From: Thermoproteota archaeon
GTDB lineage: Archaea > Korarchaeota > Korarchaeia > Korarchaeales > Korarchaeaceae
Reading direction: 5' to 3'
Assembly: GCA_037917625.1 (NCBI GenBank)
Contig: JAVCBY010000044.1
Span: forward strand, 1-42,214
Length of the DNA stretch: 42,214 nucleotides
The notes under the pieces were generated by a model, which had not been told where the DNA came from, did no database searches, and saw nothing but the letters and a program-made list of their open reading frames with translations. Numbering within the stretch: position 1 is the stretch's first letter; every line of letters starts with the position of its first letter. Below, in pieces: positions 1-42,214 of this stretch. The position numbers and the translations under genes are program-made.

Positions 1-361
1 TCGCATAGATGTACCAGGACGAGGAGAAAGCTGTAACTATTAAGAATTCAATGAAACCCAAGAAAATGCTTAAAGCTATCCCGAGGAATGAGAGTGCTAT
101 GTAAATATTCAGGGCTTCCCTCTTAGATACCCTTCCGGAAGGTATGGGCCTATGAGGCTTGTTTATCGCATCTATCTCAGCATCATAATAATCGTTTATT
201 GCATTACCAGCCATCAAAACGAGAGGAGGTATGAGACAGGTCAGGATGAGCCTCGCATCATAAACGGATGTAGAGTTCACCCATCCAGTTAGGGCCCCCA
301 GTATAGACATCAGCGCGTTTTTAGGCCTGGATAGCTCTACATAAGCTCCCAGCTTTCCCAT
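1..361 (-). CDS. UbiA-family prenyltransferase, likely digeranylgeranylglyceryl phosphate synthase (runs off the left edge)
   Basis: Manual translation MGKLGAYVELSRPKN...AGNAINDYYDAEIDAINKPHRPIPSGRVS carries the UbiA NDxxDxxxD and RPIPSG motifs; alternative GTG start at 370; not in ORF track. Confidence 0.88.
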   Translation of the reverse strand, partial: MGKLGAYVELSRPKNALMSILGALTGWVNSTSVYDARLILTCLIPPLVLMAGNAINDYYDAEIDAINKPHRPIPSGRVSKREALNIYIALSFLGIALSIFLGFIEFLIVTAFSSSWYIYA

Positions 362-407
362 AGCGAGCACCTCACAGTTTAATAAAATAAAAAGATATCA
401 TCGATCG

Positions 408-1352
408 GTGCCCTCCTTGGAGGTCAGGGTCGGTGTAGTTGGGTGCGGTTGGTTCGGCTCCGCTCATGCCAGAGTTTACAGAACTATAGGAGATGCTAAA
501 CTCGTTGCTGTGGCTGATAAAGATGAGAATGCTGCGAGGAGGCTCGCGGAATATTATCATGTGAATCACTATACTTCAGTCGAGGGGATGATAAGGAGAG
601 AATCCCTAGATGCCGTTAGTGTAGTTGTAACACCGCAACATCTATTTGAAGTCACTAAGGAGGCCTTGGAGCTTGGAGTCTCCGTTCTAGCGGAAAAGCC
701 CATCGTAACGAGTAGGAATGAGCTCTCTATCCTCTCTTCTATCGTTAAGAAGGGCGGTATCTTCATGCCTGGCTTCATAGAGCTATTCAATCCAGCTGTG
801 ATGAAGTTGAAGGAACTCCTGGAGGATGGGATCATAGGTAGCATCTCCTCAATTTCCTCGAGGAGAGCTGGCAGGCTTCCTAAGAAGGTCCTCGGATGGA
901 AGATAGGGGTTGTCTTGGATCTAGGGATTCATGAAGCTTATGTACACAGATACCTCATGAATGAAGATCCTCTAAATTCTCTATCTTACACAACTAGACT
1001 TCTCAATGATGCAGAGGGGGAGGATCTAGCCATACTGATCTTCTCATATCCTGACGGTGTGATAGCAATAATAGAAGCTAATTGGTTGACTACAGCTGGG
1101 ATAAGGAACATGACGATCACTGGAGAGAATGGAAGCATATTTATCGACTACACAGACCAATTCATAAGAGTGGAGAGGGGAGATCACTCCCTGATCCTTA
1201 GATTGAGGAAGGAGGAGCCGCTCTACAAGGAGCTCTCACATTTCATAGAGAGCGTCAAGGGAGGGAGGGATCCTATTGTAGGATTTGAATTCGCGGAGAG
1301 CGTCCTCAACAATATCTTCAACGCGATGGATAGGAGGATAGTTCTTAAGTGA
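408..1352 (+). CDS. Gfo/Idh/MocA family NAD(P)-dependent oxidoreductase
   Basis: GVVGCGWFG Rossmann motif, AEKP motif, DLGIH catalytic motif. Confidence 0.9.
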   Translation: MPSLEVRVGVVGCGWFGSAHARVYRTIGDAKLVAVADKDENAARRLAEYYHVNHYTSVEGMIRRESLDAVSVVVTPQHLFEVTKEALELGVSVLAEKPIVTSRNELSILSSIVKKGGIFMPGFIELFNPAVMKLKELLEDGIIGSISSISSRRAGRLPKKVLGWKIGVVLDLGIHEAYVHRYLMNEDPLNSLSYTTRLLNDAEGEDLAILIFSYPDGVIAIIEANWLTTAGIRNMTITGENGSIFIDYTDQFIRVERGDHSLILRLRKEEPLYKELSHFIESVKGGRDPIVGFEFAESVLNNIFNAMDRRIVLK

Positions 1353-1517
1353 GTAGTTGAGTTGACTTATGAGTGTATCGTAAGCTCAGATCCGTGAGTC
1401 AATTGGATAAGCTTCGATTTTCCATAAATTTCAATGATGGAAGATTTAAGCATCCCAAATACTATCTCGAGACGCTCACTCAAAGATTTTTAAGGTAAAT
1501 TCCTTTAGAGATTTAAG

Positions 1518-2603
1518 GTGGAGCGGATGGCGAAGATCCGAGGCATCTTAAGGGACGGGTTCGTCTACGTTGAGGGGGATTTCGATAAACTATACAGGCA
1601 GGGCTACGGGGAGATCGTTGAGGGCTCCCTCCAGATGTATCCTCTAGAAGCCTCCTACTTAATTTGGGATCAGAGGATGGAGGTTTTTGATGAAAATGGA
1701 AAAAATATTAGCTTTGAAGACCTATTGACTATAATGATCTCCGAGCCTGCTGCCTTCCTCAAGTATGTAGTCTATAGCGATCTAAGGAGGAAGAACAGGT
1801 TGATCGTTTATGAGAGGGCTACGGAGTTCCTCAGGCTCTATCCAAAAGGGGCATCCATAGGGGAGAGAGCTTCGAAGCAGTTAGTCCTTCCTCTCTCGGA
1901 AGACCAGCCTATATCCCATCATCAGATACTATCCTCCCTCGAGAAAGTCATGAGGCTCAGGAAGGAGCTCATACTAGCGGTCGTGGATGATGAGATGAAC
2001 GTCACATATTATGAGATAGAGAGATTCTCTCCTAAGCCAAGGGAGAGCAATCTGAAGGATATTCCTGAGAAATCCGGAGTTCTTATAGGTGATAGAGTAC
2101 TAATATTTGAGGATCCATCCGGACTTTACTCCAAGGGTTTCTGGGGACACCCAATAGGGATAGAGAAACCGGAGCCTTTCAAGGATTACGAACAACCTCT
2201 CCAACTGCCTCTTATAGAGGCCCTCTACTTAGTCTCGAGGGGGAAGTTGAAGGTCAGAGATCCTAAAGGAAATATTATAGGGTTAGAAGAACTGAGAAAG
2301 ATCTTCTCTAGTGTTAGAGATAATGCTGAGGTGAAGGAGAAGGTGTTCTCCTACTGGAGGGATTTGGGGTATATCCCGAAGGCCGGCTCGAAGTACGGGG
2401 TCGATTACATGATATATGAGAGGGGGCCGGGCCTCGAGCACGCACCTTACCTCTGTATCGCGAGCGATATAAGGGGGAAGGTAAGGCCCATAGATCTGAT
2501 AAGAGCTGGCAGACTCGCTACTTCAGTCAGGAAGGAGCTAGTAGTATCCTTAGTCTCTGGAGAAGATGTATTGAGCTACAAGTTGAGATGGTTCAAGACA
2601 TGA
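1518..2603 (+). CDS. endA: tRNA-intron (splicing) endonuclease, two-unit homodimer type
   Basis: Two tandem EndA units; C-terminal unit has catalytic Y (GSKYGVDY), H (GPGLEHA) and K (ATSVRK). Confidence 0.92.
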   Translation: MERMAKIRGILRDGFVYVEGDFDKLYRQGYGEIVEGSLQMYPLEASYLIWDQRMEVFDENGKNISFEDLLTIMISEPAAFLKYVVYSDLRRKNRLIVYERATEFLRLYPKGASIGERASKQLVLPLSEDQPISHHQILSSLEKVMRLRKELILAVVDDEMNVTYYEIERFSPKPRESNLKDIPEKSGVLIGDRVLIFEDPSGLYSKGFWGHPIGIEKPEPFKDYEQPLQLPLIEALYLVSRGKLKVRDPKGNIIGLEELRKIFSSVRDNAEVKEKVFSYWRDLGYIPKAGSKYGVDYMIYERGPGLEHAPYLCIASDIRGKVRPIDLIRAGRLATSVRKELVVSLVSGEDVLSYKLRWFKT

Positions 2604-3003
2604 TCCTCCTAGCGAATTCCTCAACGGATATCCCCTTAGATCTCGCGAGATCGAGATCTATAGCGAGATATCCAGATTTCAGCTCCCTAGCATCATCTAT
2701 CTTGAGCATGTAGAAGTTCCCCCTCCTCTCCGATGTGAACTTCACAGCGACCCATGGTTCAGCTCCTATAATAGATGCTAGCGAGTTTATGGACCTGACC
2801 TCCTCTGGAGGAATGTATACAGCCTCCTTGGAGGAGACCTTCACTTCTATCACAGCTATCCTCCCCCTGAAGCCCGCTATTATATCTGTAGATGGGTGAG
2901 TTGATGCTCCACTCCCAGCGACCCTCACAGCACCTATCCCTAGCCTCCAGAACTTATCTAGGAGGTCCCTCTCAGCCTTAGTACCCTTCCTCTTGACCTT
3001 CAT
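2593..3003 (-). CDS. hjc: Holliday junction resolvase Hjc
   Basis: KG..AER.L, RVAGSG, D-IIA and IEVK (PD-(D/E)XK) motifs. Confidence 0.9.
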   Translation of the reverse strand: MKVKRKGTKAERDLLDKFWRLGIGAVRVAGSGASTHPSTDIIAGFRGRIAVIEVKVSSKEAVYIPPEEVRSINSLASIIGAEPWVAVKFTSERRGNFYMLKIDDARELKSGYLAIDLDLARSKGISVEEFARRIMS

Positions 3004-3809
3004 TTGCTCCCACCAGTCAGGTTTATCGCTCCCTCAGGAGTCACCAATATAGTATCCTCATATTGAGCTACGGGCCTCCCAGAGGCCTCTGTGAGGGGAG
3101 GATAGGGGAGGAGCGCTCCCTTCTTAGTCAAGCGGATCAAGGCATCATTCACCCTCATCCCCATCTCATTCCAGATCCACCTCTCGCAGAAAGGCAATTT
3201 ACTGTAATTTCTCTCTATAGACTTGAGGACCCTCCTCTCCACCTCGTCTCGCGTCCCCACTTTCTTCCTCAGGGAGAATATGAGGGGCTCGCCTTGAGAT
3301 ACTACGTAACCTTTAGAATCCGGCGTAGTTACAAAAGGTTCGATAGCGAAAACATCCCACTAGACTATCGTCTCGTATATTGCTTCGCTCACCTCTATCA
3401 GTTTCCTCCCAGGGGCCATCTTTTCAATAGCCTTCAGTAAAGCTTCTCTAGCTACTTCAGCCATATCCTCATATCTATCATCGAGTACGACTGTTCTAGC
3501 TGCATCCACTATGATCCCCTTATCGTGAGATCCCATATCGAGCTTCACCAAAGAGCCCGAGGGGATCGAGCTGCCATCCCCTGGGAACGGTGTGTAGTGA
3601 GCTGCAATATGATTCAACGAGATGTTAGTTGGGAAGGCTGGCTCGTATCCCATCTCCCTTATCCCACGCTCGGATTCCTCAGCTATTTCGATTAGCTTAG
3701 CTCCTTCCTTCACTCTACTGACGAAATTTTCTAAGATGAGGGAATGAGCTTCACCGAGCCTCAACATAGCATCTATGCGATCCTCATCCATATGCCTCTC
3801 AACACTCAC
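3000..3809 (-). pseudogene. map: Type II methionine aminopeptidase, disrupted by in-frame TAG at 3360-3362 and apparent internal deletion
   Basis: PAFP.N.S.N..AAHYTP, D.G.H and D-A-A in the 5' part; same frame resumes WDVFAIEPF...LPF..RW...AQYEDT after the stop; the NLxGH...H.G segment is absent. Confidence 0.8.
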
Positions 3810-3850
3810 TTCGACGTCGGATTAAAAAAAGAATCCTGATAGATCTCGTT

Positions 3851-4480
3851 ATGAGGAGGATATACTTAAGGGAGGGGGGAGAAAGTATAATAGATGAGGT
3901 AGTCGATGCGTTGAGAAGGGGGAAGCTCGTAATCTACCCAACGGATACTGTTTACGGTCTTGGGGCTGATGCTGAAAATGTAGATGCTGTCAGGAGGGTT
4001 TATGAAGTTAAGGGGAGGCCCGAGGAGAAGAGGCTCACGATAGCTGTGAGCGATATAGAGATGGCTGAGAGGTACGCTGTAGTGGATGAAATTAGCAGGA
4101 GACTTATGGAAAAATTTTTACCAGGAAAGGTGACTTTCATACTTAAAAAGACATCTAGAGTTCCAGATATCGTAAATCCTGAGGCAATAGGCATAAGGAT
4201 CTCCAACATCCCGATAATATTGAGGATCATAAGGGAGTTCGGAAGAGCTATAACAGCTACTAGTGCGAACAAATCCGGAAATCCACCTAAGTTAGATCCT
4301 GAGGAGGCTGCTATGGAGATAGAAGCTGATCTCCTCTTAGATTATGGAAAGCTACCCCCTAGTAGACCATCGACGATAGTGGATTTAACGGAAGGGGAGC
4401 CTGTATTAGTGAGGGAGGGGGATGTACCATTCAGCCTCGTGATGAGGGAATACTCGAGGATAAGATATCTCTTGGCATAG
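3851..4480 (+). CDS. tsaC: L-threonylcarbamoyladenylate synthase (YrdC/TsaC type, no SUA5 C-terminal domain)
   Basis: YPTDTVYGLG, KGR and TSANKSG motifs; 209 aa. Confidence 0.92.
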   Translation: MRRIYLREGGESIIDEVVDALRRGKLVIYPTDTVYGLGADAENVDAVRRVYEVKGRPEEKRLTIAVSDIEMAERYAVVDEISRRLMEKFLPGKVTFILKKTSRVPDIVNPEAIGIRISNIPIILRIIREFGRAITATSANKSGNPPKLDPEEAAMEIEADLLLDYGKLPPSRPSTIVDLTEGEPVLVREGDVPFSLVMREYSRIRYLLA

Positions 4481-5439
4481 AATCGACAGCTCACACTTTT
4501 GGTGTCGGTTTAGTGGATGGAAGGGGAAGAATATTAGCGAACAAATGGCACACATACTCCTCAGAGAGCGGAGGGATGAGGCCTCATGATATAGCTGAGC
4601 ATCACTTTAGTGTATCGCTAAGCGTCCTAGAGGATGCTTTATCCTCAGCTAGTGTTTCCCCGAAGGATATATCGATTATAGGTTTCTCTAGAGGTCCAGG
4701 GATAGGACAAGCCCTGACAGTAGGAGCCTTCATAGCCAGATCCCTCTCCTTGAAGATTAAGAAGCCTCTCTTCGGTGTAAATCACCCGATAGCTCACATA
4801 GAGATAGGGAGAGCCGTAACGGGGAGTAGGGACCCAGTGATCCTCTACGTCTCCGGGGGGAACACTCAAGTAATCTCGCATAATGGGAGGAGATATGTCG
4901 TCCTGGGAGAGACCTTAGATATAGGGTTGGGTAACGCTCAGGATAGGCTCGGCAGGGAGATAGGTCTCCCCTTCCCACCCGGCCCTATAATTGATAAGAT
5001 CGAGGGTAATTGGGTGGAGCTCCCATATACTGTGAAGGGGATGGACCTCAGCTTCAGCGGCTTACTCACGGAATCCCTGAGGAAGTTGAGAGCAGGGTTT
5101 AAGAAAGAAGATATTGTGTGGAGCTTCATGGAAGTCGCCTTCTCTATGACCGTTGAGGTCGCAGAGAGGGCCCTAGCGCTCACGGGCAAGGAGGAGTTAT
5201 TATTAGTTGGAGGGGTAGCTGCATCACCTAGATTCAAGGAGAAGGTGAGGAAGATGTGCGAGGAGAGAGACGCGAGACTGAAAGTACCTCCTCCAGATTT
5301 AGCGAGGGATAATGGTGCTATGATAGCTTGGGCAGCCTTACTCTGCTACAAGCATGGGATCCTCCCCCCAGATGACCCCATGAGCTCCAATATACTGCCT
5401 GAATGGAGGGTCGATGATCTGCTCTGGCCATTGGTATAA
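4450..5439 (+). CDS. kae1: KEOPS t6A synthase Kae1 (true start uncertain, upstream of GTG 4513)
   Basis: In-frame ISLGIESTAHTFGVG upstream of 4513, VNHPIAHIEIG, VSGGNT, VKGMDLSFSG, DNGAMIA. Confidence 0.9.
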   Translation: MLEDKISLGIESTAHTFGVGLVDGRGRILANKWHTYSSESGGMRPHDIAEHHFSVSLSVLEDALSSASVSPKDISIIGFSRGPGIGQALTVGAFIARSLSLKIKKPLFGVNHPIAHIEIGRAVTGSRDPVILYVSGGNTQVISHNGRRYVVLGETLDIGLGNAQDRLGREIGLPFPPGPIIDKIEGNWVELPYTVKGMDLSFSGLLTESLRKLRAGFKKEDIVWSFMEVAFSMTVEVAERALALTGKEELLLVGGVAASPRFKEKVRKMCEERDARLKVPPPDLARDNGAMIAWAALLCYKHGILPPDDPMSSNILPEWRVDDLLWPLV

Positions 5440-5449
5440 GGTGTGAGCT

Positions 5450-6031
5450 ATGTTCAACATATGCCTCTCCGGTATGGCCGGGACGGGAAAGAGCACACTA
5501 GCGAGGAAGCTAGCTGAGAGATACGGGCTCAAGGTAGTATCAGGTGGGGAGATATTGAAGGAGATTATCGCAGGTAAGGAGAGCCTGGAAGATCCAGGTT
5601 GGTGGGAGAGAGAACAGGGAGAAATAGCATTGGAACAAAGATTAAAGGACTCAAAGTACGATCTAGAGGTCGATAGGAGATTGATGGAACTCGCTAAGGA
5701 AGGTGGGTATATTTTGGATTCCTGGACGATGGCCTACCTTTTAGACTGCGATTCCTGTATAAAGATATTTTTGAAAGCGGATTTCGAGTCTAGAGCTCTC
5801 AGAGTTGCCGAAAGGGATAAGATAAGTATAGAGGAGGCGAAGAGAAGGATAAAGATTAAGGAGGAAAGGAGCTATAGGATATATAAGGGTCTGTATGGCT
5901 TCGATATCGGTAAGGATCTGAGCCCATTCCATCTCGTGATAGATACCACTGAACTCAGCCCGGATGATGTATTCCGTGTAGTGAGCGCATACATAGACTG
6001 CCTGCTAAATAAGTATAATAATTTTCCATAA
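5450..6031 (+). CDS. cmk: Cytidylate kinase, archaeal type
   Basis: SGMAGTGKST P-loop, D..VD, R..RVA.RD, R...IY..YG.DI pattern. Confidence 0.82.
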   Translation: MFNICLSGMAGTGKSTLARKLAERYGLKVVSGGEILKEIIAGKESLEDPGWWEREQGEIALEQRLKDSKYDLEVDRRLMELAKEGGYILDSWTMAYLLDCDSCIKIFLKADFESRALRVAERDKISIEEAKRRIKIKEERSYRIYKGLYGFDIGKDLSPFHLVIDTTELSPDDVFRVVSAYIDCLLNKYNNFP

Positions 6032-6116
6032 AATCACATTTATTATTAAAATTTTTATTAGTAGAGAGGCACCTGGACTTCAAGGTTAAAATATCTGTAG
6101 CACATATATACGGGGA

Positions 6117-7010
6117 ATGTTGACGAAGGAGCTGAGCAGGGAAGTTGAGGAGATAAGAAGGAGATTTGGGATAGTCGGTAGGAGAGAGGAGTTAGCTAAA
6201 ATGTTGATAGCTGCCAGAGGGAGAAAGCACATACTTCTAGAGGGCCCAGTAGGTGTCGGAAAGACATTCTTAGCGAGGGCCCTTGCTGAGTACCTCTGCA
6301 GAGATTTCATAAGGATAGATGGTGATGAGAGGCTAGACGAGAACAAGCTTCTCGGTTATTGGGACCCACCTATCGTCCTAAAGATGGGATACGTTGAGGA
6401 AGCCTTCGTACCGGGTCCGCTCACGAGAGCAGCTCTCTCAGGATCGATCTTATTCATAAATGAGCTGAATAGACTACCTGAATCCGCTCAGAATGCATTA
6501 CTGCCAGCTATGGATGAGGGGATAATTCAGATACCTCACCTAGGTACCTTGAAGGCCAAGGAAGGCTTCCTGATAATAGCTACTCAGAACCCTGAGGAGG
6601 ATATAGGGGTCTATAGATTATCTGAAGCGTTGAGGGATAGGTTCGTCCTGATAAAGTTAGGATATCCGAGCAGGGAGGAGGAGATAGAGATAGTTAAGGC
6701 TCAAGTACCCGATGTAGAGGATAAGATAGCTGAGATAAGTGTTGATATAGTGAGGAGGACTAGGGAGCATCCTGTCATAATTAGGGGATGTTCCGTCCGC
6801 TCCTCAATAGATTTAGCGAGGATAACGAGTCTGATGGATGGAGGGGATGAGAAATGGTATACTTCAGCCTTAATGACACTACCTCAAAGGATTGAGACAG
6901 GTGATTCCAGCGTAGATAAGGAGAACTTAGTGAAGGAACTTGTCAGATCAGTTTTAGGGGGATATAAGGGGGATTTTCCCATCCAGAGGGACCTCCAAAG
7001 GTCCCGATGA
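6117..7010 (+). CDS. MoxR/CoxD-like AAA+ ATPase
   Basis: Walker A GPVGVGKT, Walker B variant LFINELNR, ATQNP sensor I, LSEALRDRF arginine finger. Confidence 0.88.
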   Translation: MLTKELSREVEEIRRRFGIVGRREELAKMLIAARGRKHILLEGPVGVGKTFLARALAEYLCRDFIRIDGDERLDENKLLGYWDPPIVLKMGYVEEAFVPGPLTRAALSGSILFINELNRLPESAQNALLPAMDEGIIQIPHLGTLKAKEGFLIIATQNPEEDIGVYRLSEALRDRFVLIKLGYPSREEEIEIVKAQVPDVEDKIAEISVDIVRRTREHPVIIRGCSVRSSIDLARITSLMDGGDEKWYTSALMTLPQRIETGDSSVDKENLVKELVRSVLGGYKGDFPIQRDLQRSR

Positions 7011-7993
7011 CATTCGAATTCGGGAAAGCTCATGTCCAGCATCAGAGGGAATTCATTAGCTTAGATTATGATAAAATGAAGGAGATAGCAAATTATTATC
7101 TGATTAATGGAGACCTAAATGGTCTTTTGGCTCTCTCAAACTACAGCCAGATATTAGTAGCTGAATTGATCTCTGAGAGTGGTTTCCCAGAGAGAGCAAT
7201 TCTCTCGATGGAGAGGGACCCGGAAGCTGCTGTTAAGTTGTATAGGCAGGTGAGATGGAAGCTCAATGAGAGATCTAGATCTCTCTTCAAGAGACTGATA
7301 GCTAAAATAGTGATAAAGATATCATCTGGAGACTCAAGAGGTTTTTCAGTGAATTCTAGGGAATATTCAGGGGCCTATTCTCCGGGGATGGAGTTCGATC
7401 TCGAGAGAACCATTGAGAGGATGATAGAGAGATGCAAGAAAGTTGATGAGATGAGGTATGAGGACATAGTAGCCTCTGATAGGAGGAAAAGGGATAAGTC
7501 CCTTATAATTATCTTGGATTCGAGTGGATCTATGACCGGAAAGAAGATACTATTAGCGATGATGATAGCAGCTATAGCATCCCACAAACTGAGAGGAGGA
7601 AAGTATGGCGTGGTGGGATTCAACAGCACAGCCTTCGTTATAAAATCTCCCATGGAAAATAAGAATTCTGTTAAAGTAATTGAAGAGATACTTGATTTAG
7701 TCCCTATCGGATATACAAATATATCGGATGGCCTCAAAAAGGGATTGGAGATATCATACAATCTCAAGAATCCTAAGTACCTCCTCATAACTGATGGGGA
7801 GTATAACGTGGGTGAGGATCCTAGGAAAGTCGCGAGACGTTTCAAGAACTTATGCGTCATCCATACGAGAGAGAGGAGAGATTCAAGAGGATCCGCCTTA
7901 TGCAAGGAGATAGCGAGAATCGGAGGTAGTAAATACTTCGTTATAGATGACATAAGGCAGATCCAACGCGTGATGAGGAGTATCTTGGGTTGA
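7007..7993 (+). CDS. von Willebrand factor A (vWA) domain protein, partner of the AAA+ ATPase
   Basis: MIDAS DSSGS...T...ITDG; ATGA overlap with the ATPase; lies in the -1 frame. Confidence 0.88.
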   Translation: MTFEFGKAHVQHQREFISLDYDKMKEIANYYLINGDLNGLLALSNYSQILVAELISESGFPERAILSMERDPEAAVKLYRQVRWKLNERSRSLFKRLIAKIVIKISSGDSRGFSVNSREYSGAYSPGMEFDLERTIERMIERCKKVDEMRYEDIVASDRRKRDKSLIIILDSSGSMTGKKILLAMMIAAIASHKLRGGKYGVVGFNSTAFVIKSPMENKNSVKVIEEILDLVPIGYTNISDGLKKGLEISYNLKNPKYLLITDGEYNVGEDPRKVARRFKNLCVIHTRERRDSRGSALCKEIARIGGSKYFVIDDIRQIQRVMRSILG

Positions 7994-8066
7994 TCGCTTA
8001 ACTCACCTAATGCAGTCGGTTTTAGATGGAGGAACGATTAAATAGATATTCAGCTAAGTGAGAGTG

Positions 8067-8151
8067 GCGGGGGTGGCCGAGAGGTCCAAGGCGCCAGCCT
8101 TAGGAGCTGGTGAGCATCAGGCTCGCGTGGGTTCAAATCCCACCCCCCGCA
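8067..8151 (+). tRNA. tRNA-Leu(UAG)
   Basis: GCGGGGG/CCCCCGC acceptor, CCAGC-CTTAGGA-GCTGG anticodon arm, long variable arm, GGTTCAAATCC T arm. Confidence 0.95.
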
Positions 8152-8169
8152 CTAATTTAAGGTCTAAAG

Positions 8170-8182
8170 TTTTTTAAAAAAA
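8170..8182. terminator. Putative bidirectional T-tract terminator
   Basis: T6 followed by A7 between convergent tRNA-Leu and glycosyltransferase. Confidence 0.5.
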
Positions 8183-8211
8183 TGAGTATGAGTTAATTAT
8201 ATCCTTCGAAG

Positions 8212-9372
8212 TCAATAGATAACGCTCTCAATCACGCTTACAGCCCTCCCCAAGAAATCCCAGTTTGAGAACCTTCTCCTGAATTCCATGGCCCTCTTCG
8301 AGAACTCATCATCCTCAAGGAGGGTCCTCAAATGATTAAAGAATTCCTTTTTAACTTTCTCCTGCTCTAAGTTGATTCCCAGTCCTAATTCTTGAACTAT
8401 CTTTGCATTCTCAATCTTCTCCGTCTGACCGGGGACTGGGATCAGAAGCAGCGGTTTTCCGCAGAGGAGGGCCTCTGAGATTATCGTATGGCCCGCTCTC
8501 GAGACTACTACTTTAGCCCTGGAGAGGAAATCCCACTTATTCGGGAGCCAGCTGTAAGCTGTGACTCTATCGGACAGTCTCTCTATCCTTAGATCCCCAG
8601 GATCCCCTAAGGAGATAACGAATTCCAGCCCTCTGAGATCATCTGGTACTTCTCTCATGAAATCCAAGAGCTCTGAGATTAAAGGCTTCCTCTCAGCCTC
8701 TGGTCCAGATATCATTATTAAAACTACATTCCCCTCCCCTTCACTGCATTTGGGCTCTATTAAGGGACCTGAGAAGACGAGCCTATCCATTAGTGCTTTA
8801 GGGAGGTCTGATGTGTGATACTTAGATATACTGAAGGGAGGGGGAAAATCTGCGACTATAGTAGCTTGAGAAACAGCCCAGAACCTAGTTATCATAGAAT
8901 TTACTAAAAATTCGACTTTTTTAGCTAAAGATTTCCCGAGGATCTCCCTTCTCCATCCACCTATGAGGGGATGAAGTAGTAGCTTAGGTTGATTAAGCAC
9001 AGAGACCGTGGGGAGACCTAAGTACTCTGATGCGATGATTGTCTGCAGCCTAGAATCTGAGATCACTACATCAGGAGATATCGCTTCAATATTCTTCTTC
9101 TCCTCTAAGATCTGAGATATGAATTCTCTGAGTATGCTCGGATCCTTAAGAGTCCCCCAGAAATCTGGGGATCCATCTTCCTTACTCTTCCATAGGATCT
9201 CATTCCCTCCTCCAAGCACCTCGAATTTGCTCGCTTTTAGGTAAGAATAAGCATCTCCTCTCGCTGAGAGATATACTGAGAATCCCTCCTCCATCAATCT
9301 ATCAGCTAAGTTCGCGCACCTAGAAGCGTGACCGTACCCTATGCCCAGGGGGGATATATAAGCTCTCAACAT
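8212..9372 (-). CDS. GT-B glycosyltransferase (GT28/MurG-like C-terminal domain)
   Basis: GIGYGHASR, PDVVISD, SRAGHTIISEA, P...Q.E...NA motifs. Confidence 0.85.
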   Translation of the reverse strand: MLRAYISPLGIGYGHASRCANLADRLMEEGFSVYLSARGDAYSYLKASKFEVLGGGNEILWKSKEDGSPDFWGTLKDPSILREFISQILEEKKNIEAISPDVVISDSRLQTIIASEYLGLPTVSVLNQPKLLLHPLIGGWRREILGKSLAKKVEFLVNSMITRFWAVSQATIVADFPPPFSISKYHTSDLPKALMDRLVFSGPLIEPKCSEGEGNVVLIMISGPEAERKPLISELLDFMREVPDDLRGLEFVISLGDPGDLRIERLSDRVTAYSWLPNKWDFLSRAKVVVSRAGHTIISEALLCGKPLLLIPVPGQTEKIENAKIVQELGLGINLEQEKVKKEFFNHLRTLLEDDEFSKRAMEFRRRFSNWDFLGRAVSVIESVIY

Positions 9373-9987
9373 CTACCCTAGTTCCCTGATCACTACCTTT
9401 CCATTGGGGCTCTCCTCAGCGAAAACTAATGCTGAGAACCTGTAGACTTCAGTGCCCTCCGAGAGCCAGCAACCTGGACGCATCCAAGCCTTAATGCAAG
9501 TCTGATCCAAGAACTCCTCAGGGCTCCAGGAGTACTCAACAGCTACTTGTGGAAGGAGAAGCCCGGAAAAACGGTTTCTTCTCACTATTAACCCGTGCTT
9601 CCCTACAACTATGAGTTCTGGAAGCTCCTCTCTTCTGCTCACCATAGTGTCTATCCTCTCCGGTGGAGTGAGAACTGAGACTTCGACAGTGACCCTATCG
9701 ATCTCATCCTCGGATAGGGGAGGGAACCTGGGATCTTCGAATGCTGCTGCTAAAGCAGCTCTCACGACCGCCTTATATAGAGGGTATATGGGCTCCGGGA
9801 ACCCTATGCATCCCCTGAGCTCACCTTCTGGATATGTATTCAGAGTTACGAATGCGCCTGATTTCTCCTCAAGCTTCGGATATGGTGGCTTTATCTCCAA
9901 GATCTCCCTATTAGTGAAGAACGAGACTATGGACATCCTAGCTAGCCTGACTAAGAAGGAACCCTCATCTAGTTGGAGATGCATCAC
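9373..9987 (-). CDS. AMMECR1 domain protein
   Basis: GAFVTL...LRGCIG, AAFEDPRF, EVSVLT, GLLLPQV. Confidence 0.92.
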   Translation of the reverse strand: MMHLQLDEGSFLVRLARMSIVSFFTNREILEIKPPYPKLEEKSGAFVTLNTYPEGELRGCIGFPEPIYPLYKAVVRAALAAAFEDPRFPPLSEDEIDRVTVEVSVLTPPERIDTMVSRREELPELIVVGKHGLIVRRNRFSGLLLPQVAVEYSWSPEEFLDQTCIKAWMRPGCWLSEGTEVYRFSALVFAEESPNGKVVIRELG

Positions 9988-10029
9988 GAAATAAGATAGC
10001 CTAATAAATTAGCTTTACCCTTGTGACCT

Positions 10030-10716
10030 ATGCATATACCCAGGCTTCTGATAAACTTCAAGGCGTACATGGAGTCATCTGGCGATAGGGCGATTGAGAT
10101 ATCCAAGTCAGCTGAGAGGATCTGGAGGGAGACTGGAGTTCTGATAGGAGTATCCCCGAATATAATAGACCTTAGGCACGTCTCCTCCTCCGTTGAGATA
10201 CCGGTATTCGCTCAACACGTGGACCCTATACCAGCAGGCGCTTATACTGGGCACGTCCCTCCCAGCTTAGTGAAGGAAGCGGGTGCGAGAGGCTCCCTCC
10301 TAAATCATTCGGAGAGGCAGATCCCCTTGAGGCACATAGCTGAATCCATATATATGATGAGGGACTTGGGGCTTACCTCTATAGTTTGCTCACCGACTCC
10401 ACCCGAATCCGCTGCGATTGCTGCTTTATCACCAGATGCGGTAGCTGTGGAACCGCCTGAGCTCATAGGTAGCGGGATTCCCGTATCTAAAGCGAAGCCA
10501 GAGGTGATATTGAACTCACTGAGGTCCGTTAGATTGGTGAATTCAGCTATACCACTCCTCTGCGGCGCTGGTATATCGAGTGGTGATGATGTCAAAGCTG
10601 CTCTAGAACTAGGAAGCTACGGAGTCCTCGTGGCCTCAGCAGTAACGAAAAGCCCAGATCCTCAAAGAAAAATAAGGGAGTTAGCCGAGCCAATAGCTTC
10701 ATTCACTCGTGCCTGA
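10030..10716 (+). CDS. tpiA: Triosephosphate isomerase, archaeal type
   Basis: INFKAY, NHSER, AVEPPELIG, CGAGI, LVAS. Confidence 0.95.
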   Translation: MHIPRLLINFKAYMESSGDRAIEISKSAERIWRETGVLIGVSPNIIDLRHVSSSVEIPVFAQHVDPIPAGAYTGHVPPSLVKEAGARGSLLNHSERQIPLRHIAESIYMMRDLGLTSIVCSPTPPESAAIAALSPDAVAVEPPELIGSGIPVSKAKPEVILNSLRSVRLVNSAIPLLCGAGISSGDDVKAALELGSYGVLVASAVTKSPDPQRKIRELAEPIASFTRA

Positions 10717-11800
10717 ACTTCCCTTCCAATTTCTTCAGAACTTCCGGGAGCGTGGTATACTCCATCTCCTCCGGGCCCAGTCTGTGAGGCATGAAGGGGC
10801 CGTGCCTCCTCATGTAATCAGCTATAAAGTTAGCCACCCTTCTCGTCTCATCGAAAGCCACGTCTGAGAAGAGATCGCTAGGTCCTATGAGCTTCGAGTC
10901 CTTCACTTGGAATCCCAGAGCCACTATCCTAGGTGGACCATCGAACCTAGTCGGCCTCGCATCCCTCTCACTCACTGGCATCAGAGGACCTGCATGAGAA
11001 CCTCTCATCCATCCAGCCACTAAAAATGGGAAGGAGAATGGCTCAAGTATCTCACCCAGTGCTGGGAATCCTGCCTGAGCCCTCACTATCGCTACAGGAT
11101 CGTCCTTACCCACGTACTTTCCAGCTATTAAGCTGAGCCTAGTCGTGCTGATCGAAGCCGCTATTTCTCTATCCACCTTCCTGAAGACCCTCCTTATCAC
11201 ATACCTCGAGGGAGTCCCTATTATCGATAGTATATCGTACATATCCTCAGGGGAGGATAGCTCCACTACCTTGCTCTCAATGACGTCCATTATTTCGAAT
11301 ATGAACCCTGAGTGCAGCTTGGGATCTATAACGAGCCCAGCTGTGTTGAAGGGATCCGCGAATATCTTGAATATAGGCAGGTTGAAGGCTCCTGGCTCAG
11401 TTTTATCTGCCATGAAGACTACTATTGGATCGGAGGGCCTCTCCTCGAATTCCATCTCAGCTACTCCCGGCCCCATCCCCTTGAGATTCCCAGAGAAGGC
11501 ATCCTTGAGCAGATCCTGGCCCGCCCCATAAAGGCCCAGCTCCTTGGCTACATCAGCGCATTTCTTGAATATGTCCCAAGCGAGTCCATGCACCTCTGAA
11601 TTATCCACTCCCTTCCTATGCGTCATTATTAGTTGGAGATCGTCCCCAACAGAGGTAACATAAAAATCCTCTATAACTCTAGAGGATTTAGCTTCAGCTA
11701 GTTCACTCGCAGCAATCTCCTTGAGCTCGGGATGAACGATATGATGGCCCGCAAGACTCCCGATATCCGCTTTTATGACGGAGACTGTCGTTCTGACCAT
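10703..11800 (-). CDS. fbp: Bifunctional fructose-1,6-bisphosphate aldolase/phosphatase
   Basis: IKADIG..GH, LYGAGQDLL, DKTEPGAFN, YVGKDDP, RFDGPP, HGPFMPHRL. Confidence 0.95.
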   Translation of the reverse strand: MVRTTVSVIKADIGSLAGHHIVHPELKEIAASELAEAKSSRVIEDFYVTSVGDDLQLIMTHRKGVDNSEVHGLAWDIFKKCADVAKELGLYGAGQDLLKDAFSGNLKGMGPGVAEMEFEERPSDPIVVFMADKTEPGAFNLPIFKIFADPFNTAGLVIDPKLHSGFIFEIMDVIESKVVELSSPEDMYDILSIIGTPSRYVIRRVFRKVDREIAASISTTRLSLIAGKYVGKDDPVAIVRAQAGFPALGEILEPFSFPFLVAGWMRGSHAGPLMPVSERDARPTRFDGPPRIVALGFQVKDSKLIGPSDLFSDVAFDETRRVANFIADYMRRHGPFMPHRLGPEEMEYTTLPEVLKKLEGKFRHE

Positions 11801-11846
11801 GATCTCCCCTCTTCATTTCATCATCATAAAATAAAAATGTGAGGCA

Positions 11847-12482
11847 TTACTCGAACACTAGATATCCCCTTCTAGCTAAGATATCCCTGAGTTTATATAC
11901 AGCTCTCCTCACATCAGATTCCTTCTTAGCCCCCGTGCAAACGAGACTCCCTGAGGCGAATATTAGGAACACTACATCTGGATCTTTCATCCTGAAAATG
12001 AGCCCGGGGAATTGCTCAGGTTCATAAAGGGTATTTTCAAGCTCAAGAGCGAGCTTCTCTATATCCACTTTGACGTAAAGTTTAGCTGAGGCAACTATGT
12101 TCTCAGCTTTTATCAGGGGCCTACCTTTCACCTCTATCCCATGTTTTTGGAGCACTTCTATCGCTGCGTTTATGGCTTTAGCCGATTCCTCAACAGATTT
12201 CGTCCCAGTGCAGACGAACTTACCGCTGCTGAAAAGTAATAAGGCTGCTTTTGGTTCATCTATTTTTAAAACGAGTCCCGGGAATTTTTCTGGGTCATAC
12301 CTAGATTTCTTAATCCTCTTAGATATCTCATGAAGGTCCAACCTCTGCCTTATATCGGCCGAGGATACTACATTCTGTATAGCGATCTCCGGTTCTCTAA
12401 CACCCTTCAGAATTTTCTGAATCCTCTCTTCCTCTGAGATCGCCTCGGAAGAATTCCCCCTCTCATCACCCTCGAGGGACAT
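11847..12482 (-). CDS. tbp: TATA-box binding protein
   Basis: Two repeats: NVVSS...YDPEKFPGL...FSSGK.VCTG and NIVAS...YEPEQFPGL...FASG.LVCTG. Confidence 0.96.
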   Translation of the reverse strand: MSLEGDERGNSSEAISEEERIQKILKGVREPEIAIQNVVSSADIRQRLDLHEISKRIKKSRYDPEKFPGLVLKIDEPKAALLLFSSGKFVCTGTKSVEESAKAINAAIEVLQKHGIEVKGRPLIKAENIVASAKLYVKVDIEKLALELENTLYEPEQFPGLIFRMKDPDVVFLIFASGSLVCTGAKKESDVRRAVYKLRDILARRGYLVFE

Positions 12483-12591
12483 GATTTTTCACCATTCATC
12501 ACATTCCTATTTAAGGCACTGTAACCACTATATATAAGTAGGTGCTCAAGCGTATCTCAATTATTGGGGTTTCTTAGCGTATGCTCAGGGA

Positions 12592-13140
12592 CTAGGAATC
12601 CCTTCGAGGTTCATCGGATCTTAACTTCATCTCCTTCGAGTAATCGTATATCAGATAACCGATTATGAGGCCAGCTAACGCTAACTTCACCGGGAGTATC
12701 TGAAGCACCTCGAGGAAGTAGCCTATCCACGGCACCCTAAATAGTACGTTCCCCTTCTCATCCGTCAGGACCCTCCCGTATATATCTGAGGGCTTCCTAT
12801 ACCCTGGATCCGCTATCAGATTATTATCTCCCTTCGTATAAAAGATAGGTCCATCGGGCCCTCTCTCTACCTTAATTATCCTATGAACTACCATGTTCTC
12901 AGACCAGGGGACCCTGAAAACTATTATATCTCCCTCCTTAAGCTGGTAGGGGTCGCAACCCACGACTATTATGAAATCCCCAGGCTCTAAAGTGGGCCTC
13001 ATAGAACCTGATGTCACTACGGTGAACGGAGTAGGCACTCCTGAGATATTCGGGATTATCACTTGGAATATCATCAGGAATAATATCAGTATCGCGATTA
13101 AGGATATTATTTCTCTCTTTATAGATCTACCTCCACTCAT
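12592..13140 (-). CDS. sec11: Signal peptidase I, Sec11 type
   Basis: N-terminal TM helix, SGSM.P (Ser), VVHR (His), TKGDNN. Confidence 0.92.
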   Translation of the reverse strand: MSGGRSIKREIISLIAILILFLMIFQVIIPNISGVPTPFTVVTSGSMRPTLEPGDFIIVVGCDPYQLKEGDIIVFRVPWSENMVVHRIIKVERGPDGPIFYTKGDNNLIADPGYRKPSDIYGRVLTDEKGNVLFRVPWIGYFLEVLQILPVKLALAGLIIGYLIYDYSKEMKLRSDEPRRDS

Positions 13141-13141
13141 T

Positions 13142-13285
13142 TCAGATCGCCTTCACTACTTTCGGCTCCTCCTTCCTCACTTTCTTTAATATCCTATAAC
13201 CGCACCTAGGGCACTTGAAATCCTTGAAGTACTCCTCCATCTCCTCCTTAGTGAAGATGTACCCGCATCTCAGGCATTGGTACAA
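13142..13285 (-). CDS. rpoP: DNA-directed RNA polymerase subunit P (Rpo12), 47 aa
   Basis: Manual translation from TTG: MYQCLRCGYIFTKEEMEEYFKDFKCPRCGYRILKKVRKEEPKVVKAI; two CxxC; GGGGGATG SD; below ORF-track cutoff. Confidence 0.92.
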   Translation of the reverse strand: MYQCLRCGYIFTKEEMEEYFKDFKCPRCGYRILKKVRKEEPKVVKAI

Positions 13286-13328
13286 TCCAGCATCCCCCGA
13301 GCCTGAGTCAAGCTCACCTTTTTATATA

Positions 13329-14339
13329 TTACTTGACGGGTTGAGCAGCTTGCGAGACTTTCATGTACTCAGCTACCCTCCTCCTCAGTTCGTTCAGCTT
13401 CTCCTCACCTATCTCCTCGAGCCAATCGTTCCTAGCTCTCGATATCAACTCCTTATATCTGTTCCTAACTGTGACTTCCGTGACGTTAGCTGCTTGTGCT
13501 AACTCCCTCTGCGTCCTATGAAGCCCCAGCTCCTGACAAGCCATGTATACAGCTGCTGCCGCCACCCCAACTGGCTCTCTCCCCATTGTAGCTCCGTTCC
13601 TTTTCGCTATCTTTATTATCCTGATCGCTTGCGTCGCTACTTCCTCCGGTAGTGAGAGTTTAGATGCTATAAGATAGACGAAGTTCTCAGGCTTGGGTGG
13701 AGGGATCCGTATTCCTAATTTCCTGAAGAGGAACCTGAAGCTCCTCCCGATCTCCTTTTCCTCTAAAGCGAAGAATCTTGATATCTCCTCCAGAGTCTTT
13801 GGGACATCCGTCCTCCTACAGGCAGCGTAAATGACGGCAGCCACCATCGCATCCATGCTCCTTCCCTTAACGAGTCCGGCCCTAGCAGCCATCCTATAGA
13901 GAGTTGCTGCATCCTCTATCGTCTCCTGCGGAAGAACTAGGGAATCCGCTGCATCCCTTATCTTCCTAAGGGCTGGCTCTATCGTCTTCTCCTTAGAATC
14001 TGCAGCGTGCTTCTGTGCTCTCTTCAGTAGATTCACGGACTTCTTACTGGCCCCCTTAGTGAGAACTATATCCGTGTCTAGACCGAATCCAGGTCTTAGA
14101 GGCGTTATAGGAGCACCAGCATGAGCCCTCTCAATATATTCATCTGAATCGAAGGCTCTCCAATCCTTAGAGAAGTCCAACGCGCTTGAATCCAGTATCA
14201 ACCCGCAGTCCTGGCAGACTAGGTCCCCAGTATTTGGATCCTCAACAACATTCTTACTACCACATCTAGGGCACCTGATCTCCTCACCAGGAGGATCTGG
14301 GGCATCCCGCCCCTCGGGTTCCTTAAGCAGCTGACTCAC
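13329..14339 (-). CDS. tfb: Transcription initiation factor IIB (likely start GTG 14339)
   Basis: CPRC...CQDCG Zn ribbon, WRAF B-reader, two cyclin repeats, TEVTVRNRY; GGGGTG SD before GTG. Confidence 0.95.
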   Translation of the reverse strand: MSQLLKEPEGRDAPDPPGEEIRCPRCGSKNVVEDPNTGDLVCQDCGLILDSSALDFSKDWRAFDSDEYIERAHAGAPITPLRPGFGLDTDIVLTKGASKKSVNLLKRAQKHAADSKEKTIEPALRKIRDAADSLVLPQETIEDAATLYRMAARAGLVKGRSMDAMVAAVIYAACRRTDVPKTLEEISRFFALEEKEIGRSFRFLFRKLGIRIPPPKPENFVYLIASKLSLPEEVATQAIRIIKIAKRNGATMGREPVGVAAAAVYMACQELGLHRTQRELAQAANVTEVTVRNRYKELISRARNDWLEEIGEEKLNELRRRVAEYMKVSQAAQPVK

Positions 14340-14614
14340 CACCCCATTAGTATATTGCCGAATATGATCCGAAAGTATTATATATAAATCTTTCGTCAAG
14401 CTTATAGGTCGAGTGCACACCAGGAATAGTTTTTATATTTATCAGTTTATTCTATATAAAATTGACAAATAATTCGAATAAGATTATATAAATTTTTTAC
14501 TATATTGCACTCTATAATATTTTTTACCTAAAAATTAGCAGGTGGCCCGTCGAAGAAAGCCTAAGAGGGGCTTCGGTCGTAATGTTTTTAGATCGCTACT
14601 ATAACGGTAGGACG

Positions 14615-14688
14615 GCGGCCGTAGTCTAGCCTGGACAGGATGCCGGCCCTCCAAGCCGGAGACCCGGGTTCAAATCCCGGCGGCCGCA
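14615..14688 (+). tRNA. tRNA-Gly(UCC)
   Basis: GCGGCCG/CGGCCGC acceptor, CCGGC-CCTCCAA-GCCGG anticodon arm, GGTTCAAATCC. Confidence 0.95.
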
Positions 14689-14762
14689 TATAAGGCATCT
14701 CTCATGATTTAGCAACCCTAGGAATCATTTTAAGTGCTTAACATGCGATAATTGGGTGTTCC

Positions 14763-15104
14763 ATGGGGAAGGAAGTGGAAGATCTAGAGGGAGCTATCTC
14801 CTCAGCTGTGAAGGATTTAGCAAAATTTTATGGGTATTCATCCGAAAAATCGCTAAAATTTATATCAGATCTTACTATGGCTTTCCTCAAGGGGATCCTC
14901 TCGTCAAAGCAGAAGTTCCCGGAGCTCGCTGGGATGATGAAGGGGGATGATGAGTGGAGAGTAGTGGCCTTCTACGTGAAGAGAACGCCCACTTGTAACA
15001 GCCCGTGCTTCATCTCCCATGATCTGGAGGGAGTTATCAGGGAATACGGTTTCGGAAACTCACACTACATCGTCATGCTCAGGAAGATGTGTGAAGAGAA
15101 GTGA
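14763..15104 (+). CDS. Hypothetical protein
   Basis: 113 aa ORF with GGGTG SD and upstream TTTAAG TATA-like element; no family recognised. Confidence 0.65.
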   Translation: MGKEVEDLEGAISSAVKDLAKFYGYSSEKSLKFISDLTMAFLKGILSSKQKFPELAGMMKGDDEWRVVAFYVKRTPTCNSPCFISHDLEGVIREYGFGNSHYIVMLRKMCEEK

Positions 15105-15108
15105 GAGC

Positions 15109-16743
15109 TTGAGAGCCCAATTCTTGATAATTATGATAATAATTCAGTGCATTCCCGTATCTCCCGAGCACGATGGGGTCAGTGTCATAGTATCTGAGAG
15201 TTTAGCGAGCTTAATCCCGACGCTCCCACGCGTTAAGGAGGGAAATGTGAGAATTATATTAACAAGCAATGCCGAAAGACTGAAAAATATAATTTCTAAC
15301 TACGATATTTCATTTAATATAATACCTAAAGATGAATATGGTGATAAACTCATTGAAAAGTTAGATCCACATAAACTGGCTTATGCTCTCCTTTATGCAT
15401 CGGAATCCCTCAAAGAGATCTCGATACGAGACATACTTGCCCTGATTAATGACACTGATAAGTTTGAGGACAAATTCTCGAGGGGAAGAGATGTCTCCGT
15501 ATTATTCTACAGTTCAGATGGAATCGAATACTCCTTTCTAGCGAGTTACGCAGCTCTACTGAGGAATGCATCCCTTCTGGACGCTGAATCTAACTTCGAT
15601 CCCTCGCTCCTGAGGGACGTCTCATACGTCATCGTGGTGACGAGGCCCCTCACCAAGGATAACTATCAGAGGTACACACGTTTGCTGGAGATAATGACGA
15701 AAATAGATGATGACCCTTATATAGATGCTTCCTTCGGCTTGATCACTGGGAACTATATAGAGACACCTTTCCTCATGCTCTTAGCTAATGAGTTACTTCA
15801 GTTGCCCCGGGAGTTAGTTGGGATCTCCCTAGTGGAGGATCTCCCCCTCGCGAGGAAGGTCGAAAGAATCTCCTCTCTAATGGGCCTGCCCTCTAAGATC
15901 TACCACCCAGACTTAAGCTACTCAAACTTGACGGGAGATTTCGTCAGATCTTTGCTAAGGGGTAGGAGCATCATTTACTTATCGCTCCACGGGAACCCCT
16001 ACGTTATGGCCCTGAAATCTGATGGATATCCTGTTATCACAGCTTCTACTGTAAGGGGCTCTGCGATCCCCGGATCTATAATAATTACGCTCTCGTGCGA
16101 TACCCTCAAGTTCGAAGACCTGACAAACCCTGAGGAATCCGTTGCTTACTCCTTCCTGGACTCGGGTGCCCTCGCATATATAGGCTCGACTAGAGTGGAA
16201 TTCAGCATCAGCTCTGAGTTCGGGACTTCTTATCCGGATCTAATGTTAATGCTTCTGATGAATGGGGAGAGCTTGGGGGATGCAGTCAGGATAGTGAACA
16301 ACTTGCGCATAAGGGAATCGAGAGGTAAGCCCGATGATGGAGCTGCTAATGAGCTACTTTTAGGGGATCCTACCCTCAAGCTGAGGCCCAACGAACTTCC
16401 CTTCGAGGTGAGAGGTGAGGGAGGGATCTATCGGATAAGGATCATGAGTGAGACACCAACTATATTCTTGAGGGTACCTGAGAGAGGATCTCCTTCTATC
16501 AATTCTGATAAACCGAGTATATACTCAAATTGGTTCGAGGATGATGGAGGGACTTTCATATATATAACTACGCTATCGACCACTTACGCAGGTTACTTCA
16601 GCCCCGGAGATAAAGTTGAAGTTGAGATAAGAAAAATCGTTGATTTAATGAAGCTTCTGCCATACATCTCAATTCTAATAATAGTTTTGGTCACGATATT
16701 AGTTTTCTCCAAACTTCCCAGGGGATCCCGGTATTATTTATAA
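15109..16743 (+). CDS. Membrane-anchored peptidase C25 (gingipain-like) domain protein (likely start TTG 15109)
   Basis: Signal-like N-terminus, SLHGNP (His), LSCDT (Cys), GALAYIG, LLGDP, C-terminal TM helix. Confidence 0.72.
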   Translation: MRAQFLIIMIIIQCIPVSPEHDGVSVIVSESLASLIPTLPRVKEGNVRIILTSNAERLKNIISNYDISFNIIPKDEYGDKLIEKLDPHKLAYALLYASESLKEISIRDILALINDTDKFEDKFSRGRDVSVLFYSSDGIEYSFLASYAALLRNASLLDAESNFDPSLLRDVSYVIVVTRPLTKDNYQRYTRLLEIMTKIDDDPYIDASFGLITGNYIETPFLMLLANELLQLPRELVGISLVEDLPLARKVERISSLMGLPSKIYHPDLSYSNLTGDFVRSLLRGRSIIYLSLHGNPYVMALKSDGYPVITASTVRGSAIPGSIIITLSCDTLKFEDLTNPEESVAYSFLDSGALAYIGSTRVEFSISSEFGTSYPDLMLMLLMNGESLGDAVRIVNNLRIRESRGKPDDGAANELLLGDPTLKLRPNELPFEVRGEGGIYRIRIMSETPTIFLRVPERGSPSINSDKPSIYSNWFEDDGGTFIYITTLSTTYAGYFSPGDKVEVEIRKIVDLMKLLPYISILIIVLVTILVFSKLPRGSRYYL

Positions 16744-16766
16744 ATGAGTCAAGTTGACTTAAGTTG

Positions 16767-16841
16767 GCCCCGGTAGCTCAGCCCGGTCGGAGCGCCGCCT
16801 TGGTAAGGCGGAGGGCGCGGGTTCGAATCCCGCCCGGGGCT
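16767..16841 (+). tRNA. tRNA-Thr(GGU)
   Basis: GCCCCGG/CCGGGGC acceptor, CCGCC-TTGGTAA-GGCGG anticodon arm, GGTTCGAATCC. Confidence 0.95.
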
Positions 16842-16863
16842 TAATATAAAGAGGGGTGTTAAG

Positions 16864-17460
16864 GTGGTACTAGCGACAGCCCTGGGGCTCAGATTTGATG
16901 GGGGAGTCGTGCTAGCTGCAGATAGGAGAGTCTCCTATAATGGATTCATCTTAAGCAAGTCCGCTAGAAAGGTATTCCTGATAAATGAAAGAGTGGGCGT
17001 ATCTACAGCCGGTCTACCCGGTGACTTCCAGGAGCTAGTGGATGTCCTGAAGTATAATATAACTATGTATGAGCTTGAGAATGAGAAAGCTGCTACTCCA
17101 ACGAATGTCGCGAAGTTGCTCTCAATAATGCTTTATCAGGGGAGGTTCAGTGGAATATATTATGCTGAGCTCGTCGTCGGGGGGATAGATAATAGCGGTC
17201 CCAAGATATTCGTCTTAGACCCCGCTGGAGGCCTAATGGAGGAGAGCTTCTCAGCTGTGGGGAGCGGAGCTCAGATAGCGACGGGAATACTGGAGAGGTT
17301 CTTTAGGGAAGGTATGGGTGAGGATGAGGCCGTTGAGCTCGCTGAGAGGGCTATGAGGGAAGCTATATCTAGAGATGCCCTCTCCGGCGATGGCATAGAT
17401 CTCCTCATAATAACTAGTAAGGGGAGCAGGATGGAGTTCATACCCGTTAGGACAGCATGA
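16864..17460 (+). CDS. psmB: Proteasome beta subunit, probably non-catalytic
   Basis: GVVLAADRR, K, GG.D, GSG, RDALSGD; ATALG in place of TTTVG. Confidence 0.92.
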   Translation: MVLATALGLRFDGGVVLAADRRVSYNGFILSKSARKVFLINERVGVSTAGLPGDFQELVDVLKYNITMYELENEKAATPTNVAKLLSIMLYQGRFSGIYYAELVVGGIDNSGPKIFVLDPAGGLMEESFSAVGSGAQIATGILERFFREGMGEDEAVELAERAMREAISRDALSGDGIDLLIITSKGSRMEFIPVRTA

Positions 17461-17471
17461 GGAGATTTTGA

Positions 17472-18575
17472 ATGAGCCAAATAGATAGGGAGAGGTTGAA
17501 AAATATATTAATTGATCTAGTGGGGATAAAGAGCTTCAGGGGGAAGGAAGGAGAGCTCGTATACTACCTCCAGGATCTATTAGCTAGATATACTGATAAG
17601 GTTGTGCATCAACCCGTCAAGGACTGCGCTGGGAACTTAATAGCGTTCAAGAACCTGAAGGAAGATAATATCCTCTTCTTAGCTCACACAGACACATTTG
17701 AGCTCTATTCAGATTGGACTAGGAACCCATGGGGGGAGTTAGAGGGTGATACCTTCTATGGATTGGGAGCTTACGACGATAAGAGCACTTTAGCGGCGAT
17801 GATAGAAGCTATTATGAGCCTCCCAGAGGGTGAGGGGAAGGGAGTCGTATTAGCAGCTGTTTGCGATGCTGAAGGATTCAGTAGGGGGACTTATGAGCTC
17901 CTGAGGAGTAACTTGCTTCCGAAAGTGAGGGGGGCGATAGTCGCAGGGCCAACGAACATGAGGATATTCAGAGGAGCTTACGGGAGGTTCGTGTTCGATG
18001 TAGATGTCTCGGGGGTCTCATCTCTAGGGACGGAAGAGGCTGGTGTTAACGCCATAATAGAGGCTGCTAAGATAATACTTTGGGCTATAGAGCTTCCTAG
18101 AGTAGATGGTATAGGCGGAAGCGTCGCCCCTCTGACTATAAAGTCTCCTGAGCTGATAATAACTCATCCGGATAGATGCTTAGTCAGGTTAGATAGGCAC
18201 TATCCACCCGGCCAGGATCCCGGAGTGATAAGGAAGAAGTTCATGGAGTATCTTAGGAAGACACCGGAGCTCAAGGCTAAGATATCTATCTCCCTTATGA
18301 AGAGGCCAACTCCCTTCATGGAGCCCTATGAATTGCCTGAAAACGATGAGTTCGTGGAGTACATTCAGGGAGTTTGTAAGAGCGCGATCGGGAGGAGGCT
18401 CGAGACATCCGTCTATTGGACGGTATCCGATGCGAACTACTTGAGCAAGTTGGGAAACATAAAGGCAGTCATAATGGGACCATCAGGTGGAAATCACCAC
18501 TCCCCGGATGAATATGTGCATATACCTTCAGTTTACGCTCTCGCGGAGATATTGAGTGGGATACTGAGGGGTTAG
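17472..18575 (+). CDS. M20 (ArgE/DapE-like) metallohydrolase homolog with altered active-site motifs
   Basis: AHTDT, YGLGAYDDKS, GVNAI, SDA, GP.....HSPDE. Confidence 0.82.
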   Translation: MSQIDRERLKNILIDLVGIKSFRGKEGELVYYLQDLLARYTDKVVHQPVKDCAGNLIAFKNLKEDNILFLAHTDTFELYSDWTRNPWGELEGDTFYGLGAYDDKSTLAAMIEAIMSLPEGEGKGVVLAAVCDAEGFSRGTYELLRSNLLPKVRGAIVAGPTNMRIFRGAYGRFVFDVDVSGVSSLGTEEAGVNAIIEAAKIILWAIELPRVDGIGGSVAPLTIKSPELIITHPDRCLVRLDRHYPPGQDPGVIRKKFMEYLRKTPELKAKISISLMKRPTPFMEPYELPENDEFVEYIQGVCKSAIGRRLETSVYWTVSDANYLSKLGNIKAVIMGPSGGNHHSPDEYVHIPSVYALAEILSGILRG

Positions 18576-18578
18576 CTA

Positions 18579-19715
18579 ATGACAGATTTACCCACTTTCC
18601 TGAGGAACATCATCCTCTTTTGGCTAGTTTTATATGTGATCGGCATATTACTTGGGAGGAAGGGGATTAAGCGCTTCAAAGTCGGATTCTTCTATCTAGA
18701 AATATCCACAGACCCGAAGCTCCTATCCAAGCCCATTGGCCTCATATCAAGACTAATTGGGCCACTCTACAAGCTATCAATAATCCTCACAGTAGTTCTA
18801 TCTATAATATCATCTATTTACTTAGTGAAGATAACTATAGATTCCTTATTCGGCCCTAAGGTCGCTCAGATAGTCCCAGTTATACCTGGAGTTACCTTAG
18901 ACATAACGGTCCCCTCCCTCCTCTCAATATTCATCGTGCTATTAGCTCATGAGGTCTTCGGGCATGCTGTTATGAGCCACCGCTTCGAAGTCCCGGTGAA
19001 GAAGGTAGCATTTTTCATCCTCTTCTTCCTTTTAGGAGCGTTCGTCGAGCCGGATGAGGAATCCCTGAGGAAACTCAACCGCTCCAAGAGGATGGGGATC
19101 TATTCTGCTGGCATCTTCTCGAACTTCATGACATTTTTGGTCTTCTTAATGATCACCATGCTCATCTTCCCTGGTTTCTCCTTAGATTCGAGTTCAGCTA
19201 GGCCCTCTGGTGTCTACGTTGAGAGGGTATTCGAGGGAGGACCTTCCAAGGGCTCGATACCTGAGGGCGTGGTGATAAGGGCTATAGATGGCTATAGCGT
19301 CAGGGATCTCAGTAGCCTCTCTGAAGCATTGAGGAAGTTTAAGCCAGGGGATGAAGTATATATACTCACTGATAAGGGTAGCTTCAAAGTTAAACTAGGC
19401 TCCAGACCTGATGATCCAAAGCTACCTTATTTGGGCGTCCAACTTTCTCCCATACCTTACTTCGATCCCTCCATTCCCATGCCCACTGGACTCTCAATTC
19501 AACTACTCGAATTGTTCCTCCTGACTATGATATTCAGTATAGGACTCGCTGCGATAAATTCATTACCCATTCTACCCCTCGATGGCGGTCTCTTGCTTTC
19601 TGAGATCCTGAGCTTTTACATGGATGATAAACTAGCTAGAAAACTCGCTTGGACTATATCCGCACCATTCGCTTTAATATTAATTTATAATGCTCTCTTA
19701 TTCTTCTTGGGATGA
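18579..19715 (+). CDS. Site-2 protease (M50) with PDZ domain
   Basis: HEVFGH, GAFVEPDE, AG..SN, PDZ-like segment, NSLPILPLDGG. Confidence 0.9.
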   Translation: MTDLPTFLRNIILFWLVLYVIGILLGRKGIKRFKVGFFYLEISTDPKLLSKPIGLISRLIGPLYKLSIILTVVLSIISSIYLVKITIDSLFGPKVAQIVPVIPGVTLDITVPSLLSIFIVLLAHEVFGHAVMSHRFEVPVKKVAFFILFFLLGAFVEPDEESLRKLNRSKRMGIYSAGIFSNFMTFLVFLMITMLIFPGFSLDSSSARPSGVYVERVFEGGPSKGSIPEGVVIRAIDGYSVRDLSSLSEALRKFKPGDEVYILTDKGSFKVKLGSRPDDPKLPYLGVQLSPIPYFDPSIPMPTGLSIQLLELFLLTMIFSIGLAAINSLPILPLDGGLLLSEILSFYMDDKLARKLAWTISAPFALILIYNALLFFLG

Positions 19716-19719
19716 TAAT

Positions 19720-20760
19720 TTGGTAAATCCATTCTCATCTATTGCGGAGCCTCCTACGATCGAGGATCTGATCGATATCTCCTTCAGGAGGGCTTTCTCC
19801 AAGGGGAGGTCCCTCAAGAGGAGGAGGGACAGGATATTGGCGATAAGAGAGAAAGAGATGAGGAGAATTCGGTCAATAACAGATACAATATCATCAAAGT
19901 TGGAAAATTTTGTTAAAAATTTCCCGAATATAAATGAAATAAATCCATTTTACGGGGAGCTCCTCGACGTCCTCGCGGGGATAGATGAAATTAAGCATTC
20001 ACTCGGAGCGATCTTCTGGGCTTCTACTACAATAAAAAGGATTTCTAGATTTTATCAATCGTCCATAAGGAGAGAGAGTGATCCTGATAGGATGGCTAAG
20101 CTGAGGAGAGAGTTCCTAGGTAGAGCAGCCTCTGTCCTGAGGAGGGTCAGGAAGGAGATCGATTTCCTGAGGGACTCAATCCCAAAGTTAAGGGATCTCC
20201 CAGATTTCGATATAAATTCGCCTGTAGTTATAATAGCTGGGATGCCTAACACAGGAAAGAGCACCCTTCTATCTAAATTGACAACGAAAAAGCCTGAGAT
20301 CGCGCCATATCCTTTCACGACAAAGGGTCTTATAATAGGGCATGGGGAAACATCGATAGGGAGGATTCAGTTCGTTGATACACCCGGTCTCCTCGATAGG
20401 CCGCTCTCAGAGAGGAATAAGATGGAGCTACAAGCTATAGCTGCCCTGAGGCATTTGAGGGGGCCAGTCATATACTTGATGGATCCGACGGAGACATGCG
20501 GTTACTCTCTCGATAGTCAGCTATCCCTCCTAAGGGAGCTGATGGCGAACTTACCTAAGCTTTACCTAGTAGCCCTTAATAAGTGCGATATCGGGGATGG
20601 GAAATTCCTTGAAGCTGAGAGGAGGCTTGAAGGGATGAAAATTAGGGCTTTGAGGATATCGGCTGAGCGAGGGGATGGATTAGGGGAATTAATAAATGAG
20701 TTGGAGGGGATCCTGAGGGAATATGAGGGTAGCATTCCTTCTCTCTGGAGAGCACCCTGA
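19720..20760 (+). CDS. NOG1 family GTPase (likely start TTG 19720)
   Basis: GMPNTGKST, YPFTTK, DTPGLLDR, NKCD. Confidence 0.92.
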   Translation: MVNPFSSIAEPPTIEDLIDISFRRAFSKGRSLKRRRDRILAIREKEMRRIRSITDTISSKLENFVKNFPNINEINPFYGELLDVLAGIDEIKHSLGAIFWASTTIKRISRFYQSSIRRESDPDRMAKLRREFLGRAASVLRRVRKEIDFLRDSIPKLRDLPDFDINSPVVIIAGMPNTGKSTLLSKLTTKKPEIAPYPFTTKGLIIGHGETSIGRIQFVDTPGLLDRPLSERNKMELQAIAALRHLRGPVIYLMDPTETCGYSLDSQLSLLRELMANLPKLYLVALNKCDIGDGKFLEAERRLEGMKIRALRISAERGDGLGELINELEGILREYEGSIPSLWRAP

Positions 20761-21751
20761 GATCCCAAAGGAGGAGGTTAAAGCGACTCTCGAAGCACTA
20801 GATATGAGGTATGAGATCCTAGGGGAGATGAGGTCTTGCCTCCTGTTAGATCTGGGATCATTCGAGGGTCTTTCCCGAATCTTATCTGAGAGACTCTCAT
20901 TCACAAGGAGCTTCGGTAAGCTATTAGGTTTATTTCACTGTTCTGAATTCCCAAGAGCTCTGAGTGAGCTTGAAACAATCCCTATCTCGGGAAGGTTTAA
21001 GGTCACATGCGTGAGGGTAGAGAGGAGTTGTGAATGGATCAGGAGGAAGGATGTCGAGGAGAGGATTGGAGGTTGGGTTATTGATAATAATGAAAGAGCT
21101 AAAGTTGATTTGGAGAATCCGGAAACTGAGATAATCTCTGTGATTACATCCGATCATATAGTAGTATATTTGAAAGAGGGGGAAGTTGATAGATCGCTCT
21201 TCAAGGTGAAGGAGGTTTCAGCTAGACCTTACGTTCATCCCGCATCAATGAGACCGACTTTGGCCAGGGCCATGGTGAATCTAGCCAGGACGAGGAGAGG
21301 TGACTTAGTCCTAGATCCTTTCCTCGGAGTAGGGGGTATAGCCTTGGAGGTACTATCCGTCGGAGCCAGATTAATAGGAGTGGACATAAATGAGAAGTTG
21401 GTTATTCAAGCTAAAAATAATCTCATAACTTACGGGTTCCTCGAGGGTTATGAACTCCAAGTTGGAGATGCCCTCTCGCTCGAGCTCGATGGATGCGTTG
21501 ATAGGATCGTAACAGATCCACCATACGGTAGGATGAGCAGCTCCCCTTATGCTCCGAGGGAACTCGCAAAAAAATTCGTTTCTAAGGTCCCGGAGTACTT
21601 GAGGAGCGGGGGGTGGATCTCCATCTCCTTACCGAAGGAGTTCCTAGATAGGAGGGACTTTGAGGATGTGGGAATTGATATTACAAACTCCTTCGATTTG
21701 AGGGAGCACAGATCCCTAGTGAGGAGGATCTGGGTGGGTAGATTGCCTTAG
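20723..21751 (+). CDS. trm11: tRNA (guanine-10-N2) methyltransferase, THUMP plus MTase
   Basis: LSGEHP N-terminus, THUMP domain, RP..HP.SM.P.LARAMVNL, DPF.G.GG, TDPPYG. Confidence 0.85.
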   Translation: MRVAFLLSGEHPEIPKEEVKATLEALDMRYEILGEMRSCLLLDLGSFEGLSRILSERLSFTRSFGKLLGLFHCSEFPRALSELETIPISGRFKVTCVRVERSCEWIRRKDVEERIGGWVIDNNERAKVDLENPETEIISVITSDHIVVYLKEGEVDRSLFKVKEVSARPYVHPASMRPTLARAMVNLARTRRGDLVLDPFLGVGGIALEVLSVGARLIGVDINEKLVIQAKNNLITYGFLEGYELQVGDALSLELDGCVDRIVTDPPYGRMSSSPYAPRELAKKFVSKVPEYLRSGGWISISLPKEFLDRRDFEDVGIDITNSFDLREHRSLVRRIWVGRLP

Positions 21752-21794
21752 CTCCTCAGAATCATTTTTATATGTTCGGCTTCCCTCCCACCCT

Positions 21795-22700
21795 GTGAGG
21801 ATAAAATTCCTCGGCACTAGTTCCGCTGTTCCGACTAAGGATAGGGGGCTTCCAGCTATACTTGTGAAGACCATGGGGGACTCCATACTCCTCGACTGCG
21901 GAGAGGGGACGCAGAGACAGATGATAATGGCAAAGGAGAGCATAATGAATATAGATAAAGTTGTGATAACTCACCTTCATGGGGATCATTTCTTCGGACT
22001 CTTCCCTCTGATACAGACATTGGGGATATTGAGGAAAGGATCTGAGCTAACGATATTAGGCCCCAAGAGCCTCGAACCCTTGCTCATCTCAATAATGGAG
22101 GGAACTGGATCCAAGCCTAGCTTCAAGGTCAACTTCATAGGGATAGAGAGGGGCGAGATTCGATTGGGAAATTTCATTTTAGAGTTCTTCGAAGTCGATC
22201 ACAATGGTTTCGAGACTTATGGTGTGAAAGTAAAGGAAAGGGATAGACCTGGTGAGTTCGATCCCAAGAAGGCTGATGAACTCGGTGTTCCTGTTTTCAT
22301 GAGGGGCTTCCTGCAGAAAGGCTATACTGTTAAGTTGCCTGATGGGAGGATCGTGAACCCGAGCGATGTGATGGGGCCTCCTAGGAGAGGATCCGTGCTC
22401 GTCTATTCCTCGGACACTAGGCCTGCTGAATCCGTGATAAGGGCTTCAAGGGATGCTGACTTATTAATACATGAAGCGACTTACTTGAATGAGCTGAAGG
22501 ACAGGGCTGAGTCAACGGGACATAGCACAGCCCTGGAAGCAGGAGAGGTCGCTAGTGCCTCTGGCGTCAAGAGACTAATTTTAACGCACTTCAGCGCTAG
22601 GTACTCAGATGAAGACCTCTTTAAGTTTAGAGAGGAGGCTTCGAAGGCATATAATGGGGAGGTCTTGGTCGCTAAGGACTTCTTAACCGTGGAGATCTAG
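21795..22700 (+). CDS. rnz: Ribonuclease Z
   Basis: FLGTSSAVPT..R, DCGEGTQ, THLHGDH, HEATY, HST, HFSARY. Confidence 0.95.
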   Translation: MRIKFLGTSSAVPTKDRGLPAILVKTMGDSILLDCGEGTQRQMIMAKESIMNIDKVVITHLHGDHFFGLFPLIQTLGILRKGSELTILGPKSLEPLLISIMEGTGSKPSFKVNFIGIERGEIRLGNFILEFFEVDHNGFETYGVKVKERDRPGEFDPKKADELGVPVFMRGFLQKGYTVKLPDGRIVNPSDVMGPPRRGSVLVYSSDTRPAESVIRASRDADLLIHEATYLNELKDRAESTGHSTALEAGEVASASGVKRLILTHFSARYSDEDLFKFREEASKAYNGEVLVAKDFLTVEI

Positions 22701-23146
22701 CCCCTGCCATAGAGTAGATCCTGCAGGGTGGCCTCATTCACCGGCTTACCTCTCTCTGTCCTAGGAGTGAGCCAATCCGCGAGGACGAGGGGGTCCCCAT
22801 CGTAATATATCCTGAGGACTATCGCACCCAAGGGGGAGAACTCCTCATTATCCACGAGACTTACCCTGCCCACTATAGCAGCCTGCTTATGGAACCTCAG
22901 CGGCCTGATATCACCTCTCTTAGATATCAATAAGCTCCTAGCAGTATCTAAAATTCTGTTGCTCCTGAAGGAGTTCCTAAGTTTTGATAGTGGCTCATAA
23001 CCATCTTTAGTAACTTTAATCACCTTAATTTCCCCTTCCTGTATCTCAACATCATCCAGCTCCTCGCTGAACGGGACTATAGTCTTCATCGCTTGAATTA
23101 CCCTCTTCTCATCCTCCGTAGGATATACCTCAGCCTCAAGGATCAA
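22697..23146 (-). CDS. DUF54-like putative RNA-binding protein (start TTG 23146 or 23176)
   Basis: VYPTED..RV, ILDTAR, HKQAA, SPLG.I, WLTP.T..G.P. Confidence 0.8.
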   Translation of the reverse strand: MILEAEVYPTEDEKRVIQAMKTIVPFSEELDDVEIQEGEIKVIKVTKDGYEPLSKLRNSFRSNRILDTARSLLISKRGDIRPLRFHKQAAIVGRVSLVDNEEFSPLGAIVLRIYYDGDPLVLADWLTPRTERGKPVNEATLQDLLYGRG

Positions 23147-23574
23147 TCTAATTGAGAATTTACCATCAGATCCCAATCTGGGAACCTCCTCTCCAGAAAT
23201 CCCCTTAACTCCTCTATCAGCTTGGGGAAGCCTCTCCTCCTGTACTCATCCCTCGGCCCATCATCAAGTCTCCCCCCGTACTGTGTTAGAATCGTTTTCA
23301 ATTTCCCGTAAATTCTCATTCCTTCTTTATCAAAATCCGTCATTATTATAAATGTTTTCCCTCTAACTCTCCTCTCACCCAACTCCCTAAGATCTCTAAG
23401 GAGGCTTCCAGCATAAGTGTAATTCGCCTTTATTCCGAGGAGTGAGAGCGCCTCCTTATCTTTCGGTCCCTCTACCACTACCTCAACGGTCTCTGAAGAT
23501 GCCCTCATGCTGATCTGATCCTTCCACTCCATGAGGCTTTCGAGCAGCTCCCTCGATCTCAACACAGAACCCAT
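23143..23574 (-). CDS. Small TOPRIM domain protein
   Basis: VVVEG.KD..AL and TDFD.EG motifs. Confidence 0.85.
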   Translation of the reverse strand: MGSVLRSRELLESLMEWKDQISMRASSETVEVVVEGPKDKEALSLLGIKANYTYAGSLLRDLRELGERRVRGKTFIIMTDFDKEGMRIYGKLKTILTQYGGRLDDGPRDEYRRRGFPKLIEELRGFLERRFPDWDLMVNSQLD

Positions 23575-23646
23575 CGACTGTAGCCGAGATAGATTAATAA
23601 AGTTATTTGGCGACTCACCATTAGATTTTACAAAGGAGGAGGATCC

Positions 23647-24759
23647 ATGAAACAGATAGCAAAGGTCCTGTTGTGTATGATGCTTCTGCTAGCGTTAGTC
23701 AACGCAACCAATGCATCAGCCGATCCTCAGGAAGTGAGCATAACTAGGATGAGCATCATAGCTGAGCTATTTGAGAATACATCAGTGAAAGTAACGGTGA
23801 ACGCAGAGTTAAGCGTCCCCAGGAATTACAGCGGAACTATTAGATCCATATTCTTCCCAGTAATCCCGATAGGGATCTCTATGGAGAGCCCATCTAAGGG
23901 GATATCCTCTGTGAAGGCATTGTCACAGGATATATCCGCTCAGAGAATTAGTACGGAATCCTTCGGTGATGCTATAGTGATAAACTTTAAGGAGAATCTT
24001 AAGCCAGGCATTATGAGGAACATATCCTTCAGTTTCACTCTCACACCAACTACCGCCCTAGCTAAGTTCGATGATTCATATAGATTTGCTTACAGATTCT
24101 ACAAGCCTAACGTCACCCTAAACTACAACAAGTCGATGATGGAGGCGATCCTACCTAGAGGAGCCGGTGTCACTAAGATAAGTCAGGAAGGTGCTCTGAG
24201 CATGGATCCCCTATCAGAGAGACTCGTTGCGATATGGATGCCTTTTCCTAACCCCAGGGGAGGAGGATGGGACTTCGTCCTTGAGTTCAAGATGATCGAT
24301 CAGATCTCTCCCCAGCAACCTATTCCTCAAACGGGATCCCTTCAGCAACAGAATATGACGGGCCTTATATTCCCGCTGGTGATCTCAAATATCATCACGG
24401 CGAGTATGACTTTTGCCGCATCCCTACTCATGATGAGGAGGCAGAGCAAAGTCATCCCTATCAATATCCCAGAAGAGGGATACGATGAGGAAACCCTGGC
24501 TAGGGTTGAAGAGGCATTAGAGAAGCTAGATAGGGATGAGAGGGATGTCATAGACATAATATACAAGAATAATGGGAAGATCGAGCAGAAAGATCTACCC
24601 GAGCTTACTGGATTCTCGAAGAGTAAGGTCTCGAGGATCCTCAAGAGGTTGGATTCCATGGGATTCGTGAGGAGAGTATCGCAAGGAAAGACGAAGATCG
24701 TGGAGCTCAACCCGGCTCTGAACAAGATTTTGAGAGAATCTTCCGAAGGAGCTGAATGA
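23647..24759 (+). CDS. Membrane-spanning protein with extracellular domain and C-terminal winged HTH
   Basis: Signal peptide, one TM helix, QKDL...TGFSKSKVSRILKRL...G wHTH. Confidence 0.8.
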   Translation: MKQIAKVLLCMMLLLALVNATNASADPQEVSITRMSIIAELFENTSVKVTVNAELSVPRNYSGTIRSIFFPVIPIGISMESPSKGISSVKALSQDISAQRISTESFGDAIVINFKENLKPGIMRNISFSFTLTPTTALAKFDDSYRFAYRFYKPNVTLNYNKSMMEAILPRGAGVTKISQEGALSMDPLSERLVAIWMPFPNPRGGGWDFVLEFKMIDQISPQQPIPQTGSLQQQNMTGLIFPLVISNIITASMTFAASLLMMRRQSKVIPINIPEEGYDEETLARVEEALEKLDRDERDVIDIIYKNNGKIEQKDLPELTGFSKSKVSRILKRLDSMGFVRRVSQGKTKIVELNPALNKILRESSEGAE

Positions 24760-24987
24760 ACTTATTTTTAAGACATTTTACATAAGCTTAGAGAGGCTAT
24801 TTCGTCGATGGAATACTTTTTCCCTCTCTAATGAGTTCTCGTATAACTGCCGAGCCTAGAGGATGAGGTTATATACTTTTACTTTAAATAAATTAAGAGA
24901 TCTGTAAATGAAATCGGGGTTGTGGAGGACTCAAGGCTGAGAGGTGCCTTGAGACACTCTCCTTAAAACCGGAGACTCTCCGCAAAA

Positions 24988-25074
24988 TGCGGGGGGTGGG
25001 ATTTGAACCCACGCGGGCCTGACGCCCACCGGACCCTGAATCCGGCGCCTTGGACCTGGCTCGGCAACCCCCGC
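24988..25074 (-). tRNA. tRNA-Leu(CAG)
   Basis: GCGGGGG/CCCCCGC acceptor, CCGGA-TTCAGGG-TCCGG anticodon arm, long variable arm. Confidence 0.95.
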
Positions 25075-25152
25075 TGGTGCTCCGGCCGGGATTTGAACCC
25101 GGGTCTGGGGCTCGAAAGGCCCCTATGCTTGACCGGGCTACACCACCGGAGC
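25075..25152 (-). tRNA. tRNA-Glu(UUC) with genomically encoded CCA
   Basis: GCTCCGG/CCGGAGC acceptor, GGGGC-CTTTCGA-GCCCC anticodon arm, ends ACCA. Confidence 0.95.
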
Positions 25153-25193
25153 AAGTTGTCTGGGGAATACCCAAATAAAAACCTTTTTCCAAC

Positions 25194-26294
25194 TCATATA
25201 CTTACGCCCAGGTGTTGCAGCTTCTCGCTGAGGTACCTGATGAAGTACTCCTTTAGGGTCTTAGCTGATGGGCTCATCGCCTTGAATATCTCTAGCTCAG
25301 CTTTCTTCTTATTCTGAAGGAACCAATCATTTTCCCTCTGCCAGAATTCATTCTGAAGGTTTGGAAGGGACTTATTGTCCAATGCGGCCTTATAATCTGC
25401 TTGAGTTAGGGGTTCTAAGGCGAATTTATAGTCCTTGAAGAATCCATCCTCTACGTCTCTCGTCAATATCCCTATGAACCTAGCTTCCGGTGTAGCTAAG
25501 TGAGGTATGTGAGCTGAGTTTATGCTATTGTATATCACAGTAGCGGCTATCCTGAGGGACCAAGGGGATAAGTCGGTCAGTACTGCTATGGGAACCCCCT
25601 CATCTGAGAGCATCCTGAGGAATCTCCTCATGCTCCTCGAAGCCTGTCCCTGCAATATTGCTATGGCTATCTTCTTCTCCTCAGGTATGCCTAACTCTAT
25701 CATGTTCTTAGCGGGTCCGACCTTCTCAACGGCCACCACAGCTTTAACCCCTATCCTCTTGAACTTTATGTTCTCTGGCCTCGGGGGGACTGAGTATCCC
25801 ATCTCACCGACTTGATCTGCCTTCAGAACCCTTCCAGATCTATCAATGAGCTCTATATCACCATATATCCATCCTCTGGGGTCGCTAGTTATGGAGAAGG
25901 CCTCTCTCGGCATGCCGAGGATCAGCTCCATTAATATAATTCTAGCATCAGTCTCCCTCTGATCCTCAGGGAAGAGCGTCCCCTTTAGCCTCTCCACCTT
26001 ATGCAAATAGTAGAAATCTCTTTTTGTCATCGTTAGACCGTTCTCTAAGTGATCTAATGCCCTGCTCATCCCATAGAGTACTCCCGATAGGGTCCTCAAG
26101 CTCTTAGAGTGAGAACCCTTTATCTTCCCGTAGAAAGTCGGCCTGAATATGTAACCCACTCTCTCATCGAAAACTATGTTCCTCTGGGTGTTCGGAGGAT
26201 ATTCCAATTCCGGGAATTTCCCCTCCTTTATGGCTTCTGCAATTTCCCTAGCTATCTCCAGAACCTTGGACTTTACATCATTCATGCTCATCAC
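25194..26294 (-). CDS. top6A: DNA topoisomerase VI subunit A
   Basis: KRDFYY catalytic Tyr, VEK, GQ, TD..PW TOPRIM, KAELE. Confidence 0.92.
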   Translation of the reverse strand: MMSMNDVKSKVLEIAREIAEAIKEGKFPELEYPPNTQRNIVFDERVGYIFRPTFYGKIKGSHSKSLRTLSGVLYGMSRALDHLENGLTMTKRDFYYLHKVERLKGTLFPEDQRETDARIILMELILGMPREAFSITSDPRGWIYGDIELIDRSGRVLKADQVGEMGYSVPPRPENIKFKRIGVKAVVAVEKVGPAKNMIELGIPEEKKIAIAILQGQASRSMRRFLRMLSDEGVPIAVLTDLSPWSLRIAATVIYNSINSAHIPHLATPEARFIGILTRDVEDGFFKDYKFALEPLTQADYKAALDNKSLPNLQNEFWQRENDWFLQNKKKAELEIFKAMSPSAKTLKEYFIRYLSEKLQHLGVSI

Positions 26295-27819
26295 CCAAGC
26301 TCCCCTTTATCCTCTCCATCAAGTTCTCAATTGGAGGCCTCTCCCCGATTATCTCCTCTAGAGTCCAAGATATCAGCTCATAATACATTTTAAAGAGCTC
26401 ATATCTCTTTAATAACATCTCCTTTCTCCTTTTCCTCCCTAAATATATCCTCAATTCCCTAGCGCATCCTCTGAGGCCGAGCTCTATTTCCCTAGCGATT
26501 TCAGGCACATTCGCTATGAACTCCTTGCCCACGGTCTTGAAGGGAACTTTAGTGGATACTATGTGAACGAAGAATGCAATTGGCTCATCCTCAGGATTCT
26601 TTATCCCATATATACTCCAATCTATCCTCTTGATGACTTGGTAAGAGACATCGCTCGATGCATCGTAGAGCAAGGGTATCTTGTTAGCGTACCTATACAA
26701 CTGTATATCCCCAGTAGGCTTTATCAATCCTCCATAAGCTATTGCGACCTCTACTATGAAGGGATGAGCTTCATAAACAGATGGGGGCCTCTGAACAGCT
26801 TTCACGAACTCCGGTTGTAACTCCTTCTTTATACCCGATTCGAAGAGCTCCTCGCCTAGAGGGGAGAGGACGCTCGGATCCGGCGGTAGGAACTCCTTAT
26901 AGCTCCTAAGCGCTTCATAAAGCTTCCTTATATCTTCATCCGTTAGATCAGATGGTCTCTTATCCGGAGGAAGTCCAGCCATCTTAAGGACCTCGTTAGC
27001 TGTCTTCTTCCCCACCCTCTGGAAGTGCGTCATTAGGAAGGACTCGAGACTCTTAGTCCTCGTGGAGCTGAGTAGTCTCTGGAGCAGCTCAAGATCCACC
27101 CCTCTGGGATGAAATAGGGCTTCTTTGGGCCTGGGAGGGATCTTCTCAGTGCTCCTGGGGAATATGTAGAGATGACCCTCAGGATCCATGAAAGCTATCG
27201 AGATATAAGGCACTACTATAGCTGTCTGCTGTAAGTAATCTATTATCTTCCTCTTAGCTCTCGGATAGTTCCCCTCGAAGGTAGATTCTACTATCGTGAA
27301 GGATCTCCTAGAGATTCCCTTTATCCTCTTATCCAATATTATCGGCTCATTCTTCCTTATATCTATCATCATCGTTAGCTCGTAAGCGGGCCCCCCTTCC
27401 CTAGCTGATGTGATCTTGAAGGGCATGTTAGTCGTGATCTGGCCGTATAGAAGGGCCATAGTTCCACCGAGACCGAAAGTACCTCTACTTTGGATTAGCC
27501 TATACTTAGAGCTCACGAAGACCCTACCGAAGGCTAGAGGTATCTCCTCCGGATCCATCCCTATGCCGTTATCTGCGACTCTTATCCTGTACCATGGAAG
27601 GCTCTCCTCCCCTCCCTCCCTCTCTTCCCTCATGACTATGAGCACCTTAGGGGACCTGCCCGCTAGCTCTACAGCGTCTAATGAGTTCTCAACGAGCTCC
27701 CTGACTATCGTGTAAGTCGCCCTCACTGGATTATCGAATCCCGCCAGGGATCTGTTCCTATAGAAGAAATCCGCTGCACTTATCTCCTCTAGCTTGACCT
27801 TCTCGCCCATTAAACCCAC
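26278..27819 (-). CDS. top6B: DNA topoisomerase VI subunit B
   Basis: ELVENSLDA, DNGIG, QSRGTFGLG, H2TH, RYANKIPL. Confidence 0.95.
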   Translation of the reverse strand: MGLMGEKVKLEEISAADFFYRNRSLAGFDNPVRATYTIVRELVENSLDAVELAGRSPKVLIVMREEREGGEESLPWYRIRVADNGIGMDPEEIPLAFGRVFVSSKYRLIQSRGTFGLGGTMALLYGQITTNMPFKITSAREGGPAYELTMMIDIRKNEPIILDKRIKGISRRSFTIVESTFEGNYPRAKRKIIDYLQQTAIVVPYISIAFMDPEGHLYIFPRSTEKIPPRPKEALFHPRGVDLELLQRLLSSTRTKSLESFLMTHFQRVGKKTANEVLKMAGLPPDKRPSDLTDEDIRKLYEALRSYKEFLPPDPSVLSPLGEELFESGIKKELQPEFVKAVQRPPSVYEAHPFIVEVAIAYGGLIKPTGDIQLYRYANKIPLLYDASSDVSYQVIKRIDWSIYGIKNPEDEPIAFFVHIVSTKVPFKTVGKEFIANVPEIAREIELGLRGCARELRIYLGRKRRKEMLLKRYELFKMYYELISWTLEEIIGERPPIENLMERIKGSLGDEHE

Positions 27820-27826
27820 CCTTGAG

Positions 27827-28414
27827 TCATTCTTTCTCTTCTTTCAGGGCTTTCTCAAGCATAAGCTCATCCATTATTGCCCTCTTACTCATCTCAGCTA
27901 TCTTCCTCTCCATTAGCCTATAAGCAGTTGAGTGCATCGATCCCTCCAGCAGGGAGACTATCGCCTCCCTAGCCGCTATCACATCATAAGTCCTCCCTAT
28001 TATTGATACAGTATGTCCATAAACAGATATTTTCGTATTAGTCCTCTCCTCAATATAAGTTTTAGCTTTACCCTTCTCCCCTATTATCCTCCCCCTCATC
28101 CTAGTCAGGGCATTTTTCGTCTCCCCGACGAACCTCCTTATGTCCATCACCTCGAGCACGTAATCATCCTCGAGCAACTTCATCGCGACCTCGGGGTTGA
28201 ACCCTCTTCCTATAGCTCTAACGACGGATTCTAGCTTCATCGGGAGGAGAGGGTCCTCTAACTGCTCGGGAAATCTTAGCGTGACTTCCCCTGAGGAGCT
28301 ATCTACATCTATTTTGGAGCCAGTAAGCTCCTCTATCTTAGCTTTAGTGACTCCCTTCTTTCCTATAAGTACCCCTATCCTCTCCTTAGGTATCAGTATC
28401 CTTATCTCCTTCAA
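27827..28414 (-). CDS. dim2: KH-domain rRNA processing protein Dim2/Pno1
   Basis: LIGKKG and RIIGEKG KH loops, AIGRGF, GSMH. Confidence 0.9.
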   Translation of the reverse strand: MKEIRILIPKERIGVLIGKKGVTKAKIEELTGSKIDVDSSSGEVTLRFPEQLEDPLLPMKLESVVRAIGRGFNPEVAMKLLEDDYVLEVMDIRRFVGETKNALTRMRGRIIGEKGKAKTYIEERTNTKISVYGHTVSIIGRTYDVIAAREAIVSLLEGSMHSTAYRLMERKIAEMSKRAIMDELMLEKALKEEKE

Positions 28415-29189
28415 ACCGGGATCCCCTCTCCTTCACTATCTCATCAGCGAGTTCCCTAGGATCCTTCGAATCTATCCCATACTTCCTCTTAAAGAACATT
28501 ATCACCCTCTCTAAGTCCCTTATGAGGAGGGAATAGGATAGAGGATGCTCCGTCACTACTGCTTGGGAAACGTCTATGATCCAATGTGAGTCTTTCCAGT
28601 AAATTATGTTGTATTCACTTAGATCTCCATGAACAAGCCCTGCTTTCACATAACATTTTCTAACATCCTCCAGTATAGCGTCCCTCAGCTCCCTAGGGCT
28701 CCTTAATTCCTCTAGGTCCTTGAGCAAGGGGGCTGGTGTCGCGTCCTCCCCTATGAACTCCATGACCACTATATTACCAGCTACATCTATTGGCCTAGGG
28801 ACCCTGACGCCCCCCTCCGACATTCTCTTTAAATTTCTGAATTCTTTCTTCGTCCATAGATAAATAAGTTTCTCTCTATCCTTAACAATTGGAAATCTAT
28901 GATCCATATAGTCCAAGTATTTCTTGAAATTTGCTGTATAGACCCTGTGTATCTTGACAGCGAGCTCGATCCCTCCCCCTCTCCCGGCTAGAACTACAGA
29001 TTCCTTGCCTGAGCTCACTATCCAAGTTAAATCATCAATTACTCCCTTATTGAATAACTTTAGGAGATTCCTAACAGTTCTCTCATCGAAAACTAACTGT
29101 TTAACCTCGTAGTACTCCTCATCCTTTACTCTCTTCTCCCCCTTCTCTAGAGCCCTCTCTATCCTCTCCTCGATATCCTCGTAACTCAA
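28386..29189 (-). CDS. rio1: RIO1 family kinase/ATPase
   Basis: SSGKES, AVKIH, W..KEFRNL, HGDLSEYN, IDVSQA. Confidence 0.93.
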   Translation of the reverse strand: MSYEDIEERIERALEKGEKRVKDEEYYEVKQLVFDERTVRNLLKLFNKGVIDDLTWIVSSGKESVVLAGRGGGIELAVKIHRVYTANFKKYLDYMDHRFPIVKDREKLIYLWTKKEFRNLKRMSEGGVRVPRPIDVAGNIVVMEFIGEDATPAPLLKDLEELRSPRELRDAILEDVRKCYVKAGLVHGDLSEYNIIYWKDSHWIIDVSQAVVTEHPLSYSLLIRDLERVIMFFKRKYGIDSKDPRELADEIVKERGSRFEGDKDTDT

Positions 29190-29192
29190 AAG

Positions 29193-29543
29193 TTAGCCCT
29201 CCTCCAGGGTCGCCCAGTCTCGCGGCACGTAGCCCTTCTCTATCAACCACTCCACTTGCTGCCTATCGTACCTGACCACTATATCCCCCTTAGTCCTCTG
29301 AAACGGCCAGAGGGATATGAGCACTACATCCCCCCTCTTGATCCACGCCCTTCTCCCCCTGAGCTTACCCCTAACCCTGCATACCCTTATCGAATTATCC
29401 ATGCACTCGACCCTGAAGTGTCCCTTTCCCAGAGGTTCCAGCACTCTCCCAAATATCTCAAGCTCATCAGCAGGTAGGAGCTCCTCCATCTCAGCATCTA
29501 GGGATCTCTCTGCCTCTTCCTTTCCCTCCCTTCTCTTCGACAA
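29193..29543 (-). CDS. eif1a: Translation initiation factor aIF-1A
   Basis: LG.G...V.C.D...R.CR..GK...R.WI..GD.V...W.FQ..KGDI. Confidence 0.95.
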   Translation of the reverse strand: MSKRREGKEEAERSLDAEMEELLPADELEIFGRVLEPLGKGHFRVECMDNSIRVCRVRGKLRGRRAWIKRGDVVLISLWPFQRTKGDIVVRYDRQQVEWLIEKGYVPRDWATLEEG

Positions 29544-29552
29544 GCGATCACC

Positions 29553-29975
29553 TCACAACTTAGGGATAGGGGTTTCAGCGCCGCAGGCCTGGCACCTGAG
29601 TATCCAGGCCTTCTTCACTTTAACTATAGTGGTATCGGGCCTCCCGCAATGCGAGCATATAACGTAAATCTTGATGAACCTATCTAGTCTATTCTCAACT
29701 TGTTTAGGATCTATCCTCCTGCTGAGTATCAGCTTCCTATCTCCCTCAGTCAGGAAGTAGGGCGATCCGAGTTCCTTTGAGAGGAACCTCGCTATCATCT
29801 TCGGATCCCTATTCAGAGCGGTAGCGATCTCCTTGAAATTGACTATATGGGTCTGCCTTCCCTCTATAGTTATCACCGCTCTGGGCGGTACGAACCTCTC
29901 CCCACTCGTTACGAGCACGGGAATCTTACTCCTAGCCTCCTTTAGCATCTGGATGTACTCCTCCCTCGTGGACAT
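29553..29975 (-). CDS. eif2b: Translation initiation factor aIF-2 beta (start ATG 29975)
   Basis: ERF, NF..I...LNRD, C..C.RPDT...C.ACGA Zn finger; AGGTGA SD. Confidence 0.95.
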   Translation of the reverse strand: MSTREEYIQMLKEARSKIPVLVTSGERFVPPRAVITIEGRQTHIVNFKEIATALNRDPKMIARFLSKELGSPYFLTEGDRKLILSRRIDPKQVENRLDRFIKIYVICSHCGRPDTTIVKVKKAWILRCQACGAETPIPKL

Positions 29976-29979
29976 CTTA

Positions 29980-30606
29980 TCACCTTTGGCCGACGTAACC
30001 GTATTTACTTCCGCTCTCGTATAATAAGCCTGATGCCACCATATCATCGAGCAACCTCCTCACATCCTCGACCTCTCCCTTGAGGAGATCCGCTACCTCC
30101 TCGGCTGAGAGGGGGCCTAGCTCCTTCAATGCCCTTATTATAACTTTCATATCTTCCTTTGAATTCCTGGGCTTCGGCTTCTCCCTCAACCTGAGCTCCC
30201 TCCTCAGTATCTCGAGCTCCCTCAGGAGGATAGCGTTGGGATCGCGTACCTTCATGACCAACACTGGGGATAAATATATAATGTCTTTCCAGCTCTTCAC
30301 TCTACCTATCAAATCTATTACGGACCCTGCTCTATAAATACTGCCAGTATCCGGATCTATGAGTAAATTGACGTCCTCGTCCCACGCCTTAACTTGTATT
30401 GATGCAGTACCATCGTGTAGCTCGAGCGTAGCGAAGGACCCATCCTCCCTCATAGTGGAGTCCAGCACGAGCCCCATTATCCTAACCCTAGATACGCTCC
30501 CCCAGGGGAGCCTGAAGTACCTAATGCCCTCTATCGAGACCTCTTCAAATTCACCGGCTAGTAGCTCCTTTATCCTGACCTTCTGAGCTGCCTCTATACG
30601 CATCAT
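29980..30606 (-). CDS. RPA32/RPA2-like OB-fold protein with C-terminal winged helix
   Basis: A.KVRI.EL..G, RVRIMG.V, LHDGT..I.V.AW, IGRV, DPN; C-terminal wH pattern. Confidence 0.78.
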   Translation of the reverse strand: MMRIEAAQKVRIKELLAGEFEEVSIEGIRYFRLPWGSVSRVRIMGLVLDSTMREDGSFATLELHDGTASIQVKAWDEDVNLLIDPDTGSIYRAGSVIDLIGRVKSWKDIIYLSPVLVMKVRDPNAILLRELEILRRELRLREKPKPRNSKEDMKVIIRALKELGPLSAEEVADLLKGEVEDVRRLLDDMVASGLLYESGSKYGYVGQR

Positions 30607-30802
30607 TCCCTTGTGAAGTGAGGCTTTTTAAGCAAATAACCTATGCGATTGAGCCTCGATTGAGCGTAACTCTAATTTAACCACTGGGATCCCCGGAAAG
30701 AGAGGCTCGTGGATGCTCCGAGCCCGAAGCGAAGCTAATCATCCTCACCATCAGGACCGAAAAATATATTAATGAGGGAGGGCTAATAACCTGGCCCTAT
30801 GT

Positions 30803-30909
30803 GGGCCCGTGGCTCAGACTGGATAGAGCGCCTGCCTTATATGGCGGCTCCCGCTACAGGACGCCAGGGGAAAAGCGGGAGGTCGGGGGTTCAAGTCCCC
30901 CCGGGCCCA
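30803..30909 (+). tRNA. tRNA-Ile(UAU) with a 32-nt intron (about 30842-30873)
   Basis: GGGCCCG/CGGGCCC-A acceptor, CCTGC-CT-TAT-A/intron/A-GCGGG, GGTTCAAGTCC T arm. Confidence 0.85.
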
Positions 30910-31124
30910 TTCAGTTTTACCCTCAGGAAAAGTTTCCTAACGCTCATGTACCATAGTGCGAGGGCTGAGATAAGTGAGGTCAAGCCTATGAAGACGTAGA
31001 GAGCTGATATGAGGAGTCCCTTCTGATCAGATGAGAGTATCAATTTCGTAAGGGAGAGGGCCATGATTATGAGGAGCCATCCGGAGATAACTGTGTAAAG
31101 TGAGAGGATCGTCCCCCTATCCAT
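30891..31124 (-). CDS. Small two-TM membrane protein
   Basis: AGGTGAT SD, two hydrophobic helices, follows the GPT homolog by 9 nt. Confidence 0.62.
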   Translation of the reverse strand: MDRGTILSLYTVISGWLLIIMALSLTKLILSSDQKGLLISALYVFIGLTSLISALALWYMSVRKLFLRVKLNGPGGT

Positions 31125-31133
31125 ATTATCACC

Positions 31134-32111
31134 TCAATGAGGTGTCAATAGGAAGAAGGTGAGTGAGGCGATTATCCCAGATATCAAGGAGAGAGTCGCG
31201 GCTTCCTTAACTATATCAGCTTCCCTCTTCCACTTCTCACTCGCTATTATCGCTATGAGTGATATAGGCGCTTTTGGATCAGGGTTAGCTCTTATCATCC
31301 CTTCATTCAGGATCACGGGCCTCCTCTCGATTTGCCTCCTCTCCTTAAACCCACCAACGGATGCTATGATGGAGAAACCTGAAACTAAGAAGGGGATTAA
31401 GGCTATCCCGAATATCGCCTCGGTATTTGAGATGACCGATATAGAAGCTAATGCCGAGCCCATGAATAAGGAGTTCGAGTCCCCACCGAATACCTTAGCT
31501 GGATACTTATTCCTGATGCAATAGGGGAGGAGGGAGGAGTGAAGTAATAGGAGTGAAGCGAGAGCATCCAGCCTCCCTAAGGAGATCAGGACTGGTATGA
31601 GGGGTATCGTGGAGGCGTATATTGAGAGGGGCATCATCCCGTTTAGAGAATCCATCATATTAACTGCATTAGAGAATACTGTGAATATTGCTAACATTAT
31701 TGGCCAGTAGACATAGTAGAGCCTAGCTCTCCCTACCATGGGAAGGTAAGGCCTTGGGGTGACTTGATATAACGCTATGAGAACTATCGCCGGTAGTATG
31801 AGGAGAAGGGGTTTTGCCTTGGGCCCCAATGGGGAGATATCATCTAATAATCCTATTAAGAAAGCCAGACCTGATGAGGAAGCTACTGCGATAGCTGCGA
31901 TCTCTCCTGTGAGAGCGTGGAAGAGGAGAGATGCTACGAGGAATGACAAGTAGACAGCGGGGCCGAGTGGTTCTGGGACCTTAGGTCTCCCCGGCTTGTG
32001 GACATCTTCGGAGAGGAGGCCCCTCTCTACGTAGCGGGGTATCATGGCTCTATGCAGTAGCTCCGAAGATAATACCGCGAGGGATGAGGCCACAGTTATC
32101 TCGGCTAACAT
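31134..32111 (-). CDS. MraY/GPT (glycosyltransferase family 4) polyprenyl-phosphate sugar-1-P transferase
   Basis: DVHKP, IGLLDD, NAVNMMDSLNG, N.YPAKVFGGDS; multiple TM helices. Confidence 0.85.
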   Translation of the reverse strand: MLAEITVASSLAVLSSELLHRAMIPRYVERGLLSEDVHKPGRPKVPEPLGPAVYLSFLVASLLFHALTGEIAAIAVASSSGLAFLIGLLDDISPLGPKAKPLLLILPAIVLIALYQVTPRPYLPMVGRARLYYVYWPIMLAIFTVFSNAVNMMDSLNGMMPLSIYASTIPLIPVLISLGRLDALASLLLLHSSLLPYCIRNKYPAKVFGGDSNSLFMGSALASISVISNTEAIFGIALIPFLVSGFSIIASVGGFKERRQIERRPVILNEGMIRANPDPKAPISLIAIIASEKWKREADIVKEAATLSLISGIIASLTFFLLTPH

Positions 32112-32147
32112 TTTTACCTACCACATCGCACACTGCCCGATAAAAAT

Positions 32148-33056
32148 ATGATCGTGGCATCAATGACGGCGTTGGCATCGGCCTTAGCAGCTTACTTGAC
32201 GACTGGAAGGTGGATAAAAATATCTGAGGAGAGGGGAATCGTCTCCAGAGACCTCCATAAGCCTTATGAAGCGAGTGCAGCTAAAATCGGTGGAATTCCC
32301 ATAGTATTGATATTCGTAGTGGAGTCATCCATCCTCTCAATCCTCATGGATATTCCAAAACCCCTCTTAATGTTCCCAATATTCTTCTCATCGATCGGCC
32401 TCCTCGACGATCTAGCGAGCTTGAGGAATTCGGAGAAGATAATACTATCTGGCTTGCCCTTCTTGCTCCTCTCATGGCTCTTCCCAAGTTTCGAGCCTTT
32501 CAGCTCGATACTCACACAACCGTTGACCCTATTCCTCTTAGGGACTTTCTACGTCAACTCAACTAATACGTATGCGGGCTTCAACGGGCTAGAGGCGGGA
32601 GTCTCCCTCATAATATCCTCAGCGATCAGCTTCGTACTCCTCAGGGATGGGGAGTATGGAGGTTTCATCTACCTCCTCTCCCTCTCCCTCCTCCTCTTAT
32701 CATTCCTCTTATACAATTGGTATCCCGCTAGGGCTTTCCCCGGAAACGTGCTCACATTCATGTGTGGAGGAACGATAAGCGCTGCATCTTTCCTTTATGG
32801 TCAATACTGGCCCCTAATAATACTCTCAATACCCCAGGGTCTGGACTTCTTGCTTAAGCTCCTCAGCTGGAGGAGGACTAGTGAGAAAGTACCTGCTAGC
32901 GTCTCCGGAGATGGCACCCTAATACCTCCACCTAACCTCTCACTCCCCTCTTTACTGATGAGATTAGGGGTGAGGAGGGAGCCCCGGCTCGTCACCACCC
33001 TTCTATCTATTGAGCTCCTCCTGGCCTTTGCTCTTCTCATATATCTTCCAAGATAG
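32148..33056 (+). CDS. Second MraY/GPT homolog, AglH-like
   Basis: DLHKP, GG, IGLLDD, NTYAGFNGLEAG, YNWYPARAFPGN. Confidence 0.85.
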   Translation: MIVASMTALASALAAYLTTGRWIKISEERGIVSRDLHKPYEASAAKIGGIPIVLIFVVESSILSILMDIPKPLLMFPIFFSSIGLLDDLASLRNSEKIILSGLPFLLLSWLFPSFEPFSSILTQPLTLFLLGTFYVNSTNTYAGFNGLEAGVSLIISSAISFVLLRDGEYGGFIYLLSLSLLLLSFLLYNWYPARAFPGNVLTFMCGGTISAASFLYGQYWPLIILSIPQGLDFLLKLLSWRRTSEKVPASVSGDGTLIPPPNLSLPSLLMRLGVRREPRLVTTLLSIELLLAFALLIYLPR

Positions 33057-34538
33057 CCAGAGAGCCTTGTTAGCGAAGCTCTCATCTATTCTATTGATAG
33101 CCGCCCTCTTAGGTGCTTTCATTATTTCCTCTGGCCTCTCATAAGCTCTCTCCTTTATCTTGACCATCGCCTCAACGTACCTATCGAGCTCCGCGATACT
33201 ATCGCTCTCAGTAGGCTCTATCATCAAGCATTCTTGGACTACCTGAGGGAAGTACATCGTTGGAGGATGGAGCCCCTCGTCTATGAGGGCCTTAGAGAAA
33301 TCTAACGCTCTTACACCAGTCTCCTTCTTTATCTTAGCTAGGGAGATCACGAACTCATGTTTGCAGGGCCTATTCCTACCATAAGGTACTTCAAATCCAG
33401 AATCCATGAGCTTCTTCCTGACGTAGTTCGCATTTAGCACAGCAATAGCTGCAGACTCCCTCACTCCCTCACTTCCTAGCATCTTGAGATAAGCCCAAGC
33501 CTTGATTAGTACCCCCACGTTTCCGTAGAACATCCTAACTTTTCCGATGCTCCTAGGCAGATCGTAACTGAGCTTGTATCTCTCACCTTCCCTCACTATT
33601 ATAGGGACCGGTAGATAATCCTTGAGCTGATCCACGACCCCTACAGCCCCAGCCCCTGGCCCTCCCCCTCCATGAGGGGCTGAGAAAGTCTTATGTATGT
33701 TCAAGTGAGCTACATCAACCCTCATGTCTGATAGCTTGACCCATCCCATTATAGCGTTCAAGTTCGCCCCATCGTAGTATACATAGCCCCCGTTAGCATG
33801 TATGAGCTCGGATATCTCAACGATCCTATCCTCGAATATCCCTAAGGTATTCGGATTCGTTATCATTATCCCAGCGGTCCTCTCAGAGATGGATGCCTTT
33901 AATGCGTTCATATCTATAGTCCCCTCTTCCGATGGAGGTACCCTAACTACTCTGAATCCTGCCATCGCTGCGCTAGCGAAATTAGATCCATGAGCTGTCT
34001 CAGGGATTATCATCTCATCCCTCCTCTCCCCGAGATCTGAGAGCTTCCTCCTTATGATGAGGGCTCCGACAAATTCACCTTGAGCACCGGCTGCTGGTTG
34101 TAAGGTATAGTGGGGGAGGCCAGTTATCTTCGAGAGCATTTCCTGTAATTCATAGAGTATGCTGAGTAAACCCTCAGTCAATTCCTCCGGGGAATAAGGA
34201 TGCATATCCCTCAGAGCTGGATGATCCGCTACTCTCATGACGAGCTTCGGTGTGTACTTCATGGTGCAGGAGCCTAGCCAGTAAGGCCCGCTATCCACTC
34301 CGTAATTCATCTGGGCCAGATGGTTGAAGTGCCTCACTACCTCCGGTTCGCTAAGCCCAGGGAGCTTCAGCTCCTTCCTAATTAGATCCTCCGGTATTAT
34401 CCTCTCTATCCCCCCTAGAAGAGACGCTATCTCCTCCTCAGGCTCAGCTATCACCGTACCTCCTTCCGCTCTCCCTATCTCGAATAAGCTCGGCTCTAGT
34501 ACGTTATTTCCTCTCACCCATCTAGCCTGGAAGCTCAT
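33003..34538 (-). CDS. gcvPB: Glycine dehydrogenase (decarboxylating) subunit 2
   Basis: LGSCTMKY, QPAAGAQGE, YDGANLN, LNIHKTF.PHGGGGPG, IEPTES. Confidence 0.95.
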   Translation of the reverse strand: MSFQARWVRGNNVLEPSLFEIGRAEGGTVIAEPEEEIASLLGGIERIIPEDLIRKELKLPGLSEPEVVRHFNHLAQMNYGVDSGPYWLGSCTMKYTPKLVMRVADHPALRDMHPYSPEELTEGLLSILYELQEMLSKITGLPHYTLQPAAGAQGEFVGALIIRRKLSDLGERRDEMIIPETAHGSNFASAAMAGFRVVRVPPSEEGTIDMNALKASISERTAGIMITNPNTLGIFEDRIVEISELIHANGGYVYYDGANLNAIMGWVKLSDMRVDVAHLNIHKTFSAPHGGGGPGAGAVGVVDQLKDYLPVPIIVREGERYKLSYDLPRSIGKVRMFYGNVGVLIKAWAYLKMLGSEGVRESAAIAVLNANYVRKKLMDSGFEVPYGRNRPCKHEFVISLAKIKKETGVRALDFSKALIDEGLHPPTMYFPQVVQECLMIEPTESDSIAELDRYVEAMVKIKERAYERPEEIMKAPKRAAINRIDESFANKALWLSWKIYEKSKGQEELNR

Positions 34539-35899
34539 TCTCCCACCTCCCCCATTAGATCAACGAGCATATCTATCTCAGCCTTCCCATGCTTCTCCGT
34601 CGTCGAGAATAGGGCTATGTTCTTCCCCCTATCCATCTCAGGGAAGAGCCTCGAGACTATGAAACCTCCTAATATCCCATTTGAGAGCAATTTCCTGTTT
34701 ATCCTCTCCCATGAGACTGAGGAGCTAACAGCAAGTTCCTTGAAGTTTATTCCGTTGAATGGTATCTTAAAACCTTCTACTTTGGATATCCTCTCCTTTA
34801 GGTAAGCAGTGTTGTATAATATCTTCTCAGCGAGCTTCCTCAATCCATTAAGGCCGAGTAGAGCTATGTAAATGGCTGCCCTTATTGCCATGAGCGATGA
34901 ACTCGTCGTTATGTTGGAAGTAGCTTCCTCCTTCCTTATATGCTGCTCCCTCGTTTGAAGGACCATGCAGTAGCCCCTTTGTCCATCGACAGACTTAGTC
35001 ATCCCTATCAATCTCCCTGGGAGCTGTCTCACGAAACTCATATCCATCCTAACGGCGAATATGCCCAAGGAGGGACCGCCGAAACTCATAGGACTGCCGA
35101 GATGCTGACCCTCGCCTACGACGAGATCAGCACCTAGGTCGCCAGGAGGCCTTATTATCGCCGCTAGGATGGGATCTATTCCGATAGCTGCGATAGCCCC
35201 CTTAGAGTGAGCTATATTAATGATATCCTCAGCTCTCTCCTCTAAGATCCCGTAGAAGTTGGGGAGCTCTATGTAAACCATCGCCACTGAGTCATCTATT
35301 AACTTCTCCAAGCTCCCTAGATCGACGGTCCCCCTAACTTCATCCATCGGTGCCTCGACTATCTCAGCGTTCACTGGATCTAAGTAAGTTCTCAAGACGA
35401 GCTTCCTCTCAGGATGTATATTAGATGCGATTACTATCTTCTTCCTCTTCTTAACCCTTATCGAGAACCTACCCGCTTCCCCTAACGCTGACCCGAAATC
35501 GTAGAGGGAGGCGTTAACTACGTCCATTCCGAGGAGCTCGGCCATAATTGATTGGTACTCGAAGAGGGCTTGAAGAACACCCTGAGATAACTCCGGCTGA
35601 TAAGGTGTATAAGATGTGTAGAACTCTTGCCTGGATGCGAGTTCATCTACTAAAGGGGGTACATAGTGATCGGCCATGCCGCCTCCTGTGAATATGAGCT
35701 TTACCTTCTTGGGGAGCTTTGAATCTATCAGAGATTCTATCTCGATGTGATCTCTCCTTCTCCCTATTTCTGGAGGAGATTTAAGCAGAACCTCCTCTGG
35801 AACATCTGAATATAGTTCCTCTGAACCTTTCATCCCCAGAAAATCCAACATAGCCCTCTTGATAGGATCACTAGAGTTAGGTGAGAGGTGCGCTATCAT
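34535..35899 (-). CDS. gcvPA: Glycine dehydrogenase (decarboxylating) subunit 1 (likely start ATG 35899)
   Basis: EFYTSYTPYQPE.SQG.LQALFEYQ, NASLYD, PGRLIG, QTREQHIR..ATSNI. Confidence 0.95.
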   Translation of the reverse strand: MIAHLSPNSSDPIKRAMLDFLGMKGSEELYSDVPEEVLLKSPPEIGRRRDHIEIESLIDSKLPKKVKLIFTGGGMADHYVPPLVDELASRQEFYTSYTPYQPELSQGVLQALFEYQSIMAELLGMDVVNASLYDFGSALGEAGRFSIRVKKRKKIVIASNIHPERKLVLRTYLDPVNAEIVEAPMDEVRGTVDLGSLEKLIDDSVAMVYIELPNFYGILEERAEDIINIAHSKGAIAAIGIDPILAAIIRPPGDLGADLVVGEGQHLGSPMSFGGPSLGIFAVRMDMSFVRQLPGRLIGMTKSVDGQRGYCMVLQTREQHIRKEEATSNITTSSSLMAIRAAIYIALLGLNGLRKLAEKILYNTAYLKERISKVEGFKIPFNGINFKELAVSSSVSWERINRKLLSNGILGGFIVSRLFPEMDRGKNIALFSTTEKHGKAEIDMLVDLMGEVGE

Positions 35900-36143
35900 C
35901 AGCTTATTACATACCCTTATAATTAAGATGATTTCGTCCATTAGAGGGGCCTCTATCATAATATGGCTGCAGTTGAAATATCGCCGTCATTATCAGATCG
36001 CGATATAATGTCCAAATTTATCTTCAACCTCCGATTTTAGATCGATGCTATGAGCGTCCGTCGATGGGAGCTCCGACTGAAGGTCGAGGATCTTCCTCTG
36101 CTCTCGTGAAACTTTCATTTGTAACTCATAAAAGTAACATTCA

Positions 36144-36151
36144 TTTATATA
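36144..36151 (+). promoter_or_regulatory. TATA box candidate for the RHH-ftsZ operon
   Basis: TTTATATA about 100 nt upstream of the RHH start, flanked by short repeats. Confidence 0.45.
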
Positions 36152-36252
36152 GGATAAGGCCGGTTCATAATGGTACTTCAGTTATCATATTCCGTTGAGC
36201 CCCTCTCTCCAGGATTAAAATATGGTATTCCCGTTTTGGACCGGTGAGTTTC

Positions 36253-36414
36253 ATGGTGGTGGTTTCCTTCCACATACCCAACTCCCTGATGAAGGAGTTG
36301 GAGAGGCTGGTGGAGGAGGTCGGGTTCACGAGTAAGAGCGAGGCGATAAGAGAAGCTATAAGGCTTCTGATAAGGGAATATAAGAAGAAAAGCGCAGGGG
36401 GTGTTGCATATTGA
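36253..36414 (+). CDS. cdrS: Ribbon-helix-helix regulator, CdrS-like, 53 aa
   Basis: Manual translation MVVVSFHIPNSLMKELERLVEEVGFTSKSEAIREAIRLLIREY...; GGTGA SD; TTGA overlap with ftsZ; below ORF-track cutoff. Confidence 0.82.
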   Translation: MVVVSFHIPNSLMKELERLVEEVGFTSKSEAIREAIRLLIREYKKKSAGGVAY

Positions 36415-37682
36415 TTTTTGCCGAGGAATCTGGATCCTCCCAAGCTAAGGAAATGCTGGATCTGTTCAGAAGGATATTCGATGGCCTCCCTCGAGAGAGC
36501 TCTGGAAGCGAGAAGTTTAAAGTGAGCAAGGAGGGAAAGGACAACTTAGGTGGGAATAATCGCATAATAAGCTCGGATGACTTCCTGAGATCAGCGAGAT
36601 CTGTGAAGATAGAAGATCCTGATGATGAAGATTCTGTCACGGGTAACTTGATAATAGTGGGAGTGGGTGGCTGCGGCTCCAACACAATAGATAATATAAG
36701 CAAACTGGGGATAAGGGGGATAAAGCTTGTCGCGATAAATACTGATAAAGTCCATTTGGATGGTATAAATGCCCCCTATAAGGTGCTGATAGGGGATAGC
36801 ATAACGCACGGCTTAGGGGCAGGGGGGAGGCCCGAGGTAGCTAGGGCTTGCGCTGAGCAAGATGCCCACAAGATATCGGATGCTCTAGGGAACAGGCCCG
36901 ATCTCGTCTTCATAGCTGCTGGTATGGGAGGAGGAACGGGAACTGGCGCAGCTCCAGTAGTCGCTAAGATAGCTAAGGATAAGGGAGCGAAGATAATAGC
37001 TTTCGTCACGCTCCCCTTCAGGACAGAGGGGAGGCATAAGTACAAGTTAGCTCAGGAGGGGATAAGGCAGCTCAGGAAGTGGGCTGATACAGTCGTCCTA
37101 ATCTCGAACGATAAGTTGCTGAAACTAGCTGGCGATAGGCCGCTCGATGAGGCTTTCATGATAGCTGATATGACTTTAGCCGTCATGGTAAAGGGGATAG
37201 CTGAGATAATAAGGAAGAGGACTATGGTAAATGTTGATCTGAACGATATAAGGACCCTGATGTCTGTGGGAGGGGTAGCTGCTGTAGGAATAGGGGAATC
37301 GTCAGATCCCAAGAGGAGAGGGGAGGAAGCAGTTAAGATGGCCTTGAGGAATCAGTTGATAGAGATATCGCCCGAGGGAGCTAGAGGAGCTCTTGTCGTA
37401 GTTTACGGAGGGAAGAACATGAGGCTAACTGAGGTCCACCAGATAACGGAGATAGTTGCCTCTAAGATGTCGAGTGATGCGATAATAAAGATAGGCGCTG
37501 ACATAGATGAATCATTAGGGGACGGCATAAGGGTGATATTGCTCCTCACGGGAATAAGGTCCCCGGACATGCTGGGTCCTGACGTGCCTCTCAGGACGGA
37601 GCCCCTCAGCGTCTCAATAGATGGGAAGTACGATCCTGTGGAGGCCCTTGAGGAGATCCTCGGGAGCCCATATGTCCTCTGA
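36411..37682 (+). CDS. ftsZ: Cell division protein FtsZ
   Basis: GVGGCGSN, NTD, GAGG.PEV, GMGGGTGTG, PF..EG, NVDLND T7 loop. Confidence 0.96.
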   Translation: MIFAEESGSSQAKEMLDLFRRIFDGLPRESSGSEKFKVSKEGKDNLGGNNRIISSDDFLRSARSVKIEDPDDEDSVTGNLIIVGVGGCGSNTIDNISKLGIRGIKLVAINTDKVHLDGINAPYKVLIGDSITHGLGAGGRPEVARACAEQDAHKISDALGNRPDLVFIAAGMGGGTGTGAAPVVAKIAKDKGAKIIAFVTLPFRTEGRHKYKLAQEGIRQLRKWADTVVLISNDKLLKLAGDRPLDEAFMIADMTLAVMVKGIAEIIRKRTMVNVDLNDIRTLMSVGGVAAVGIGESSDPKRRGEEAVKMALRNQLIEISPEGARGALVVVYGGKNMRLTEVHQITEIVASKMSSDAIIKIGADIDESLGDGIRVILLLTGIRSPDMLGPDVPLRTEPLSVSIDGKYDPVEALEEILGSPYVL

Positions 37683-37740
37683 AAGTTTTTACACACATTC
37701 CGGAATCTTCCACAATTAATTTTGAGAGCGCTCCCTTCCC

Positions 37741-39450
37741 GTGTGCAGGATAGAGGAGCACTTCCCCTATCCTGAGATGAGGGGAGGGCAAGCTGAGTTC
37801 ATAGATGCTGTTTTGAGATCCCTTAAGGGAGGAATAAATGTTATTGAGGCTCCTAGTGGGTTAGGAAAGACCTCAGGGGTTCTATCCGCTATAAGTTGCC
37901 TTTCCGAGCTCGAAGGAGCAAAATTCATATATGCTGTGAGGACGCACAGTCAAGTCAGCAGAGTGATGGAGGAATGCCTCAAGTTCCCGAAGATAAGGAT
38001 GATCGCTTTAAGGGGGAAGGGGGAGCTCTGCATCAATTGGAAGGTCAGGAGAATTAAGAATAACTTTTTGATGAATATGAAATGTGAGGAACTCAGAAAG
38101 CTAGGAAATTGCTCTTATTATCCATCTAAGATTAAAGAAGTGATGAGATGCCACGATCCTATCCTCCTGAAGGGGGATTCCTGCCCATACTACGCATCTC
38201 TGGGGATCATAAATGAGTATGATGCTGTGGTCCTCTGCTACCCATATCTCTTCGAAGAAGAACTTTACTCCGTGCTTAAGGGCTTCAACCCAGACTACTT
38301 GATAATAGATGAGGCTCACAACCTCAGGAAGTTCTGGCTCTCCCGCATCATAATTGCATTGGAGTTAGAGAAGCTCGAGAGAGTCCTGAGCTCATTATGC
38401 GAAAAATGGGAAGATTTAATGATATCTCTGCAGAGATCCGGATTACAGAGCTTGGAGATACCGAGAAACTATCTAATTTACCTTCTCAAGGAATGTCTAT
38501 CATCTGCCCCCAAATCATTCGAGCATTTCTCCAAGTGGATCTTGAGCGAATTAGAAGGATCTAAACGCATCATATTGGAGCCGCCGAATATAATTCTCCT
38601 CAAGGAAGTCGATGGGAGCTTGGAAGATTCCCTCAAGAGGTTCAAATCCGTCCTCCTGATCTCAGGGACTTGGAGCGAGGAAGTGGCGAGGGGGGAGATA
38701 TTAGGGGAATTGAATTATGAGCGTATATCTTTAGATCGCTGGGGGGAGGTATCATCGTTCATCGTGAGGGATTTCACGACGAGGTTTGAGGAGAGGAGCA
38801 GGTTAGAGTTCTACAGAGTAGCATCTACTTTAGCTGAACTCTCTGAAGCTGTAGTCGGGAATATGGGGATATTCGCCTCCTCATACGAGGTCCTTCAAGG
38901 CGTACTAGATGCTGGTTTTGAGAACATGGTTGAGAAACCCCTCTTCATTGAGAGGAAGGATATGGACTCGCATGAGCTATTTAGAATGATCTCAGAATTC
39001 AAGAGCATGTCCTCTATTGGGGCTATTCTTCTCGGGGTCCAAGGAGGAAGGAGCAGTGAGGGGGAGGATTTTCCAGGGTTGCAGATGACAGCATCAATAG
39101 TCCTAGGCCTCCAGTTATCTAAACCCAACACTTTAGGTAGAGTTCAAGAGATCTTATGGAAGAAGTACACAAAACTAGAGGATCCTACCCTTATAAATGC
39201 CTGTAGATCCGCTGTTCAGGCAGCAGCGAGGCCAGTGAGATCCCAGGATGATATCGGCTTCATAGCTTTCTTGGACAGGAGGTTCTCCAATTGCTTGAGC
39301 ATGATGCCCCCTTGGATGAGGAGGGGAATTAGGTACATAAGGCTCGAGGACTTAGTCCCTTCAGCTCGGGAATTCTTTAATAGGAGATCCCCCGTGATCT
39401 TCAAGGGAATGGATGCTGCTGAAGATATGCCTCCCTCAAGCGAAAGCTGA
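37741..39450 (+). CDS. XPD/Rad3/DinG-family Fe-S helicase
   Basis: Q motif, APSGLGKT, Cys cluster (LC...C...C...CPYY), DEAHN, SGT, SEG.DF, Q...R..R. Confidence 0.85.
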   Translation: MCRIEEHFPYPEMRGGQAEFIDAVLRSLKGGINVIEAPSGLGKTSGVLSAISCLSELEGAKFIYAVRTHSQVSRVMEECLKFPKIRMIALRGKGELCINWKVRRIKNNFLMNMKCEELRKLGNCSYYPSKIKEVMRCHDPILLKGDSCPYYASLGIINEYDAVVLCYPYLFEEELYSVLKGFNPDYLIIDEAHNLRKFWLSRIIIALELEKLERVLSSLCEKWEDLMISLQRSGLQSLEIPRNYLIYLLKECLSSAPKSFEHFSKWILSELEGSKRIILEPPNIILLKEVDGSLEDSLKRFKSVLLISGTWSEEVARGEILGELNYERISLDRWGEVSSFIVRDFTTRFEERSRLEFYRVASTLAELSEAVVGNMGIFASSYEVLQGVLDAGFENMVEKPLFIERKDMDSHELFRMISEFKSMSSIGAILLGVQGGRSSEGEDFPGLQMTASIVLGLQLSKPNTLGRVQEILWKKYTKLEDPTLINACRSAVQAAARPVRSQDDIGFIAFLDRRFSNCLSMMPPWMRRGIRYIRLEDLVPSAREFFNRRSPVIFKGMDAAEDMPPSSES

Positions 39451-39850
39451 TGCTATGAGGAAGGAAGTCGAGGGCATCCTCAATGGAGGGGGGAGGCTCG
39501 TAATACTTTCATATGAGCCCAGGACCCTTAACATAATGGAGGAACTCATAAAAGGGAGAAGAGATGTCCTCTTAATCCCATCCTTCTCCTCACCTATTGT
39601 GACATCCTTGATGCTCCTCTTAGATTCCCTTAAGTTCAGCTCAGGTCTAGTAGATGAGATCTTCGGTGCTTATCTTAGAGCAGCGAGTTCCTCTCATGAG
39701 CCTTACAGACTCCAGAGGTCCTTTCTCCTCCTCCTAAATATGATGAAATCCATTGAGAGGCAGTGCGGATCCTCAGTCACTATGTACACGACGGAGGGCG
39801 AGATCCCCGAGTGGTTCCTCAGGATCTTCGATGGTGTGGAGGTGATATGA
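39413..39850 (+). CDS. Hypothetical protein
   Basis: Fills the operon between the helicase and carS; its stop overlaps the carS start. Confidence 0.6.
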   Translation: MLLKICLPQAKADAMRKEVEGILNGGGRLVILSYEPRTLNIMEELIKGRRDVLLIPSFSSPIVTSLMLLLDSLKFSSGLVDEIFGAYLRAASSSHEPYRLQRSFLLLLNMMKSIERQCGSSVTMYTTEGEIPEWFLRIFDGVEVI

Positions 39851-40326
39851 TGGACCTCAGCTTCATGTTGGAGGCTATTTGGTACATACTTCCGTCTTAC
39901 TTCGCCAATATGTCCCCAGTGCTCTTCGGAGGGGGGAGGCCCCTAGATATGGGCAAGAGCTTCAAAGATGGGAGGAGGATATTGGGAGATCACAAGACGA
40001 TAAGGGGATTTCTCTCAGGTATAATCGTTGGTACATTAGTCGGTTTAATCCAGGGGAGGTCCCTTCAGGGCTTCGCTTTATCGCTAGGCGCTATGGTCGG
40101 GGATTGCTTCGGCTCCTTCATAAAGAGGAGGATCGGATTGATGGAGGGACAATCGGCCCCTCTACTCGATCAGGAAGGCTTCCTCATATTCTCCCTGATT
40201 TTCGCTTACCCGATAGAGGAGATAGCTATTGAGTCCGTGATCTTCCTCCTGATAATAACGCCTATACTACATTTTGGGACTAACTTCTTAGCTCACGCGA
40301 TTGGGATAAAGGAGGTAGCTCATTGA
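39847..40326 (+). CDS. carS: CDP-archaeol synthase (start ATG 39847)
   Basis: LP.YFAN..P, PLD.G..F.DGRRILG..KT.RG, GD..GSFIKRR, LDQ; GGAGGTGAT SD. Confidence 0.9.
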   Translation: MMDLSFMLEAIWYILPSYFANMSPVLFGGGRPLDMGKSFKDGRRILGDHKTIRGFLSGIIVGTLVGLIQGRSLQGFALSLGAMVGDCFGSFIKRRIGLMEGQSAPLLDQEGFLIFSLIFAYPIEEIAIESVIFLLIITPILHFGTNFLAHAIGIKEVAH

Positions 40327-41222
40327 TGAGCCTAGACTCCCTCTCAGGAAGGATAGAGGAGAAGTACCTCGAGATCATGAGGAGGAAGGGCATCTCTTTG
40401 GATGATCTCATACTCATGTCGGATCGAGAGCTATCAAGGGAGCTTGGAGTCGATAGGGAAGTAGCTAGGGAGATCCTGAGGGAAGCTTCTTCCCTTCTAT
40501 TGAGGCCCCTCACAGCAGACAAGCTCTTAGGGGAAGAGAGTAAGCTGAAGACCGGTATAAAGGGCTTGGATGAGCTCTTAGGAGGTGGGTTGAGGATTAA
40601 AACTATTACAGGGATATACGGACCTCCTGCCTCAGGGAAAACTCAATTCTGCATTTACATGACAGTAAGATCCTTAATAGATGAGGAAAGAGGTGGAATT
40701 TCCTCTGAGAGGGCTACATTCATAGATACCGAGGGTACATTCGATCCCGGGAGGGCTTCAGTCTTCTTAAGGCAGAACGGTCTATCGGAGAGGGAGCTCT
40801 CTAGAATAGATGTATTAAGAGTCAATAACGTGATTCAGCTCAAGGGAGCGCTCGAGGTAGCTGTGGATCACGTTAAATCCGGGAGCTCTAAGCTAGTCTG
40901 TCTGGATTCCATCTCTCATCCCTTCAGGCAGTATGGGGGGCTTAAGGGATTGAGGGAGAGGCAGGAGGACCTTCAAGAGGTTCTCATATCATTGAGGAGG
41001 ATCGCTGAAAGGGGAAGCGTCGTTATAATGACGATGCATGCGATGAGGTGGGGGAGGGACCTCTATTCCAAGGGGGGTTTCGTCCTCTCACATGCACCGC
41101 ATAACATGCTCTGCTTCAGGAAGGTGAGGGGGAAGGTAATAGTGACTCTGGAGGACTCCTCTTACCTCCCTCCAGGACAAGCGGCCTTCGTCATAAGGGA
41201 GGACGGTATCTTCGGGCTCTGA
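40323..41222 (+). CDS. RadA/Rad51 paralog with N-terminal helical domain
   Basis: TG...LD.LLGGG, GPPASGKTQ, FIDTEGTF, LDSIS, ERQ, GG.VLSH, DSSYLP. Confidence 0.85.
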   Translation: MMSLDSLSGRIEEKYLEIMRRKGISLDDLILMSDRELSRELGVDREVAREILREASSLLLRPLTADKLLGEESKLKTGIKGLDELLGGGLRIKTITGIYGPPASGKTQFCIYMTVRSLIDEERGGISSERATFIDTEGTFDPGRASVFLRQNGLSERELSRIDVLRVNNVIQLKGALEVAVDHVKSGSSKLVCLDSISHPFRQYGGLKGLRERQEDLQEVLISLRRIAERGSVVIMTMHAMRWGRDLYSKGGFVLSHAPHNMLCFRKVRGKVIVTLEDSSYLPPGQAAFVIREDGIFGL

Positions 41223-41313
41223 TACTACATCTCGTCGTGAGACCCGTTATCGATGAGTTCTGATTTCAAAATTTGAACCGAAAGTTAATATATGGGACGC
41301 TCAGATATAATTT

Positions 41314-41544
41314 GTGAGAGTGAAAGACTCCTATGGAATATCCCTCGAATTGGATGATGTGGATGAAATATTGAGAAAGTTATATGATGCCGTGAATCTC
41401 CTCATCAGGGCCAGGGAGATAGCACCCGATGAAATATACTGGTTGATATGTGAGGCCGAAGGCCTCATCTCCTCAGCTTATACCATGATCAAGGTCAAGC
41501 TCCCTCCTGAACTCTGGCTCAGTGAGAGTATAAAGATCGATTGA
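41314..41544 (+). CDS. Hypothetical protein
   Basis: 76 aa ORF with TTAATATA about 25 nt upstream (leaderless-type spacing). Confidence 0.55.
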   Translation: MRVKDSYGISLELDDVDEILRKLYDAVNLLIRAREIAPDEIYWLICEAEGLISSAYTMIKVKLPPELWLSESIKID

Positions 41545-41705
41545 CTCTAGACCGAGATAAATATCTCTTAGCCATTTTAGACCCTTTATTTTAAGTCATA
41601 ATAGGACCTTCTAAGTGGCTTCGATGAACGCGATTCCTAACGCGCTTCCTCACAATTTCATCATGAACCCAGTCGCAGATATAAAAAGTTCAAGAGAGAG
41701 GTGCG

Positions 41706-42113
41706 TTACTCCGACCTAATAGCACCACATTCTATTTTAACATCCCCGAAAGCCCCTATCTTCTTCTTTAATCCTTCCCGGACGCATTTCTCTATCGCCT
41801 CACTTATCGTAGCGACACCGAACTCGAAGTTCGGGTATCTCTTTACGAGCTCCTCTAAGCATTCCTTCGCAGCATCGACAGCGTAACACCTAGCTACGGG
41901 CGAGTATCCATCGCCATCGGGCTGAGTAGATATGTAGGTAACGAAAATCCCCCTGCTAGTGATAGTCATCCTCACAGGGACTATGTAGTTTTTATCCCTT
42001 ATCCTCACTTTCCATATAGATGAAAGTATATTCTCCACCACGAGGAAGTTTCCCCTTCTTTCAGCTCTCGTGCTGACTTCCCAAGGTCTCAGGAACGTGA
42101 CCTCGACACCCAT
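41706..42113 (-). CDS. Hypothetical protein (likely start ATG 42113)
   Basis: GGGGGTG SD before MGVEVTFL; upstream TTTATATA; no family recognised. Confidence 0.6.
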   Translation of the reverse strand: MGVEVTFLRPWEVSTRAERRGNFLVVENILSSIWKVRIRDKNYIVPVRMTITSRGIFVTYISTQPDGDGYSPVARCYAVDAAKECLEELVKRYPNFEFGVATISEAIEKCVREGLKKKIGAFGDVKIECGAIRSE

Positions 42114-42214
42114 ATTTGCACCCCCCAGACCAGATCTGGATGTAGTATATAAAAAGGTTTTCTCAACGCAAACTTTGGTTCTTTTATAGAACATAATAAA
42201 AATAAACTATATAT

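Follow-up and report, generated by a model that had tools for sequence, protein, structure and literature searches.

A candidate programmed −1 ribosomal frameshift linking a MoxR-class ATPase to its vWA partner in an archaeal genome and its relatives

The frameshifting chlD genes (fs-chlD) of Mg/Co chelatases are a published case in which AAA+ and AAA+-vWA products arise via frameshifting (PMC3711429, PMC9227772; review PMC5009743), and the same sources bear out the precedent invoked in a preliminary description of the present DNA, namely that an AAA+-only and an AAA+-vWA protein can both be made by means of a −1 shift. In fs-chlD the shift is rarely +1, and RefSeq annotates these loci as two adjacent genes, about 1 kb. 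In the NorQ-NorD and CbbQ-CbbO pairs the ATPase gene has an adjacent MIDAS vWA gene; in published descriptions the two proteins are translated separately, and a search of the literature found no frameshift in either pair. A study that reported a CbbQ6:CbbO1 stoichiometry proposed, as a general theme, that each hexamer carries one vWA (PMC4660213). Midasin and dynein are considered to have had MoxR as their prokaryotic precursor (PMC3495828). Midasin (Rea1) itself has six AAA modules fused in a chain of ~4900 residues, and combines this AAA ring with a single MIDAS domain and an acidic, flexible linker. For archaea, −1 shifts at a heptamer followed by a stem-loop are described for Sulfolobus fucA1 and for the tail chaperones of archaeal viruses (PMC8211752); the archaeal cases named in this 2021 review are fucA1, some viral tail chaperones and a proposed Mg-chelatase, and it asks whether further archaeal genes use −1 frameshifting.

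Here we analysed a stretch of archaeal DNA of 42,214 nucleotides (the window), which carries on its forward strand two overlapping genes that very probably constitute a two-ORF recoding unit in which a programmed −1 frameshift fuses a AAA+ ATPase to a vWA protein. Every element described below was confirmed in the window at the coordinates given. The first gene (6117–7010, zero frame; ORF list and Pfam) encodes a MoxR-class, NorQ/CbbQ-like ATPase of 297 aa, and the second (7007–7993; ORF list and Pfam) encodes a vWA/MIDAS adaptor of 328 aa counted from its ATG. The two ORFs overlap by ATGA, which places the vWA gene in the −1 frame of the ATPase gene; the ATG (7007–7009) and the ATPase stop TGA (7008–7010) together form a GAUGA element (7006–7010) whose ATGA is invariant in an alignment of 37 sequences of the region (alignment A3). 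Translation of the −1 frame showed that its last stop is the TAA at 6965–6967, that it is open from 6968 onward and that it then reads GGFSHPEGPPKVP-MTFEF. A few nucleotides further, and in the codon phase of the ATPase, lies the slippery heptamer G_GAU_UUU (6971–6977), the proposed −1 tandem slip site on the grounds of its sequence and conservation, with GAT (6972–6974) as the P-site Asp codon followed by Phe in the A site. It is separated by a 10-nt spacer (6978–6987) ending in an invariant GA from a 7-bp G+C-rich hairpin (6988–7005), the proposed frameshift stimulator, which consists of the arms GGGACCT (6988–6994) and AGGTCCC (6999–7005) around the loop ccaa and was also recovered in the centroid fold. 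The sizes and frames of the two ORFs, the phase of the heptamer, the hairpin and the length of the fusion thus agree with the preliminary description: 287 zero-frame codons (6117–6977) and 338 codons of the −1 frame (6977–7990) add up to a predicted trans-frame product of 625 aa (6117–7993), with the predicted junction ...KGDF followed by SHPEGPPKVPMTFEF.... The same junction was found without insertions or deletions in contigs of three public runs, two of which are possibly the source of the window; the public runs listed with this stretch include none of RNA.

Both proteins were assigned to families using Pfam, TIGRFAM models and matches to known structures. The ATPase matched AAA_5 (87.9 bits, cut-off 22) and AAA_3 (70.5 bits, cut-off 27) and contains the Walker A motif GPVGVGKT. 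Its Walker B position has INE, an invariant Asn replacing the Asp of the usual DE motif. The vWA partner scored above the cut-offs of VWA_CoxE (40.5 bits), VWA_2 (35.0 bits) and VWA (29.3 bits) and has a helical N-terminal part followed by the vWA fold; its MIDAS motif (DxSxS...T...D) is intact, with D184, S186, S188, T250 and D276 invariant among 12 diverse sequences (alignment A1). The designation of the ATPase as MoxR-type in the preliminary description holds at the level of the class, with AAA_5/AAA_3, Walker A, the adjacent vWA partner and the fold (the latter from a model of an ortholog) all present, and can be refined in that it comes nearest to NorQ/CbbQ in fold and to midasin in sequence. 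Among PDB sequences the ATPase matched NorQ with an E-value of 7e-13 and, as its best match, midasin with an E-value of 4.1e-45, residues 29–270 of the query being aligned to one AAA module. The AlphaFold2 model used for structural comparison was that of a 629-aa naturally fused ortholog (65% identical, not the window protein itself), whose best structural matches were NorQ (TM-score, TMt, 0.79–0.87) and CbbQ (0.80–0.81), at an identity of only 18–25%. Neither of the ChlD models was reached: TIGR02442 gave 38.2 bits for the ATPase, 35.0 for the vWA protein and 59.2 for the fused ortholog against a cut-off of 779.45, and TIGR02031 gave 33.6 bits for the window protein and 41.1 for the fused ortholog against 499.55. 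The large chelatase subunit CobN/ChlH, which is usually encoded nearby, is not near the locus; the CobN of this genome (587.9 bits) lies on another contig (C81) beside a different, ChlD-like vWA gene (137.4 bits). Nor does the 297-aa ATPase, with its single AAA module, have the six tandem modules and C-terminal MIDAS domain of midasin. On these comparisons, the window proteins are a NorQ/CbbQ-type, midasin-like MoxR ATPase and its MIDAS vWA partner, not ChlD.

Related loci were gathered with an alignment of the ATPase (alignment A2), in which the conserved domain stops at ...EIVxxxL about 10 codons before the slip site. We examined 125 loci, 120 of them distinct, and all locus counts given here come from related genomes, which are non-independent samples. 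The adjacent pairing of ATPase and vWA was kept in 114 of the 120 distinct loci, and the −1 relation between the two frames, on which the preliminary description depended, holds in 102; six loci have the vWA in the +1 frame (all six with TTT_TTT_CGN in phase), six are natural in-frame fusions and six are truncated. The −1 relation is also found where the genes do not overlap and the ATG lies 11, 23, 26 or 29 nt past the first base of the stop, and 38 different combinations of heptamer and stop offset were observed. In the 102 "−1" loci the zero-frame stop comes 0–12 codons past the A-site codon (0–2 codons in 68) and the −1 frame is open from the heptamer onward as it is in the window, with no −1-frame stop downstream of the heptamer or within the bridge between the two domains; the nearest upstream −1-frame stop is at most one codon away from the heptamer in 25 loci. 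This −1 state spans the whole family tree, for which 9 label changes suffice.

All 102 "−1" loci carry an in-phase slippery heptamer where the ATPase domain ends: 62 canonical X_XXY_YYZ sites, 37 GGATTTY sites and 3 others. An automatic scan recovered a heptamer of class ≥2 within the ORF overlap in 101 of the 102 loci, compared with 33.1 expected from gene bodies, where such in-phase heptamers occupy 2.2% of codons, and a canonical heptamer in 64 compared with 11.5 expected; re-placing the automatic picks by hand at the homologous motif in seven loci (L022, L026, L035, L042, L083, L108 and L122) changed the latter count from 64 to 62. Position 1 of the heptamer equals position 2 in 101/102 loci (27.1 expected), and 12 different codons, which stand for 11 amino acids and all end in G, occur directly before GG[AG]TTT. 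GAT or GGT is retained at the slip site in relatives of high G+C content, in which a third-position T makes up only 5–25% of synonymous codons. Because the sites were chosen by pattern, these heptamer statistics are partly circular. Where the GGATTTT of the window is changed, other slippery heptamers take its place in phase (GGGTTTT, AAATTTC/T, GGGTTTC and TTTTTTA/C, and in bacteria A-runs or CCCAAAA), and the pair of residues encoded at the slip site varies (DF, GF, NF, VF, FL) while slipperiness stays. In fs-chlD the site is A_AAA_AAR, whereas the archaeal sites are of the U type (GGAUUUU and similar). The claim that GGAUUUU works as a −1 site in a virus is supported for the umbravirus PEMV2, where GGAUUUU has experimental support and GGGUUUU reached 112% of its level (PMC4737148). 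GGAUUUU is non-canonical and would re-pair weakly in the P site, and its activity on archaeal ribosomes is a prediction from sequence.

Since the bacterial relatives have runs of 7–10 A at this site, we also considered that the polymerase adds or drops a base at the T run, so that some of the mRNAs encode the fusion directly. Slippage of the polymerase is accepted at such lengths, as for the A9 run of Thermus dnaX, and in Mg-chelatase cassettes the efficiency correlates with the length of the poly-A run (PMC3711429). In the window, however, only four T occur in a row, most archaeal relatives have 4–6, and the strict codon phase, the constraint on position 1 and the hairpin at fixed spacing are traits of ribosomal slippage, which leaves transcriptional slippage a highly improbable explanation. 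An internal TATA-like promoter formed by the T run was rejected as well; its flanks are G+C-rich in some genera, and the phase, the frame relation and the orthologs lacking a start codon would be left unexplained.

The usual spacing of a stimulatory RNA structure is 5–9 nt downstream of the slip site. The spacer in alignment A3 is constant at 10 nt, with G16, A17 and G18 invariant, and the hairpin accordingly starts 10 nt downstream of the heptamer, or 8 nt if the invariant GA/GA forms pairs. The stem is short (7 bp) and its energy unremarkable: the 66-nt stretch folds at −20.7 kcal/mol (z = −0.68), and 51 of 200 shuffled sequences fold at least as well. Because folding energy was not distinctive, covariation was used to evaluate the hairpin. 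In the window's clade 87.7% of cells are paired compared with 74.0% in shuffles, a value reached by 0 of 500 shuffles, two-sided changes number 34 compared with 11.6, and slid controls are 37–68% paired; the covariation sought after the preliminary description was thus found within this clade. Since the letters of the stem encode a conserved E-(E/G)-P...A-P in the −1 frame, constraint on the RNA and constraint on the peptide are confounded at the stem. A covariance model of the element had its sole match in the window's own genome at the locus (E-value 4.6e-9), the next values being 0.86 and 0.98. The 7-bp stem may be marginal in heat, the runs holding the stretch being labelled hot springs. 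A search of positions 6800–8300 against Rfam gave no family match except tRNA, other matches remaining below the gathering scores, and a reading of the GA-stem-GAUGA arrangement as a K-turn was set aside on inspection, there being no 3-nt bulge between stem and GAUGA.

Two details of the preliminary description did not hold up. The Shine-Dalgarno-like AGGGGGAT at 6956–6963, suggested as an upstream stimulator, is not conserved within the genus and varies freely among relatives. The CATC/GATG extension of the stem is kept in the closest relatives only and is not supported as a general feature, the nearest relatives showing only CA/UG or UCA/UGA pairs.

That the heptamer and hairpin are due to chance or are relics, and the two genes mere neighbours, would agree with a folding energy no better than that of shuffled sequences and with the frequency of class ≥2 heptamers in gene bodies. 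The persistence of heptamers across archaeal and bacterial phyla far above this background, the covariation of the hairpin and the −1 state running through the whole family tree argue against it, and we assign to such a lack of function a negligible probability.

The start codon of the vWA ORF was assessed by its distance from the heptamer. No ATG, GTG or TTG lies within 15 codons of the heptamer in 54 of the 102 "−1" loci, nor within 30 codons in 27, and in the loci lacking a start the conserved sequence of the vWA protein already begins upstream of the first possible start. Many relatives have no start codon for the vWA ORF, and annotations therefore either miscall or truncate it. The GAUGA letters of several Asgard relatives encode Asp-Asp/Glu in the vWA frame and the ATG is out of frame. 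The window's wider clade (41 loci) has kept an in-frame ATG 3–14 codons past the heptamer, a start codon for the downstream ORF that distinguishes it from fs-chlD. For this clade the caveat of the preliminary description, that the ATGA overlap would also fit ordinary translational coupling, therefore stands. By coupling alone the two proteins would always be separate and the heptamer would merely be an Asp and a Phe codon; the hairpin, which pairs up the bases immediately preceding the vWA start codon, would keep this start inaccessible until melted by a ribosome that terminates at the ATPase stop, and reinitiation would follow at ATG 7007. The overlap of stop and start as ATGA and the position of the ATG directly after the hairpin, kept in the 41 loci, fit this scheme, and whichever of the observed stop positions a ribosome terminates at, it would open the hairpin. 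Coupling nevertheless leaves unexplained why the vWA stays in the −1 frame at all four non-overlapping stop positions, why −1-frame stops between heptamer and ATG are absent at every locus, why a G is constant at position 1 of the heptamer although this is the third position of 12 different codons, why substitutions lead toward other slippery heptamers, and why 54 of 102 relatives have no nearby start codon. It is compatible with frameshifting and unable to replace it, so that coupling as the only mechanism appears improbable, and in the window's clade we read it as an added route, not as a replacement for frameshifting.

Natural fusions, whose occurrence had been proposed as a check, exist among the relatives. 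Besides the six fused loci, searching for longer proteins gave 101 matches of 521–723 aa, nearly all with both AAA_5 and vWA Pfam domains. In the AlphaFold2 model of the 629-aa fused ortholog the AAA+ module (residues 1–274) is followed by a disordered linker (278–314), a helical domain and then the vWA, and the linker is located exactly where split orthologs have the shift site. A dnaX-like site that would yield a short product from the in-frame fusions was considered and discarded, as the homologous place showed no consistent heptamer in phase.

Together, the comparative evidence supports a putative programmed −1 frameshift; that slippage takes place in vivo, and at some frequency, we infer. 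By default, most ribosomes would stop at the TGA at 7008–7010 and release the 297-aa AAA+ subunit. A fraction would pause with tRNA-Asp on GAU and tRNA-Phe on UUU (6972–6977) when encountering the G+C-rich hairpin 10 nt downstream (8 nt if the flanking GA/GA form sheared pairs), whereupon both tRNAs would slip back by one base onto GGA_UUU and reading would continue in the −1 frame via the short linker SHPEGPPKVP into the whole vWA, giving the 625-aa AAA+-linker-vWA chain. As a third route, free vWA protein would probably also be made by termination-reinitiation at ATG 7007, because this ATG follows the hairpin directly and overlaps the stop. By analogy with the CbbQ6:CbbO1 stoichiometry and with the six AAA modules and one MIDAS domain of midasin, the purpose may be to equip a hexameric ring of otherwise plain subunits with a limited number of covalently attached adaptor domains, ideally a single one. 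As the preliminary description suggested, the locus might in this way set the ratio of the two kinds of subunit.

Set beside the known systems, the proposed unit resembles fs-chlD in that one locus would yield an AAA+-only subunit and, after a −1 shift, an AAA+-linker-vWA subunit, in its natural fusions in other species and in its slippery site with a candidate downstream structure, but differs in protein family as judged by the TIGRFAM scores, in the type of its archaeal slip sites and in having CobN and a ChlD-like vWA on another contig of the genome. Compared with NorD and CbbO, the vWA partner of the window is much smaller (328 aa). The proposed unit shares with midasin the overall logic of ring, linker and single MIDAS domain, whereas at the window locus there is one AAA module per chain and a single MIDAS domain would be attached by recoding. 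Unlike the fucA1 shift, which is reported for a few strains only and restores a single enzyme (PMC8211752), the signal described here is kept across phyla and has two different predicted products. In our literature search the chlD frameshift was the only analogous one in print, and the published fs-chlD set may overlap the bacterial wing of the present family.

Known archaeal cases are few. The locus represents a candidate that is conserved in roughly a hundred genomes, many of them Asgard MAGs, and its clear, mutable elements and predicted junction peptide make it directly testable. It offers a candidate explanation for how MoxR-vWA machines come to have one adaptor per hexamer, and it connects a predicted AAA-linker-MIDAS product resembling midasin with the proteins closest in sequence to midasin's AAA modules. 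More speculatively, and in our estimation unlikely, the locus might be a "split midasin", in which a set fraction of ribosomes shifts frame, so that a ring of six identical midasin-like AAA+ modules carries a mean of about one tethered MIDAS adaptor. The device would then be ancient, with a range that takes in Thermoproteota, Asgard archaea and several bacterial phyla, and decoding of its U-rich slip site by tRNA-Phe would make the ratio of the products responsive to growth conditions. If this were true, recoding, and not gene fusion, would first have given rise to the 6:1 AAA:MIDAS architecture, which eukaryotes would later have fixed in one giant chain.

Sequence comparison identifies a real and strongly conserved recoding signal at the junction between the AAA+ ATPase gene and the vWA gene, very probably a programmed -1 ribosomal frameshift. 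The window's ATPase gene (6117-7010; 297 aa; Pfam AAA_5/AAA_3) and vWA gene (7007-7993; 328 aa; Pfam VWA_CoxE/VWA_2/VWA) overlap by ATGA, so that the vWA gene lies in the -1 frame. The last stop in that frame before the heptamer is the TAA at 6965-6967, past which it is open and reads GGFSHPEGPPKVPMTFEF..., and there follow the slippery heptamer G_GAT_TTT, which keeps the codon phase of the ATPase (6971-6977), the hairpin GGGACCT-ccaa-AGGTCCC with 7 perfect base pairs (6988-7005) and GAUGA (7006-7010; columns 42-46 of A3, the alignment of 37 heptamer-hairpin elements), all on the forward strand. A slip at the heptamer is predicted to give a product of 287 + 338 = 625 residues. The preliminary description had proposed a frameshift fusion on these grounds, and its ORFs, frame opening, heptamer, hairpin and fusion length each match the window sequence. 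As a tRNA-Leu gene (anticodon UAG, 8067-8152) lies directly 3' of the vWA gene and an A+T-rich gap of 85 nt (6032-6116) precedes the ATPase gene, the pair looks like a self-contained two-gene unit.

A chelatase-subunit identity for the pair was considered and rejected, since scores on the ChlD and cobaltochelatase models, at 33.6-59.2 bits, fall below the cut-offs (499.55 and 779.45). Another contig of the same genome (C81:5-3921) encodes a large chelatase subunit of the CobN type (587.9 bits, one TGA within the match), which is adjoined at the contig end by a ChlD-like vWA protein (137.4 bits to TIGR02442), whose AAA part would fall off the contig; the presence of these proteins elsewhere likewise argues that the ATPase-vWA pair is not a chelatase subunit. 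NCBIfam returned sub-threshold matches only, the best being MadB ATPase and GvpN. In a PDB sequence search (window 6117-7007) the best match was the midasin/Rea1 AAA module (E 4.1e-45), with NorQ at 7e-13 and CbbQ at 4e-8. A natural fusion of 629 aa, with 65% identity in the ATPase, was modeled with AF2 (mean pLDDT 86.3). The model comprises an AAA+ module, a disordered linker (278-314) that coincides with the shift-site position of the split genes, a helical domain and, last, the vWA fold, and its best structural matches were NorQ (from NorQ-NorD complexes) and CbbQ. Loki-type loci carry D/E-rich residues after the shift site, as does midasin's linker. The MIDAS residues of the vWA domain are invariant. 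The Walker B motif is usually Asp-Glu; its position here reads (I/L)NE (6450-6470; N115 and E116 of the ATPase alignment A2), the Asn being invariant in 12 diverse members.

Within the same phylum the vWA protein was present in 45 of the 61 genomes searched. We inspected 43 orthologous junctions (30 loci from the first search and 13 of the 15 fetched later, leaving out L044 and L045, the fused paralogs in genomes G040 and G041) and found the -1 relation in 41, a +1 relation in one (L021) and an in-frame fusion, with an open frame of 664 codons, in one (L029). The ATGA overlap is not needed for the -1 relation: in further species of this genus and this family the ATPase ORF terminates within the loop of the hairpin, within the spacer or immediately past the heptamer, and the distance from the first base of its stop to the ATG is 11, 23, 26 or 29 nt with the frame relation unchanged. 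Scanning A2 against one genome per species gave a wider set of 80 named loci from archaea (Thermoproteota, Nitrososphaerota, Thermoplasmata and many Asgard lineages labeled Heimdall-, Prometh-, Thor-, Njord-, Hermod-, Hod-, Sif- and Borrarchaeota) and bacteria (Bdellovibrionota, Myxococcota, Actinomycetota/Thermoleophilia, Spirochaetota and Armatimonadota), and the ATPase family is abundant in Asgard MAGs. Both domains were located by searching each of the three forward frames with profiles. All 125 loci together comprised 106 in the -1 relation, 6 in the +1 relation, 7 fused and 6 on truncated contigs in which no pair could be detected; with five duplicates removed, the 120 distinct loci divided into 102, 6, 6 and 6, respectively. 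The -1 relation predicted for relatives is thus borne out, also at loci where the genes do not overlap, and the naturally fused orthologs that had been anticipated exist both among these loci and among longer proteins, a search for which gave 101 matches of 521-723 aa, nearly all with AAA_5 and vWA Pfam domains and named in their sources AAA family ATPase, GvpN or MoxR-like ATPase/ChlD. At one locus (L075) the vWA frame is broken by a stop into two profile pieces (3306-3876 and 3879-4338), and at another (L070) the ATPase part contains an N run, so that its fused status depends on the frame after that run.

The heptamer found at the homologous site of the 102 -1 loci, always slippery and in phase as the preliminary description would have it, was a canonical X_XXY_YYZ in 62, GGATTTY in 37 and of another kind in 3, with placement by hand at 7 loci. 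Same-phylum heptamers took slippery forms only (GGATTTT, GGGTTTT, GGATTTC, GGTTTTC/T, AAATTTC/T, GGGTTTC and TTTTTTA), the zero-frame residue pair changing along with them (DF, GF, VF, NF, FL), and heptamer and stop offset occurred in 38 different combinations across the 102 loci. The context is G_GAT_TTT_CAA_TAA in the Loki type and G_GAT_TTT_TTC_TAG at most loci of the Heimdall type. Thermoleophilia-type loci have C_CCA_AAA followed about 6 nt downstream by strong G+C hairpins (the strongest, in L121, at -37 kcal/mol). The bacterial site is A_AAA_AAA/G/C (A_AAA_AAN) embedded in a tract of 7-10 A that may also permit transcriptional slippage. In the same gene bodies, across 54,458 codons, the frequency of in-phase heptamers is 0.62% for the canonical form and 1.54% for XXN_YYY_N; at these rates a heptamer of class >=2 would be expected in the ORF overlap of 33.1 of the 102 loci and was observed in 101, while for canonical heptamers, scanned before hand placement, 64 were observed against 11.5 expected. 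Heptamer position 1, the third base of the preceding codon, equals position 2 in 101 loci against 27.1 expected, and the P-site codon has the required last base in all 102 against 52.9 expected, both counts being partly circular since sites were picked by pattern. A non-circular detail is that GG[AG]TTT is preceded by any of 12 codons, which encode 11 amino acids and all have a final G that, in a tandem slip, would be part of no translated -1-frame codon. At each of the six +1 loci (L021, L049, L065, L073, L077 and L088) TTT_TTT_CGN stands in phase; it could plausibly serve as a +1 (or -2) site, which makes even these exceptions look like recoding. The same letters stand inside an in-frame fusion in L078, the sister of L049.

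The zero-frame stop follows the A-site codon by 0-12 codons in all 102 loci (0-2 codons in 68). The nearest -1-frame stop lies at most one codon upstream of the heptamer in 25 of them, and none was found downstream of it in any. Of the 102 loci, 41 have an ATG no more than 15 codons from the heptamer, almost all of them members of the window's wider clade; ATG, GTG and TTG are absent within 15 codons in 54, within 20 in 40 and within 30 in 27. Because at start-less loci the conserved vWA-protein sequence begins upstream of every possible start, the protein would there hardly be made without a frame change. Two genomes each hold a frameshift-type pair with T_TTT_TTA (L042 in G040, with an in-frame ATG directly after the heptamer; L043 in G041, without a nearby vWA start) and an in-frame fused paralog with an open frame of 632 codons (L044 and L045, respectively).

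In same-phylum relatives the heptamer, a 10-nt spacer with a terminal GA, a stem-loop rich in G+C and GAUGA form a fixed module, and a covariance model of it matched the ATPase/vWA junction as the sole site in the window's genome. The folding energy of the window's own hairpin is unremarkable (z -0.68 vs shuffles). Among the 37 distinct sequences of A3, standard pairing at the 7 stem pairs was found in 87.7% of cells vs 74.0% in shuffles (0 of 500 matched), a test that overstates the support because the aligned sequences are related; sliding the partner by 1-3 columns, a control in which relatedness is kept, gave 37-68% paired and agrees with it. Two-sided changes numbered 34 vs 11.6 expected, compensatory change was seen in 6 of the 7 pairs and the outer helix was 97.3% paired, so the covariation foreseen for the hairpin is present. 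The GA before the stem is invariant, and tandem G.A pairs would put structure 8 nt from the heptamer. The ATGA after the hairpin is also invariant and the preceding G nearly so; this ATG is the vWA start in the window's clade and is out of frame in several Asgard loci (L040, L053, L055 and L069, Loki type), where the vWA frame reads GAUGA as Asp-Asp/Glu.

On a FastTree phylogeny of 114 ATPase domains, quick and unrooted and therefore not telling gain from loss, the -1 state spans the whole family, with U-type sites occupying the archaeal part and A-type sites the bacterial-plus-Thermoplasmata part. The labels require 9 changes in all vs 36.5 for shuffled labels, with at least four changes for the fused and at least three for the +1 state.

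The sequence steps are comparative; the slip at the heptamer, its efficiency and its purpose are what we infer. The favored purpose would be to restrict how many tethered adaptors a hexamer carries, given the precedents of the CbbQ6:CbbO1 stoichiometry, whose authors propose one vWA protein per hexamer as general (PMC4660213), midasin's architecture and frameshifted chlD. Since the ATG is kept in the window's clade, three products are possible there, namely ATPase, fusion and free vWA protein. The two precedents named in the preliminary description are in print: for 'magnesium chelatase'/chlD a frameshift is known to fuse the AAA+ part with the vWA part (PMC3711429, PMC5009743, PMC9227772), with 10-63% in E. 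coli reporter assays (PMC3711429), and GGAUUUU is the slip site of PEMV2 (PMC4737148). The portions consulted of a review of archaeal recoding contain no MoxR or vWA case (PMC8211752), searches of the literature on chlD and GeneTack yielded the chelatase case alone, and full-text searches returned no description of frameshifting for a MoxR/NorQ/CbbQ-type pair, an earlier listing under the name chlD being possible. The frameshift mechanism is of a known kind; with none described in this family according to these searches, what is new is the protein family, its wide occurrence in Asgard and other archaea, and its midasin-like nature.
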